From: an uncultured delta proteobacterium
GTDB taxonomy: Bacteria > Myxococcota > Myxococcia > Myxococcales > Anaeromyxobacteraceae
DNA length: 64,000 nucleotides
Direction of reading: 5' to 3'
Assembly: GCA_963766715.1 (NCBI GenBank)
Contig: CAVYBH010000015.1
Location: 364,756 to 428,755, forward strand
Part shown: piece after piece, positions 1 through 64,000 of the stretch
Position numbering within the stretch: the first letter of the stretch is position 1
Layout of the letters: each line of letters begins with the position of its first letter
Notes under the pieces: generated by a model
The model's input: the letters and a program-made list of their open reading frames with translations, nothing else
The model's database searches: none
Told to the model about the DNA's origin: nothing
Translations under genes and position numbers: made by a program

Positions 1-325
1 GGAGTCGGTCTTCCTCGCGCACATCACGGCCGAGGAGGAGGTGCTCGCCCCTCACCTCTCGCCGGAGGACCAGGGCAGGCTCCGGGAGGAGCACCGCCAG
101 CTCCAATCGCTCCTCCAGGACGCGCGGGTCGCGAGCCGGGACGGGCGGCGCGCGCCGCTCCTCGCCTTCGCGGACCTCCTGGAGCGGCACGTCCGCTGGG
201 AGGAGCGGGAGCTCTTCGAGCGTTGCGAGGCGAGCATCGGGCCGGAGCAGCTGGCCGTGCTGGGGCACGAGATCGAGGTGCGGCTGGCGGTGTCCGGAAG
301 GGGAGCGAAGCGTCCCTCGTCGTAG
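1..325 (+). CDS. Hemerythrin/HHE cation-binding domain protein (5' truncated by window edge)
   Basis: Motifs H-ITAEEE, EEH, and ERHVRWEERELF match the hemerythrin HxxxE pattern; frame is open from the window start to TAG at 323-325. Confidence 0.75.
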   Translation, partial: ESVFLAHITAEEEVLAPHLSPEDQGRLREEHRQLQSLLQDARVASRDGRRAPLLAFADLLERHVRWEERELFERCEASIGPEQLAVLGHEIEVRLAVSGRGAKRPSS

Positions 326-404
326 CGCTCACGCCGCCTCACGACTCTGCTTGGAGTTGGTTCCGGCCATGGTAGTTTCCGGGAATCTCCGATCCGGGGG
401 CACC

Positions 405-1627
405 ATGCGTTCCAGCGCCATCTTCTTCCTCTCCGTGTTCCTCCTCCTGGGCCTCGACGCCTGCGACGCGCGGCCGGCCGCGCCCGGCGGCGACCCCAAC
501 CCGGAGACCGGCGCCCACACCATCCACCTCACCGGGACCTTCGCCAAGCCCGTGACCTGCAACGAGTGCCACAACGCGCAGTTCCAGGTGACGCTCGCCG
601 GGCCCCTCGCGGCGGCCAACGGCGCCCAGGGCACGTTCAACGTGACGACCAAGACCTGCTCCAACGTCTATTGCCACGACGGCGGGCCGCAGCTCGAGCT
701 CGGCGGAGGAACGGTCCCCGCTCCGGTCTGGAATCCCCCGTCGACCATCGTCTGCGGCGGCTGTCACGCCCTGCCGGGCGGCGCCATCGACACGAGCGAG
801 TGGCACCCTGCGGTGGCGGACGAACGTCGAGTGCGGCCTCTGCCACACGGGCTACACCCGGACCTCCGTGGTCGTCGAGACCCACGTGAACGGCGTCGTG
901 AACGTCAAGTTCGACATCGACACCGACTACTGCGCTGCCTGTCACGGCGACGCGACCCGCACCCTGCCGCCCGGAACGCCCAGCGTGGTGAAGGCGGCTC
1001 CTCCCGTCGACCGCACCGGCTCCTCCGACACGACCCGGATCGGCGTGGGCGCCCACCAGGCGCACCTGCTGCCCGGCGCGGGCGCCATCTCCAGGCCCAT
1101 CGCCTGCCAGGAGTGCCACGTCGTCCCCGCCGACGTCGCGCACGTCGGGCCCACCTCGATCGACGCCGGCGTCTCTCGCCTGGGGTCCGCTGGCCTCTTC
1201 CGGATCGGCCACGCCCGGCTACGATCAGGTCTCGGCCACCTGCACCAATTACTGCCACGGGCAGACGCTCAACGGCGGAGGCGCCCTCACCCAGCCCGTG
1301 TGGACGAAGGTGGATGGCACCCAGGCGGCCTGCGGGACGTGCCACGCGTCCCCGCCCTCGGACACGTCGCACTACCTCCATGCGTCGGGGAAGGTCCTCC
1401 TCATCGCCTGCGCCTTCTGCCACCCGCCGGGCTACACCGCCGACGGGGTCAACCGCGAGGCCGCGCCGCTCCACGTGAACGGCGTGAAGAACATGAATCC
1501 CGGAAACTTCGGCAACTGGAATCCGGCGGCCACGAACCCGAACGGATGGACGGGAACGGCGACGGGCTGCCACGGTGGGACCCGGTACTGGACGGAGAGC
1601 ATCCCCAGCGCGGGTGGCTGCTACTAG
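405..1627 (+). CDS. Multiheme c-type cytochrome lipoprotein, CxxxxCH/CxxCH-repeat type (frameshifted near ~820 and ~1200)
   Basis: Lipoprotein signal MRSSAIFFLSVFLLLGLDAC; across three frames: CNECH, CSNVYCH, CGGCH, CGLCH, CAACH, CQECH, CTNYCH, CGTCH, CAFCH, plus repeated HVNGV motifs. Confidence 0.85.
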
Positions 1628-1652
1628 CCGCCGCTCCCCGCCGGCGGCTGCG

Positions 1653-2624
1653 CTAGTCGGAGTCGGCGGCCCCGCCGCTGCGGGCGACGTCCTCGCCCTT
1701 GATCCGGGCGGGGTCGAGCCCGGCGGCCCGCTTCGTCATCTGGGCGAAGAGCTCGTCGAAGCCGGGGAGGTCGCCCTTCACGAAGCGGAGCGGGTTCACC
1801 CGGCCCACCACGAAGTTGCGCAGGTAGGGGGAGTCGAAGCCGCGCTCCTTGAGCCGGGCCACGGCGCCGGTGACCGCGTCGTCGAAGGCGAGGAGCACGT
1901 CGGCGCGCCGCTCCCGCTCCTCGGCCGTGGCGGAGAGCTTGCCGGGGACGAAGGCGTCCACCTTGCGGAGGATGGGGTGGTAGGCGCCGCCGGAGAGGCG
2001 CGGCCGCTTCTCGTAGGCGAAGCCCAGCGTGGCGAGCGCCGGCTCCTCGAACTCGAGCGCCATGTCGGTCTCGCGCGCGTCGCCGCCGGCCGCCAGGTCG
2101 CGGTACATCCGCACCACCTCGAGGGCCCGCTCTCGCAGGTTGTGGGCCTTCTCGATGTTGAGGGCGAGGATCTGGTAGGCCACCGCCTTCTCCGGCACGA
2201 CGAGCGCCAGCACCGCCTTCGCTCCGAGCTCCTGGAGCGCGGTGAGCCGGTGGCCGCCGTTCGGGGTGAGGTACCGGCCGCCGTCGCGCACCGCGATGAT
2301 GGGGTCGAGGTACCGGCGGGTCTTGTCCATGGCCACGGTGAGCTTGCGCACGTGGCCGTCGGACACGTCCCGCTGGAAGGAGGTCCGCTCGACCTTGTCG
2401 AGCGGGAGCGCGGCGAAGAGCAGCGCGTGCCCGCCCAGCGGCTCCCGGTAGGCCGCCAGCACCGCGCCCCCGTCGGCCTCGATGGCGCGCGACAGCTCGG
2501 CGACCTCGGGCGGGAGCTCGACGAGACGCAGGTCGGTCGCCCCGAGCGAGGTCGGCTGCAGCTTCACGCCGCGGCGCTTTCGCGGGCGGCCGGACTTGGT
2601 GGCGGGTCGCTTCTTCGCGGCCAT
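1653..2624 (-). CDS. ParB/Srx N-terminal domain protein (orphan)
   Basis: FQRD, LDPIIAVR, and PNGGHRL (GxxR ParB box) motifs; no parA adjacent. Confidence 0.75.
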   Translation of the reverse strand: MAAKKRPATKSGRPRKRRGVKLQPTSLGATDLRLVELPPEVAELSRAIEADGGAVLAAYREPLGGHALLFAALPLDKVERTSFQRDVSDGHVRKLTVAMDKTRRYLDPIIAVRDGGRYLTPNGGHRLTALQELGAKAVLALVVPEKAVAYQILALNIEKAHNLRERALEVVRMYRDLAAGGDARETDMALEFEEPALATLGFAYEKRPRLSGGAYHPILRKVDAFVPGKLSATAEERERRADVLLAFDDAVTGAVARLKERGFDSPYLRNFVVGRVNPLRFVKGDLPGFDELFAQMTKRAAGLDPARIKGEDVARSGGAADSD

Positions 2625-2633
2625 CGGGTCTCC

Positions 2634-3149
2634 TCAGGTCGCCTGCGGGGTCTTCAGCAGGAGCGACAGGTCGTATCCCTGGGCGCGCAGCCGCTCGAGG
2701 ATGCCGTCGTAGGTCGCCGCGTCCATCTGGGGCGTGCGGGAGAGGATCCAGAGGTACTCGCGGCTGGGGTGCCCCACCACCGCCCACCGGTACTCGGGGT
2801 CGAGGTCGATGATCCAGTAGGACCCGTGGAACGGCCAGAAGAACCGGACCTCGAGCCTGGCGCCGGAGGGATCCACCGACCAGGCCTTCCCCTTGGCCGT
2901 GCGGGCCGGGGCGTCGAGCCGCTCCGGGTGGCAGGTGTTGACCACGTCGACGTCGCCGTCCGGGCGCAGCGTGTAGTCTGCGCTGACGCCGACGCATCCC
3001 TTCTGGAACGACATGGGGATGGTGGCGATCTCGTACCACTTGCCCATGTAGCGCTGGAGGTCGACGTGCTCGACCGTGCGGAGCGGGGGACCGGCCGGGG
3101 CGTGGGCGCACCCGGCGAGGAGGAGGGCGAGGACGGCCAGGGATCTCAT
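2634..3149 (-). CDS. blc: Outer-membrane lipocalin lipoprotein
   Basis: Lipobox LAGC; VDLQRYMGKWYEIA, YWIIDLD and YLWILSRTP lipocalin motifs. Confidence 0.92.
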   Translation of the reverse strand: MRSLAVLALLLAGCAHAPAGPPLRTVEHVDLQRYMGKWYEIATIPMSFQKGCVGVSADYTLRPDGDVDVVNTCHPERLDAPARTAKGKAWSVDPSGARLEVRFFWPFHGSYWIIDLDPEYRWAVVGHPSREYLWILSRTPQMDAATYDGILERLRAQGYDLSLLLKTPQAT

Positions 3150-3202
3150 CCGGATCCCCTAACCGTTGCCGCCCATGCCGCACGGCCTTATCGTGGCCTG
3201 CC

Positions 3203-4186
3203 GTGATCGACGTCCGCGACCTGCGCAAGGAGTACCGCGTCCACCGGCGCGAGGCCGGCCTCGGCGCGTCGGTCCGATCGCTCTTCCGGCGCCGCTACGA
3301 GCCGGTGAAGGCGGTCGACGGCATCTCCTTCTCGGTCGGCGCGGGCGAGCGCGTCGGGTTCCTCGGCCCGAACGGGGCGGGCAAGACCACCACGCTCAAG
3401 GTGCTCTCGGGGCTGCTCCACCCCAGCGGCGGCGAGGTGCGGGTGGCCGGCTTCGTGCCGGCGCGCCGCGAGCGGCCGTTCCTCCAGTCGATCACCCTCG
3501 TGATGGGGCAGAAGCAGCAGCTCCTCTGGGACCTGCCCCCGTCGGAGACCTTCGCGCTCAACCGGGCCATCTACGAGATCCCCCGGCCCGAGTTCGAGTC
3601 GCGGGTGCGCGAGCTCACCGAGCTGCTCGACCTCGGCGGCGTGGTCGACAAGCCCACGCGCCAGCTCTCGCTCGGGGAGCGGATGAAGTGCGAGCTGGCC
3701 GCCTCGCTCCTCCACCGGCCGCGGGTCCTCTTCCTCGACGAGCCGACCATCGGGCTCGACGTGACCATGCAGGCCACGGTGCGCGAGTTCGTCCGGGCCT
3801 ACAACGAGCGGACGGGCGCCACGGTGGTCCTCACCAGCCACTACATGGACGACGTGCTCGCGCTCTGCCCCCGGGTGGTCGTCATCGATCGGGGCCGGCT
3901 CATCTACGACGGCGACCTGAAGCAGCTGGCCCGCGAGGTCCGGCCCGACAAGCGCGTGGTGGTGCGGCTCGGCCAGCCCGTGCCGGAGCTGGAGCTCGCC
4001 CGCTTCGGGCAGGTCGTCTCGCACGCCGACGCCCAGGCGGTCCTCCGCGTCCCGGGCGACCAGGTCGCGAGCGTCGTCGGGCGGCTCCTGTCGTCCCTGC
4101 CGGTGACCGACCTGACCGTGGAGGAGCCGCCGCTGGAGGAGGTCATGAGCGAGCTCTTCCAGGGCCGGCGGGCCACCGCAACGTAG
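3203..4186 (+). CDS. ABC-2 type transporter ATP-binding protein
   Basis: Walker A GPNGAGKTT, signature LSLGERMK, Walker B FLDEPT, H-loop TSHYM. Confidence 0.93.
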   Translation: MIDVRDLRKEYRVHRREAGLGASVRSLFRRRYEPVKAVDGISFSVGAGERVGFLGPNGAGKTTTLKVLSGLLHPSGGEVRVAGFVPARRERPFLQSITLVMGQKQQLLWDLPPSETFALNRAIYEIPRPEFESRVRELTELLDLGGVVDKPTRQLSLGERMKCELAASLLHRPRVLFLDEPTIGLDVTMQATVREFVRAYNERTGATVVLTSHYMDDVLALCPRVVVIDRGRLIYDGDLKQLAREVRPDKRVVVRLGQPVPELELARFGQVVSHADAQAVLRVPGDQVASVVGRLLSSLPVTDLTVEEPPLEEVMSELFQGRRATAT

Positions 4187-4443
4187 TCCGGTCGATGGAT
4201 CAGGCCGTCCGCGCCGCGCAGCCGCGCTGCGCCCTCTCGTCGGCGGAGCTGGCAGAAGGCGCGGGTGGGCGAGGCTGGATGCCGCCGGCGACGGGCGCGT
4301 CCGGGGAAGGAGGGCTACGGCGGCCTACTGATGCTCCGCCTCCGGCGAGGGCGGCGCGGGCGCGGCGAGGAGGGGCCGATCGCGGGGCGGAGCCTGGTGC
4401 GGTGGGGCGCCGTCGCTGGACTCGGGTTGGGTCGGCGGGGGTC

Positions 4444-5614
4444 TCAGGGAACGGGCCGGCCGGCCGCGGCGACCATCCGCACGTCCGACTCCGCCGACAG
4501 CCGCAGCCCGTCGCCGCGCGGCTCCACCCCGGTGATCTCCACCACGTCCCCGCGGAGCAGCTTCTCGAAGGCGCGGTTCCGCGGGGTCACGTCCTTCTCC
4601 TGCAGCGCGAGCCCCATGCGCCCCTCGGGGCCGCAACCCATGTAGCGGAGCCGTCCCTTCGACGGCAGCGGCTCGGAGACGATGCGGAAGACGCGCCCGG
4701 CGGGCGGCTCGCGCCAGGTCTCGCCCTTCGGCGCGAGCACGAGGTAGCTCATCTTCACCGACTCCTTGCGCAGGCCGGCGCGCCGCCCGATCTCCTCCAC
4801 CAGCGGGGGAAGGTCGACGGGGCGCTCCGCGTGGCACCAGTCGGTGGGGCGGACGAGCGCCGGGCAGGCGCCGCGGAAGAGGCAGGGCGCCCGCACCGCC
4901 ACGCCGCGCGCGACGAGCAGGTCGCGGACCTCGAGCAGCGCCCGCGAGGTGTCGCGCAGCGCCGGCTCGACGATGACGAGCGAGCCCCCGGGCGCGACCA
5001 GCCCGAGCGCCTCCACCACGAGCGCGGTCCGCCGGGTCGCGGCCTGCTCCCCCTGGAAGAGCTCGTTCAGCACGTGACCCATGGTCACGAGGTCGAAGGA
5101 GCGACCGCGCGAGAGGTCGGAGAGCTCGCCGCGCCGATCCGGGTCCCACTCGCGGGTGGCGATGGGCTCGCCGGCCACGGCCGCCAGCTTCCCGGCCACG
5201 GCCAGGGCCCGCTTGGAGCGATCGGCGGCCAGGACCTCGGCGGCGCCGGCGTCGAGGGCCGCGAAGGCCACCGGAGCCGGGCCGCTCCCCAGGTCGAGGA
5301 CGGAGCGGGAACGGCGCGGGAGCTCGGAGAGCACCCCGCGGGCCTGGAGGTAGGAGACCGGCCAGTAGAAGAGCAGGTAGGCGCCCAGCAGGCGGTCGTC
5401 GTCGAGGTAGGGCGCGCCCGCCAGCTTGCGGTCGCGGGTGAGCCCCTGGGAGAGCCGCTGCACCGCCGCCGGCCACCTCCCGCAGCTCCTCGGGGAGGAG
5501 CCGGTCGGGGGGCGGGCGCGGGCCCCGCTGCGCGTCGCGCCGCAGCCCGCGCCAGGCGGCCAGCAGCCTCGGGATCCAGCGCTCCAGGTCGGACTCGGCG
5601 GTGCCCACGTTCAC
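4444..5614 (-). CDS. Rsm22/METTL17-family SAM-dependent methyltransferase (frameshift ~5470)
   Basis: GTG overlaps the rnz stop (GTGA); LGAYLLFY, VLDLGSGP, HVLNEL, IVEP, APCLFRGACP...DWCH and YMGC motifs. Confidence 0.8.
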
Positions 5615-6528
5615 TCCGGGAAGGGAAGCTCGAGGACGAGCCCGTCCCGGGCCACCTCGATGGCGCCGTGGAACTCCTCGGCGGCCTGGGAGAGCAACGG
5701 CGACGGGTCGGCGTCGTAGCGGGTGGAGAGGTGCGTGAGGACGAGCCGCTCCACGCCGGCGTCGCGGGCCACCCGGGCCGCCTCGCGTGCGGTGGAGTGG
5801 GTGGTCTCCACGGCGCGGGCCGCCTCGCCGTCGCCGAACGTGCACTCGTGCACGAGGAGATCGGCGCCCCGGGCCGCCTCCACGGTGGCCGCGCAGGGAC
5901 GGGTGTCCCCGGTCACGGCCACGCGCCGGCCCCGCCGGCGGGCCTCGACGATGCCCTCGGCCGAGACCACGCGGCCGCCGGGGAGCGTCACCGGGCGCCC
6001 GCGCTGGAGCTCTCCCCACAGCTCGCCCTCCGGCACCCCCGCCTCGCGGGCCCGCTCCGGGTGGAAGCGGCCGGGGCGTGCGTCCTCCTCGAGGAGCCAG
6101 CCGACCGAGGCGATGCGGTGCTCGGTGGCCCAGGGCACGAGCGTGGAGCCGTCCCGCTGGATTCGCTGGCCCGGAGCGACCTCGTGGATGCGGACCTCGA
6201 AGGCCAGCGGGTCGGTGGCCCCGATGAGGAGATCGCGCATCAGCCGCTGCGCCGGAGGCGGGCCGTAGACGTCGAGCGCCCGGCCCCGCCCGAGCATGGA
6301 GAGGGTCCGGACGAAGCCGATGGCCCCGACGTAGTGGTCGGCGTGGAAGTGGGTGAAGCAGATGGCCGTGACGTCGAACCCGGTCCCGTAGCGGATCATC
6401 TGCCGCTGCGTCCCCTCCCCGCAGTCGACGAGGTAGTGCTCCCGGCCGTGGCGCACCGACAGCCCCGACAGGTTGCGGGCGGCGGTGGGCATGGCACCCG
6501 AGGTGCCGAGGAAGGTGAGCCGGAGCAT
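5611..6528 (-). CDS. rnz: Ribonuclease Z
   Basis: LTFLGTSGAMPT, DCGEGTQRQ, THFHADH, TGDTRPC, HECTF, THST and LTHLSTRY motifs. Confidence 0.95.
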   Translation of the reverse strand: MLRLTFLGTSGAMPTAARNLSGLSVRHGREHYLVDCGEGTQRQMIRYGTGFDVTAICFTHFHADHYVGAIGFVRTLSMLGRGRALDVYGPPPAQRLMRDLLIGATDPLAFEVRIHEVAPGQRIQRDGSTLVPWATEHRIASVGWLLEEDARPGRFHPERAREAGVPEGELWGELQRGRPVTLPGGRVVSAEGIVEARRRGRRVAVTGDTRPCAATVEAARGADLLVHECTFGDGEAARAVETTHSTAREAARVARDAGVERLVLTHLSTRYDADPSPLLSQAAEEFHGAIEVARDGLVLELPFPE

Positions 6529-6536
6529 GGCAGGGC

Positions 6537-7322
6537 CTAGGACGAGGCCGAGGTATACCGCGCGATCGCCCTCAGCCAAACCACCCGGGCGGAGGCGACG
6601 AAGGCGAGCGACCCCGCCAGGGCCACCAGGACGGCGACGGGGCGGATCCGGCCGAGCATCGCCTCGGCGGGCAAGGTCGTCATGAGCGCCAGCGGGATCA
6701 CCACCGTGAAGACGAAGCGCCAGAAGCCGGTGAAGACCGAGACCGGCCAGCGGGCGGCGTCGAAGATGGAGAGGAAGAGGAACGAGAGGTTGTCCACCTT
6801 CACCACGAAGAAGGCGGCCGACACGACCAGGATCCACAGCGAGTAGAGGACGGCGATGGCCGAGAAGGTGAGCAGCGCCGCCGCCCCGACCGCCGCCGCC
6901 GACGGCCAGCGCCCCATCCGGTGGAAGGCCCAGGCCACCACGCCGATCCCGGCGGCGACGTCGACCACGTGCCAGGGAGCGAACTTGGCGGTGGAGAGGA
7001 GGAACTGCGCGTCGGCGGGCTTGAGCAGCACGAGGTCGAGCGTCCCCTTGCGGATGTGCTCGACGACGCTGGCGAGCGACGGGTTCACCGCGCCCTCCAG
7101 CACCCCCTTCATGGCCAGGAACCAGCCCATCACCACGAGGGCCTGGTCGAAGTCCCAGCCCGCCACCGAGTCGCGCTTCCCGTAGACCACCAGCAGGGGC
7201 ACGACCGCCCAGCCCATCCAGAAGAAGGCCATGGCCCCCTGCACCAGGAAGTCCACGCGGTACTGCATGGAGGTCTGCAGCGAGGCGCGGAACTGGACCG
7301 CGAGGAGGCGGAGGTAGCGCAC
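6537..7322 (-). CDS. ABC-2 family transporter permease (DUF990-like)
   Basis: QYRVDF, IRKGTLDLVLLKP, RWPVSVF; multiple TM segments. Confidence 0.88.
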   Translation of the reverse strand: MRYLRLLAVQFRASLQTSMQYRVDFLVQGAMAFFWMGWAVVPLLVVYGKRDSVAGWDFDQALVVMGWFLAMKGVLEGAVNPSLASVVEHIRKGTLDLVLLKPADAQFLLSTAKFAPWHVVDVAAGIGVVAWAFHRMGRWPSAAAVGAAALLTFSAIAVLYSLWILVVSAAFFVVKVDNLSFLFLSIFDAARWPVSVFTGFWRFVFTVVIPLALMTTLPAEAMLGRIRPVAVLVALAGSLAFVASARVVWLRAIARYTSASS

Positions 7323-8120
7323 CTATCCTCCGAAGGCGGCGAACCGCCGCGTGCCCAGGCGCCACATCCCGCCGGCCACCGCGAGCAGCACCAGCACGAA
7401 GGCCGACTGGGCGCCGAGCTGGGCCAGCGCCTGCGACCGGGAGAGCCCCCCGGTCACCAGCTCGACCGGGAAGGCCAGCATGTAGCGGAAGGGCAGGTAC
7501 CAGGAGACGTCGTTCACCCATCGTGGATAGAGCTCGAGGGGGACCAGGTACCCGGAGAAGATCCCGAAGAGCCCGAGCCAGACGTCGAAGAGGGAGGTGG
7601 CCGACTCGAACCAGAAGGCCAGGCACCCCACCGCCGCCATGGCCAGGTAGGTGATGAGCCACGCCGAGAAGACCGTGACCGGGAAGAGGGCGAGCAGGAG
7701 CGGGTCGTGGGTCACGTGCCGGCCGCCCAGGATCCAGAGGGCGACGAGGGCCACCGGCAGGGAGATGGCCAGCCGCACCGGCATGGCCGCCACGTTCTCG
7801 GCGGCGTAGGCCACGAGCGGGTGCACCGGGCGCAGCATCCGGAAGGCCAGCGTCCCCTGGCGGATCTCGAAGTTGAGCTCCCAGACCACCCAGGCGCCGG
7901 TCATCAGGCGCACCACCAGCGCGGCCAGGTAGTAGGCGGTGAAGTCGGCCTGGGTGAAGCGCCCCACCGGCCCGTCGCGCGCCACCGCCGTCCACAGGGC
8001 GAGCATGACGAGCGGCATGTTGGTGGAGAGCAGCCAGACCAGGAACTCGGCCCGGTAGGCCACCGCCTCGGAGAACCCCACGCGCAGCATCGTGGGGATG
8101 GCACGCAGGGTCCGGCGCAT
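7323..8120 (-). CDS. ABC-2 family transporter permease (DUF990-like)
   Basis: AYRAEF, EIRQGTLAFRMLRP, SGYLVPLELYP, LPFRY motifs; hydrophobic. Confidence 0.88.
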   Translation of the reverse strand: MRRTLRAIPTMLRVGFSEAVAYRAEFLVWLLSTNMPLVMLALWTAVARDGPVGRFTQADFTAYYLAALVVRLMTGAWVVWELNFEIRQGTLAFRMLRPVHPLVAYAAENVAAMPVRLAISLPVALVALWILGGRHVTHDPLLLALFPVTVFSAWLITYLAMAAVGCLAFWFESATSLFDVWLGLFGIFSGYLVPLELYPRWVNDVSWYLPFRYMLAFPVELVTGGLSRSQALAQLGAQSAFVLVLLAVAGGMWRLGTRRFAAFGG

Positions 8121-8123
8121 GCC

Positions 8124-10028
<1,905 letters not shown>

Positions 10029-10029
<1 letters not shown>

Positions 10030-11027
10030 TAGTTCTCCGCCTTGGTCTCCCGGGTCATGAGGTCCACGACGGCCTGCTTGGGGGACAGGTCCTGGTGGAG
10101 CACCCGGTAGATGACCTCGGTGATGGGCATCTCGACGTGGAGGCGATGGGAGAGCTCGCGCACGGTGCGCGCGGCGGGCACGCCCTCGGCCACCTGGCCC
10201 AGCTCGGCCTGGACCTCGGCGAGCGATCGTCCCTTGCCCAGGCCGAAGCCGACGCGCCGGTTGCGCGACAGGTCGGACGAGCAGGTGAGGACGAGGTCTC
10301 CCACGCCGGACAGTCCGGCCAGCGTCAGGGGGTTGGCGCCCTTGCGAACGGCCAGCCGGGTCACCTCGGCGAGGCCGCGGGTGATGAGGGCGGCCCGGGC
10401 GTTGGCCCCGTAGCCGAGGCCGTCGGACATCCCGGCGGCGATGGCGATGACGTTCTTCACCACGCCGCCGAGCTCGTTCCCGGGGACGTCGTTCGAGGTG
10501 TACGGGCGGAACCACCGGGTGTGGAAGGCGTCCTGGACCGACTTGGTGACCCGGTCCCAGCGCCCCGCGACGGTGATCGCGGTGGGCATCTGCTGCACCA
10601 CCTCGCGGGCGAAGGACGGCCCGCCGATGTAGGTCAGGTACGGGTGCATGGCGACCGGCAGCACGTCCTCCAGGACCTCGGCCATCGACATCAGGCTGCC
10701 TTCCTCGATGCCCTTCGCCGCCGAGACGACCGCCGTCCCGGCGTGGAGGTGCCGCTTCGCCTCGATGGCGACCAGGCGCATCACGGCGCTGGGCACGGCG
10801 AAGACCACCAGCTCGGCCCCCTCGAGGGCGCGCGCCAGGCTGGCGCTCGCGCCGAGCGAGGGCGGCAGCTTCATGCCCGGCAGGTAGTGCGGGTTCTCGT
10901 GGTTCTTGGCCACGGCGTCGAGAACCGCCGCGTCCCGTCCCCAGAGGGTGACCGGGTAGCCTTTGCTGGCCAGGACCGACGCCAGGGCCGTTCCCCAGGA
11001 TCCGGCTCCGAGCACCGTCGAGCGCAT
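10029..11027 (-). CDS. gpsA: NAD(P)H-dependent glycerol-3-phosphate dehydrogenase
   Basis: [44 protein letters not shown] motifs. Confidence 0.97.
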
Positions 11028-11112
11028 GTGTTCCTCCGATCGGGTTGGAGGGGCAGTTAACCACGGACCGGGCGCCGCGCGCGCGATTCTCCGGGGGTCT
11101 GCGTCACGCGTG

Positions 11113-12198
11113 CTAGCCGACGGCGCGCGCCACCAGCGCGTCGAACAGGCGGGGAGCCCGTCCCAGCCAGTCCACCGCGGTGCGCCGGAGCCGCGGGCGG
11201 CGGGCCATGGAGAGCACCAGCCGGGTCACGGCGGCGTGGCGCCGGAGGCGGGCCCGGAGCGCCCGCTCCCACGGCAACAGCGATTCCCGCGTCGCGCCCC
11301 GGAGCAAGGCGTCCGGCAGGAGCGCGCCGAGGCCCATCGCCTCCTCGAAGGCCAGCGAGACCCCTTCGCCGGTGATGGCGTCGACGTAGCCGCCCGCGTC
11401 GCCGGCCAGGAGGAGCCGGTCGACCACCCGGGTCCGGGCATCCCGCCCGAAGGGGCCGGCGCCTGCCAGCGCGGAATCGGGGGGGGCTCCCGCGAGCCGG
11501 CCGGCCAGCCGCGGGAAGCGGGCGAGCAGCCCGTCGAAATCGGGCGTCATCCCCTCCTCGAAGAGGAAGGCGAGACCGACCCGGGCCGGTCCGGCCGGGG
11601 TCAGGTAGGCCTCGACGCCTCGCGTGAAGTGGACCTCGACGGCGTCGGTCCAGGGGGCGATGGAGAAGTGACGCCGCAGCCCGAAGCGGCGCGGCCCCCG
11701 CACCGGCCGCCCCAGCTCCTCCCGCTCCCGGATGGCCGACGCGAGCCCGTCGGCGGCGACGAGGAGCCGGCCGCGGATCTCGTCCCCCGCGGCGAGCTGG
11801 ACCGTCACGCCGTCCGCGTCTCGCCGGTGGGAGGCCACCGCGACGCCGTCCAGCACCTCGGCCCCGGCCTCCCGGGCCCGCGCGAGCAGGGCGGCGGAGA
11901 GCGCCAGGCGGCGAACGCCCATTCCACCGGGCGCCGGCAGGGCCGCCTCCGCGGACGATCCGTCCTCCTGCACCCAGCGGATGGCCCGGACCGGGGACCA
12001 CCCGGCCGGATCGAGGTGGGGGAGCACGCCCATCGCGGCGAGGGCGCGGACGCCGCCCGGCAGGATCCCCTCCCCGCAGGCCTTGTCGGCGGGCAGCGCG
12101 CGGCGCTCCAGCACCAGCGCGTCGAGGCCGCGGCGTGCCGCCTCGATCCCCACGGCCAGCCCGGCCGGCCCTCCGCCGACGACGATCACGTCGCGCAC
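11113..12198 (-). CDS. FAD-dependent oxidoreductase/monooxygenase of the type III PKS cluster
   Basis: [18 protein letters not shown] and [14 protein letters not shown] motifs. Confidence 0.85.
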
Positions 12199-12264
12199 GT
12201 CACCTCCGGGGTCGCGCGGAGGCGATCCCGCTGCGGACCACCTCCCACGCCAGCGAGAGGGCAT

Positions 12265-13956
12265 TCACCTTCGTGGAGGGGCCAGCGTGCCGGCCAGGAA
12301 GCGGCGCAGCGCCTCGGCGCGGCGCATCTTGCCGCTGGAGGTGCGCGGCAGGGTCCCCGGCTCGAGGAGGTGGACGGCGTGGACCCGGACGCCGGTGCGC
12401 GCGAGCACCGCGGCGCGGACGGCGTCCTCGAGGGCCTCGCTCCCCTCCCGTCGGCGTCGCGGCCCCGCTCGGCGAGCACGAGCAGCTCCTCCCCCTCGCC
12501 GTCCGGGGGCACGTAGCCGAGCGCCACCGCGCACCCCGGGCGCAGGCCGGGAATCGCGCCCAGGGCGCTCTCGAACTCCTCCGGGGCGTGGTTCGCACCC
12601 CGGACGATGACGAGATCCTTGACCCGCCCGTGCACGAAGAGCTCGCCGCCGGCGTGGAATCCCAGGTCTCCGGTGTCGAGCCAGCCGTCGCGGAGCGCCC
12701 GCCCGGTGGCCGCCTCGTCGCCCAGGTAGCCCTGCATCACCGACGGGCCGCGCACGTGGATGCGCCCCAGCCGGCGCTCGGGCAGCGGCGCGCCGGACTC
12801 GTCCCGGACCTCGACCTCCGCGCCCGGAACCGGGCGCCCCACCGACACGACCTCGCGGCGGCCGGGCGCCACCTCGCCCGCGGCGAGGCGCTCCGGGTCG
12901 AGCCCCTCGGAGAGCGGCGGCCGCCCGGTCGGGCAGAAGGTCACGGCGAGCGAGGCCTCGGAGAGCCCGTAGACCGGCGTGAGCGCGCCCGGGTCGAGGC
13001 CGGCGGGGGCGAAGCGCGCGGCGAAGCGCTGCAGGGTGCCGGCGGTGACCGGCTCGGCCCCGTCGAGGGCGACGCGCCAGCTGGCGAGCGAGAGGCCCGC
13101 GAGGTCCGCGTCGCGCACCCGGTCGGCGGCGTAGGCGTAGGCGAAGTGGGGCGCGGCCGAGATGGTCCCGCGGTGGCGGCCGATGGCCCGGAGCCAGAGG
13201 GCCGGGCGGGCCAGGAAGTGCTCGGGCGGGATGAGCACGAGCGGTCCCGGGTACCCCACCGCGCCGAGCAGGCATCCGATGAGCCCCATGTCGTGGTAGA
13301 GCGGCAGCCAGGAGACCAGCACGTCCTCCCGGGTCGGCCGTACCAGGACCATGAGTGAATCGACCTGGGAGACCAGGTTGGCGTGCGAGAGGGAGACCGG
13401 CTTGGGGTCCACGGTGGAGCCCGAGGAGAACTGGACGAGGGCGAGATCGTCCGCGCCGCGCCGCACGCCGGCCTCCGGCCCGGAGACGAGGGAGGCGGCG
13501 TCCACGACGCCCAGGTCGAGCCCGGCCCCGGCCTCCGCCACGGCCCGGCCCAGGATCCGGGACACCGTGCCCGACGTCACCACCACCCGCGCGCCCGAGA
13601 CCCGGAGCATGCGCGCCGTGGCGGCCAGGTACTCGTCCATGCGCCCGAGCCGCACCGGCGGGTAGAGCGGCACCGGGACGGCGCCGGCGTGCAGCGCGCC
13701 GAAGAAGGCGTCGAGGAAGGCCGGCTCGGTGCGCAGCACGATGGCCACCCGGTCCCCGGGCCGCACGCCCCTCGCCACGAGAGACCCCGCCGTGCGGCGC
13801 GCGCGCCGGTCCACCTCGGCCCAGGAGAGCCGCACCTCCTCCTCCCGCAGCCCGACGAAGGTGACGCCGCTCGGGTGGCTCGCCGCCGCGGAGAGCATCT
13901 CCGTCACCGTCGGATGCGCCGGGGGCGGCAGCCGGGGGCCGGTCGAGCCGCGTCAC
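12265..13956 (-). CDS. Fatty acyl-AMP ligase (frameshift ~12445)
   Basis: QFSSGST, SWLPLYHDMGLIG, YGLSE, TGDLG, GRVKD; the C-terminal LPRTSSGK lies in the second frame. Confidence 0.9.
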   Translation of the reverse strand: MTRLDRPPAAAPGASDGDGDALRGGEPPERRHLRRAAGGGGAALLGRGGPARAPHGGVSRGEGRAARGPGGHRAAHRAGLPRRLLRRAARRRRPGAALPAGAARAHGRVPGRHGAHAPGLGRAGGGDVGHGVPDPGPGRGGGRGRARPGRRGRRLPRLRAGGRRAARRGRSRPRPVLLGLHRGPQAGLPLARQPGLPGRFTHGPGTADPGGRAGLLAAALPRHGAHRMPARRGGVPGTARAHPARALPGPPGPLAPGHRPPPRDHLGRAPLRLRLRRRPGARRGPRGPLARQLARRPRRGRAGHRRHPAALRRALRPRRPRPGRAHAGLRALRGLARRDLLPDRAAAALRGARPGAPRRGRGGARPPRGRVGGAPGSGRGGRGPGRVRRAAARAPAGAHPRARPVGDAGLPGRRGGHRAGAPRRLARHRRPGIPRRRRALRARAGQGSRHRPGCEPRPGGVRERPGRDSRPAPGVRGGARLRAPGRRGGGAARARRAGPRRRREGSEALEDAVRAAVLARTGVRVHAVHLLEPGTLPRTSSGKMRRAEALRRFLAGTLAPPRR

Positions 13957-14207
13957 GGGAGGACCTCCGGGGCGGCCCGCGCCACCACCAGCCGGGACAG
14001 GTCGGCGAGCGAGCGGGCGGTCGCGGCGTCCTCCTCGGTGAGGATGATGCGGAAGCGATCCTCCACCGCCACCACCAGCGAGAGCAGGGCCAGCGAGTCG
14101 AGCCGCGCCGACAGCTCCTCGTCGTCGCCGAACTCCATCCGCGCGTGCAGGTCCTCCTGCACCAGGCGCCGGATCTCGGCGGCGACCCCCTGCTCGGCGG
14201 GGCTCAC
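13953..14207 (-). CDS. Acyl carrier protein
   Basis: 84 aa acidic protein with LDSL phosphopantetheine site and VEDRF; overlaps both neighbours by 4 nt. Confidence 0.88.
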   Translation of the reverse strand: MSPAEQGVAAEIRRLVQEDLHARMEFGDDEELSARLDSLALLSLVVAVEDRFRIILTEEDAATARSLADLSRLVVARAAPEVLP

Positions 14208-14756
14208 GGGACGAACCTCCCCTTCCCCTCGAAGGCGCGCTTCCAGGCCGGCCCCAGCGCCCGCTCCTCGTCCCGGATCCGGAAGGCCAGGATGATCGCG
14301 TTCCCGAGGGTGAAGAAGAGGGCGAGCCGCCACATCCCCCAGGCGAGCGGGAGGCAGGCCATCTCGATCACCACGGCCAGGTAGTTCGGGTGGCGGAGGA
14401 AGCGGTACGGCCCGCCGGTCTCCGGCTTCGTCCCGGGCACCACGATGACGCGCGTGCTCCAGCGCTCCCCGAGCGTGCGGATGGCCCACCAGCGCAGGAC
14501 CTGGGCGGCGACCGCGCCGGCCACGGCGAGCCAGGCCCACGGTCGGGGGGGGCTCGCGATGCGCGATGGCCCCGAGCGCGAGCGCCGGGAGGAAGACGGC
14601 GTGGAACGCCACCATGACCCGGTAGAGCCCCTGGCCGGTCTCCTGCCCTCCGCGCGCCAGCTGCCGCCGCGAGTTGCGCGCCGAGACGGCGAGCTCGGCG
14701 CCCCGCTCGCCGGCGACGAGTCCCAGGAGCACCAGGTAGGCCCAGAGCGGCGTCAC
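14204..14756 (-). CDS. Isoprenylcysteine carboxyl methyltransferase family (SrsB/BpsB-like; frameshift in G-run ~14548)
   Basis: [42 protein letters not shown] motifs. Confidence 0.88.
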
Positions 14757-14768
14757 GTCACGCTCCCT

Positions 14769-15857
14769 TCACCACTGGAGAAGTACCATCTCGGCGCAGA
14801 ACCCGGGGCCCATCGCCACCACCAGCCCGCGATCGCCCGGTCGGGGGTCCCCCGAGGCGAGGAGATCGCCGAGCACGAAGAGCACCGACGCCGACGAGAG
14901 GTTGCCCACCTCCTCGAGCGACCGCCAGGAGCGGGCCAGCGCCCCGTCGGGCAGCTCGAGGGCCGACTGGAAGGCCTCGAGCACCTTGGGCCCGCCGGTG
15001 TGGGCGACCCAGTGCGCGACGTCGCGCCGCGAGAGCCCCTGCGAGGCCAGGAAGTCGTCCACGTCGCGGCCGATGTTCTCCCGGGTGATCCGGGGGACCT
15101 CGGCCGAGAGCACGACCTGGAACCCGGTGTCGCGGAAGTCCCAGCCCATCACCCACTCGGTGTCGGGGTAGAAGGCGGCGCGCGTGGCCACCACCCGGGG
15201 GGCCTTGCCGTTCCCTGGACGGGCGCCCCCGGCCAGCACCACCGCCGCGGCGCCGTCGCCGAAGATCCCGGACGCGACCGCGTTCGCCACCGACAGGTCG
15301 TCGCGCTGCAGGGTGAGCGAGCAGAGCTCGACCGAGAGGAGCACCCCCACGTCCCCCGGAAACCCACGGACCAGGTCGGAGACGCGGGCCAGCCCGGCCG
15401 CACCGGCCACGCAGCCCAGGCCGAAGACCGGCACCCGCTTCACGTCCCGCCGGAGCCCGAGCCGGTTCACCAGCTTGGCGTCGATGGACGGCGTGGCGAG
15501 CCCGGTCACCGTCACGAAGACCAGCTGGTCCACGTCGGCCGGCCGGAGCCCGGCTTCGTCGAGGGCCCGGAGGATCGCCTCCGCGCCCAGCTCCTCGGCC
15601 ACCCGGATCCAGGCGTCGTTCGACTTCTTGAAGGTGTCGAGCGGCGGATACTCGGCGAGCGGCAGCGCGAGGTGGCGGCCGCGGACCTTCACCGCCCGGT
15701 GGAGGTCGTCGAGCCGATCGACGTTGTGGTGCTGCCGGGCCCAGTGGGCGCGGAGCGCCGCGGTCAGGGTCTCCTGGTCGGCGTAGTTCGCGGGGAGTGC
15801 GCGGCCGACGGAGAGGATGGCCGGGACAGGAGCTGGACGAGCGGAGGGTTCGGGCAC
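14769..15857 (-). CDS. Type III polyketide synthase (chalcone/alkylresorcinol synthase-like)
   Basis: Catalytic triad GLGCVAG / AHTGG / GNLSS; ELCSL, FGDGAAA, MGPGF motifs. Confidence 0.95.
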
Positions 15858-15974
15858 ATCCCTGGACTAATCGACCGTTCACGGCGGCGCCCCGCGAGGA
15901 GCCGGAGCGACCCGTCTCGGGGCCCCCCATTCCGGCACTTGCCTCGTCCAACCAAGGCCTTACCTTCGTTCTTC

Positions 15975-18611
15975 ATGCGACCCGACAAGCTGACGGTGAA
16001 GGCCCAGGAAGTCCTCCAGGAGGCCCAGGCCCTGGCGCGCAAGCGCGAGCACCAGGCCATCGACCTCGAGCACCTCCTGCTCGCCCTCCTCCACCAGCAG
16101 GAGGGCGTCGCGAAGCCCCTGCTCGAGCGGATCGGCGCCAACGCCGGCCAGATCGAGAGCCGTCTCGAGGACGAGCTCCGTTCCGTGCCCAAGGTCCACG
16201 GCGGCGGGGAGCCCTACTTCGGCAACCGGCTCCAGAAGCTCCTCGACCGGGCCGAGGAGGAGGCCAAGCGCCTGAAGGACGAGTACGTCTCCACCGAGCA
16301 CCTGCTCGCCGCGGCCGCCGAGGACAAGAGCCCGCCGGGCGAGGCCCTTCGCAGCGCCGGGGCCAGCGCCGACCGGCTCCGGGGCGCCATCAAGGAGATG
16401 CGCGCCGGGGCGCGCGTGACCAGCCCCGAGGCGGAGAGCCAGTACCGCGCCCTCGAGAAGTACACGAAGGACCTCACCGAGGAGGCCCGCAAGGGCAAGC
16501 TCGACCCGGTGGTCGGTCGCGACGAGGAGATCCGCCGCACCATCCAGATCCTCTCCCGCCGCACCAAGAACAACCCCGTGCTGGTGGGCGACCCCGGCGT
16601 GGGCAAGACCGCCATCGTGGAGGGGCTGGCCCGCCGCATCGTCGACGGGGACGTGCCGGAGGGGCTGAAGAACAAGAAGATCCTCTCGCTCGACATGGGC
16701 ACCCTCGTGGCCGGCGCCAAGTTCCGCGGCGAGTTCGAGGAGCGGCTCAAGTCGGTGATGAAGGAGGTGATCGCCTCCGAGGGGCAGATCGTCCTCTTCA
16801 TCGACGAGATGCACACCATCGTGGGCGCGGGCGCCGCCGAGGGGGCGATGGACGCCGGCAACCTGCTCAAGCCGGCGCTGGCGCGGGGCGAGCTCCACGC
16901 CATCGGCGCCACCACGGTGAACGAGTACCGCAAGCACATCGAGAAGGACCCGGCCCTCGAGCGGCGCTTCCAGCCGGTGTTCGTGGGCGAGCCGTCGGTG
17001 GAGGACACCGTCTCCATCCTGCGCGGCCTCAAGGAGCGCTACGAGGTCCACCACAAGGTGCGCATCCAGGACGCCGCGCTCGTGGACGCCGCGCGCCTCT
17101 CCAACCGCTACATCACCGACCGCTTCCTTCCGGACAAGGCCATCGACCTGGTCGACGAGGCCTCCAGCCGGCTGCGCATCGAGATCGACTCGATGCCCAC
17201 CGAGGTGGACGAGATCCGCCGGCGCATCGCCCAGCTGGAGATCGAGAAGCAGGGGCTCCGGAAGGAGAAGGACGACGCCTCCCGGCGGCGCCTCACCGAC
17301 GTGGAGAAGGAGATCGCCGGGCTGAACGAGGAGTTCAGCCGGCTGAAGAGCCGCTGGGACCGGGAGAAGGGGTTCATCCAGAAGCTCTCCACGCTGCGGG
17401 CCGACCTCGAGTCGGTGAAGAACGAGCAGGCCGACGCCGAGCGGAAGGCCGACTTCAACAAGGCCGCCGAGATCAAGTTCGGCAAGCTCCCCGCCGTGCA
17501 GGCCGAGATCGACAAGATCCAGAAGGAGCTGGCCGAGGCCCAGAAGGGCGGCGCCATGCTCCGCGAGGAGGTCACGCCCGAGGAGATCGCCGAGGTGGTC
17601 TCCAAGTGGACCGGCATCCCGGTGTCCAAGCTCATGGAGGGGCAGAAGGAGAAGCTCCTCTCCATGGAGAAGCGGCTCGCCGAGCGGGTCATCGGCCAGG
17701 AGCTGGCGGTGCAGGTGGTGTCGGCGGCCGTGCGCCGCGCCCGCTCGGGCATGCAGGACCCCAACCGCCCCATCGGCTCGTTCATCTTCCTGGGGCCCAC
17801 CGGGGTCGGGAAGACCGAGACCGCCCGCGCGCTCGCCGAGTTCCTCTTCGACGACGACGACGCGATGATCCGCATCGACATGTCCGAGTACATGGAGAAG
17901 CACGCCGTCTCGCGCCTCATCGGCGCCCCTCCGGGCTACGTGGGCTACGAGGAGGGCGGCCAGCTCACCGAGGCGGTGCGGCGCCGCCCCTACTCGGTGG
18001 TGCTCTTCGACGAGATCGAGAAGGCGCACCGCGACGTCTTCAACGTGTTCCTGCAGATCCTCGACGACGGGCGGCTCACCGACGGGCAGGGGCGCACGGT
18101 CGACTTCCGCAACTCCGTGCTCATCATGACCTCCAACGTCGGCTCCGAGCACATCATGAGGCTCGGGGCGCGCAAGGACTCCGAGAAGGAGATGCGCGAG
18201 GCGGCCATGGAGGCCCTGCGCGCCGAGTTCAAGCCGGAGTTCCTGAACCGCGTCGACGACGTGGTGGTCTTCCGGCCGCTCTCCCGCGAGGACCTCTCCC
18301 ACATCGTGGAGATCCAGCTCGGACGGCTGCGGAAGCTGCTCGCCGAGAAGCAGATCACCCTCGAGCTCGGCGAGAAGGGGCGCGAGGCGGTGGCCGACGC
18401 CGGCTACGACCCGGTCTACGGCGCGCGTCCCCTCAAGCGGGCCATCCAGCGCATGATCCAGGACCCGCTCTCGAACCGGCTCCTCTCCGGCGAGTTCGCG
18501 CCCGGCGACCACATCGTGGTCGACGAGGGCAAGGACGGCGGCCTCGACTTCAGGAAGGGGACCCGTCCCCCGGAGACGCCGAAGAAGGAGGAGAAGAAGA
18601 AGGGGAAGTGA
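15975..18611 (+). CDS. clpB: ATP-dependent chaperone ClpB
   Basis: MRPDKLT start; two AAA modules ([16 protein letters not shown]); coiled-coil M domain; YGARPLKR. Confidence 0.97.
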
Positions 18612-19470
18612 CGGGGACGGCGAAGGGCGCGAGCGGCTCCTGGAAGGCCCGCCAGAGGGTCTCCGGGACCGCCACCCGGCGCCCCTCCAGCATCGAGCGC
18701 AGCTGCATGGCGTTGGCCGCCTCCTGCCCCCGGAAGTGGTTGTTCGTCACCACGTAGACGTCCGTCACCCCGGGTGAATCGGCGATCTCGCGGGCCCGCT
18801 CCGCCCAGGGGCGCAGCTCCTCGGCCGCGTACAGGTAGTCGTACCGCTCGTCGCGGGTGGCCCCGGCGCGGAACCAGTCCTTCGCGTTCCTCCCGTGGAT
18901 GCGGACGTAGCCGACCTGCGCGGTGGCCACCGCCGACGGCGCGAGCGAGTTCCGGAAGAGCGGCTGGTCGAGGTTGACGAAGCCGATGCCCTGGGCGGCC
19001 AGCGAGGCGTACAGCTCGGGGACGTTCCAGGAGGCGTGCCGGACCTCGATCACGAGCGGCAGCCCGCGAAAGGCGGCGGTGACGTCGCGCAGCCACTCCC
19101 GGCTCGCCTCGTCCCGCTTGAACGACCAGGGGAACTGGAGGAGCGCCGCCCCCAGCCGGCCGGCCTCGAGCAGGAGGTCCAGCGCCGCGCGCGCGTCGCG
19201 GACGTCGTCCGCGGTGAAGGCCTGCCGCTCGTGGGTGAAGCGCCGCCAGACCTTGGCGGTGAAGCGGAAGTCCGGGCGACCGGAGACGCGGTCGATCCAG
19301 GAGCGGACCGCCTTCGCGGCGGCGGGCCGGTAGAAGGTGGAGTTCACCTCCACGACCTGGAACCAGCCGGAGAGCCACTCGAGCGGGTCGAAGCCTCGCG
19401 GGCGCGGGACCGGATACACCGGCCCCCACCAGTCGTCGTAATCCCAGCCGGCGACTCCCACCCGGATCAT
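18550..19470 (-). CDS. DUF72 family protein
   Basis: [44 protein letters not shown] and NN motifs. Confidence 0.9.
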
Positions 19471-19487
19471 CGACGCACCCCGACGGC

Positions 19488-19527
19488 GAAACGAAGAAGG
19501 GCCGGCTGCGTGGGCAGCCGACCCTTC
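19488..19527 (-). terminator. Intrinsic terminator after the Ala/Pro-rich protein gene
   Basis: GAAGGGCCGGCTGC-GTGG-GCAGCCGACCCTTC hairpin followed on the minus strand by TTCGTTT. Confidence 0.7.
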
Positions 19528-19551
19528 GAAACTACCTGAGAAGGCAGTCGA

Positions 19552-19812
19552 CTACTTGGGCTGCGGCTCCTGCGAGGTGCCGGTGCCGGGCGGGACGGTC
19601 TTCTTCGACTTCTTCTTCTTGTCGGTCTTGGCGGGGGCAGCGGCCTTGTCGGCGGGCTTGGCAGCGGCGGCCGGAGCAGCGGCCGGGGCGGCGGGAGCAG
19701 CCGGGGCAGCGGCGGCCGGCTTGGCGGCAGGCGCCGGAGCAGCGGCGGGAGCCTGGGCGAGGACCGGGAGGGCGAAGGCAACGGCGACGAGAGCGCTGAG
19801 GATCTTCTTCAT
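19552..19812 (-). CDS. Small secreted Ala/Pro/Lys-rich low-complexity protein
   Basis: SD AAGGAG upstream; signal peptide MKKILSALVAVAFALPVLA; AAP repeats and a KKKKSKK tail. Confidence 0.8.
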   Translation of the reverse strand: MKKILSALVAVAFALPVLAQAPAAAPAPAAKPAAAAPAAPAAPAAAPAAAAKPADKAAAPAKTDKKKKSKKTVPPGTGTSQEPQPK

Positions 19813-19875
19813 TTCGTGGATCTCCTTGCGGCGGGGGTGGTCTCTTTGGCGGGAGGCCCGTTCAGGGAGGGGTGT

Positions 19876-19892
19876 AGCAGCGGTTGTGCCAA
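19876..19892 (-). promoter_or_regulatory. sigma54 -24/-12 promoter
   Basis: Minus strand TTGGCACAACCGCTGCT = GG-N10-GC with TGGCAC. Confidence 0.7.
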
Positions 19893-19920
19893 CGCAGCCC
19901 CGGGCGTCGACTGCACGCAA

Positions 19921-19933
19921 TATCAAGGACTTG
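19921..19933 (+). promoter_or_regulatory. IHF binding site
   Basis: TATCAAGGACTTG matches WATCAANNNNTTR exactly; lies ~30 bp upstream of the sigma54 element. Confidence 0.6.
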
Positions 19934-20195
19934 CATCGATCGAGGCGTCGGGCGAGGCGGCGCCTAACCGCGGAGAACCGCGACACCCCCCTGCGGACAT
20001 GGGTAAGAGTGCCCCGCCCGTCCGCCGAGAGCTGCAGTGCCCGGTCGAACGGCGCCTGCTCCGAGGCGCCGGACCGGGGTCGCCGGGTGGGGCACGGAGG
20101 GACGGCTGCCCCGTTTCTCCCCGGCGCCTGCCGGGATCCCAGGCAGGTCGATCCGTCAACAGGTGGAATTCACGGGGTTTCCCTCGATCGCGGAT

Positions 20196-20212
20196 TCGGC
20201 ACGGCGCCTGCC
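20196..20212 (+). promoter_or_regulatory. sigma54 -24/-12 promoter (candidate)
   Basis: TCGGCACGGCGCCTGCC: GG(20198-99)-N10-GC(20210-11). Confidence 0.5.
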
Positions 20213-20222
20213 TACAGACTCG

Positions 20223-20364
20223 ACGACCACTTTCGCGTTTCCACCTGCCAAGCCCGCTGCCGCTCCGGCCGCTGTTCCCTCCCAAGGAGGCCTAGTAGAC
20301 GAGAGCCCTCCCAGAGCCCAAGACCTTCGAGGCCGGTGGCGCGAGCCGCCGGCCTCGTTTGCTT
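20223..20364 (+). ncRNA. Candidate ~140-nt small RNA
   Basis: Lies between a sigma54-like promoter and a strong terminator hairpin; no credible ORF; internal AAGGAGG followed shortly by TAGTAG. Confidence 0.4.
20328..20364 (+). terminator. Intrinsic terminator hairpin
   Basis: CGAGGCCGGTGGC-GCGA-GCCGCCGGCCTCG then TTTGCTT; 13-bp stem, GNRA loop. Confidence 0.7.
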
Positions 20365-20438
20365 CCGGGCCGGGGAGAATGCGGCGAGAATTCCCACCGG
20401 CAGCCGGACGTTCACCGGCGAGGAAGAGGGAGGAGTCG

Positions 20439-21221
20439 ATGGAAGAGGAGAGGCCCAAGTCATCCATTCGCCCCCCGAGCCAGGCCCCCTGGGCCGTGCT
20501 CGTCCTCGCGCTCGTCGCCGGCGTCGGCGGCGGGCTCTACTGGCTGCTCCACACGTCCTCTGCGCCCCCCGCAACGGTGGCCGGCCCGGCCGCTCCCGAG
20601 GCCGCCACGGGCCCCGCCCCTGCCACCGGAGCGCCGGTCGACGAGCGGACGCAGCGGTCGCTCGTGGAGGCGATCTCGGCGAATCCGCTGTACCGGCAGC
20701 TCCTCGCGGAGGGCGACCTGCTGCGGCGCTGGGCGATCGTCACCGAGAACGTCGCGGGCGACGTGGTCCCTCGCAAGCCGCTCGCCGCGCTCGCGCCGAA
20801 GGAGGCCTTCTCGGTGGTCCGGCGCGGCGGGGAGATCGTCATCGATCCCCGCTCCTACCAGCGCTTCGACCTGGTGGGCGACGCGGTGGCCTCCCTCGAC
20901 GTGGAGGCCTTCGCGCTGGCCTACGCGGCGCTGCGCCCGGCGCTGGAGATCGCCTACCGGGGGCTCGGGTATCCGGACGGATCCATCGACCGCGTCACCG
21001 CGCGCGCGCTGGCCCGCATCGAGCGCGCGTCGCCCCGGGACGGGGACGTCCTGCTCGTCGAGGGACCCGGCGCGATCTACGCCTACGCCGACCCGAAGCT
21101 CGAGCAGCTCGGCGACGTCGAGAAGCAGCTCCTCCGGATGGGGCCGAGGAACGGCCGGATCCTCCAGGAGAAGGCCCGGGCAATCTCGCGGGCGCTGGGG
21201 TTCCCGGCGGGCGCCCCGTGA
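20439..21221 (+). CDS. DUF3014 domain membrane-anchored protein
   Basis: N-terminal TM helix; [33 protein letters not shown] motifs. Confidence 0.85.
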
Positions 21222-21228
21222 CCCCTCG

Positions 21229-21973
21229 TCACTCCGGGTAGAAGACCTCCTCCAGCACCAGCCCCTGCGGCGGCGCGGTGCGGCCGGCCAGGGTCCGGTC
21301 GCGGCTGGCGAGCAGGCCGGCCATGGAGGCCGGCGCCCGGGCGCCCAGCCCCACCTCGACGAGGGTGCCCACCAGGTTCCGCACCATGTGCTTCAGGAAG
21401 GCGGTGGCCTCGGCCACCACCTCGATGCGGCCGCCCCGCTCCCCCTGCACCTCGAGGCGAAGGAGCTCCCGCACCGCGTGGTGGGCCTCGCAGTCGGCCG
21501 CCCGGAAGGCCCCGAAGTCGTGGCGGCCGAGGAGCGGCGCGGTGGCGGCGCGCATGGCGTCGGCATCCAGGGGCCGGAAGACCTGCCAGGCCTGGAGGCG
21601 CGAGAGCGGCGCACGCGTCGGGGCGTTCTCGATCCGGTAGCGGTAGCGCTTCCCGCGGGCGTCGCGCCGGGCGTCGAACGGTCCCTCGCGCACCTCGGCC
21701 TCGCGGACGGCGACGTCCTCGGGGAGCAGCGCGTTCATCCCCTTCACGTAGGCGGAGATCGGGGAGCGGCCGCTCGGTCGGGAAGCTCGCCACCTGGCCG
21801 AGCGCGTGGACGCCGGCGTCGGTCCGGCCGGCGCCGGTGACGCGGACGGGCTCCTTGTGGAGGGTGGAGAGGGCCCGCTCCAGCTCGGCCTGGATCGACG
21901 GGCCGTTGGGCTGCAACTGCCAGCCCACGTAGCGGGTCCCGTCGTAGGCCAGCACGAGCTTCACGGTGGGCAC
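21229..21973 (-). CDS. truA: tRNA pseudouridine(38-40) synthase (frameshift ~21755)
   Basis: [36 protein letters not shown] motifs. Confidence 0.93.
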
Positions 21974-22003
21974 GCGGGAAACCTAGCACGCCCCGCGCTC
22001 CCC

Positions 22004-23133
22004 TCAGGGGCGCAGGGTCAGGGTGAGCCCCATGGCCACGTCGGGGGCGTTCGAGTCGAAGAACCAGCGCGGCCCCAGGCCGGGCACGCTCCCGAGGGTG
22101 AAGTCCTCGGCGAACCAGAAGGTCAGCGGGCCCCAGCGCACCGCGCCGGTGATCTGGTTCTGCGACAGGCTCACCGCGTTGGAGGCGCTCGACTGCAGGT
22201 TCCACTCCGGGTTCACCTCGACGAAGGTCCACCCGGACTGGAAGGCGGCGGTGCACCAGCGATCCTCGAGGACGAAGGACCAGTCGCCGGCCATCGCCAC
22301 CAGCGACAGCCCGGCGGCCCCGTGCCAGGGGCGGGGCTGGAGCGCGACCGAGCTCGGCCAGCCCCGACCAGTAGGAGCCGGCCACGATGGCGTGACCGAC
22401 CAGCCAGGAGGTGGCCTGCCAGGTGCCCTCGACCCCGAGGCCGACGTCCCAGCCGCCCGAGCCGCCCATGCGGGAGAGCGACGCCGGTGGGCACCTTCAC
22501 GTCGAGTCGCAGGGAGACCCCGGCCCGCGCCTCGGGCCCTTCCCGGAGCGGCTCCCCGCCCTCCCAGAGCAGGAGCTGGTTGCGGAGCACCACGTCGCCG
22601 AAGGCGAAGGTGGTCGACTGGATGTCGACCGGCTGGGACGAGAGCGGGTCGCGCAGCTCGAGGTGGACCTCGTTCTTCGGGAAGGCCGGGCGGGCGAAGT
22701 CGTTGTAGGCGAAGATCTTGTGCCAGGCGTCGATGACCCCGTCGCTCCAGCCGCCCCAGTGCAGCGTCCCGCGCAGCTCGAGCGCGCTCGAGAGCCTGCG
22801 GGCGAAGGAGCCCTCCGGGGACCCCAGCACGACGCCCCACGGGACGCGGATCGCCGCGGTGAGGGAGTCGCTCTGCTCGTCGAGCCGGACCTGGACCACG
22901 GCGCCGTCGCGGGTGAGCGTCGTGGGGGTGCTCCAGTCGTTGGCCATCGACCAGCCCACGTCGAGGCGCAGCGCCGTGACCGCGCGGGCGTCCCACTGCA
23001 CCACGTCGAGGAACAGGTCGCGCAGCGTCCCCGCCGTTCGCACCCCCAGCGGGCCCTGGGAGGGCTCCGCCAGGGCCGCGACGGGCGCGGCGACGGCGAC
23101 GGCCAAGACGAACCGGCGGAACCCGACGGACAG
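22004..23133 (-). CDS. DUF3187-like outer-membrane beta-barrel protein (frameshifts ~22470, ~22360)
   Basis: Signal peptide; HWGGWSDGVIDAWHKIF, FGDV, KVPTG, FAED, APDV motifs; start uncertain (CTG 23133 or TTG 23106). Confidence 0.6.
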
Positions 23134-23235
23134 CGTGCCTCCCTGGTTCGCCGCAGGCTAGGCGATGTCGCCCGCGCCGTCGATGAGGGACCGCTCGTTG
23201 ACCGGGCGGAGCGCAGCGCGCTATATGCGCCGTCG

Positions 23236-24283
23236 ATGTCCAAGGAGAGGGAGATCCGCGAGCAGCTGGAGGAGGCCGCCACGCACGGCGCCCGGCCGGC
23301 CAAGGCACAGGCCGCGCTCGCCCAGGTCCCGCGCCTCTTCGACGAGCTGGCCGCGCTGGAGGGCGAGCTCACGCGCGCCACCGCCGACGCCGAGGCCACG
23401 CTCCGGTCCGCCGCCCGCCACCTGGTGGCCGCCGGCGGGAAGCGCATCCGCCCCACCGTGGCGCTGCTCGCCTGCGGCGCGTGCGGGGGCGACATGGCCG
23501 CGGCCGTGCCCTTCGGCGTCGCCGCCGAGCTGACCCACTCCGCCACCCTCCTTCACGACGACGTCATCGACGACGGGCCGCTGCGCCGCGGCCAGCCCGC
23601 CTCCCGCGTCATCTGGGGGAACACGGTCTCGGTCCTGGCCGGCGACTGGCTGCTCACCCGATCCCTCGAGATCGTCGCCGGACACCCCGCGGCGGCGCGC
23701 GCCCTCCCCGCCCTGCTCGCCACCATGCGCCGGCTGGTCGAGGGCGAGGTGAAGCAGCTCTCGCTCCGCGGCGGCTTCCGGGCCACCGAGCGCGACTACT
23801 TCGAGGTCATCGAGGGCAAGACCGCGTCGCTCTTCGGCTGGGCCTGCGCGGCGGGCGGCTGGGCGGCGGGCGCCGACGGCGACGTCCCGGCGGCGCTCGG
23901 ACGGTTCGGCGAGGGCATCGGAACCGCCTTCCAGCTCGTCGACGACGCGCTCGACTACGCCGCGGACCCGGCCCAGCTCGGGCAAGCGGCTGGGCGCCGA
24001 CCTCGTCGAGGGGAAGGCCACCCTGCCCCTCATCCGCGCGCTGGCCGCCGAGCCGGCGCTCCGGGCCCGGCTCGCGCCCATCGCCGACGGCGCCGATCCC
24101 ACCGACGACCTCTGCCTCGAGGTGATCGCCTCGGTGAAGCGCACGGGCGGCGTCGAGGCGGCGCGCGCACTGGCGCGGGAGCAGACCCGCGAGGCGCTGG
24201 CCGCGCTCGAGCAGGTTCCCGACGGCCCCCACCGGCGCGCGCTGGTCGAGGCCGCCGTGGTGCTCACCGAGCGGGCTTTCTAG
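23236..24283 (+). CDS. ispB: Long-chain polyprenyl diphosphate synthase (frameshift ~23983)
   Basis: GGKRIRP, LLHDDVID, RRG, GD, KTA, FQLVDD; second frame gives ..GADLVEGKATLP. Confidence 0.9.
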
Positions 24284-24299
24284 ATCCCGGGCCCCGGCC

Positions 24300-24863
24300 T
24301 CACCCGGCCGGGAACCTCGCCACCCAGCGCGCCAGCTCCTCCAGGAGCTTTCCGAGGAACTTCCGCGTCCCCTCGTCGGTGAAGCGGCCCGCCGCGTCCT
24401 GCTTCTGGGGCGCGAGCGACACCAGCACCTCGGGCGACGGCACCACGATGCCGCCCATGGAGGCGACGATCCGCCGCAGGTCCATCTGGGACCGCACGGT
24501 GCCCATGGCGCCCGGCGAGGCCCCCGCGATGGCGACCACCTTCCCGCGAAGCGACGACTTCCCGCCCGGGCGCGAGGCCCAGTCGAGCGCGTTCTTCAGC
24601 ACGCCGGGCACCGAGTGGTTGTACTCGGGCGTCACGAGGAGCAGCGCGCCGGCCCGCTCGATCTCGCCCTTGAGACCGGCCACCGGCGCCGGGAGCCCCG
24701 CCGCCTCGACGTCGCCGTCGTAGGGCGGGATCGCGCCGAGCCCGTCCCAGAGCCGGACGGCCATTCCCGGAGGCGCCACCTCCTGCGCGGTGCGCAAGAG
24801 CGCCCGGTTGAGCGAGTCGCGCCGCAGGCTGCCGGCGATTCCGAGGACGTCGAGGTCGGCCAC
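24300..24863 (-). CDS. NADPH-dependent FMN reductase (ChrR-like)
   Basis: GSLRRDSLN, TPEYNHSVPGVLKNALDWASRP motifs. Confidence 0.92.
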   Translation of the reverse strand: MADLDVLGIAGSLRRDSLNRALLRTAQEVAPPGMAVRLWDGLGAIPPYDGDVEAAGLPAPVAGLKGEIERAGALLLVTPEYNHSVPGVLKNALDWASRPGGKSSLRGKVVAIAGASPGAMGTVRSQMDLRRIVASMGGIVVPSPEVLVSLAPQKQDAAGRFTDEGTRKFLGKLLEELARWVARFPAG

Positions 24864-24893
24864 GTCTGCTCCGGGGAGAGGGGTGGCCAGGGG

Positions 24894-25545
24894 TTAACCG
24901 GCCAGGCTCGTCCGCGTCCACGGGAGGCGCGTACACCGGGACCGGGAAGGCTCCCTCGACCGTCGCCCCGGCGCGCCCGTGGAGCCGCAGCTCCCAGCGG
25001 CGCCCCTCGGGAACCCGGATCTCGGTCCCCAGCCCGCGCGACGGGGCGGGCAGCTCGAAGGTCACCGCGGTCTCCGGGGCCGCCAGGATCACCTGCACGG
25101 CCCGGTACACCTCGACCTCCCGCCAGGCCTGCGCCGGCCTCGACGTCCTGCAGCCGCTCCTCCAGGCAGGCGAGCGTCACCTCGACCACGCCGCTGCCCG
25201 CAGGCGTGCGGACCGATCTCGACCTCCACCTCGAAGGGTTCGCCCAGGAAGAACGGGAACCGGTCGAAGCGCAGCCGCGCGCCGCCGCTCCGCCGCCATC
25301 GCCGCCGGAGCCAGGCCCCGCGCAGGAGCAGCCCGGCCGGCAGGAGGTCGGCCACCGCCACCAGGCCCGGCGAGACCAGGTCGGGGCGCCCCGCCGCGAG
25401 CGCGTTCCAGGGGAGGAGCACCGCCGCCGCGGCCACGCCCCACCAGAGCACCTTCCGGGCGCGCCGCTCCGGCCGGGCCTGCCTCGCCCGACGGGTTCCA
25501 GGGGTGGTCGGAACGCCAGGGCTGCGGCGGGTCGGCGGCCAGCAC
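24894..25545 (-). CDS. Hypothetical membrane protein (multiple frameshifts)
   Basis: PWRSDHPWNP, two TM helices, FDRFPFFLGE, WELRL, FPVPVY spread over three frames; ends uncertain. Confidence 0.5.
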
Positions 25546-25552
25546 GGCGGGG

Positions 25553-26395
25553 TCAGCGCTCCTGGAACTCGGGCGTCACTGGCGGTACGAGCCCGAGCGC
25601 GGCCGCCTCGGCCAGGAAGAGGCGCACGGCCTCCTTGCCCTTCGGCCCGGCGTCGCGCGTCCAGTCGTTCACGTACATGCCGACGAACTTGTCGGCCTGC
25701 GCGCGCGGCAGCCCGCGGGCGAACCCCATGGCGTAATCGAGCGCCTGCTCCCGGTGCGCCAGGCCGTAGTCCACCGTCTCGGCCATGACCCGGGCCAGCG
25801 TCCGCCGGAGCGGCGCGGGCAGGTCGCGCCGGAGCGCGTTCATGCCGAGCGGCAGCGGCAGGCCGGTGCGCTCCTTCCAGCTCACCCCCAGGTCCTCGAT
25901 GACGCGGAAGCCCTCCTCCCGCGCGGTGAGCTGCCCCTCGTGGATGACCAGGCCGGCCTCGGCCTTCCCCAGCTTCACCGCCCGTCCCACGTCCTTGAAG
26001 TCGACGTACATGGGGTCGAAGCCGGGGATGCGCATCCGGAGCGCCAGCACGGCGCTGGTCCACGGGCCGGGGACGGCGATGCGCGCCCGCCCCAGCTCCT
26101 CGAGCCGCCCGAACTGGGAGGTCTGGTTCACGATCACCGTGGGCCCGTAGCCGTCGCCGAAGGAGGCGCCGGCGTCGAGCAGCAGGTACTTGTCGTGCAG
26201 GTGGGCGTAGGCGTGCACGGAGATGGCGGTGATGTCGTGCACCACCTCCTGCGCCTTCTGGTTGAGCGACTCGATGTCCCCGAACTCCTGCACGAACTCG
26301 AGCCCGTCGGCCTTCACCGCGCCGGAGAAGAGCCCGTAGAACATGAACGCGTCGTCGGAGTCGGGGCTGTGGGCCACCCGGATCGTCTGCGGCAT
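25553..26395 (-). CDS. mqnD: 1,4-dihydroxy-6-naphthoate synthase
   Basis: HSPDSDDAFMFY, DIESLN, SFGDGYGP, IHEGQL, LPLPLG, MYVN motifs. Confidence 0.92.
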   Translation of the reverse strand: MPQTIRVAHSPDSDDAFMFYGLFSGAVKADGLEFVQEFGDIESLNQKAQEVVHDITAISVHAYAHLHDKYLLLDAGASFGDGYGPTVIVNQTSQFGRLEELGRARIAVPGPWTSAVLALRMRIPGFDPMYVDFKDVGRAVKLGKAEAGLVIHEGQLTAREEGFRVIEDLGVSWKERTGLPLPLGMNALRRDLPAPLRRTLARVMAETVDYGLAHREQALDYAMGFARGLPRAQADKFVGMYVNDWTRDAGPKGKEAVRLFLAEAAALGLVPPVTPEFQER

Positions 26396-26411
26396 GGGCG
26401 CCACTCATATC

Positions 26412-26429
26412 TTTCAGCGATCGTTGAAA
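26412..26429. promoter_or_regulatory. Palindromic operator between divergent mqnD and ubiD-like gene
   Basis: TTTCAGCGATCGTTGAAA: near-perfect AT-rich inverted repeat in a ~65-bp divergent spacer. Confidence 0.65.
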
Positions 26430-26462
26430 CAAGTGGCGGATGGGAGTAGATCCCGCCATCCC

Positions 26463-27977
26463 ATGGCCTACCGGTCCCTGCGCGAATTCCTCGATCGACT
26501 GGCGCGGGCCGGCGAGCTCACCCGCGTCCCCGAGCCCGTCGACCTCCGGCTCGACATGGCGGCCCTCGCCGACCGCGCCGCCAAGCAGGGCGGCCCGGCG
26601 CTCCTCTTCGAGAAGCCCTCCTCCGGCGTCATGCCGGTGGCGATGAACCTCTTCGGGACCCGGCGCCGCGCCGCCTGGGCGCTGTCCTGCGAGGACCTCG
26701 AGGAGCCGGCCAACGAGCTGCGCGCGCTGCTCAAGATGGCGCCGCCGCAGGGGCTCTGGGACAAGCTCAAGATGATCCCGAAGCTCGGCAAGCTGGCCGC
26801 GCTGCCGCCGAAGCACGTCTCGTCCGGGCCGGTGCAGGAGGTGGTGGACCGCGAGCCCGACCTGGGGTCGATCCCGGTGCTCACCACCTGGCCCCACGAC
26901 GGCGGCCCCTTCATCACCCTGCCGCAGGTCATCACGCGCGACCCGGAGACCGGGATCCGCAACGTCGGGATGTACCGCTGCCAGGTGATGGGGCCCCGCA
27001 AGCTCGGCCTCCACTGGCAGCTCCACAAGACCGCCCACGCCCACTGGCGCGCCTACCGGAAGCGCGGCGAGCGCATGCCGGTGGCCATCGCGCTGGGCGG
27101 CGATCCGGCCCTCACCTACTGCGCGTCGGCGCCGCTCCCGCCGGGCATCGACGAGTACCTCTTCGCCGGCTTCCTGCGGAAGGAGTCGGTGCACATGGTG
27201 AAGGGCGTGACCGTGGACCTGGAGGTCCCGGCCGAGGCCGACGTGGTCATCGAGGGCTACGTCTCCGACGGCGGCGTGGTCCGCGAGGGGCCCTTCGGCG
27301 ACCACACCGGCTACTACTCGCTCGCCGACGACTATCCCTTCCTCGAGGTCACGGCCATCACGCGCCGCAAGGACGCCATCTACCCGGCCACGGTGGTCGG
27401 GCCGCCGCCGATGGAGGACTACTGGATGGGCACCGCCACCGAGCGGCTCTTCCTGCCCATGCTCCAGCTGGTCTTCCCCGAGGTGGTGGACATGTCCTTC
27501 CCGCCGGAGGGGGTGTTCCACAACCTCTGCTTCCTCTCGGTGAGGAAGGACTTCCCCGGCCACGCCAAGAAGCTCATGCACGGCCTGTGGGGCTCGGGGC
27601 AGATGTCGGCCACGAAGACGCTGGTGGTCTTCGACGAGGACGTCGACGTCCACGACTTCTCCCAGTGCGCCTGGCGCGCCTTCGCGAACGTCGACGCCAG
27701 GCGGGACATGGTGGTGGTCGACGGCCCGGTCGACGTGCTCGACCACGCCTCCACCGCCTTCGGCCTGGGGGCCAAGGTGGGCATCGACGCCACCAAGAAG
27801 TGGGTCGAGGAGGGCGGGCGCGAGTGGCCGGAGCCCTGCGTGCACCCGCCCGAGGTGATCGCCCGCATGGACGCCCTCTACGAGCGGCTCGTCCCCGGGG
27901 CGCCCGCGCCGGTGCGCCCGCGCATCGCGCCGCCGCCCGCCGCCAGCTGGACGCCGCGCCGCGGGAGCGGGGCGTGA
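26463..27977 (+). CDS. ubiD: UbiD-family menaquinone biosynthesis decarboxylase (MqnL)
   Basis: PALLFE, DGGPFIT, RNVGMYR, EGPFGDHTGYY, GPPPMED, GIDAT motifs; futalosine context. Confidence 0.92.
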   Translation: MAYRSLREFLDRLARAGELTRVPEPVDLRLDMAALADRAAKQGGPALLFEKPSSGVMPVAMNLFGTRRRAAWALSCEDLEEPANELRALLKMAPPQGLWDKLKMIPKLGKLAALPPKHVSSGPVQEVVDREPDLGSIPVLTTWPHDGGPFITLPQVITRDPETGIRNVGMYRCQVMGPRKLGLHWQLHKTAHAHWRAYRKRGERMPVAIALGGDPALTYCASAPLPPGIDEYLFAGFLRKESVHMVKGVTVDLEVPAEADVVIEGYVSDGGVVREGPFGDHTGYYSLADDYPFLEVTAITRRKDAIYPATVVGPPPMEDYWMGTATERLFLPMLQLVFPEVVDMSFPPEGVFHNLCFLSVRKDFPGHAKKLMHGLWGSGQMSATKTLVVFDEDVDVHDFSQCAWRAFANVDARRDMVVVDGPVDVLDHASTAFGLGAKVGIDATKKWVEEGGREWPEPCVHPPEVIARMDALYERLVPGAPAPVRPRIAPPPAASWTPRRGSGA

Positions 27978-28678
27978 GCGGCGTTCCCCTTCCCGGGCAG
28001 GGCGAGCGGGCCCAGGCGGTGCGGGCCATGTTCGACCGCATCGCGCCCACCTACGACCTGCTCAACCGCGTGATGACGCTGCGGGTCGACCAGCTCTGGC
28101 GCCGCAAGCTGGTGCGGACGCTCCGGCTCGCGCCGGGCGAGCGGCTCCTCGACGTCTGCGCCGGGACCATGGACGTGGCCGCCGAGGCCCGCCGCCGGTA
28201 CCCCGAGGCCATCGTGCTGGGCAGCGACTTCTCCATCCCCATGCTGTCGCGCGGAGCGGCCAAGACCGGCCTCCCCGCCGCCACCGCCGACGCCCTCCAC
28301 CTCCCCTTCCGCCCGGGCTCGGTCGACGCCGTCACCGTGGCCTTCGGCGTGCGCAACCTGGACAGCCACGAGGCCGGCCTGGCCGAGCTGGCCCGGGTCA
28401 TGAAGCCCGGCGCCCGCCTGGGAATCCTCGAGTTCTTCCGGCCCGAGTCCACCGGCACGCGCGCCTTCCACGGCGCCTACAACCGGCTGGCCCTGCCGGT
28501 GATGGGGCGCCTGCTCTCCGCCGACGCCGACGCCTATCGCTACCTGGTCGAGTCGATGGAGCGCTTCGCGTCCATGCCCGAGTTCGTGGCCGCGGCGGAG
28601 CGGGCCGGCTTCCGCGACGTCCGCGGGGAGGCGCTCTTCCCCGGCGTCTGCGGCCTGGTCACGGGGGTGCGCGCGTGA
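27974..28678 (+). CDS. menG: Demethylmenaquinone methyltransferase
   Basis: MFDRIAPTYDLLN, LDVCAGT, DALHLPF, AFGVRN, ILEF, YRYLVES motifs. Confidence 0.92.
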   Translation: MSGVPLPGQGERAQAVRAMFDRIAPTYDLLNRVMTLRVDQLWRRKLVRTLRLAPGERLLDVCAGTMDVAAEARRRYPEAIVLGSDFSIPMLSRGAAKTGLPAATADALHLPFRPGSVDAVTVAFGVRNLDSHEAGLAELARVMKPGARLGILEFFRPESTGTRAFHGAYNRLALPVMGRLLSADADAYRYLVESMERFASMPEFVAAAERAGFRDVRGEALFPGVCGLVTGVRA

Positions 28679-29268
28679 AGATCGTGGTCGGCGTGGGCGG
28701 CGCGTCCGGAGCGCCCTATGCGAAGCGGCTGCTCGACTTCCTGGCCCGCGAGGGGCCGGCGGCGGGCGTCTCGGTGGACCTGGTCTTCACCACCACCGGC
28801 CGCCAGATCTGGACCCACGAGATCGGGTCGGCGCCCGACTACCCGTTCCGGGTCTGGAAGAACCAGGACCTCACCGCGCCCTTCGCCTCCGGGAGCGCCC
28901 GGTACGACGCCATGGCCATCGTGCCCTGCTCGGCGGCGGGGCTGGCCCGGGTGGCCTACGGCGTCTCCACCGACCTGGTGGGGCGCGCCGCCGACGTGAT
29001 GCTCAAGGAGCGCAAGCGGCTCGTGCTCCTGCTCCGCGAGACCCCCATCTCCCTCATCCACGCCCGCGCCATCGCGCAGGTGGTCGAGGCGGGGGCCTTC
29101 GTCATGCCGGCCACGCCCAGCTTCTACTCCCAGCCGAAGACCATCGACGAGCTGGTGGACACCGTGGTGGCCCGGGTGCTCGACCGGCTCGGGATCCCCA
29201 ACGAGATGATGCGCCGCTGGGACGGGATCTCGCCCCACCACTGCGGCGATCCGACGGAGGTAGCCTGA
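28675..29268 (+). CDS. ubiX: UbiX-family flavin prenyltransferase
   Basis: GASG, ASGS, PCS, RAADVMLKE, RETP, PSFY motifs. Confidence 0.93.
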   Translation: MKIVVGVGGASGAPYAKRLLDFLAREGPAAGVSVDLVFTTTGRQIWTHEIGSAPDYPFRVWKNQDLTAPFASGSARYDAMAIVPCSAAGLARVAYGVSTDLVGRAADVMLKERKRLVLLLRETPISLIHARAIAQVVEAGAFVMPATPSFYSQPKTIDELVDTVVARVLDRLGIPNEMMRRWDGISPHHCGDPTEVA

Positions 29269-30416
29269 TGCTCTCTTCCCTGGCACACCGCGCGCTCGAG
29301 CGGGACGGGCTCGGCCCGATCCGCGACAAGGTGCTCGCCGGCGAGCGGCTCACCGAGGCCGAGGCCGTCACCCTCTTCGAGGCCCGCGACCTGGCCGCGC
29401 TGGGCGCGCTCGCCAACCACGTCCGCGAGCAGCGGCACGGCGACCTCACCTTCTACAACCGCAACGTCCACCTGAACCCCACCAACGTCTGCGTGGCGAC
29501 CTGCAAGTTCTGCTCGTTCGCGCGCCCGGACGACAAGCACGCCAGCGAGGGATACACGATGTCCCTCGAGCAGTCGGTGCAGCACGTGGTCTCGAAGCGC
29601 GCGCTGGGGATCACCGAGGTGCACATCGTCTCCGGGCTGCACCCCGACCTTCCCTGGGAGTACTACCTCGAGACCATCCGGCGGATCCGCCAGGCCTGGC
29701 CGGAGCTGCACATCAAGGGGTACACCGCGGTCGAGCTGCACTTCTTCGCCGAGAAGTTCGGGAAGACCCACGAGCAGGTCCTGCGCGAGCTCATCGACGC
29801 CGGGCTCACCACCATCCCGGGCGGCGGCGCCGAGATCTTCGCCTCGCGGGTCCGCCGGAAGATCTGCGACGACAAGGCCACCGCCGAGCAGTGGCTCGAG
29901 GTGCACCGCGCCGCCCACCGGCTGGGGCTCAAGTCGAACGCCACCATGCTCTACGGGCACATCGAGACCCTGGCCGAGCGGGTCGACCACATGGCCCGGC
30001 TGCGCGCGCTCCAGGACGAGACCGGCGGCTTCCAGGTCTTCATCCCGCTCGCCTTCCACCCCGAGCACAACATGATCGGCAAGGCCTTCCCGAAGCCCAC
30101 CGGCTACGACGGCCTGCGCACCTTCGCGGTGGCGCGCCTCTTCCTCGACAACTTCGACCACGTGAAGGCGTACTGGGTGTCGCTCGGCGAGCGCCTGGCC
30201 CAGGCCTCGCTCTCCTTCGGGGTCGACGACGTGGACGGCACGGTGCTCGAGGAGCGCATCTACCACATGGCCGGGGCCACCACGCCCCAGGCCCTCTCCG
30301 AGGCCCAGCTCCACCGCATGATCCGCTTCGCCGGGCGCGTGCCCGCCGAGCGCGACAGCCTCTACCACGTGCTCCGGGTCCACGAAGCCCAGGCGCCCGT
30401 CCCCGCCACCGCCTGA
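29268..30416 (+). CDS. mqnE: Aminofutalosine synthase (radical SAM)
   Basis: CVATCKFCSF, EVHIVSGLHP, PGGGAEIF, NATMLYGHIE, HVKAYW, DGTVLEERI motifs. Confidence 0.92.
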   Translation: MLSSLAHRALERDGLGPIRDKVLAGERLTEAEAVTLFEARDLAALGALANHVREQRHGDLTFYNRNVHLNPTNVCVATCKFCSFARPDDKHASEGYTMSLEQSVQHVVSKRALGITEVHIVSGLHPDLPWEYYLETIRRIRQAWPELHIKGYTAVELHFFAEKFGKTHEQVLRELIDAGLTTIPGGGAEIFASRVRRKICDDKATAEQWLEVHRAAHRLGLKSNATMLYGHIETLAERVDHMARLRALQDETGGFQVFIPLAFHPEHNMIGKAFPKPTGYDGLRTFAVARLFLDNFDHVKAYWVSLGERLAQASLSFGVDDVDGTVLEERIYHMAGATTPQALSEAQLHRMIRFAGRVPAERDSLYHVLRVHEAQAPVPATA

Positions 30417-30423
30417 GGCAGAG

Positions 30424-32294
30424 ATGAAGCTCCGCGCCGCAGCCGTCTCCTTCCTGAACGCGCGCCCCCTCACCGCGGGGCTCGCCGGCAGTCCCCTCAT
30501 CGACCTGGTGCTGGCCGAGCCCTCGCTGTGCGCCTCGATGCTCGAGGCCGGCGACGTGGACCTGGCGCTCCTCCCGGTGGGCGCGCTGCCCGGGCGCGAC
30601 TGGGAGGTGGTGCCGGGCATCGGCATCGGCGCCGACGGGCCGGTGCAGACCGTGGTGCTCGCCGGCGAGGAGCCGCCCGAGCGCGTGGGACGAGGTCTTC
30701 CTCGACACCGCCTCGCGCACCTCGCAGATCCTGGCCCAGCTGGTGATGCGCGAGCGCGGCCTCTCGCCCCGCTACACGCACATGCCCGCGCTCGAGGGGC
30801 TGGCCCGCGCCGTCGGGCCCGAAGGGGGCGCTGGTCATCGGCGACCGGGCCTTCGACGTGAGGAAGAAGGTGGTCCTCGACCTCGCCCGCGAGTGGAACC
30901 GGCTCACGAAGCTCCCCATGGTCTTCGCCGTCTGGGCGGCGCGGCCCGGCGCGCTCCGCCCCGAGGACGTCCAGGAGCTGGCCCGCGGCGCGCAGGTCGG
31001 GCTGGGGATGCGCACCGAGCTGGCCCAGCAGTTCGCCCGCGAGGCCGGCGGCGATCCGGAGGCCTACCGCCGCTACCTGACCCAGAAGATCCGCTACGGC
31101 CTGGGGCCCCACGAGCTCGACGGGCTGGAGGCCTTCCTCTCCCGCGCCGCCGAGGCCGGCCTGGTCCCGCCCACGGCGCTGCGCTTCGCCGACGACGTGG
31201 TGCGCAGCCGCCGCATCCGCCGCGCGGTGTCGATCGACCTGGCCCTGCAGAAGGGGGCCGACGGCGTCCGCCTCGACCCCGACGAGGCCGAGGCGCTCGA
31301 CGAGAAGGCGCCGCTGCTCGAGCTGGGGCTGGCCGCCGACATGCGCCGCCGCGCGCTCCACCCGGACGGCGTGGTCACCTACATCGTGTCGCGCAACATG
31401 AACTACACGAACGTGTGCACCACGGCGTGCTCGTTCTGCGCGTTCTACCGCCCCCGCGGCCACGGCGAGGCCTACGTCCTCGACCGCGGCCAGATGGCGA
31501 GGAAGATCGAGGAGACGCTGGCGCTGGGCGGCATCGAGATCCTGCTGCAGGGCGGCCTCCACCCCGACCTGGGCGTCGAGTGGTACGAGGACCTCTTCCG
31601 CTGGGTGAAGTCCACCTACCCGGCCATCAACCTGCACGCGCTCTCTCCCGAGGAGATCTGGCACATCGCCCGCACCAGCCAGCTGTCGCTCGACGCCACC
31701 GTCGACCGGCTGGTGGCGGCCGGGCTCGACTCGATCCCGGGCGGCGGGGCCGAGGTGCTCGACGACGAGGTGCGCCGGCGCATCGCCCCGCTCAAGTGCT
31801 CCACCGACGAGTGGCTCACGGTCATGCGGGCCGCCCACCTCAAGGGGCTGAGGAGCACCGCCACGCTGATGTTCGGCGTGGGCGAGGACTCCCGGCAGCG
31901 CGTGAACCACTTCCTCCGGCTGCGCGAGCTGCAGGACGAGACCCAGGGGTTCACCGCCTTCATCTGCTGGACGTTCCAGCCGGAGAACACGCGGCTCGAT
32001 CCGTCGGACAACAGCGCCCACGCCTACCTGCGCGTGAACGCGCTGGCCCGGCTGGTCCTCGACAACGTGCCCAACTTCCAGGCCTCCTGGGTGACCATGG
32101 GCGGCGGCGTCGCCCAGGCCTCGCTCCACATGGGCTGCAACGACTTCGGCAGCGTGATGATCGAGGAGAACGTGGTGAGCGCGGCGGGGACCACCTTCCA
32201 GATGGACTCGGAGGAGGTCGAGCGCCACATCCGCGACGCCGGGTTCCAGCCGGCGCGCCGCAACATGCGCTACCAGCTCATCGGGCAGGCCTAG
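30424..32294 (+). CDS. mqnA-mqnC: Fused MqnA chorismate dehydratase - MqnC cyclic dehypoxanthinyl futalosine synthase (frameshifts ~30680, ~30822 within the MqnA part)
   Basis: MqnA motifs VSFLNARPL, SRTS, LVIGDRA, DLAREW..T.LPMVFAVW; the last runs in frame into MqnC RNMNYTNVCTTACSFCAF, LLQGG, QASWVT, DFGSVMIEENVV. Confidence 0.85.
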
Positions 32295-32303
32295 GGATCC
32301 CGC

Positions 32304-33513
32304 GTGCCCGTCCGCGTCGTCGCCGCGCCCTGGGTGCTTCCCGGACCGGACGCCGCCCCCTGGGCCGACGGCGCGGTCGCGCTCGACGGCGACCGGGTCG
32401 TCGACGCGGGGCCGCGCGCCGAGGTCGAGGCGCGCCACGGCCCGGCCGGGCCGATCGACGCGGTGATCCTCCCGGCGCTGGTGAACGCGCACCTCCACCT
32501 GGAGCTCACCCACCTGGCCGGGAGGGTGCCCGGGCGGCGGCGGCCTGGTCCGGTGGATCGAGGCGCTGGTGGCGGCCCGGGCGCGCGGCGGGGCCATCGA
32601 GGAGGGCATGGCCCGGGGCGCGGCGGCGCTGCGCGAGGCGGGCGTGGCCGCGGTGGGCGACGTGACGAACGGCCTCGGGTCCGGGACGTCACCTGGCGCA
32701 CGAGGGGATCGCCGGCACGCTCTTCCTCGAGATCTACGGATTCTCCGAGGAGCGGGCCGGCGAGCGCGCTGCGGCTGGCCGGCGAGCTCCGGGCGCGGAT
32801 GGGCGATCCGGGCCCGGGCCTCCGCGTGGCGCCGAGCCCGCACGCCGTCTACTCCACCCACCTCCCCACCGCCGCCTCGCTGCTCCGGGCGGGGCCGGCG
32901 TCAATCCACCTCGCCGAGGTGCCCGAGGAGCGCCGGTTCGTCGCCGAGGCGTCCGGCCCCTTCGCCGATCTCGTGCTGCGGCTCGGGCTCGCCGCCCGGC
33001 GAGCTCCGCCCCTTCGCCCGGTCTCCGGTGGCCGCGGTCGCGGCCCACCTCGGGCCGGAGTCGCTGGTGGTGCACGCGGTGGACGTGGACGACGAGGACC
33101 TGGCCGCGCTGCGCCGGTCCGGCGCCACCGTGGTGCTCTGCCCGCGGTCGAACCGGCACATCTCCGGCGTCCTCCCCGACCTGCCGCGGCTGCTCGCGGC
33201 CGGCATCCCGCTCGCCGTCGGGACCGACTCGCTCGCCTCGTCGCCGTCCCTCTCGCCGCTCGAGGAGCTGGCGGTGCTGCACCGGGCCTTCCCGGAGGTC
33301 GACCCGCGGCGCCATCGCTCGCGCTGGCGCTGGAACGGCGCCGCGGTGGGCGCCCCGGCGGTGGGACGGCTCTCCCCGGGCTCGGCTCCCGGCGTGCTCG
33401 CCGCTCCGCTCCGCGGCGAGCGGCCCGCCGACCCGTTCGCCTGGCTCCTCGAGAACGCGCCCCCTCGCCCCTTCGAGTGGCTCGCCCGCCACCGGCCGGA
33501 GTCCCGCGCATGA
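32304..33513 (+). CDS. Amidohydrolase, probable aminodeoxyfutalosine deaminase (several frameshifts)
   Basis: NAHLHLE, SPHAVYS, IHLAE, VHAV, CPRSN, GTDSLAS motifs; located inside the mqn operon. Confidence 0.75.
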
Positions 33514-34380
33514 CCGTCGGCGCCGTCGCACGAATGGTGAAGTTCTCCCACTCCCTCTTCGCGCTGCCCTTCGCGGTGAGCGCGGTGGTGCTGGTGGCCG
33601 GGCAGGCCACCCTCGACCCGGTCCGGCTGGGCCTCGTCGCGCTGGCCGTGGTGGCGGCGCGCACGGCCGCCATGGCCATGAACCGCATCGCCGACCGGCG
33701 GTTCGACGCGGCGAACCCGCGAACCCAGGCCCGGGAGCTGGTCACCGGCGAGGTCTCGCCCGCGTCGGCCCGGCTCCTGCTCGCGGCGTCGAGCCTCGCC
33801 TTCGTCGCGGCGGCGGCGCTCATCTCCCCGCTCACCGGCTGGCTCGCGCTGCCGGTGCTCGCCATCCTGCTCGGCTACTCCTACGCCAAGCGCTTCACCT
33901 GGGCGTGCCACCTCTGGCTCGGCGTGGCCCAGGCGCTCGGGCCGATCGGCGTGGCCATCGCGCTCACCGGAACCGCGCCGCCGGCGGCGCTGCTGCTCGG
34001 CCTGGGCGTGGGCGCCTGGATCGGCGGCTTCGACGTCTTCTACTCGATGCAGGACATGGAGTTCGACCGCTCGCAGGGGCTCGAGTCCATCCCGGCCCGC
34101 TTCGGGATCGACGGGCGCGCTGGGCTGGGCCCGCGGGCTCCACGCGCTCGGCGTGGCCGCCATCCTGGCCGCCGGCTCGGTGGGGCGGCAGGGGCCGTCC
34201 TGGTTCCTGGGCACGGCCATCCTGGCGGCGGTCCTCCTCGCCGAGCACCTCTACGTGGCGCCCCACGGCGAGCTCCGGCCGGAGCGGATCGGCAAGGCCT
34301 TCTTCGACTTCAACGCCTTCGCCTCGGTGGCCTTCGCGCTCTGCGCCATCGCCGGCCTGCTGCTGCGGGGGCACGCATGA
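33510..34380 (+). CDS. mqnP: UbiA-family polyprenyltransferase (MqnP; frameshift ~34112)
   Basis: KFSHSLFALPF, ARTAAMAMNRIADRRFDAANPRT, YSYAKRFT, GFDVFYSMQD motifs. Confidence 0.88.
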
Positions 34381-34973
34381 GCCCCTCGGGCGGCGGCGCG
34401 GCCTCGCCGTTGCCGGCTCCGGCGTCCGGCGTCCGCCGGGCGGAGCTCCGGGCCGCGGACGCGGTGGGCGCGCTCATGGAGCTGTGGGGCTTCAAGCGGC
34501 AGCTCGGTCGCGTCTGGACCATCCTCTTCCTGTCGGAGCAGCCGCTCGGCGCGGCCGAGGCCTGCGAGCGGCTGGGCATCTCCACGGGGCTGCTCTCCAT
34601 GTCCCTCGCCGAGCTGCGGGCCTGGGGCGCGGTCCGGAACGTCCCGGTCCCCGGCGAGCGCCGCGAGCGCTACGCGGCCGAGGTCGACGTGTGGCGCATG
34701 GTGCAGCGGGTGCTGGGGACGCGGGAGCGCCTGGCGCTCGACCGCGCCCTCGCCGCGTTCCAGGAGTCCCTGGCCGAGCTCCGCGCCTCGATGGTGGACG
34801 CCGACCCCGAGGTCCGCGCCGCGGCCCGGTTCCGGGTCGAGCGGCTGGAGCGGCTCGTGGCGCTGACGCGCGGCGCGGTCGGCCTCCTGGGCGCGCTCCT
34901 CCAGAGCGCGCGCGTGGACCTCTCCCCGCTGAAGGCCCTCTCCGACGCCATCGCCGGCCGGCGCAGGACCTAG
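34377..34973 (+). CDS. GbsR/MarR-family winged-helix transcriptional regulator
   Basis: WGFKRQLGRVWTILFLSEQPL..E..ERLGISTG.LSMSL.EL..WG.V..PGERRERYAAE.D.W; ATGA overlap with mqnP. Confidence 0.85.
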   Translation: MSPSGGGAASPLPAPASGVRRAELRAADAVGALMELWGFKRQLGRVWTILFLSEQPLGAAEACERLGISTGLLSMSLAELRAWGAVRNVPVPGERRERYAAEVDVWRMVQRVLGTRERLALDRALAAFQESLAELRASMVDADPEVRAAARFRVERLERLVALTRGAVGLLGALLQSARVDLSPLKALSDAIAGRRRT

Positions 34974-34986
34974 GCGCCGCGAGGCG

Positions 34987-36311
34987 TCAGTCGGCGAGCG
35001 CCCGGAGCGCCGCCTCCACCGCGCGGGCCGAGATCTCCTCGGGGTCGAGGCCGAGGGGGATCCCTTCCCGGAGGCGGACCTCGCCGGCGACCACGACCCA
35101 GGCCGCGGGCGCGCCCGCCCAGAGCACCGCGGCGTCGCCCCCGCGCCCCTCCGGCACCACCGCGCCCGGTCGCCACTCCAGCAGGACCAGGTCGGCCGCC
35201 GCGCCGGCCTCGATCGCGCCGAGCCGCGCGCCCAGGAGCTGACCGGCCAGGGCTGGCGCCGGTGGGCCAGACCGAGTCGGCGAGGAACTCCGCGGGCGGG
35301 GGCGAGGCCGAACGCCGGACCCGGAGCTGGGCGGCCAGCTCCACGGCCTCCCCGGCCAGGTCGGGGAAGATCCCGTCGGTGCCGAGCGCCACGGGCGCCT
35401 CCACGGCGGCCGCGATCTCCAGGCTCAGGGCGGGCGCGCCCCAGAAGCGCGCGGCCCGGAGCGGCGCCACGAGCACGGCGTCGGCCGCCCGGACCGCCTC
35501 CGCCTCCGGCGTCGCGAGCGTGGTCATGTGGGCGAGCACGGTCCGCGGCCCCAGCAGCCCGGCGTCGTCGAGCATCTGCACCGGCCACTTCTGATCGAGA
35601 CCCCAGGCGCGATCCAGGTCGGCGCCGTCCTCCTCGAGGGCGGCGTGGAGGCCGAAGCGGGCGGCCGGCTCGGCCAGCGCGTGGAGCGTGTCCCGGGTGG
35701 TGGCGTGAAGGCCGTCGAGCCCCGCCATGCCGCGCACCATGGGGATCGGCGGCGCGAGGCGTCGCGAAGTCGAGCGCGGCTCGCGCCGAGGCGCGGCCGC
35801 GGTCGGCCCCGCCCAGGTCGCTCGCGCCATGGGCCAGCACCGCGCGGATGCCGATCCGGCGGACCGCACGCTCGGCGGCGAGCAGGGTGTCGAGCTCCGC
35901 GCCCGGGGCGCCCCGCTCCAGCCCGAGCACGGTGGTCGTCCCGGCCCGGAGCGCGGCCAGCGCGGCAGCCGCGGCGAGCGCCTCCACCTCGGCCGGGCCG
36001 AGCCGCTCCTCGACCGGCCTGCGGAAGCCCTGGCGGAGGGCCTTCGGCGAGCCGGGGTAGCGGGCGGGCAGCCCCGCGAAGCGAAGGAGCTGGCCCAGGG
36101 CCAGGTGGGTGTGGGCGTCGACGCAGCCGGGGACGAGGAGCCGGCCCGCCGCGTCGATCTCCCAGTCGCCGGGCTCGGGCGGAACGGCCTCGCCCGCCAG
36201 GGCCACGCGGAGGATCCGGTCGCCCTGCACGACGACGGTGGCCTCCGCGACGGGCGGGTCGCGCACGAGCCGGGCGCGGCGGATGACGAGGCGGGTCTGC
36301 ACCGGCGACAT
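34987..36311 (-). CDS. Amidohydrolase family protein (SsnA-like; frameshifts ~35750, ~35258)
   Basis: DAAGRLLVPGCVDAHTHL, LRAGTTT, VLAH, LGTDG, G.IEAGAAADLV motifs. Confidence 0.75.
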
Positions 36312-36377
36312 CCTCCCCCGCGTCCTTCCCCTCGTAAAGCCTGGGGATTCAGCCGGCGCCCCGTCCGGGACTTGCCG

Positions 36378-36411
36378 GGTGATGTCGAATTGATATCATT
36401 TCGACATCACC
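36378..36411. promoter_or_regulatory. 34-bp palindromic operator upstream of the SPFH/RHH operon
   Basis: GGTGATGTCGAATTGATATCATTTCGACATCACC; three GATRTC-type boxes at 11-bp period, just before the SD. Confidence 0.75.
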
Positions 36412-36426
36412 TCAGGAGACCCCAAG

Positions 36427-37296
36427 ATGATCCGTGAAAAGGAGCTGCACCCCCCCAGTGGCATCACCTTCCTGGTCTTCCTCGTGCCCGCCGTCATCGG
36501 CTCGGTGGGGATGTTCATCTTCGCGGCGAAGAACCTGCTGCCCGTCGCCGTCCTCGTCGCGTGCGGGCTGACGATCGTGCTCCTCGGCCTGCTCTCCGCC
36601 GGGCTCTTCGTCGTGAACCCCAACGAGGCGAAGGTGCTGCAGCTCTTCGGCAACTACGCGGGCTCGGCGCGCGAGCCCGGCCTGCGCTGGGCGAACCCCT
36701 TCTACACGAAGAGGAAGGTGTCGCTCCGGGTGGTCTCCTTCGAGTCGAGCAAGCTCAAGGTGAACGACCTCGACGGCAACCCGGTGGAGATCGCGGCCAT
36801 CGTGGTCTGGAAGGTCGTGGACAGCGCGGAGGCCGCCTTCCAGGTGGACGACTACGCGGAGTACGTGCGCGTCCAGAGCGAGGCCGCCCTGCGCGGGCTG
36901 GCGTCGCGCTACCCGTACGACGCCCACGACGAGGAGAAGACCTCGCTGCGCGGCGCCACCGCGCTCGTCGCCGAGCAGCTGCAGAAGGAGGTCCAGGAGC
37001 GCGTGAAGGCGGCCGGGGTCCAGGTGCTCGAGGCCCGCATCAGCCACCTCGCCTACGCCCCGGAGATCGCCCAGGCCATGCTGCAGCGGCAGCAGGCCGC
37101 CGCCATCATCGCCGCCCGGACCCGCATCGTGGAGGGCGCGGTCAGCATGGTGGAGATGGCCCTCGAGCGGCTCGAGAAGCACGGCACCGTCCACCTCGAC
37201 GAGGAGCGCAAGGCCGCCATGGTCTCGAACCTCCTGGTGGTGCTCTGCGGCGACCGGGCGGCGCACCCGGTCATCAACGCCGGAACGCTCTACTAG
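36427..37296 (+). CDS. SPFH (band 7) domain membrane protein
   Basis: Two TM helices; [56 protein letters not shown]. Confidence 0.92.
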
Positions 37297-37306
37297 GCGG
37301 CGACCC

Positions 37307-37501
37307 TTGGCGGAGCGGAAGCCCTTCCTGTTGCGGATGGACCCCCGGGTCCTCGAGGCCCTCCAGCGCTGGGCCGACGACGACCTGCGCAGCCTGAACG
37401 GGGAGATCGAGTACCTCCTCCGGCGCGCGCTCCACGACGCGGGGCGCACGCCGAAGGCGGACGGCGAGGGCGGGGGCGGCGCGGGGAAGGACGGGCGCTA
37501 G
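37307..37501 (+). CDS. Arc/ribbon-helix-helix DNA-binding protein
   Basis: [33 protein letters not shown] pattern. Confidence 0.85.
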
Positions 37502-37549
37502 GCGGCGCGCCTTGCCCCCCGCGCGTGGGGGCGGTAAGAAACCGCTCCC

Positions 37550-38664
37550 ATGCTGTCGCCAGAGGTCCTCCAGAAGCTGGAATCGATCGAGCGCCGCTTC
37601 GAGGAGCTGACGCACCACCTCTCCGATCCGGCGGTGGCCTCCTCCGGCGAGCGCTTCAAGAAGGTCTCGAAGGAGCGGGCCGGCCTCGAGCCGACCGTGG
37701 TGGCGCTCCGCGCCTGGCGCAAGATCCAGCAGGAGATCGCCGACAACGAGGCCCTGCTCGCCGAGAAGGACGAGGGCATCCGGGAGATGGCCAAGGAGGA
37801 GCTGGCGGCGCTGCGCCCCGGGTCGATCCGGCCGAGGAGAACCTCAAGGTCTTCCTCATCCCCCGCGACCCGAACGACGACAAGGACGTCATCGTGGAGA
37901 TCCGGGCCGGCGCCGGGGGCGACGAGGCCGGGCTCTTCGCGGCCGAGCTCCTGCGCATGTACCTCCGCTTCGCCGAGCGCCGCGGCTGGCGCTGCGAGGT
38001 GGTCGACGTCTCCGGCAGCACCATGGGCGGCGTGAAGGACGCCACGGTCACCATCAGCGGGGACACCGTCTACTCCCTGATGAAGTACGAGTCGGGCGTC
38101 CACCGGGTCCAGCGCGTCCCCGCCACCGAGGCGCAGGGGCGCATCCACACCTCCACCGCCACCGTGACGGTCATGCCCGAGGCGGAGGAGATCGACGTCC
38201 AGGTCAACCCCGCCGACCTGGAGATCGACGTCTTCCGCTCCACCGGCTCGGGCGGCCAGAGCGTGAACACCACCGACTCCGCGGTCCGCATCACCCACAA
38301 GCCATCCGGACTCGTGGTGAAGTGCCAGCAGGAGAAGAGCCAGACCAAGAACCGGGCCCAGGCCATGAAGATGCTGCGCGCCAAGCTCTTCGAGATCGAG
38401 ATCGAGAAGCAGCGATCCTCCCGGGACGCCACCCGCAAGAGCCAGGTGGGCACCGGCGACCGCTCCGAGAAGATCCGGACCTACAACTTCCCGCAGGACC
38501 GGCTCACCGATCACCGCATCAACCACACCCGGCACAACCTGCCGGCGGTCATGGACGGCGACATCCAGGACCTGATCGACGCCTGCCGGACCCACTTCGC
38601 CGCCGAGGCCCTCAAGGAGGCCTCGAAGAGCGACTCCGCCCGGGCGGCCGAGAAGCGGGCTTGA
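37550..38664 (+). CDS. prfA: Peptide chain release factor 1 (frameshift ~37820)
   Basis: PAT (PxT) motif in [22 protein letters not shown]. Confidence 0.95.
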
Positions 38665-38671
38665 GGACGCC

Positions 38672-39530
38672 TTGAGCGACGAGGCCTGGACCCCGCTCCG
38701 GCTCATCGCCTGGACGCAGGGCTTCTTCGCGAAGGGCGGGGTGGACGCGCCCCGGCTCACCGCCGAGATCCTGCTCGCCCACGCGCTCTCCTGCGACCGG
38801 GTCCGGCTCTACCTGGACTTCGACAAGCCGCTCGGCGCGCCCGAGCTGGCCGCCTACCGGGAGCTGGTGCGGCGCCGCGCCGCCGGCGAGCCCACCGCCT
38901 GGCTCACCGGCCGCCGCGAGTTCCTCGGCCACCGCTTCCGGGTCGACCCGCGCGTGCTCGTGCCGCGCCCGGAGACCGAGCTGGTCGTGGAGGCGGCCCT
39001 CGACCTCCTCCCGGAGGCCGGCGCTGCGCTCGACCTGTGCACCGGCTCGGGCTGCATCGCCGTCGTCGCTCTCGCTCTCCCGCCCCGGCGCGCGGGTGGT
39101 CGCGACCGAGCTCTCGCCCGACGCGCTGGCGGTGGCCCGGGAGAACGCGCTCGCCCTGGGCGCCACGGTCGAGCTCCTCGAGGGGGACCTCTACGCGCCG
39201 CTGCCGCCCGACCTGCGCTTCGACCTGATCGTCTCGAACCCTCCCTACGTCCCGGCGGGCGAGATCGCCGGACTCTCCCGCGAGGTCCGGCGCGAGCCCC
39301 GGATCGCCCTCGACGGCGGCGCCGACGGTCTCGACGTGGTGCGGAGGATCGTGGCCGGCGCCCCGGCGCGGCTCCGGCCGGGGGGAGCGCTCGTCCTCGA
39401 GATGCACGAGACCCACGCCGATCCCCTCCCCGCCCTCTGCCTCGCGGCCGGGTTCGGCCAGGCCACCGTCCACCGCGATCTGGCCGCGCTTCCGCGATGG
39501 GTGGTGGCGCGCCTCCCCACCCCGGCCTAG
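38672..39530 (+). CDS. prmC: Release factor glutamine methyltransferase (frameshift ~39065)
   Basis: VLVPRPETE, DLCTGSG, SNPPY, EP..ALDGG.DGL motifs. Confidence 0.93.
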
Positions 39531-39557
39531 AATCCCCGAGCTCCGAGACCCCATCCG

Positions 39558-41489
<1,932 letters not shown>

Positions 41490-41505
41490 CGGCGCACCGC
41501 GGGCG

Positions 41506-41535
41506 TTGATCCGCGCGGCGCGATCTCGTTATCAT
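41506..41535 (+). promoter_or_regulatory. sigma70-like promoter
   Basis: TTGATC-N18-TATCAT about 80 nt upstream of ATG 41616. Confidence 0.45.
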
Positions 41536-41615
41536 CCCCGATAGCCTTCCCCGACGAGCCGACCAACCACCCCGAACCAAGAGCAGAGCCCGGTCCTGGA
41601 GGAGGACCAATTCTC

Positions 41616-41996
41616 ATGGATTGCCCACGCTGCAGTGTCGAGATGACGGAGATCGCCGGTGACGACAGCGTCATGCAGAGGTGCTCCGACTGCGGTGGGC
41701 TCTGGGTGGAGAACTCGGACGTCAACCGGTTCCTGGTCCACGGCAACCTGCCGGCGCTGACCGCCATCGGCGGCTTCCTGAACACCGACGAGATGGCCGG
41801 CCAGTGCCCGGCCTGCCAGGTCGACCTGGTCGAGGTCGAGGGCGGCGAGAAGAAGGCGCTGCACTACGACACCTGCGAGTCGTGCGGCGGCATCTGGGTG
41901 GAGGGGCCCGAGGAGGGCGACCTCCCCGAGACGCTCGACTGGAAGGACGCCGCCAAGCAGGTGGTCGGCTTCTACCGGCGCTTCGCGAAGAAGTAG
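41616..41996 (+). CDS. Tandem zf-TFIIB zinc-ribbon protein
   Basis: CPRC..CSDCGGLW and CPAC..CESCGGIW; strong SD GGAGG. Confidence 0.85.
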   Translation: MDCPRCSVEMTEIAGDDSVMQRCSDCGGLWVENSDVNRFLVHGNLPALTAIGGFLNTDEMAGQCPACQVDLVEVEGGEKKALHYDTCESCGGIWVEGPEEGDLPETLDWKDAAKQVVGFYRRFAKK

Positions 41997-42021
41997 CGGC
42001 TCCGGCCGCTCGCTCGCTCCC

Positions 42022-42708
42022 TCACCAGTCGCGGTCGTCCCGCCACGGCCAGGCCGTGTTGGAGTACCCGCGGATCTCCCAGTAGCCGCGCCGGTCGTGG
42101 GGCATGAACTCCACGCGCCGGACCCACTTCGCGCCCTTCCACGCCCAGAGCTGCGGCGTCACCACCCGGACCGGGCCGCCGTGCTCGGTGGGCAGGGGCT
42201 CGCCGTCGACCCGGTGCGCCAGGATCACGTCGGACTTGAGCGCCTCCTCGAGCGGGAGGTTGGTCGAGTACCCGTCGTAGGAGTGGAACATCACGTGGGT
42301 GGCGGCCATCGTCGGGCGCGCCAGCGCGGCCAGGGTCTCGAAGGTCACCCCCTGCCAGCGCATGTCGAGCCGGCTCCAGCCGGTCACGCAGTGGAAGTCG
42401 GAGACGTCGTCGGCCTGCGGAAGGGCGAGGAAGTCGTCCCAGCGCAGCCGCATCGGCTCCTCCACCTCTCCCTCGAGGCGGAGCTCCCACCGCTCGGTGG
42501 AGACGACCGGCTGGTCCGCGCAGTCGAGCACCGGCCAGGTGGCGAGCACGTTCTGCCGGGGAGGGACCTGCGGCATCCCGTGGCGATTCGCCGGGCCGGT
42601 TCCTTGCGGGGTCGGGTCGGAGCGGGACGGGGTGAGCGCCATGGCCTCGCCGAAGCGCCTGCGGAGCAGCGCCTTGCCTTCCTCGATCCGCTTCTCGATG
42701 TCGGTCAC
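42022..42708 (-). CDS. Sulfite-oxidase-like molybdopterin-dependent oxidoreductase (no signal peptide)
   Basis: WPVL, DFHCVTGWS, YSTNLPL, EHGGPVR, WKGAKWV, GYWEIRGY motifs. Confidence 0.88.
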   Translation of the reverse strand: MTDIEKRIEEGKALLRRRFGEAMALTPSRSDPTPQGTGPANRHGMPQVPPRQNVLATWPVLDCADQPVVSTERWELRLEGEVEEPMRLRWDDFLALPQADDVSDFHCVTGWSRLDMRWQGVTFETLAALARPTMAATHVMFHSYDGYSTNLPLEEALKSDVILAHRVDGEPLPTEHGGPVRVVTPQLWAWKGAKWVRRVEFMPHDRRGYWEIRGYSNTAWPWRDDRDW

Positions 42709-42719
42709 GGGGTGGGAGT

Positions 42720-44027
42720 CTAGCGCCCCGCCGGCGCGTCCGCCGCTGGCCTTTCGGAGGGCGTCCCAAGCCTCCGCCCCACCTCCCGGGCCCGGCGCAT
42801 GTCGGCCGCGCGCTCCCGGATCTCGGCCAGGTCGCGCTGCATCGCGCTCCATCCGTCCCAGAGGGCGTGGTCGGGGCTCTGGTGGAACGCGCCCTGGAAG
42901 GTGCGCATGCGGTGCTCGGAGAACATCACGAAGAGGCGCTGCTCGACGACCGACGGCGAGTCGTGGAACTGGAGCACGCTGGGGTAGTCGTAGGGCTGGT
43001 CCTTCGACCGCCGGAGGAGCCCGTCCCGGTAGAGCGCGGCCACGATCTCGATGGCCTCGGCCATGAGCCGGTCGGCCTCCTGGATCGACCGGTCGCCCCG
43101 GCGCAGGTTCGAGGACGCGAAGCCCTCCGAGTGGCAGCCCTTGCAGGTCTCGAGCATCCGGGTGCGCTCGGCCTGCCACTCCTCCTGGGTCAGGCGGGCC
43201 ATCCTCGCCGCCTTCACCACCTCGAGGAGCGTGGTGGGCTTCCCGGCCGGGTCGAGGACGCCGAGCGCCTTCAGGATGGTGACCTGGTCGGCCTTCCACC
43301 GGGCGTCCTCGGGGAGCGGCAGCCGCACGCCCAGGAAACCCCAGGCGGTCACGACGCCGTGGTCGCCTCCCTGCATGTGGCAGGTCTGGCAGGTGGGCGC
43401 GGACGCGTCCCTCGGCAGCGCGCCCAGCCGCACCAGCTCGTGGCGGACCCCGTGCTTGGAGGCGTCGTACATCTCCCACTGCGCGTGGTCGAAGCCCATG
43501 TGGCAGCTCTTGCAGGCCTGCGGCTCGCGGGCCTCCTTCACCGAGAAGGTGTGGCGGGTGTGGCAGGAGGCGCAGGCGCCCGCGCCGTAGCCGCGCCCCG
43601 CCACGCGGGCGATGGCCTTCTCGTCGGCCTCCTCCTTGAGCCCGATGGCGTGGCAGCCGCCGCAGCCCTGGAGACCGTCGGTGAAGACCGGCGGCTGGTA
43701 GTGGAAGGTGGGCATGGCCATCATGGCGGCCCAGGCCAGCGCGTGCTTCGACCCCTGGTACTGCTTCATCTGCGCGGGGTGGCACCGGGCGCAGGTGGCG
43801 GGCGCGGGGAGCCTCGCCTTCGAGGCGTCGGTGGCCGCCTGGTGCTCCGCGCCGTGGCAGCTCTCGCAGCCCACCGCGACCTCGGCGTGGCGGGAGAGCT
43901 TCCAGTCGGAGACGATGCCGGGCGTGCGGGTCGCGTGGCAGGCGACGCACCGGGCGGTGACGTCGGAGACGGCGGGTGCGGCGGCGAGCAGGAACGCGAC
44001 GGCGGCGGGGACGGCGGCGGGCATCAT
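42720..44027 (-). CDS. Octaheme cytochrome c, hydroxylamine oxidoreductase (HAO) family
   Basis: Signal peptide; eight CxxCH (CVACH, CESCH, CARCH, CGGCH, CASCH, CKSCH, CQTCH, CKGCH); CHTRHTFS..EAR.P, CHMGFDH.QWE.Y..SKHG, APTCQTCHM. Confidence 0.88.
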   Translation of the reverse strand: MMPAAVPAAVAFLLAAAPAVSDVTARCVACHATRTPGIVSDWKLSRHAEVAVGCESCHGAEHQAATDASKARLPAPATCARCHPAQMKQYQGSKHALAWAAMMAMPTFHYQPPVFTDGLQGCGGCHAIGLKEEADEKAIARVAGRGYGAGACASCHTRHTFSVKEAREPQACKSCHMGFDHAQWEMYDASKHGVRHELVRLGALPRDASAPTCQTCHMQGGDHGVVTAWGFLGVRLPLPEDARWKADQVTILKALGVLDPAGKPTTLLEVVKAARMARLTQEEWQAERTRMLETCKGCHSEGFASSNLRRGDRSIQEADRLMAEAIEIVAALYRDGLLRRSKDQPYDYPSVLQFHDSPSVVEQRLFVMFSEHRMRTFQGAFHQSPDHALWDGWSAMQRDLAEIRERAADMRRAREVGRRLGTPSERPAADAPAGR

Positions 44028-44059
44028 CTCGGTCGTCTCCTCGGGAAGGGTGAACGTTA

Positions 44060-44635
44060 TCACCGGCCCGGGGGCGAGAGGGTCGCCACCACCGCCACGG
44101 CCTCCCCGGCCGCGACGACCGCCATCGGCTGGCCCTGGGCCCCGTCCGCACGCAGGGTCTCGCCGGCCTGGAGCCGGGTCCCGCCGGCGTCGAGCGCTCC
44201 CTCGAGCAGGTGCAGGAGCACGGTCGCCGCAGGGGGGAGGTCGACCCGCGAGCCGGCGGGCATCCGCAGGATCTCGAGGCTGCCCACGGCCGCGCCCCGG
44301 GCGACCATGAGGTTCAGGTCCCGGACCGGGCCGTCGACGAGCTCGCACGAGGCGCGCCACCCGCCGTCGAAGGTGAAGGGCTCGAGCGGACGGTCGAGCC
44401 GGCGCGACGGCGCCTCCGCGAAGTGGAGGACGAAGCCCGCGACCCTCGAGCAGGAGGATGTGCCGGTCGTACCCGCCGAAGTCGGAGAAGGGTCCGGAGG
44501 CGGCCACCTCCGCGATGCTCAGGCGCCAGAGGAAGCCGGCCGGGCCGCCGGGCTCCGCCGCGATCTCGGTCGTGGTCCCGCCCCCGTTCCTCCAGGGCAT
44601 CCGCCGGTAGTCGGGGGGAGCGAGACGGACGACGG

Positions 44636-44639
<4 letters not shown>
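44060..44639 (-). CDS. HutD/Ves family protein (frameshift ~44437)
   Basis: MPWRNGGGTTTEI, WRLSIA, GPFS.F.GYDR, DLNLM motifs. Confidence 0.85.
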
Positions 44640-46303
<1,664 letters not shown>

Positions 46304-46418
46304 GGCGGGGCGGATACTTTCCACGAAGGCGCCCCGGCCGCAAGGGACCGCCGGCCCCCGGCTTCCGATCGGGGGAAGGATCCGCTAGTTTCCCGGGTTC
46401 GACCTCTCGGAGCGGCGC

Positions 46419-46737
46419 ATGGGATTGCTGGATTCACTGGGATTCGGACGCAAGGACGAGGGCAAGGGCGAGGACGCCCCGGCCCGGCCCGCGCCGGCTC
46501 CCGCCTCCGTCCCACGCCGCCCATGGCGGCGTCTCCTGGGCGCCCCGGATCGACGCCGGCGAGTGCCGCGGCTGCGGCACCTGCATCGACGAGTGCCCGG
46601 CCGGCGTCTTCGCCATGGGGCGCCACGACAAGGGCGCCCGGGTGGCCCGGCCGCAGGACTGCCGGGCCACGTGCGAGCTGTGCGCCGCCCGCTGCCCCGA
46701 GGAAGGGATCTCCTTCCCCGGGCGCGGCGGCCGCTAG
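46419..46737 (+). CDS. 2[4Fe-4S] ferredoxin (frameshift ~46545)
   Basis: Second frame gives CRGCGTCIDECP and CRATCELCAARCP. Confidence 0.75.
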
Positions 46738-46750
46738 CCCTGCCCCGCTG

Positions 46751-49025
46751 CTAGGTCGACGCGCCCTCGAGCACGTCGCGGTGCTTGCGGAAGGCCGAGT
46801 AGCCCCAGGCCAGGAAGGCCAGCTCGGCCACCAGCACGATCACCATCCACATCACCACGGGTGAATCGCCCATCCCGTAGGAGTGCATGCCGGTGGTGAG
46901 GACGAAGTTCACGCCCAGGTAGGTCATGAGGATGGTCTGGAAGGCGGCGACGCTGATGGCCGCCACCAGGAACTGCCCGATCATCTTGTCGACCTTGGCG
47001 TGGAGGATGGCCATGTAGCAGAGGAAGGCCACCAGCGACCACACCTCCTTGGGATCCCATCCCCAGTAGCGTCCCCAGGACGAGGCGGCCCACATCGACC
47101 CGGTCAGGATGCCGGCCAGCAGCAGGATCGAGCCGACGAACATGTACCAGTAGAGCAGGTCGTAGAGCCGGTCGATCACCTCCACCCGGGCGGGCGCGAA
47201 GATGGTGAAGCCGATCTGCATGTGCGCCACCACCAGGCCGAGCGCCAGCACCGCGTACCCCACCATGATGATGGGCACGTGGATGGCCAGCCAGGGCGTC
47301 CCGGCCAGCACCGGCGCGATGGGGTGGATGAAGCGGTCGATGGGCAGGAGGTCGGTGAGCGCCATGGTGAGCGCGCTCATCACCGCCGCGTTCAGCACCA
47401 CCACCCGGTTGCGCATCACCGCGTAGGCGATGACCGCGAAGAGCCCGACGCCCCAGGCCAGGAAGAGCATCGACTCGTACATGTTGGCCGCCGGGATGCG
47501 GTCGCCGGCGCCCCAGCGCAGCAGGATCCCGTAGGTCATCATGGCGAAGCCGCCGAGCAGGATGCCGAAGGCCGCGCCGTCGAGGAGCTTGCTCCGCCGC
47601 ACCCAGGCCACGATCGACACCACCAGCGCGACGAGCAGGATGATCCAGGAGAGCCGGACCGGGTTCAGCTGGTTGTAGCGGATCTCGAGGTCGATCTGCT
47701 CGGCCGAGGGCCAGCCCGGAAGGCGCGGGCCGGCCATGAGGAGGAAGAGCGCCTCCGGCGCCAGCGGATCGGGGACGTTCCACTTCGCGGTCGGGTTGCC
47801 GGGCGGCGGGAGCGGGCGCAGCGCCTCGCGGTTGAGGAAGGTCTGGAGCCGCATGAGGCGCGCCTCCAGCTTCTCGGCGTCCTGGGTCACGCCGGTGCGC
47901 GGGCGGCCCTCGCCCTCGGCCTGGCGGGCCGACTCCATGAGCTGCAGGGCCTTCGGGATGCGCACGATCTGGAGGAACGAGGCGTGGGTGGCGCCGGCCG
48001 GCAGGCCAATCGCCTCGGCCAGCGCGGCGCTCCCCACCTTCACGATGGGTGCGTTGGCGGCCGCCTGCGGGTCGAAGAGCCAGCCGGTGGCGGTGGCCAC
48101 GGGGTCCTCGCCCTTCCAGGCGTAGTCGCCGGTGACGTTCCAGACCGCCTCGCGGGCCAGGGTGTCGAGCGGCATGGTGCGCCCGTCGTGCTGCACCGGC
48201 AGCCGGCGGAGGGTGTCGGCGGGGCTGGCGGCGAGCGCCGTGCCGGACGAGAAGCGCGAGCGCCAGCGCGGCGGCGGCCTTCCCCGCGCCCGAGCCGCGG
48301 CCCTCCTGGGCGGCCCGCTCGCGGGTCTGCCCGATGCGGGTGAAGAGCACGATGATCATGCCCAGCACCAGCGTGATGTAGCCCGCGAAGACGACGTTCT
48401 GGCCGGGGTCCTTCGACACGGACAGGACGGTGGCCTCCCGGCCGCGGTCCTGCTGGTAGCTCGACTGGAAGAGCGTGTAGCCGCGGTGCTGCAGCGGGTT
48501 GTTCATCCAGATCTTCGCGTCGTACACCGTCCCGGTGTCGAGGTCCCGGACCTTGACGATGCTCTTGAAGCCGGAGGGGCGCATGGTCCCCGGGTAGGTC
48601 TCGAGGACGAAGTCCTGGAGCGTGACCGAGAAGGGCAGGTCGTGCTTGCTCTTCACGCGGTTGTCCCGGTCGACCTCCACGATCTGGCTGCCGGTCTCCC
48701 CTTCCCAGATCCCGAGGTTGCCCTCAATCTTGAGGAAGTAGGTCATGGCCGAGCCCGCGAAGATGAGCAGGAGCGAGGAGTGGAGGACGAGGAAGCCGAC
48801 CCGCTTCTTCCCCCAGGGGAAGAGGTCGGCGAGCGACATCGCCACGTTCACGGCGAAGAGCCCCTGCAGGATCAGGAACCACGGCGCGTAGTACACGAGC
48901 CGTCCAGCGGCCTCGACGCCGGATCGCGACTCGATGATGGTGCCAGCCGCCAGCCCGACGAGCAGCAGGACGAGCAGGATGACGGCGAGCTTCAGCGACG
49001 CGAGAAAACCGAGGAACGTCTTCAT
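46751..49025 (-). CDS. ccsBA: Fused CcsBA (ResB-CcsA) system II cytochrome c synthase (frameshift ~48255)
   Basis: N-terminal ResB-like part (LASLKLAV, GTIIES, LH, MNNPL, FQSSY, KDPG); GR..PLDT; WWD domain WGRYWGWDPKEVW; GMHSYG. Confidence 0.88.
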
Positions 49026-49118
49026 CGGAACCATCCTGGCTGCGGGTGCGGGACGACGACCCCGTTGGGGCGTCGAAGGCGGCGGATTTTGCCACCCGTA
49101 ACCGGCGCAGTCGAGGGA

Positions 49119-49571
49119 TTAGTCCCCGGAACGGGCCACGGCGACGACCACGGCCTCCAGGCGGCCCCCGGGGCGGTCCACCACGACGTCGTCGCCGACC
49201 TCGCGGCCGAGGAGCGCGCGCCCGACGGGCGAGTGCGCGCTGATCCTTCCCCGGCGCGGATCCGCCTCGTCCGGCCCCACGATCCGCCACGTCGTCCGCG
49301 CCCCCGAGCCCTCCTCCACGGTCACCCAGGTCCCGAACCCCACCTGTCCGTCCGGCGCGGACTCGGGTCCGAGCACCGTGAGGATGGCGAGCGTGGCCTC
49401 GACGACCGCGGCCTGCGGATCCCCGGCCGCGCGGAGCCGGGCGAGCAGCTCCCGCAGCTCGGCCTGCCCCTCGGGCGTGACGTAGCGGATCTCTCCGGGC
49501 GCGAGCCGCGGAACGGCCCGGATCACCGGCCCGGTGTCCGGCGTCTCCTCGCTGGTGAAGGCCTTGCTCAG
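49119..49571 (-). CDS. GreA/GreB C-terminal domain family protein
   Basis: SKAFT.E, YVTPEG, VGFG..V, RIVGPDEAD, IS..SPVGRALLG..VGD; apparent CTG start overlapping the napB stop. Confidence 0.8.
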   Translation of the reverse strand: MSKAFTSEETPDTGPVIRAVPRLAPGEIRYVTPEGQAELRELLARLRAAGDPQAAVVEATLAILTVLGPESAPDGQVGFGTWVTVEEGSGARTTWRIVGPDEADPRRGRISAHSPVGRALLGREVGDDVVVDRPGGRLEAVVVAVARSGD

Positions 49572-50025
49572 GGCTTGAAGTCGTTTCCGACGAGGGGCTT
49601 CGCGGGCGTCGCTTCCACGTGACAGGAGACGCAGACATAGCGGGTGTCGGAGACCTTCGCTCCGGCCCGTTCGGGCGCGTTCCGCAGGTCGACGTAGTGG
49701 CTGCCGGAACGGGCGTCGGTCCGCCCTTTTCCTTCGCCGCGACCCCGTGGCAGGCCAGGCAGGCGTTCTCCTTCGGGGTGATGGGAACCATCCCCTCGAG
49801 GCCGTGCGGGATGACCGGCGACACGCCCGGGTAGGAAGGCCTCGGGAGCGGCGCAGCACCCGGCGCGGAATCGTTCACCGAGAGCTTCGGAGGAACCGGG
49901 GTTTCCAGCACGGGTCCCTTCTGGAGGCCGAGGCCAGCGGCCGGCATGGCCGCCGGAGGCGAGGAGGTCGCGCAGGCGGCGAGCCACACCAGCGCCAGCG
50001 CGCTCGACAGGGCTTTCGTCGTCAT
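49568..50025 (-). CDS. napB: NapB-like diheme cytochrome c, lipoprotein (frameshift ~49705)
   Basis: Lipobox [35 protein letters not shown] motifs; overlaps napA. Confidence 0.85.
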
Positions 50026-52802
50026 GGCGTCACCCCCGCCGTGGCCACCGCCTTGTAGACCTTCACGGCGCTCTTCTTGAAATCGGTCTCCTTCGAGATG
50101 GGATCGGTCGCGTCCAGCGTGACCCGGTTGATGAAGACCCCCTCGTCGAACCACGGGACGTAGACGTAGCCCCGCGGCATCCGGTTGCGGCCGCCGGTCT
50201 CCACCCGCGCCATCACCTTTCCCCGGCGCGATTCCACCCAGGCCACGTCCCCGGGCCGGAGCCCGCGCGCGGCGGCGTCCTTCGGGTGCATCCAGAGCAG
50301 CGCCTCCTGGACCGCGGCGTTGAGCCAGGGCACGCGGCGGGTCATCGACCCCGAGTGCCAGTGCTCCATCACGCGCCCGGTGCACATCCAGAGGTCCCAT
50401 TCTCCCCCGGGGCTCTCCGCCGGCGCCGCGTAGGGACGGAAGAAGATCTTGGCCTTGCCGACGAGGGACGTCTTCGTGGGCGCGGTGACGAGGTCGAGGT
50501 TGCCCGTGGGCAGCGACTTCATGGCCATCCCGTAGAAGTCGAACCCGCTGCCCGGCTTCACGTACGGGTCGAAGGCCTCGTTGAAGCGCCAGGGCGTCTC
50601 CTTCCACTTGCCGGTGCCCTTCTCCTGCACCACCGGCCAGCGCAGGCCGCGCACCTGGTCCCCGAGGTAGACGTCGAAGGGAGCCAGGTCGTGGCCGTGG
50701 CCGCGCCCGAACCAGGCGTACTCCTCGAAGAGCGCCTTCTCCGGGAACCAGTCGATCCCGGCGGCGACCACGGTGGAGTTGGGCTTCCCCGCGGCGACCG
50801 CGTCCGGCCACTTCACCTTCCGGTTCTCCGGCGTGGCGAAGAGGACGTCGTACAGCGTGTCGGTCCGCCGGATGCCGGCGCGCTCCGCGTCGGCGAGCAC
50901 GTCGGGGAGGAAGCCGTCGTCGTACCCGTCGGCCTTCAGGCCGGGGACGGGCTGGCGCCCCCAGCACTCGCCGATGGTCATCCGCTTGCAGAACTCCATC
51001 ATCTGCCAGACGTCGCTGCGGGCCTCGCCCGGGGGGAGCACCTGTTGCCGCCACATCTGCGTGCGCCGCTCCGAGTTCCCGTAGCCGCCCCATTTCTCGA
51101 AGATGAAGGCCGCCGGGAGGATGAGGTCGGCCACCTTCGAGGAGAGGGTCGGGTAGACGTCGGAGACGACGATGAAGTTGTCCATCTCCCGCGCGGCCGG
51201 GACCCAGTGGTTGGCGTTGGCGGTCGACTGGAACGGGTTGGTCACCTGGACCCAGAGCCAGCGGATCTTCCCGTCCTCGAGGTCCCGCATCATCTGCACG
51301 ATGTGCGATCCCGGCCGCGGGTTGAGGGTCTTCGGGGGCAGCTTCCAGTGGTGCTCGCAGTGGGCGCGCTGCTCGGGGTTGTCGACCACCATGTCGGCCG
51401 GCAGCCGGTGCGAGAAGGTGCCGACCTCGCGGGCGGTGCCGCACGCCGACGGCTGGCCGGTGAGCGAGAAGGCGCCGTTGCCCGGCTTGGCCTGCTTCCC
51501 GGTGAGCAGGTGCACCATGTAGGCCTGCTCGTTCACCCAGGTGCCGCGGACGTGCTGGTTGAAGCCCATGGTCCAGTAGGAGACCGCCTTGCGGCTGCGG
51601 TCGACGTACCAGTCGGCGAGCTGCTGGAGCTTCTTCTTGAAGTCGTCGAGCGGCTCGTCCGGGTCGCCCTTGGCGAGCGGGGCCACGAAGTCGAGGCTGT
51701 ACGGCTCGAGGCCGCGCTTCAGCTCCTCGAACGGGATGAGCCAGTGGACGCCGGCCTTGCCGCCGTCCTGGGCGCGCTCGTGCCGCACGGAAGGATCGAG
51801 TCCGCGGCCGATGGCCTCCTCGCGGGTCAGCACCACCACCTTCTCGCGGGCGGCGACGTCCTTCTCGGCGGCGAAGGCCTTCGCGCCGTCGGGGCGGAGC
51901 CCGTAGCCGATGTCGGCCGGGCCGGTGGCGAAGACGCAGTGGGCGTTCACGAAGTCCCAGTCCACCGCGTTCCGCCGCACGATCTCGCGCGCGATGAAGT
52001 TGAGGAGCGCCAGGTCGGTGTTGGGGGTGAAGACGATCTCGAGATCCGCCATCTCGGAGGAGCGGTTGCCGAAGGTGGTCAGGTTCACCACGCGATAACC
52101 CGGGTCGCGGAGCCGCTTGTCGACGATGCGCGCCCAGAGCATCGGGTGCATCTCGGCCATGTTGGCGCCCCAGAGCACCACCGTGTCGGTCTGCTCGATG
52201 TCGTCGTAGCAGCCCGCCGGCTCGTCGATGCCGAAGGTCTGCATGAAGGCCGCCACGGCGGAGGCCATGCAGTGGCGGGCGTTCGGGTCGAGGTTGTTGG
52301 AGCGCCAGCCGGCCTTCACCATCTTCACGGCCGCGTAGCCTTCCTGGATGGTGTACTGGCCGGAGCCCATGACCGCGACGCCGGTGGGCCCGAGCGCCTT
52401 GTAGGTCTTCCGCCACTGCTCGGCCATCACGTCGAAGGCCTCGCTCCAGCTCACCGGGACGAAGTCCCCCTGCTTGTCGAACCTGCCGTTCCGCATGCGG
52501 AGCAGCGGGCGGGTGAGCCGGTCGGTGGCGTACGGTACCTGGGGCAGCGCATAGCCCTTGGCGCAGAGGAGCCCGCGGTTCACCGCGCAGTCCGGATCGC
52601 CCTTCACGGCGACGACGCGCCCTTCCTTCGTCGCCACCTGGATGCCGCAGCCGGTGCCGCAGAAGCGACACACGCCCCGGTCCCAGCTCCAGCCCTTCGT
52701 GTCGTCGTCGGAGAGGGCCTCGAGCGGCACGCCGGCCGCGCCCACGACGGCGGTGGTGAAGCCTGCCTTGAGCAGGTCCCGTCGGGTCAGCTTCCAGGTC
52801 AT
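50022..52802 (-). CDS. napA: Periplasmic nitrate reductase catalytic subunit
   Basis: Tat signal [63 protein letters not shown]. Confidence 0.96.
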
Positions 52803-52936
52803 GGCGTCCCCCTCGGCGCGCCTCGCCCGTCGTGGGCGTCCGGCGCCGCACAGGACGACATGGGAGCACCGGCTCGAGGCGACGCCCAGCCTCCAAGCGG
52901 GGCGCACTCAACCGGGCCGTGGAGAGCCTACCCGCG

Positions 52937-53124
52937 TCAGCGCGTGGGTTGCGGCCGCGGCCGTTCGGCCGCGGGTTCGCTCGTCGCTCTCGCACTGGCA
53001 GGCCGGCGCCGGGCGACGAGGTCGACGAGGCATGGATGAGGCGGAGGACGGGTCGCATCGCCACGGCCCAGAAGAGCCCGATCACCACCACCGGGAGGTA
53101 CATCCAGACGAGCTCGAGGATCAT
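52937..53124 (-). CDS. Possible small single-TM protein upstream of napA (needs a frameshift to terminate)
   Basis: SD AAGGAG before ATG 53124; MILELVWMYLPVVVIGLFWAVAM hydrophobic helix; nearby TGA at 52937 is in another frame. Confidence 0.35.
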
Positions 53125-53401
53125 GACGCGCTCCTTCATCCTGCAACCTGACGACACCGGGGGGTCTCGCCAGGTGACACGCCTCCCGGGTGCATTCGCC
53201 GGACCACCGGGCGCCTCCCGGCAACCGTCCGGATTCACGGCGACGCCCGCTCGCTCCGGCCCGGCCGTTCGCCCCTTTTCGACCCAGGGGCGCGTCTCGC
53301 TGGCCGACCCGGGTCGGTGCGGACACTCGCCCGAAGGGTGGGCTACGCGCGGCGCTCGGGCTGAACGGCGGGGTAAGCTTCGGCTTCCGAGGGGAGGGCG
53401 C

Positions 53402-54991
53402 ATGGGCACCTGGGATGCCGTCGTCGTCGGCGCGGGTCACAACGGGCTCGTCACCGCTGCCTACCTGGCGCGCGCGGGCAGGAAGGTCCTCGTGCTCGAG
53501 GCCCGCGACCGCGTCGGCGGCGCGGCGGTGACCGAGGAGCCGTGGCCGGGCTTCCGCGTGTCGACGGCGGCCTACGTGGTGAGCCTCTTCCGCCCCGAGA
53601 TCGTCCGCGACCTGGAGCTGGCCCGGCACGGGTACGAGCTCCTCCCCCGGAACCCGTCCTCCTTCACGCCCTTCCCGGACGACCGGTCGCTGCTCATGGG
53701 CCCGGACCCGGTGCTCAACCGGCTCGAGGTCTCCAAGTTCTCCCGGCGCGACGCCGATCGGCTGCCGGCCTACGAGGCGATGCTGGAGCGGATCGCCCGG
53801 GCCATCGAGCCCACGCTGCTGGAGACCCCGCCCGACCCCTTCTCCGGGCGCGTCGGCGACCTGCTCCGCCTCGGCCAGACCGGGTGGCGGTTCCTGAGGC
53901 TCGGCCGGGACGGCCCGCGCGCGGTGGAGATCCTCACCGCCCCGGCGCGGACCATCCTCGACCGCTGGTTCGAGTCGGACGAGCTGAAGGCGACGCTCGC
54001 GACCGACGCCATCATCGGGGCGATGGCCTCCCCTTCCACGCCGGGGACCGCCTACGTGCTCTTCCACCACGTGATGGGGGAGTGCAACGGCGCGCGCGGC
54101 GTCTGGGGCTACGTGAAGGGCGGGATGGGCTCGCTCTCGGAAGCGCTGGCCACGGCGGCCCGGGCCAGCGGCGTCGAGATCCGGACGGACGCCCGGGTGG
54201 CGAAGGTGCGGGTCTCGGGCGGCCGGGCCACCGGCGTCGTCCTGGCGAACGGGGAGGAGGTGGCGGCGCACCGGGTGATCTCGAACGCCGACGCCACCGT
54301 GACGCTGCTCGGGCTGGTCGGGGCGGAGCACCTCCCCGACGAGATCACGGAGGCCGTCCGCTCGATCGACTACTCCAGCGCTTCGCTCAAGGTGAACCTG
54401 GCCCTCTCCGAGCTCCCCAGCTTCACCGCGCTCCCGGGACACGCCGCGGGGCCCCAGCACCGGGGAACCATCCACGTCTGCCCGGGGCTCGACTACATCG
54501 AGCGGGCCTTCGACGACGCGCGGGCGGGGCGGCCGTCCGAGGCCCCCATCCTCGAGTGCACCATCCCGTCGGTGGTGGACCCGACCGTGGCGCCGCCCGG
54601 GCGCCACGTGATGCAGATCTTCGTGCAGTACGCGCCGTACCGGCTCGCCGAGGGGGACTGGGACTCGCGGAAGGAGGCCTTCGGCGATCGGTGCGTGGAC
54701 CTCCTCGAGGCGTACGCGCCGGGATTCCGGGCGAGCGTCCTCCACCGCGAGGTGCTGACCCCGCTCGACATCGAGCGCCGCTTCGGCCTCACCGGCGGCA
54801 ACATCTTCCAGGGCGCGATGGGGCTCTCCCAGCTCTCCTTCATGCGCCCGGTCCCCGGCTACGCCGACTACCGGACGCCGATCCGCGGCCTCTATCTCTG
54901 CGGGGCGGCCACCCATCCCGGCGGCGGCGTCATGGGCGCCTGCGGGTACAACGCGGCCCGGGAGATCCTCCGGGAAGCGAGACGGGGATAG
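53402..54991 (+). CDS. Phytoene-dehydrogenase-like FAD oxidoreductase (PYROXD2-like)
   Basis: [47 protein letters not shown] motifs. Confidence 0.88.
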
Positions 54992-55014
54992 TCCGGAGCC
55001 GGTCCAGAAGGACG

Positions 55015-55578
55015 TCATCCGTCGGCAAGCCCCTCGTCACGTGCGAGGCGGGCAAGCCTCTCCTTCAGCCGCTCGTAGCGCTTGCGGAGCGCCGGGGCCG
55101 AGACAGGCTCGCCTGCCGCGGAGAGCACCGCGGCAATCTCGTCCCAGGCCATCTCCCGGTCGAGACGGAGGACGAGGAGCGTGTGATCGTCCGGTGGAAG
55201 GAGTTCCCGGATCTTCCGCAGGCGCGGCTCGTCGGCGGATGGGCCGAGTGAGCGACTCAGGTCCGCCGCCAGCCGAGACGCCGCGCTCGTCGCGAGCCGC
55301 TGCCTCCGGCGCTGCCACGCATCGCTGCGGAAGCTGTGCGACGCGTTCCAGGCGATGCGGTAGGCCCAGGCTCGAAGCGAGCTTTCGCCCCGGAACCCGG
55401 GCAGCCCCTTCCAGAGCCGCTCGGCGAACTCGGCGAAGACCTCGTCGCCGTCGTCGGGACCGTGCAGGGCGCGGAGCCAGCCCAGGATGGCGGGGCCGAG
55501 CTCGCGCAGCGCGGCCGTGGCGGCTCCGTCGGCGTCCCCGCCGGCGACGAGCCGGCGAACCAGGGCGTCCACTTCCAC
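55015..55578 (-). CDS. ECF-type RNA polymerase sigma factor
   Basis: FRGESSLRAWAYRIA (region 2); LP..D..LLVLR...MAWDEIA..L..LRKRYERLK (region 4). Confidence 0.85.
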   Translation of the reverse strand: MEVDALVRRLVAGGDADGAATAALRELGPAILGWLRALHGPDDGDEVFAEFAERLWKGLPGFRGESSLRAWAYRIAWNASHSFRSDAWQRRRQRLATSAASRLAADLSRSLGPSADEPRLRKIRELLPPDDHTLLVLRLDREMAWDEIAAVLSAAGEPVSAPALRKRYERLKERLARLARDEGLADG

Positions 55579-55579
55579 G

Positions 55580-58412
55580 TCAGTTCCTTCCTGGGACACG
55601 CGACCCGGGCGCGTCCAGCTGGGCCGCGATCTCGCTGGCCTGCGCCAGGAGCGGCTCATCCCGATCGGCGTCGCTCCACTCGTCCCGGAACCGGGCGAGG
55701 GCAGCTCGGGCCTCGTCGTCGCGACCCAGGCGCGCGAGCGCTCCGGCCTCCAGGACCAGCCCGCGCGGATGGGCCCAGCTGCGCCACATCGTGGTGGGGA
55801 TGTAGAGGCGACGGAACCGGCGGAAGGCCTCGACCGCCTCCGCGTCGGCGCCGCCCCGCCACGACAGATCGGCCACGAGCCACGCCGGCGCGAGGCCGAA
55901 GTCCACGTCGTAGGGGGAACCCTGGGCAATTTCCCTGAGGCGCCGCAGCCCCTCTTCCTTCTCGCCCCGCTGCCAGATCAGAACCGCCTCGTAGGTCCGT
56001 TGCCGAGGGGAGCCCGGGCGAAGGTGGGAGGCGAGCCGGGATGCGCCCTCCAGGTCGCCCAACCAGGCCAGCAGGGGCGCGTGCACGGCGGCCGCCTCCG
56101 GGTCGAGCGCGCGGAGTCCCTCCACCTCGTCCCGGAGCGCCTTCGAGTCGCCGTCGCCGGCCAGGTACTGGATGCGCATGCTCCTCGCCATGGCGTCCTG
56201 GCCGGCCGGACCCAGGTCCTTCGCCATCGCTTCCAGCGTTTGCGCACCGCTCGCCCGCCTCCCCTGGTAGGCATCGAGCGCCGCAAGCGCCAGGTAGCCA
56301 AAGCCCGGCGCGGGGCTGCCCGGCCGGGCGAGCTGTCCGAGGGCCTCGCGCACGTCGTCGTAGCGCCCTCCCATGATGGCGACGTAGGCCTGGTCCTCGA
56401 GCGCGGAGAGCCCGCCCCCCGCTTCCGACTCGCGCCGTGCCGCGGTCGCGGCCCCGGGAAGGTCCCCGAGCCAGGCGAGCGCGGTGGCGAGCGCGTGCAG
56501 GTTGACGGAGTTGGCCGGCCCGCGCGCCCATCCCTCGGCGAGCCGCTGCAGGTGGTCCTGTCGTCCGAGGGCCCCGAGCGAATGGGCCAGGTGCTCGAGT
56601 CCCCAGCCGTGGGCCAGTGCCGGGTCGAGCTGGAGCTGCCGCGCGAACCAGGGGACCGCAAGATCGAACTCGGAGCGATGGTAGAGAAGGTCGCCGGCCT
56701 CGTAGATCCCCTCCTCGTCTTCCGGGTTCGAGCGGGTGAGCTCGGCGAGGTGCGCAAGCGCCTCTTCGTCGCGGCCGTCGAAGTGGGCGACCCATGCTCG
56801 GATGAGGAGGCGCTCCTTGGGCGGCACCCGGGCGATGTGGCGCGAGGCCGCGTCGGTAGAGGCCTTCTGCTCCGCGCGGGAGCCGCCGTGGTGGGCTCGC
56901 CAGACGGCGAGCTGGTAGTGGGCCAGGGCGAAGGTCGGGTCGGCGGCGAGCGCCTTCTCGAGAGGCTCCGCGCAGTCCTGCCCGAAGGAGGTCCGGTACA
57001 TGCACTGCTGGCTGGCCGCGTAGTGCTGGTAGGCGAGCAGGCTATTCGTCACCGCGTCGGCGAGCCGGATGTCCGACCCGCGGACGTCGGCGTCTCGCTC
57101 CCGCAGCGCCAGGCGGGTGGCCCGGGCGAGCCGGTCGAGGGCCGGGGCCACCTCGGCCTTGCCTCCGGCCCGTTCCTTCACCGTGAAGAGCGGTGCGCCG
57201 GTCTCCGGGGCGAGTGCGCGGATCTCGAGCGCCAGCGCGCCGTCGACGGCCCGGACGGACGGAACGAGCAGGACGCGCGCGCCCGCGCGCCGAGCCGCTT
57301 CCCTCCCGGCCGAGGCGTCGATCCGCCGCACGGGCTCCCCGCCGTCGCCCGACGCCCCGAGCCCGTCGAGCAACCGGGTCCGCGGCACGACTGCGAGGTG
57401 AGGCGACTGATCGAGGGAGGTGGCGATGAGCCCGGCCAGCCCGTCCATCTCGGGATCCCCGGTGGCGTTCTCGACGTCGGCAACGGCAACCCCGACCCGC
57501 TCGGTCCCGTCGGCGCCTCGATGGAAGAGCCATGCGGTCGCGACCGCCGCGACCACCAGTCCCGCCAGGAGCACCAGCTTGCCTCGCCGGGCCCGCCGGA
57601 GCGCGGAGCCGCTGGCGGCCTGGAGCGCCGTCAGCATCTCCTGGCCGTCGCGGAAGCGGGCTGCGGCGTCCGGAGCGCGGGCGCGGGCCGCCACGTCGGA
57701 GAGCGGTCCGGTCGACTGGACCGGCCCGAGCATCTCGTCGAGCATGACTCCAAGTGAATAGACGTCCCCGCGTGCGTCTCCCGGTCCGCCGGCCTCCTGC
57801 TCGGGGGCCATGTAGTCCGGGGTCCCCCCGGCGATCGTGGCGTCGCCCCCCCGGATGCCGGCGAGGCCGAAGTCCAGGACCTTCACCCCTCCGTCCCGGC
57901 GGAGGAAGACGTTCGCGGGCTTCAGGTCCCTGTGGACGACGCCGCTGGAGTGGGCATGGGCGACGCCACGGGCCACCTCCGAGATGATCCGCGACGCCTC
58001 CGTCGGAGGCAGCGGGCCGCGGTCGAGCCGCGCCCGTAGCGTCTCCCCGTGGAGCCGTTCCATGACGATGTACGGGCCGGCCTGGCTCATGCCGACGTCG
58101 TGGACGGTGACGATGTTGGGGTGGTCCGAGCCGCGCGGCCGCCTCGGCCTCGCGAGCCAGCCAGGCCGCGCGCCGGGGCTCGTCCTCCCGGGCCCCGGGG
58201 CGCACCACCTTGAACGCCACCGTCCGGCCGAGCCTCCGGTCCCGGGCCTCGTAGACGATCCCGAAACCGCCCCGCCCCAGTTCCCCGAGGATCTCGAAGT
58301 GATCGACCCGCGAGCCGGGCCGCAGCGCGCCGGCCCAGCCCTCGGAGAGGGGGACCGGCGGCGCCGCCACGATTCCGGCGACGAGCTCGGAGAGGGGCGT
58401 GCGGTGCCGCAC
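55580..58412 (-). CDS. Transmembrane Hanks-type Ser/Thr kinase with extracytoplasmic TPR-like region (frameshift ~58130)
   Basis: LGRGGFG, VAFK, HPNIV, HRDLKPAN, DFG, GTPDYMAPE; TM helix; then ENATGD..DGL domain and TPR-like helices. Confidence 0.88.
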
Positions 58413-58461
58413 GCCCGGTACGATGCCACCCCGTCAACGGGCTGTCACGCCCCGTGGGCCA

Positions 58462-59745
58462 TCAGGGCAGCTGGAAGGTGGCCGCCAGGCCGGCGTGGTC
58501 TGAGGGATGCAGCCCGGAGCGGGTCCGGTCGCGCACGCCGGTGCGCACGAGGGCGGTCGGGCGGAGTTCCGGGGTCGAGAGGACGAGATCGAGCCGGGTC
58601 GTGAGCCGGCCCCCGCGCAGCGTCTCGTCGAACCCCCAGGTGAAGCCCCAGTCCCCAGGGTGGAGGACCGTCCACGCGTCGCGCAGCGGTGAGATCCCGT
58701 CGAGCGACGGGTCGAGCGGGAACGCGCCGCCGGTGAGGAAGGCGTACGTGGCGGGAGCCGGGTCGTCCGGCTCGACGTAGGCGTTGAAGTCGCCCAGCAC
58801 GATGGTGGGGAGGGTCGAGGCCGGGTCGAGGTAGACGGCGTCCACGATCGCCACGAGCTGCGCGTCCTGGAGCGCCTGGAAGTACCAGGGCGGCAAGCCG
58901 ATCGCGGCAAGGGACGGGAAGGTGTCCTCCACGTGGGACGCGAAGACGCGCACCCAGCGCCCTTCCCGCTCGACCTCGACCGCCGTCCAGCCGCGCCAGC
59001 TGTACACCGGCTCGGTGCTATCACCAACCGTGAAATAGGCGGTGGCCGGTGCGCCGGTCGCGAGGGCAACGGCGTAGAGGCCGCCATTGCGGTCGCCGCG
59101 AGCGGGACCCACCGGAGCGGGCACGAAGCCCGGGAGCGGCTGCCCCGCCGGAAGGGTCGGGGCGCGCCAGTGGACCCCCCTTCGGACCAGGATCACGTCG
59201 CGGTCGGTGTAGCGAAGGTCGCGGAGCGTGGCCGGATCGCCCGGATCGCCGATGCAGAGCTCGGCGTCCATCGAGGTCACCTGGGCCGCGACCTCGTAGT
59301 GAAGCCCTTCCCGGGCGAGCGCGCGCTGGAGGATCTCCAGGAAGTCGAAGGCCACGAGGCGGGCGACGGGCGTGACGGGACCTCCGGCCAGGCAGGCGGC
59401 CGGGAAGCCGAGGCTCCAGGTGGTCACCTCCTGGAGCGCCAGGACGTCGGGCAAGGCGTCCAGGACCTCGCCAGCGATGGCGGCCGCGCGCTCCGGGAAC
59501 CGGGTTGCCTGGACCGTGGCCCAGGCCTGGTTCGCGACGACGAGCGCCTCCTCCGGGCCGGCCGCATCGGCGACTGCGAGGATGTCCGCGCCCAGGTACA
59601 GGTTTCGGGTCATGACCTCCAGGCTGGCTTCCCGCCGCCGGACCTCTTCCAGGCCGGGCGGGACCGACGCTCCTCCGGGATCGGTGCTCCACGGCGTGCC
59701 ACATCCGACGGCGAGGATGGCCATCGCGAGGATCGTTCGTCGCAT
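58462..59745 (-). CDS. Endonuclease/exonuclease/phosphatase family lipoprotein
   Basis: Lipobox AVGC; VMTRNLYLG, LQEV, GDFN, DAW, SDH motifs. Confidence 0.85.
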   Translation of the reverse strand: MRRTILAMAILAVGCGTPWSTDPGGASVPPGLEEVRRREASLEVMTRNLYLGADILAVADAAGPEEALVVANQAWATVQATRFPERAAAIAGEVLDALPDVLALQEVTTWSLGFPAACLAGGPVTPVARLVAFDFLEILQRALAREGLHYEVAAQVTSMDAELCIGDPGDPATLRDLRYTDRDVILVRRGVHWRAPTLPAGQPLPGFVPAPVGPARGDRNGGLYAVALATGAPATAYFTVGDSTEPVYSWRGWTAVEVEREGRWVRVFASHVEDTFPSLAAIGLPPWYFQALQDAQLVAIVDAVYLDPASTLPTIVLGDFNAYVEPDDPAPATYAFLTGGAFPLDPSLDGISPLRDAWTVLHPGDWGFTWGFDETLRGGRLTTRLDLVLSTPELRPTALVRTGVRDRTRSGLHPSDHAGLAATFQLP

Positions 59746-59917
59746 GATTTCCCTCCAGGACCGGGGCGGGATCGCCCCCTCGCCCTCCTGACTCGTGGCC
59801 GGCCGTCCTTGTGACCCGGGCGCGACACGACGGGACCGACCCGTCCGGGACGTCACGGACCCCACCCCCGCACGGTCCTCGATCCGGCGGGGCCACCCGG
59901 CGCCGCCCGGGGGGATC

Positions 59918-60451
59918 ATGTACACACTTCGTGAATCCGCAGCGGCGCTCCTGCTCGCGACCTCCGCCTGCTCCTGGGCGACCATGGCGAGGCCTCCCCC
60001 GACGCCGATCGAGCCTATCCCTCCCGTGGCCTGCACCACGAGCCGTCTCGCTCCGGCGCTCGACACCGTGGGCGCCGTCCTCCTGGGCGTGCCCGGCGTG
60101 ATCACCACCGCCTACGGGATCGCGACTCCGGTGTGCAGCGGCTTCTGTCTCCTCCAGCCCCAGTCGAACGGGGACAAGGGCACCCTCATCGCCGTCGGCC
60201 TGATCCTGGCCGGACTCGGGACGGTGGAGGCGATCTCGGCGGCGACGGGCTACTCCTGGGCCTCGGACTGCGAGGGCCTGAAGGAGACCCAGCTCGCCTG
60301 CGTGAGCGGCGTCGAGACCTCCTGCGCGCGCCTCCGCACCCCGCCCCTGCGAGAGGGAGGAAAGGCTCCCGGGGAGGCGTGCGCCGAGGACGTCGAGTGC
60401 CGGAGGGACGATGCTTGCTTCCGGGGGCATTGCCAGCCGCGCACGCCCTGA
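59918..60451 (+). CDS. Hypothetical Cys-rich membrane lipoprotein
   Basis: Lipobox-like TSAC; two hydrophobic helices; C-terminal GEAC..D.EC....AC..GHC module. Confidence 0.6.
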   Translation: MYTLRESAAALLLATSACSWATMARPPPTPIEPIPPVACTTSRLAPALDTVGAVLLGVPGVITTAYGIATPVCSGFCLLQPQSNGDKGTLIAVGLILAGLGTVEAISAATGYSWASDCEGLKETQLACVSGVETSCARLRTPPLREGGKAPGEACAEDVECRRDDACFRGHCQPRTP

Positions 60452-60466
60452 GCCGGCCGCGTGTCG

Positions 60467-61087
60467 TCAGCCCTCGCCGGCCCCCACCCGCTCGGCTCCG
60501 GCGATCCGGCCCTCGACCACGGTCACCCGGTACACGTGCCCGTTCTGGATCCCGTGCAGCGGCCAGGCGGGGGACGACGGGCGGGGCATCGACCCGAGGT
60601 GCTCGGCGAGGAGCGCGCGCATCGACCCACCGTGCATGACCACGAGGAGCGGCGGCGCGAGCAGGCGGGCGGCCTCGAGGACGGCCGGCACGAGCCGGGA
60701 GACGAGCGCCTCGCGGGACTCCCCTCCCGGTGGCGCCGGACCGGGATCGGCGAGGTAGCCGGCCCACGCCTCCGGGTAGCGCGCCGCGACCTCCTCGCGG
60801 GTCAGCCCCTCGAAGCAGCCGAACCGCCGCTCGCGGAGGCCGGCGTCGACCCGTCCGATCTCCAGCCCCAGCGCGCCGGCGACGATCCCGGCGGTCTCCC
60901 GGGCGCGGAGGAGGTCGCTCGACGCGACCGAGGCGATCCCCTCGGCGCGAAGCCGGCCGGCGATGTCGAGGGCCTGCTCGCGGCCGCGGGGGTTCAAGGG
61001 GATGTCGGTCTGTCCCTGCCAGCGCCCCGCGGCGTTCCAGTCGGTCTCGCCGTGGCGGGCGAGGTAGAGGATCACGGGAGCGGCCAT
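60467..61087 (-). CDS. Histidine phosphatase (phosphoglycerate mutase-like) family protein
   Basis: ARHGETDWN, SSDL.RA.ETA, LRE..FG, GGES, HGG motifs. Confidence 0.9.
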   Translation of the reverse strand: MAAPVILYLARHGETDWNAAGRWQGQTDIPLNPRGREQALDIAGRLRAEGIASVASSDLLRARETAGIVAGALGLEIGRVDAGLRERRFGCFEGLTREEVAARYPEAWAGYLADPGPAPPGGESREALVSRLVPAVLEAARLLAPPLLVVMHGGSMRALLAEHLGSMPRPSSPAWPLHGIQNGHVYRVTVVEGRIAGAERVGAGEG

Positions 61088-61135
61088 CGCGCATCGATAG
61101 TAGCCGAGGACCGCCGTCGCGTTAGGAAGTCTGGC

Positions 61136-61798
61136 ATGGCCTACACGCTCTTCATCGGGAACAAGAACTACTCGTCCTGGTCCCTCCGCCCCTGGCTCGT
61201 GCTGCGGCAATCGGGCGTCCCGTTCCGCGAGGAGCTGGTCTCGCTCCAGGAGGACGCCGGAAAGGCGGCCCGGTTCGCCCGCCTGCCCGCGGGACGCGTG
61301 CCGGTGCTCGCCGACGGCGACACCCACGTCTGGGATTCGCTCTCGATCGCCGAGTACCTGGCCGAGCGCCACCCCGGTCTCTGGCCCATCCAGCCGGGCG
61401 CGCGCGCCTGGGCGCGCTCCATCACCTGCGAGATGCACTCCGGGTTCGGGGCGCTCCGGCAGGAGATGACGATGGACGTCCGCGCGCGGCGCCCCCAGCG
61501 GCGGCGCTCGGTGGCGCTCCTGCGGGACATCGCCCGGGTCGAGCAGATCTGGACGGAGACGCGATCCCGCTTCGGCGCGGCCGGTCCCTTCCTCCTGGGG
61601 AGCTTCACCATCGCCGACGCCTTCTACGCGCCGGTGGCCTTCCGCTTCCGCACCTACGGGGTCACGCCGGAGGGCGGCGCCGGGGCCTATCTGAAGACGC
61701 TCCTCGACCTTCCGGCGATGAAGGAGTGGGAGGCGGCCGGCGCGAACGACGAGCGGCTCGCCGACCACGACCTGGACCTTCTCTACCCGGACGATTGA
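61136..61798 (+). CDS. Glutathione S-transferase family protein
   Basis: GNKNYSSWSLRPW, VPVL, WDSLSIAEYL, EMHSGF, ADAFYAPV motifs. Confidence 0.93.
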   Translation: MAYTLFIGNKNYSSWSLRPWLVLRQSGVPFREELVSLQEDAGKAARFARLPAGRVPVLADGDTHVWDSLSIAEYLAERHPGLWPIQPGARAWARSITCEMHSGFGALRQEMTMDVRARRPQRRRSVALLRDIARVEQIWTETRSRFGAAGPFLLGSFTIADAFYAPVAFRFRTYGVTPEGGAGAYLKTLLDLPAMKEWEAAGANDERLADHDLDLLYPDD

Positions 61799-61816
61799 GC
61801 TTCGGGGCCTGCGACC

Positions 61817-62377
61817 CTACCCGGCGTCGGGCGGGTGCTGCCAGACGCTCGGGAAGAGCTGGCAGGCGTCCTCGCCGTTCGCGGTGTAGCCGCGCCGCCC
61901 GTCGAGCCGCGTGGTGAGGACCTGGAAGTCCATCCAGCGCGGGTCCTCGTGCGACGCGTCCCCGATCACGGCGTGGCCGATCTCGTGCACGAGCACCGTC
62001 TGCTCGACGCAGGAGAAGGTGAAGGCCGGGTCACGGGTGGTGAGCCGGATGTCGCCGTCGAAGCAGCCGAAGGCGCCGCGGTGGGAGCCGCAGGCCACGG
62101 TCTGGTTTCCCTCGAAGGTGATCGAGCGGCCGGCGAGGGCGCTCCAGTCGCCGCCCCAGTAGTCGAGCGCGGCCTGGACCGTGCTCTCGACCCGGCTGGG
62201 GAAGTCGGAGGCGCGCGTGAACGGCGCGTCGGACTGGACGAGGATCGACACGTCGCGCACGGCGAAGTCGGGCTGGCGGTTCGCGGCGTTCGGCGACCCG
62301 CAGGACGCGAGCAGGAGGCCGGCGAGCCCGATGGCCCACCGACCCTTCTGCGCGCTCGTGCGTACCCTCCCCGACAT
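61817..62377 (-). CDS. Hypothetical lipoprotein with zincin HExxH motif
   Basis: Lipobox LASC; LVHEIGH motif; four further Cys. Confidence 0.65.
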   Translation of the reverse strand: MSGRVRTSAQKGRWAIGLAGLLLASCGSPNAANRQPDFAVRDVSILVQSDAPFTRASDFPSRVESTVQAALDYWGGDWSALAGRSITFEGNQTVACGSHRGAFGCFDGDIRLTTRDPAFTFSCVEQTVLVHEIGHAVIGDASHEDPRWMDFQVLTTRLDGRRGYTANGEDACQLFPSVWQHPPDAG

Positions 62378-62850
62378 GTGGTGAAGACTAACGAGAAGAG
62401 GGGAGGCGTACTACCCACTGACCGGTGGACAACCCATTGGGGGACCGTGTCCCTTGAACGTGTGACTATGGCCTATCCAGAGCCCATTTCCGCGCAGCCA
62501 CCCGTGACGCCGGTGCGGCCAACCCACCCCGGAAGGAGCACGAATGGGGCCGGGATCGGCCGCAGGATTTATCCCCCTTTCGGCGCAGAGCGCGAGCGCC
62601 TCCGGGCTGCCTGCTTCCTCGCCCGCCACCTCGACCTGGGCGGGCGCGCCGCGATCAGGGCCCCGTCGACCGGGGGGGCGATATCTCCGGTTGGCCCGCG
62701 AGATTCCTCCGGTCCCGAACCCCGGAGCAGGAACGCGGGTCGAAATCCGGCGGCCGGCTGCAAGCGTCCGTTCTTCAAAGATCTTTTGTCGCGCCGATCG
62801 AGACTCCGCCGTGACAGGGCGGAGACAGGCCCGGGCTAGATCCGGGGGTC

Positions 62851-63700
62851 ATGCTCTACCCGGAACTGTTCCGCGACCTCGAGGAAGCGCGCTGGAGCCT
62901 CGCCACCGACGTCCCCTGGGACCGCTTCGATCCCGCCCTGCTCTCCGACGAGCAGGCCCGGACGGTGAAGATGAACGCCATCACCGAGTGGGCCGCGCTG
63001 CCGGCCACCGAGATGTTCCTCCGGGACAACGCCGGGGACGCCGACTTCTCGGCGTTCATGTCGATTCTGGTTCTACGAGGAGCAGAAGCACGCGCTGGTG
63101 CTCATGGAGTACCTGCGCCGCTTCCGCCCCGCGCTCGTGCCCACCGAGGAGGAGCTCCAGGCCGTCCGCTTCCCCTTCGACCCGGCCCCTCCGCTCGAGA
63201 CGCTCATGCTCCACTTCTGCGGCGAGCTCCGGCTCACCCAGTGGTACCGGCGCGCGGCCGACTGGCACACCGAGCCGGTGCTGCGCCACGTCTACGGCCT
63301 CATCGCGCGAGACGAGGCCCGTCACGGCGGCGCCTACCTCAAGTTCATGCGCCGCGCCGTCGAGCGGGATCCGGAGGGGGCGCGCAGGGCCTTCTCGCGC
63401 GTGGGCATCCTCATGGCGAGCGGCGGCCGGACCGGCAAGCCGCTGCACCCCACCAACCTCCACGTGAACAAGGCGCTCTTCCCCCGCGACACGGTCCAGA
63501 GCCGGCTGCCCGACCCGGCCTGGCTCGACCGCTGGCTCGACGAGCAGATCCACTTCGACGCGGAGTGCGAGCAGGGCGTGGTGCGCGCCATCCTGGCGAA
63601 CCTCTCGACCCTCCTCGAGACGCCCGTCCACTCGGTGCGCGAGCTCTCCCGGTACCGGAAGGCGCACGCCGGCGAGACGCTGGGGGCCCACCACGCCTAG
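62851..63700 (+). CDS. Ferritin-like diiron protein (acyl-ACP desaturase-like fold; frameshift ~63064)
   Basis: ITE, EEQKH, CGE, DEARH: E..ExxH..E..ExxH diiron ligand pattern. Confidence 0.8.
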
Positions 63701-63711
63701 AATCGGCGGCC

Positions 63712-64000
63712 ATGACCTCGCCCGCGGCTGCCCTCCTCGCCCTCGGCCTCCTCGCCTCCGACCGTCCCCTCACCGAGCTGCCCTACACGCCCGGTCTCGA
63801 CCCGGCCGCCATGGATTGGTCGATCGACCCGTGCGTCGACTTCTACGCCTACTCCTGCGGCGGCTGGCAGAAGCGCAATCCCATCCCGGCCGACCAGTCG
63901 TCGTGGAGCGTCTACGCCAAGACCGCCACCGAGAACTACCAGTTCCTGTGGGGGCTGCTCGAGGCGGCGGCGGCGAAGCCCGACGCGGAGCGGACCCCGT
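63712..64000 (+). CDS. M13 family metallopeptidase (3' truncated by window edge)
   Basis: MD.SIDPCVDFYAYSCGGW...NPIPADQSSW motif. Confidence 0.88.
   Translation, partial: MTSPAAALLALGLLASDRPLTELPYTPGLDPAAMDWSIDPCVDFYAYSCGGWQKRNPIPADQSSWSVYAKTATENYQFLWGLLEAAAAKPDAERTP

Follow-up and report, generated by a model that had tools for sequence, protein, structure and literature searches.

Menaquinone synthesis genes of the futalosine pathway are grouped here in an operon that ends with a gene for a GbsR-like protein, and a palindrome lies in the short spacer between this operon and the divergent mqnD. The locus raises the question of whether this protein acts on the palindrome and, as the earlier note had proposed, whether such a pair is dedicated to the futalosine pathway. 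We addressed it in the window (the whole 64,000-nt stretch of DNA that was analyzed), in its source genome, and in related myxobacteria.

The mqn operon and its last gene

The operon is encoded on the plus strand and starts with a ubiD/mqnL decarboxylase gene (26463..27977; TIGR03701, 640 bits, above the equivalog cutoff), followed by genes for the menG methyltransferase (27974..28678; TIGR01934) and the ubiX/mqnM flavin prenyltransferase (28675..29268; TIGR00421), both above the subfamily cutoffs, and the mqnE aminofutalosine synthase (29268..30416; TIGR03700, above the equivalog cutoff). Next come an mqnA-mqnC fusion (30424..32294), in which MqnC scored above its equivalog cutoff and MqnA matched the Pfam VitK2_biosynth HMM, an amidohydrolase gene with weak matches to NF006269 and Amidohydro_1 that probably encodes the aminofutalosine deaminase (32304..33513), an mqnP (UbiA-family) prenyltransferase gene (33510..34380; above the subfamily cutoff), and the GbsR-like regulator gene (34377..34973; 198 residues). 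The mqnD-type gene is divergent (25553..26395, minus strand; Pfam VitK2_biosynth, E value of 5e-62). A long-chain polyprenyl-diphosphate synthase gene, IspB/HepT-like and assigned to the menaquinone tail, lies at 23236..24283 (plus strand); it matched polyprenyl synthase HMMs below their equivalog cutoffs and is frameshifted near its end, which was taken from the shifted frame. With mqnA, mqnC, mqnD, and mqnE present and no classical menD, the locus is a futalosine locus. No menD above cutoff was found in any of five mqn genomes, including G000 (85% complete), nor was MqnB found above cutoff in an HMM search of G000.

The assembly breaks the reading frames of mqnA-mqnC, the deaminase gene, and mqnP. 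Since the extra base at 30684/5, ~30814-18, 32529, 32686, and 32761 is missing from near-identical contigs of two to four of the four DNA runs, and mqnA-mqnC is a single open reading frame in 44 of 48 relatives, the frameshifts in mqnA-mqnC and the deaminase gene are most likely assembly errors. The matches listed from those runs held no site corresponding to the mqnP break. Of the seven junctions described as coupled in the earlier note, five overlap, while mqnE/mqnA and mqnC/deaminase are separated by gaps of 7 and 9 nt. The regulator gene does end the operon through an ATGA overlap, as had been reported, its start codon at 34377 being joined to the mqnP stop; this overlap is not general in the family, and most relatives have a short gap.

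By sequence and predicted fold, the regulator is assigned to the GbsR-type MarR proteins (MJ223/COG1510-like). It scored above the MarR_2 cutoff, its top PDB match in a sequence search was MJ223 (1ku9; E value of 7e-11), and source annotations label its homologues "GbsR (MarR family)." The AlphaFold2 model (mean pLDDT of 83.9) places a winged helix-turn-helix at the N terminus and a long helical domain at the C terminus, and Foldseek again returned 1ku9 first (E value of 1.1e-6; TM score of 0.43 to 0.52). MJ223 (1KU9) is also the structural prototype for CudC (NF047500) and for GbsR, OpcR, and OpuAR of Bacillus, which are reported to control osmoprotectant genes and to bind choline or betaine through a predicted aromatic cage of six Phe residues (PMC6207618, PMC7396694). 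Another trait in common is an operator, here a putative one, that forms an AT-rich inverted repeat and is located at the promoter or shortly past it. In contrast to the predicted six-Phe cage, the matching 21-residue segment after the wing holds two aromatic residues here (Y99 and W106), its position being taken from PMC6207618 without direct alignment to Bacillus subtilis GbsR; the same segment has two or fewer aromatics in 41 of 55 relatives and more than four in none. Membership in the osmostress subgroup (GbsR/OpuAR/OpcR/CudC) was rejected, as no choline or betaine genes adjoin the regulator and the CudC HMM gave 38 bits against a cutoff of 218. The CydE/CioR subgroup was likewise rejected, the neighbors being mqn, men, polyprenyl synthase, or mevalonate genes and not cydAB; the signature WGF(K/R)R..GR.W is also distinct from CydE and CioR.

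The candidate operator palindrome and its co-loss with the regulator

The mqnD/ubiD spacer spans 67 bp, from the mqnD ATG at 26395 (minus strand) to the ubiD ATG at 26463. The palindrome that the earlier note had picked out there is present, and we regard it as a candidate operator, TTTCAGCGATCGTTGAAA (26412..26429, no strand assigned), with the family consensus TTCAACGAWCRTTGAA. A search of the window for TTTCAR-N6-YTGAAA, allowing up to one mismatch, returned this site alone, and none of 100 shuffled sequences contained a match. The genome scan suggested earlier bore this out: across 4.2 Mb, the operator was the only match with 0 mismatches and scored 34.8 bits with the family matrix versus 12.2 bits for the next-best site, so that neither pattern nor matrix scans yielded another site near its score in the source genome. 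The bare TTCA-N8-TGAA shape has 12 matches in that genome, none of which, besides the operator, was judged relevant.

The box overlaps predicted promoters on both sides. The putative mqnD promoter (26404..26432, minus strand) consists of a −35 element TTGTTT (26427-26432) and a −10 element TATGAG (26404-26409), whose 17-bp spacer is filled by the operator; TTGTTT occurs in 46/50 genomes with an adjacent mqnD versus 9/36 without. Column conservation across 66 genomes points to a ubiD-operon promoter (26424..26452, plus strand) with a −35 element TTGAAA, 17 bp, and a −10 element TAGATC located 10 nt before the ATG, which would make the transcript nearly leaderless. Its −35 is the right arm of the operator and is kept in all nine regulator-less genomes. 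Strict sigma-70 and terminator scans over the spacer and operon gave no matches; the promoter scan missed both predicted promoters because their −10 elements lack the final T. A single box is thus positioned to affect both divergent promoters, consistent with the earlier suggestion of one operator for both arms.

Within the source family, the regulator is present in 74 of 92 genomes, and in each of the 29 operon-length stretches with the regulator, its gene is ~8 kb downstream of the ubiD start. Lack of conservation in relatives that keep the regulator, which the earlier note had named as evidence against the pairing, was not what footprinting found: the left arm TTCA is intact in 66/66 genomes with the regulator versus 1/9 with a clean deletion of it, while the right arm is kept in 9/9 of the latter. 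On the UbiD tree (FastTree; G035 excluded for its short alignment), the nine confirmed regulator-less genomes represent four independent losses, three of them with left-arm decay, and these decays all fall on ~11% of the tree length (rough P of ~0.001). The exception, G063, retains the box without the regulator and sits on a branch of length 0.002. Since regulator and palindrome co-occur and are mostly lost together, they likely represent a repressor and its binding site, and conservation together with co-loss supports the proposed pairing at the sequence level.

A second box and putative targets in other myxobacteria

The polyprenyl-diphosphate synthase gene has a TTCA-N8-TGAA box of its own upstream in 60/63 family genomes outside the source genus; this second box is placed 3′ of the −10, clear of any promoter hexamer. 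It is absent from all nine regulator-less genomes, from 13/13 genomes of the source genus, from the regulator-positive G021, and from G025. The regulon of the source genome appears reduced to a single box, and genomes carry only 0 to 3 boxes each. dxs was rejected as a general regulon member, as the box occurred at 1 of 30 loci (G049).

Relatives of the regulator were found in 229 of 301 Myxococcota genomes. A polyprenyl synthase gene adjoins the relative in 33 of 40 distant contexts, chosen by hand from top-listed matches on long contigs, and three of the 40 (G128, G346, and G184) have no adjoining quinone or isoprenoid gene. Among named Myxococcaceae, the relative adjoins polyprenyl synthase in 80/80 cases; the box there (73/76; control, 5/4426 windows) lies inside the promoter spacer and abuts a predicted −10 (TATATG). 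In myxobacteria with the classical men pathway, relatives and box are found not only at polyprenyl synthase but also at menF (box in 27/29; control, 0/225). The box further occurs in 18/19 cases of family f14, was missing from 4/8 loci of f24, and accompanies relatives at mevalonate genes in some myxobacteria. The association of regulator and box thereby spans mqn, men, polyprenyl synthase, DAHP synthase, and mevalonate genes. The proposed dedication to the futalosine pathway does not hold, and specificity for it was rejected, with MqnC not above cutoff in any of five men- or mevalonate-linked genomes tested. The regulator tree is poorly resolved in its deep branches and lacks an outgroup, and so does not establish that the proteins linked to mqn, men, and mevalonate genes are orthologues. 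The regulator-box pair is also present in a named Myxococcus xanthus (L263), with the regulator gene directly following polyprenyl synthase in this species.

Proposed repression, possible signals, and relation to known systems

Taken together, we hold with considerable confidence that the GbsR-like protein is a probable repressor that would bind TTCA-N8-TGAA and block the ubiD-operon and mqnD promoters, and that it belongs to a myxobacteria-wide subfamily with a predicted role in menaquinone supply. The best reading is likely a repressor of menaquinone supply that was kept across both ring pathways. The protein would bind the box directly as a winged-helix dimer and repress by steric occlusion, the box covering the −35, filling the −35/−10 spacer, or lying just 3′ of the −10. 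Because the regulator gene lies in or beside its own target operon, negative autoregulation would follow.

Global regulation of quinone synthesis is common, and G063 has the box without the gene, as might be expected if another, global regulator of redox or respiration bound the palindrome and the GbsR-like gene merely traveled with the operon. We consider this improbable, as both boxes vanish where the gene is deleted, their small number per genome is unlike a global regulon, the box tracks the gene over differing target genes, and the site bound by the GbsR-type protein CydE shares this outer shape. It is similarly improbable, and marginally more so, that the protein binds the box and activates, or that its sign differs between promoters. 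A box abutting the −10 within the spacer, as at the Myxococcaceae polyprenyl synthase gene, is a geometry used by some activators; however, in the source family the box covers the −35 or is 3′ of the −10, lineages that lost the gene still have both the pathway and its predicted promoter elements, and characterized GbsR-type proteins are described as repressors (PMC6096048, PMC11837568, PMC7396694).

Least probable of all is that the palindrome is a by-product of two back-to-back promoters, although two promoters are predicted in the AT-rich spacer and the −35 of the ubiD promoter doubles as the right arm. The left arm persists in 25/25 genomes without an adjacent mqnD (outside the regulator-less clades) and was lost in eight regulator-less genomes that still have the divergent −35, and is therefore more than a promoter element; moreover, the polyprenyl synthase box of the source family is downstream of the −10 and coincides with no promoter hexamer.

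The weakest step of the proposed repressor mechanism is the signal. All targets would shift in one direction, and the futalosine and men routes are not known to have any naphthoate intermediate in common upstream of the prenylated quinone; for these reasons, menaquinone or quinone-pool status is favored as a possible signal. Somewhat less likely, and about equal to each other, are a prenyl diphosphate, as for CrtR, and a metal, anion, or other stress, as for CydE and CioR. More speculatively, and with the balance leaning slightly against it, the myxobacterial GbsR subfamily may be a dedicated sensor for menaquinone homeostasis. It would respond to the quinone or to the prenyl tail, use one TTCA-N8-TGAA box to control the supply of ring, tail, and precursors, and have retained this role when the ring pathway was exchanged between the unrelated futalosine and men routes.

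The closest described systems are CydE of Alishewanella sp. WH16-1 and CioR of Chromobacterium violaceum, GbsR-type repressors of cytochrome bd operons with reported signals of sulfate for CydE and, for CioR, cyanide in vivo and iron or zinc in vitro (PMC6096048, PMC11837568). Shared with both are a GbsR-type winged-helix protein, its encoding in the target operon, and a respiratory-chain target, whereas the targets here are quinone synthesis genes and theirs an oxidase. The TTTCAG-N6-CTGAAA site given in the earlier note was borne out by the footprinted CydE site, TATTTCAGAAATTTCTGAAAGTTCA (PMC6096048), which shares the TTCA-N8-TGAA outer shape with the operator but differs in its inner bases (AACGATCGT versus GAAATTTC). 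The TTTCAG likeness itself is in part a coincidence: TTCAAC is found in the family consensus, and the G occurs in 8/66 genomes, all in the source genus. A box that resembles the CydE site more closely, GTTCAGAWTATTCTGAAC, again with this outer shape, goes with a different paralogue, which sits on a long branch. CrtR of Corynebacterium glutamicum, a MarR-type repressor of a carotenoid operon, is a precedent for release from DNA by prenyl diphosphates (GGPP) (PMC5401885). Compared by description only, it resembles the present case in its small regulon of isoprenoid-consuming genes and differs in its carotenoid target and TTAA motif, and PMC5401885 never terms it GbsR-type.

The titles and abstracts searched, a scope outside subscription journals and regulon databases, contained no description of this regulator, and we found no dedicated transcriptional regulator of the futalosine or men pathway in the literature searched. 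In the main text of the GbsR family survey (PMC6207618), the terms "quinone" and "myxo" are absent; its supplements could list myxobacterial members. How menaquinone levels are set transcriptionally in bacteria is poorly known, and differences in regulation are an open hypothesis for the frequent exchange of the two menaquinone pathways (PMC13386864). One regulator-box pair spanning both pathways argues for common regulation in myxobacteria. The roles of the GbsR family, so far in osmoprotection and at cytochrome bd operons, would thereby be extended, and a biosensor for quinones or prenyl compounds could result. As M. xanthus is genetically tractable, the pair is directly testable there as a candidate regulator dedicated to menaquinone (vitamin K2) synthesis.

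The mqn locus and its regulator

Profile HMMs and ORF reading identified a futalosine-pathway locus in the window, with mqnD (25553-26395, an HMM match) on the minus strand and ubiD, menG, ubiX, mqnE, an mqnA-mqnC fusion, a probable deaminase gene, mqnP and a 198-aa regulator gene (34377-34973), the last of the mqn operon, on the plus strand. Translational coupling of this operon, as claimed in the earlier note, agrees with the overlaps at five of the seven junctions, but two are gaps of 7 and 9 nt. A polyprenyl-diphosphate synthase gene (23236-24283), absent from that note, lies about 1.3 kb past the mqnD end. MqnB (futalosine hydrolase) was not found over the cut-off in the window's genome, which is 85% complete; a probable deaminase sits in the operon. 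The frameshifts in the mqn locus look like assembly errors. Single-base frameshifts are numerous in ordinary genes (23236-24283, 30424-34380 and 37550-38664, the last a frameshifted release-factor-like gene), pointing to an unpolished assembly.

The regulator matched MarR_2 in a Pfam search, and its closest solved structure was MJ223 (1KU9) by sequence (E 7e-11), top also by fold. By these comparisons, MJ223, the GbsR prototype, is the nearest solved relative, in agreement with the GbsR-family assignment made previously. The CudC HMM score was far under the cut-off, and only two aromatic residues occupy the cage-equivalent segment; an aromatic cage is predicted in the corresponding segment of osmostress GbsR proteins, according to the available text of PMC6207618. 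Residues G, W, G, F and G at approximately positions 31 to 44 were invariant in all 55 non-paralogue relatives.

Operator conservation, co-loss and promoter geometry

As the earlier note reported, the short mqnD/ubiD spacer (67 bp) holds a palindrome (26412-26429), which is unique within the window (0/100 shuffles gave a match); the genome scan proposed there returned it as the sole perfect match to its pattern. Footprinting, also proposed, was carried out across Anaeromyxobacteraceae, the family to which the names of homologues assign the genome. A relative of the regulator is present in 74 of 92 family genomes and ubiD in 87, of which 86 entered the ubiD upstream alignment. The family operator consensus is TTCAACGAWCRTTGAAA, with free variation over the next 17 bases on the right. 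Both arms, TTCA and TTGAAA, are invariant in 66/66 regulator-bearing genomes, some of whose regulator matches are partial, at contig ends.

Nine genomes were called regulator-less, the operon being assembled through mqnP and the regulator missing there and not found elsewhere in the genome. The left arm is lost in eight of these, and TTGAA is kept in all nine. The regulator slot is unassembled in 11 further genomes, with the box kept in seven and lost in four, all four inside regulator-less clades of the UbiD tree. This tree indicates that the regulator was lost on four separate occasions: in G060 (the window's genome is its sister), in G063, in genus g8 and in some members of genus g11. G063 is without the regulator yet keeps the box; its branch since diverging from G058 is short, at just 0.002 substitutions per site. 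The three box decays are all confined to around 11% of the tree's length (P roughly 0.001, counting the four unassembled genomes as regulator-less). Departures from the pattern are G063, G021, G025 and the window's genus, g1, and the loss events number only four.

A hexamer of the TAGA(G/T)A type is conserved 17 bp after the right arm, TTGAAA, and the ubiD ATG comes roughly 10 nt later; this arm is therefore probably the -35 of the ubiD promoter. On the opposite strand, TTGTTT-17-TATGAG is directed at mqnD; TTGTTT occurs in 46/50 genomes with adjacent mqnD versus 9/36 without. Eight of these nine form the g11 clade that is without the regulator; a different divergent gene lies there, the divergent -35 is kept and the left arm is gone, suggesting that this arm is dispensable for both predicted promoters. 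A strict sigma-70 scan found neither promoter, since their -10 elements are without the last T. One dimer on the box would cover both.

Comparing mqnD of the window (25553-26395) with family genomes showed two MqnD-like types that seem nearly mutually exclusive. Where the operon-adjacent type (59-87% identity) is present, the distant type (about 30%) is seldom seen; the remaining genomes have the latter at another location, and G042 carries both. In several genomes, mqnD's place as divergent neighbor of ubiD is taken by a small protein of about 90 to 100 aa with conserved Cys and no Pfam match (L062:1176-1469 in G082, similar in L081 and L070).

Box sites across both ring pathways

A pattern search for the box gave 0 to 3 sites per genome, and the reversed control gave none. 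An extra box was located immediately 3' of the polyprenyl synthase gene's -10. Across 85 genomes, this exact TTCA-N8-TGAA site is present in 60 of the 63 outside g1 not shown to be regulator-less, in none of the 9 from the g8 and g11 clades that are without the regulator, and in none of the 13 from g1. As a general target, dxs was rejected (box in 1/30 loci).

A second GbsR-like gene, 35 to 48% identical, occurs in about 20 family genomes (L141-L159, e.g., G071:C35:51792-52151), followed by an NAD-binding (NmrA/epimerase-like) gene; the pair was not found in the window's genome. Its own box, GTTCAGAWTATTCTGAAC, precedes the paralogue, and another copy often separates it from the NAD-binding gene. 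The CydE footprinted site in the available text of PMC6096048 is more similar to this box than to the family consensus. The comparison supports TTCA-N8-TGAA as a putative GbsR-type recognition shape, with inner bases conferring specificity.

Beyond the family, a relative was found in 229 of 301 sampled phylum genomes, a tally including the unpublished G239 and paralogue-only matches. Among 40 contexts hand-picked from these matches, polyprenyl synthase is adjacent in 33, HMG-CoA reductase in 3, a men operon in 1 and nothing related in 3. In named Myxococcaceae, the gene immediately before the regulator is polyprenyl synthase in 80/80 loci, with the box upstream in 73 of the 76 with sufficient sequence versus 5/4426 control windows. 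The box also precedes isochorismate synthase (menF) in 27/29 loci, taken from the top 30 of 56 matches with G239 excluded (control 0/225); DAHP synthase and menG are usually divergent there. In family f14, 18/19 loci carry the box in the interval separating the regulator from a divergent polyprenyl synthase or menF, and one operon (G112) combines polyprenyl synthase, DAHP synthase, HMG-CoA reductase and men genes. In family f24, mevalonate diphosphate decarboxylase is adjacent in 7/8 loci, and the box occurs in the four with HMG-CoA reductase. Family f3 (G233, G227) has the order regulator, polyprenyl synthase, menG, ubiX, mqnE, mqnA, mqnC, deaminase, mqnP. We found menD in 0/5 of the mqn genomes tested and mqnC in 0/5 of the others. 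The regulator-box pair spans both ring pathways, and the proposal of a regulon dedicated to the futalosine pathway had to be abandoned, given the box at menF, polyprenyl synthase and HMG-CoA reductase loci and the mqnC result. In the regulator tree, built without an outgroup, deep branches are unresolved.

Three further observations were made at these loci. An uncharacterized ORF of about 350 aa with no Pfam/NCBIfam match lies between ubiX and mqnE in G233 (L198:12811-13878), and in several Myxococcaceae the gene after the regulator is AIG2-like (L213:10315-10833). In G128, with a lone regulator, a strong box (L463, G128:C10:105773) stands ahead of a gene for a PfaD-like enoyl reductase (matches to NMO and FabD_helical_ins), possibly a rewiring to lipid synthesis.

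Candidate mechanism and signal

The comparisons demonstrate linkage, geometry and co-loss of regulator and box. We infer that a regulator dimer would bind the box and occlude RNA polymerase, and would control its own operon by autoregulation. Such occlusion is described for OpcR, GbsR, CydE and CioR in the available texts of PMC7396694, PMC6096048 and PMC11837568. Of the candidate signals, a quinone or quinone-pool status would fit best, because ring, tail and precursor genes would be under same-sign control in both pathways. A prenyl diphosphate would be the alternative; it fits the constant polyprenyl synthase link and has a precedent in CrtR, according to the available text of PMC5401885.

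No description of the regulator was found in a literature search covering few subscription papers and no supplements. Overall, the sequence comparisons make regulator and box a real, well-supported candidate regulon, a variant of the GbsR kind, whose distinctive results are the co-loss of regulator and box, the two-promoter geometry and the span across both ring pathways.
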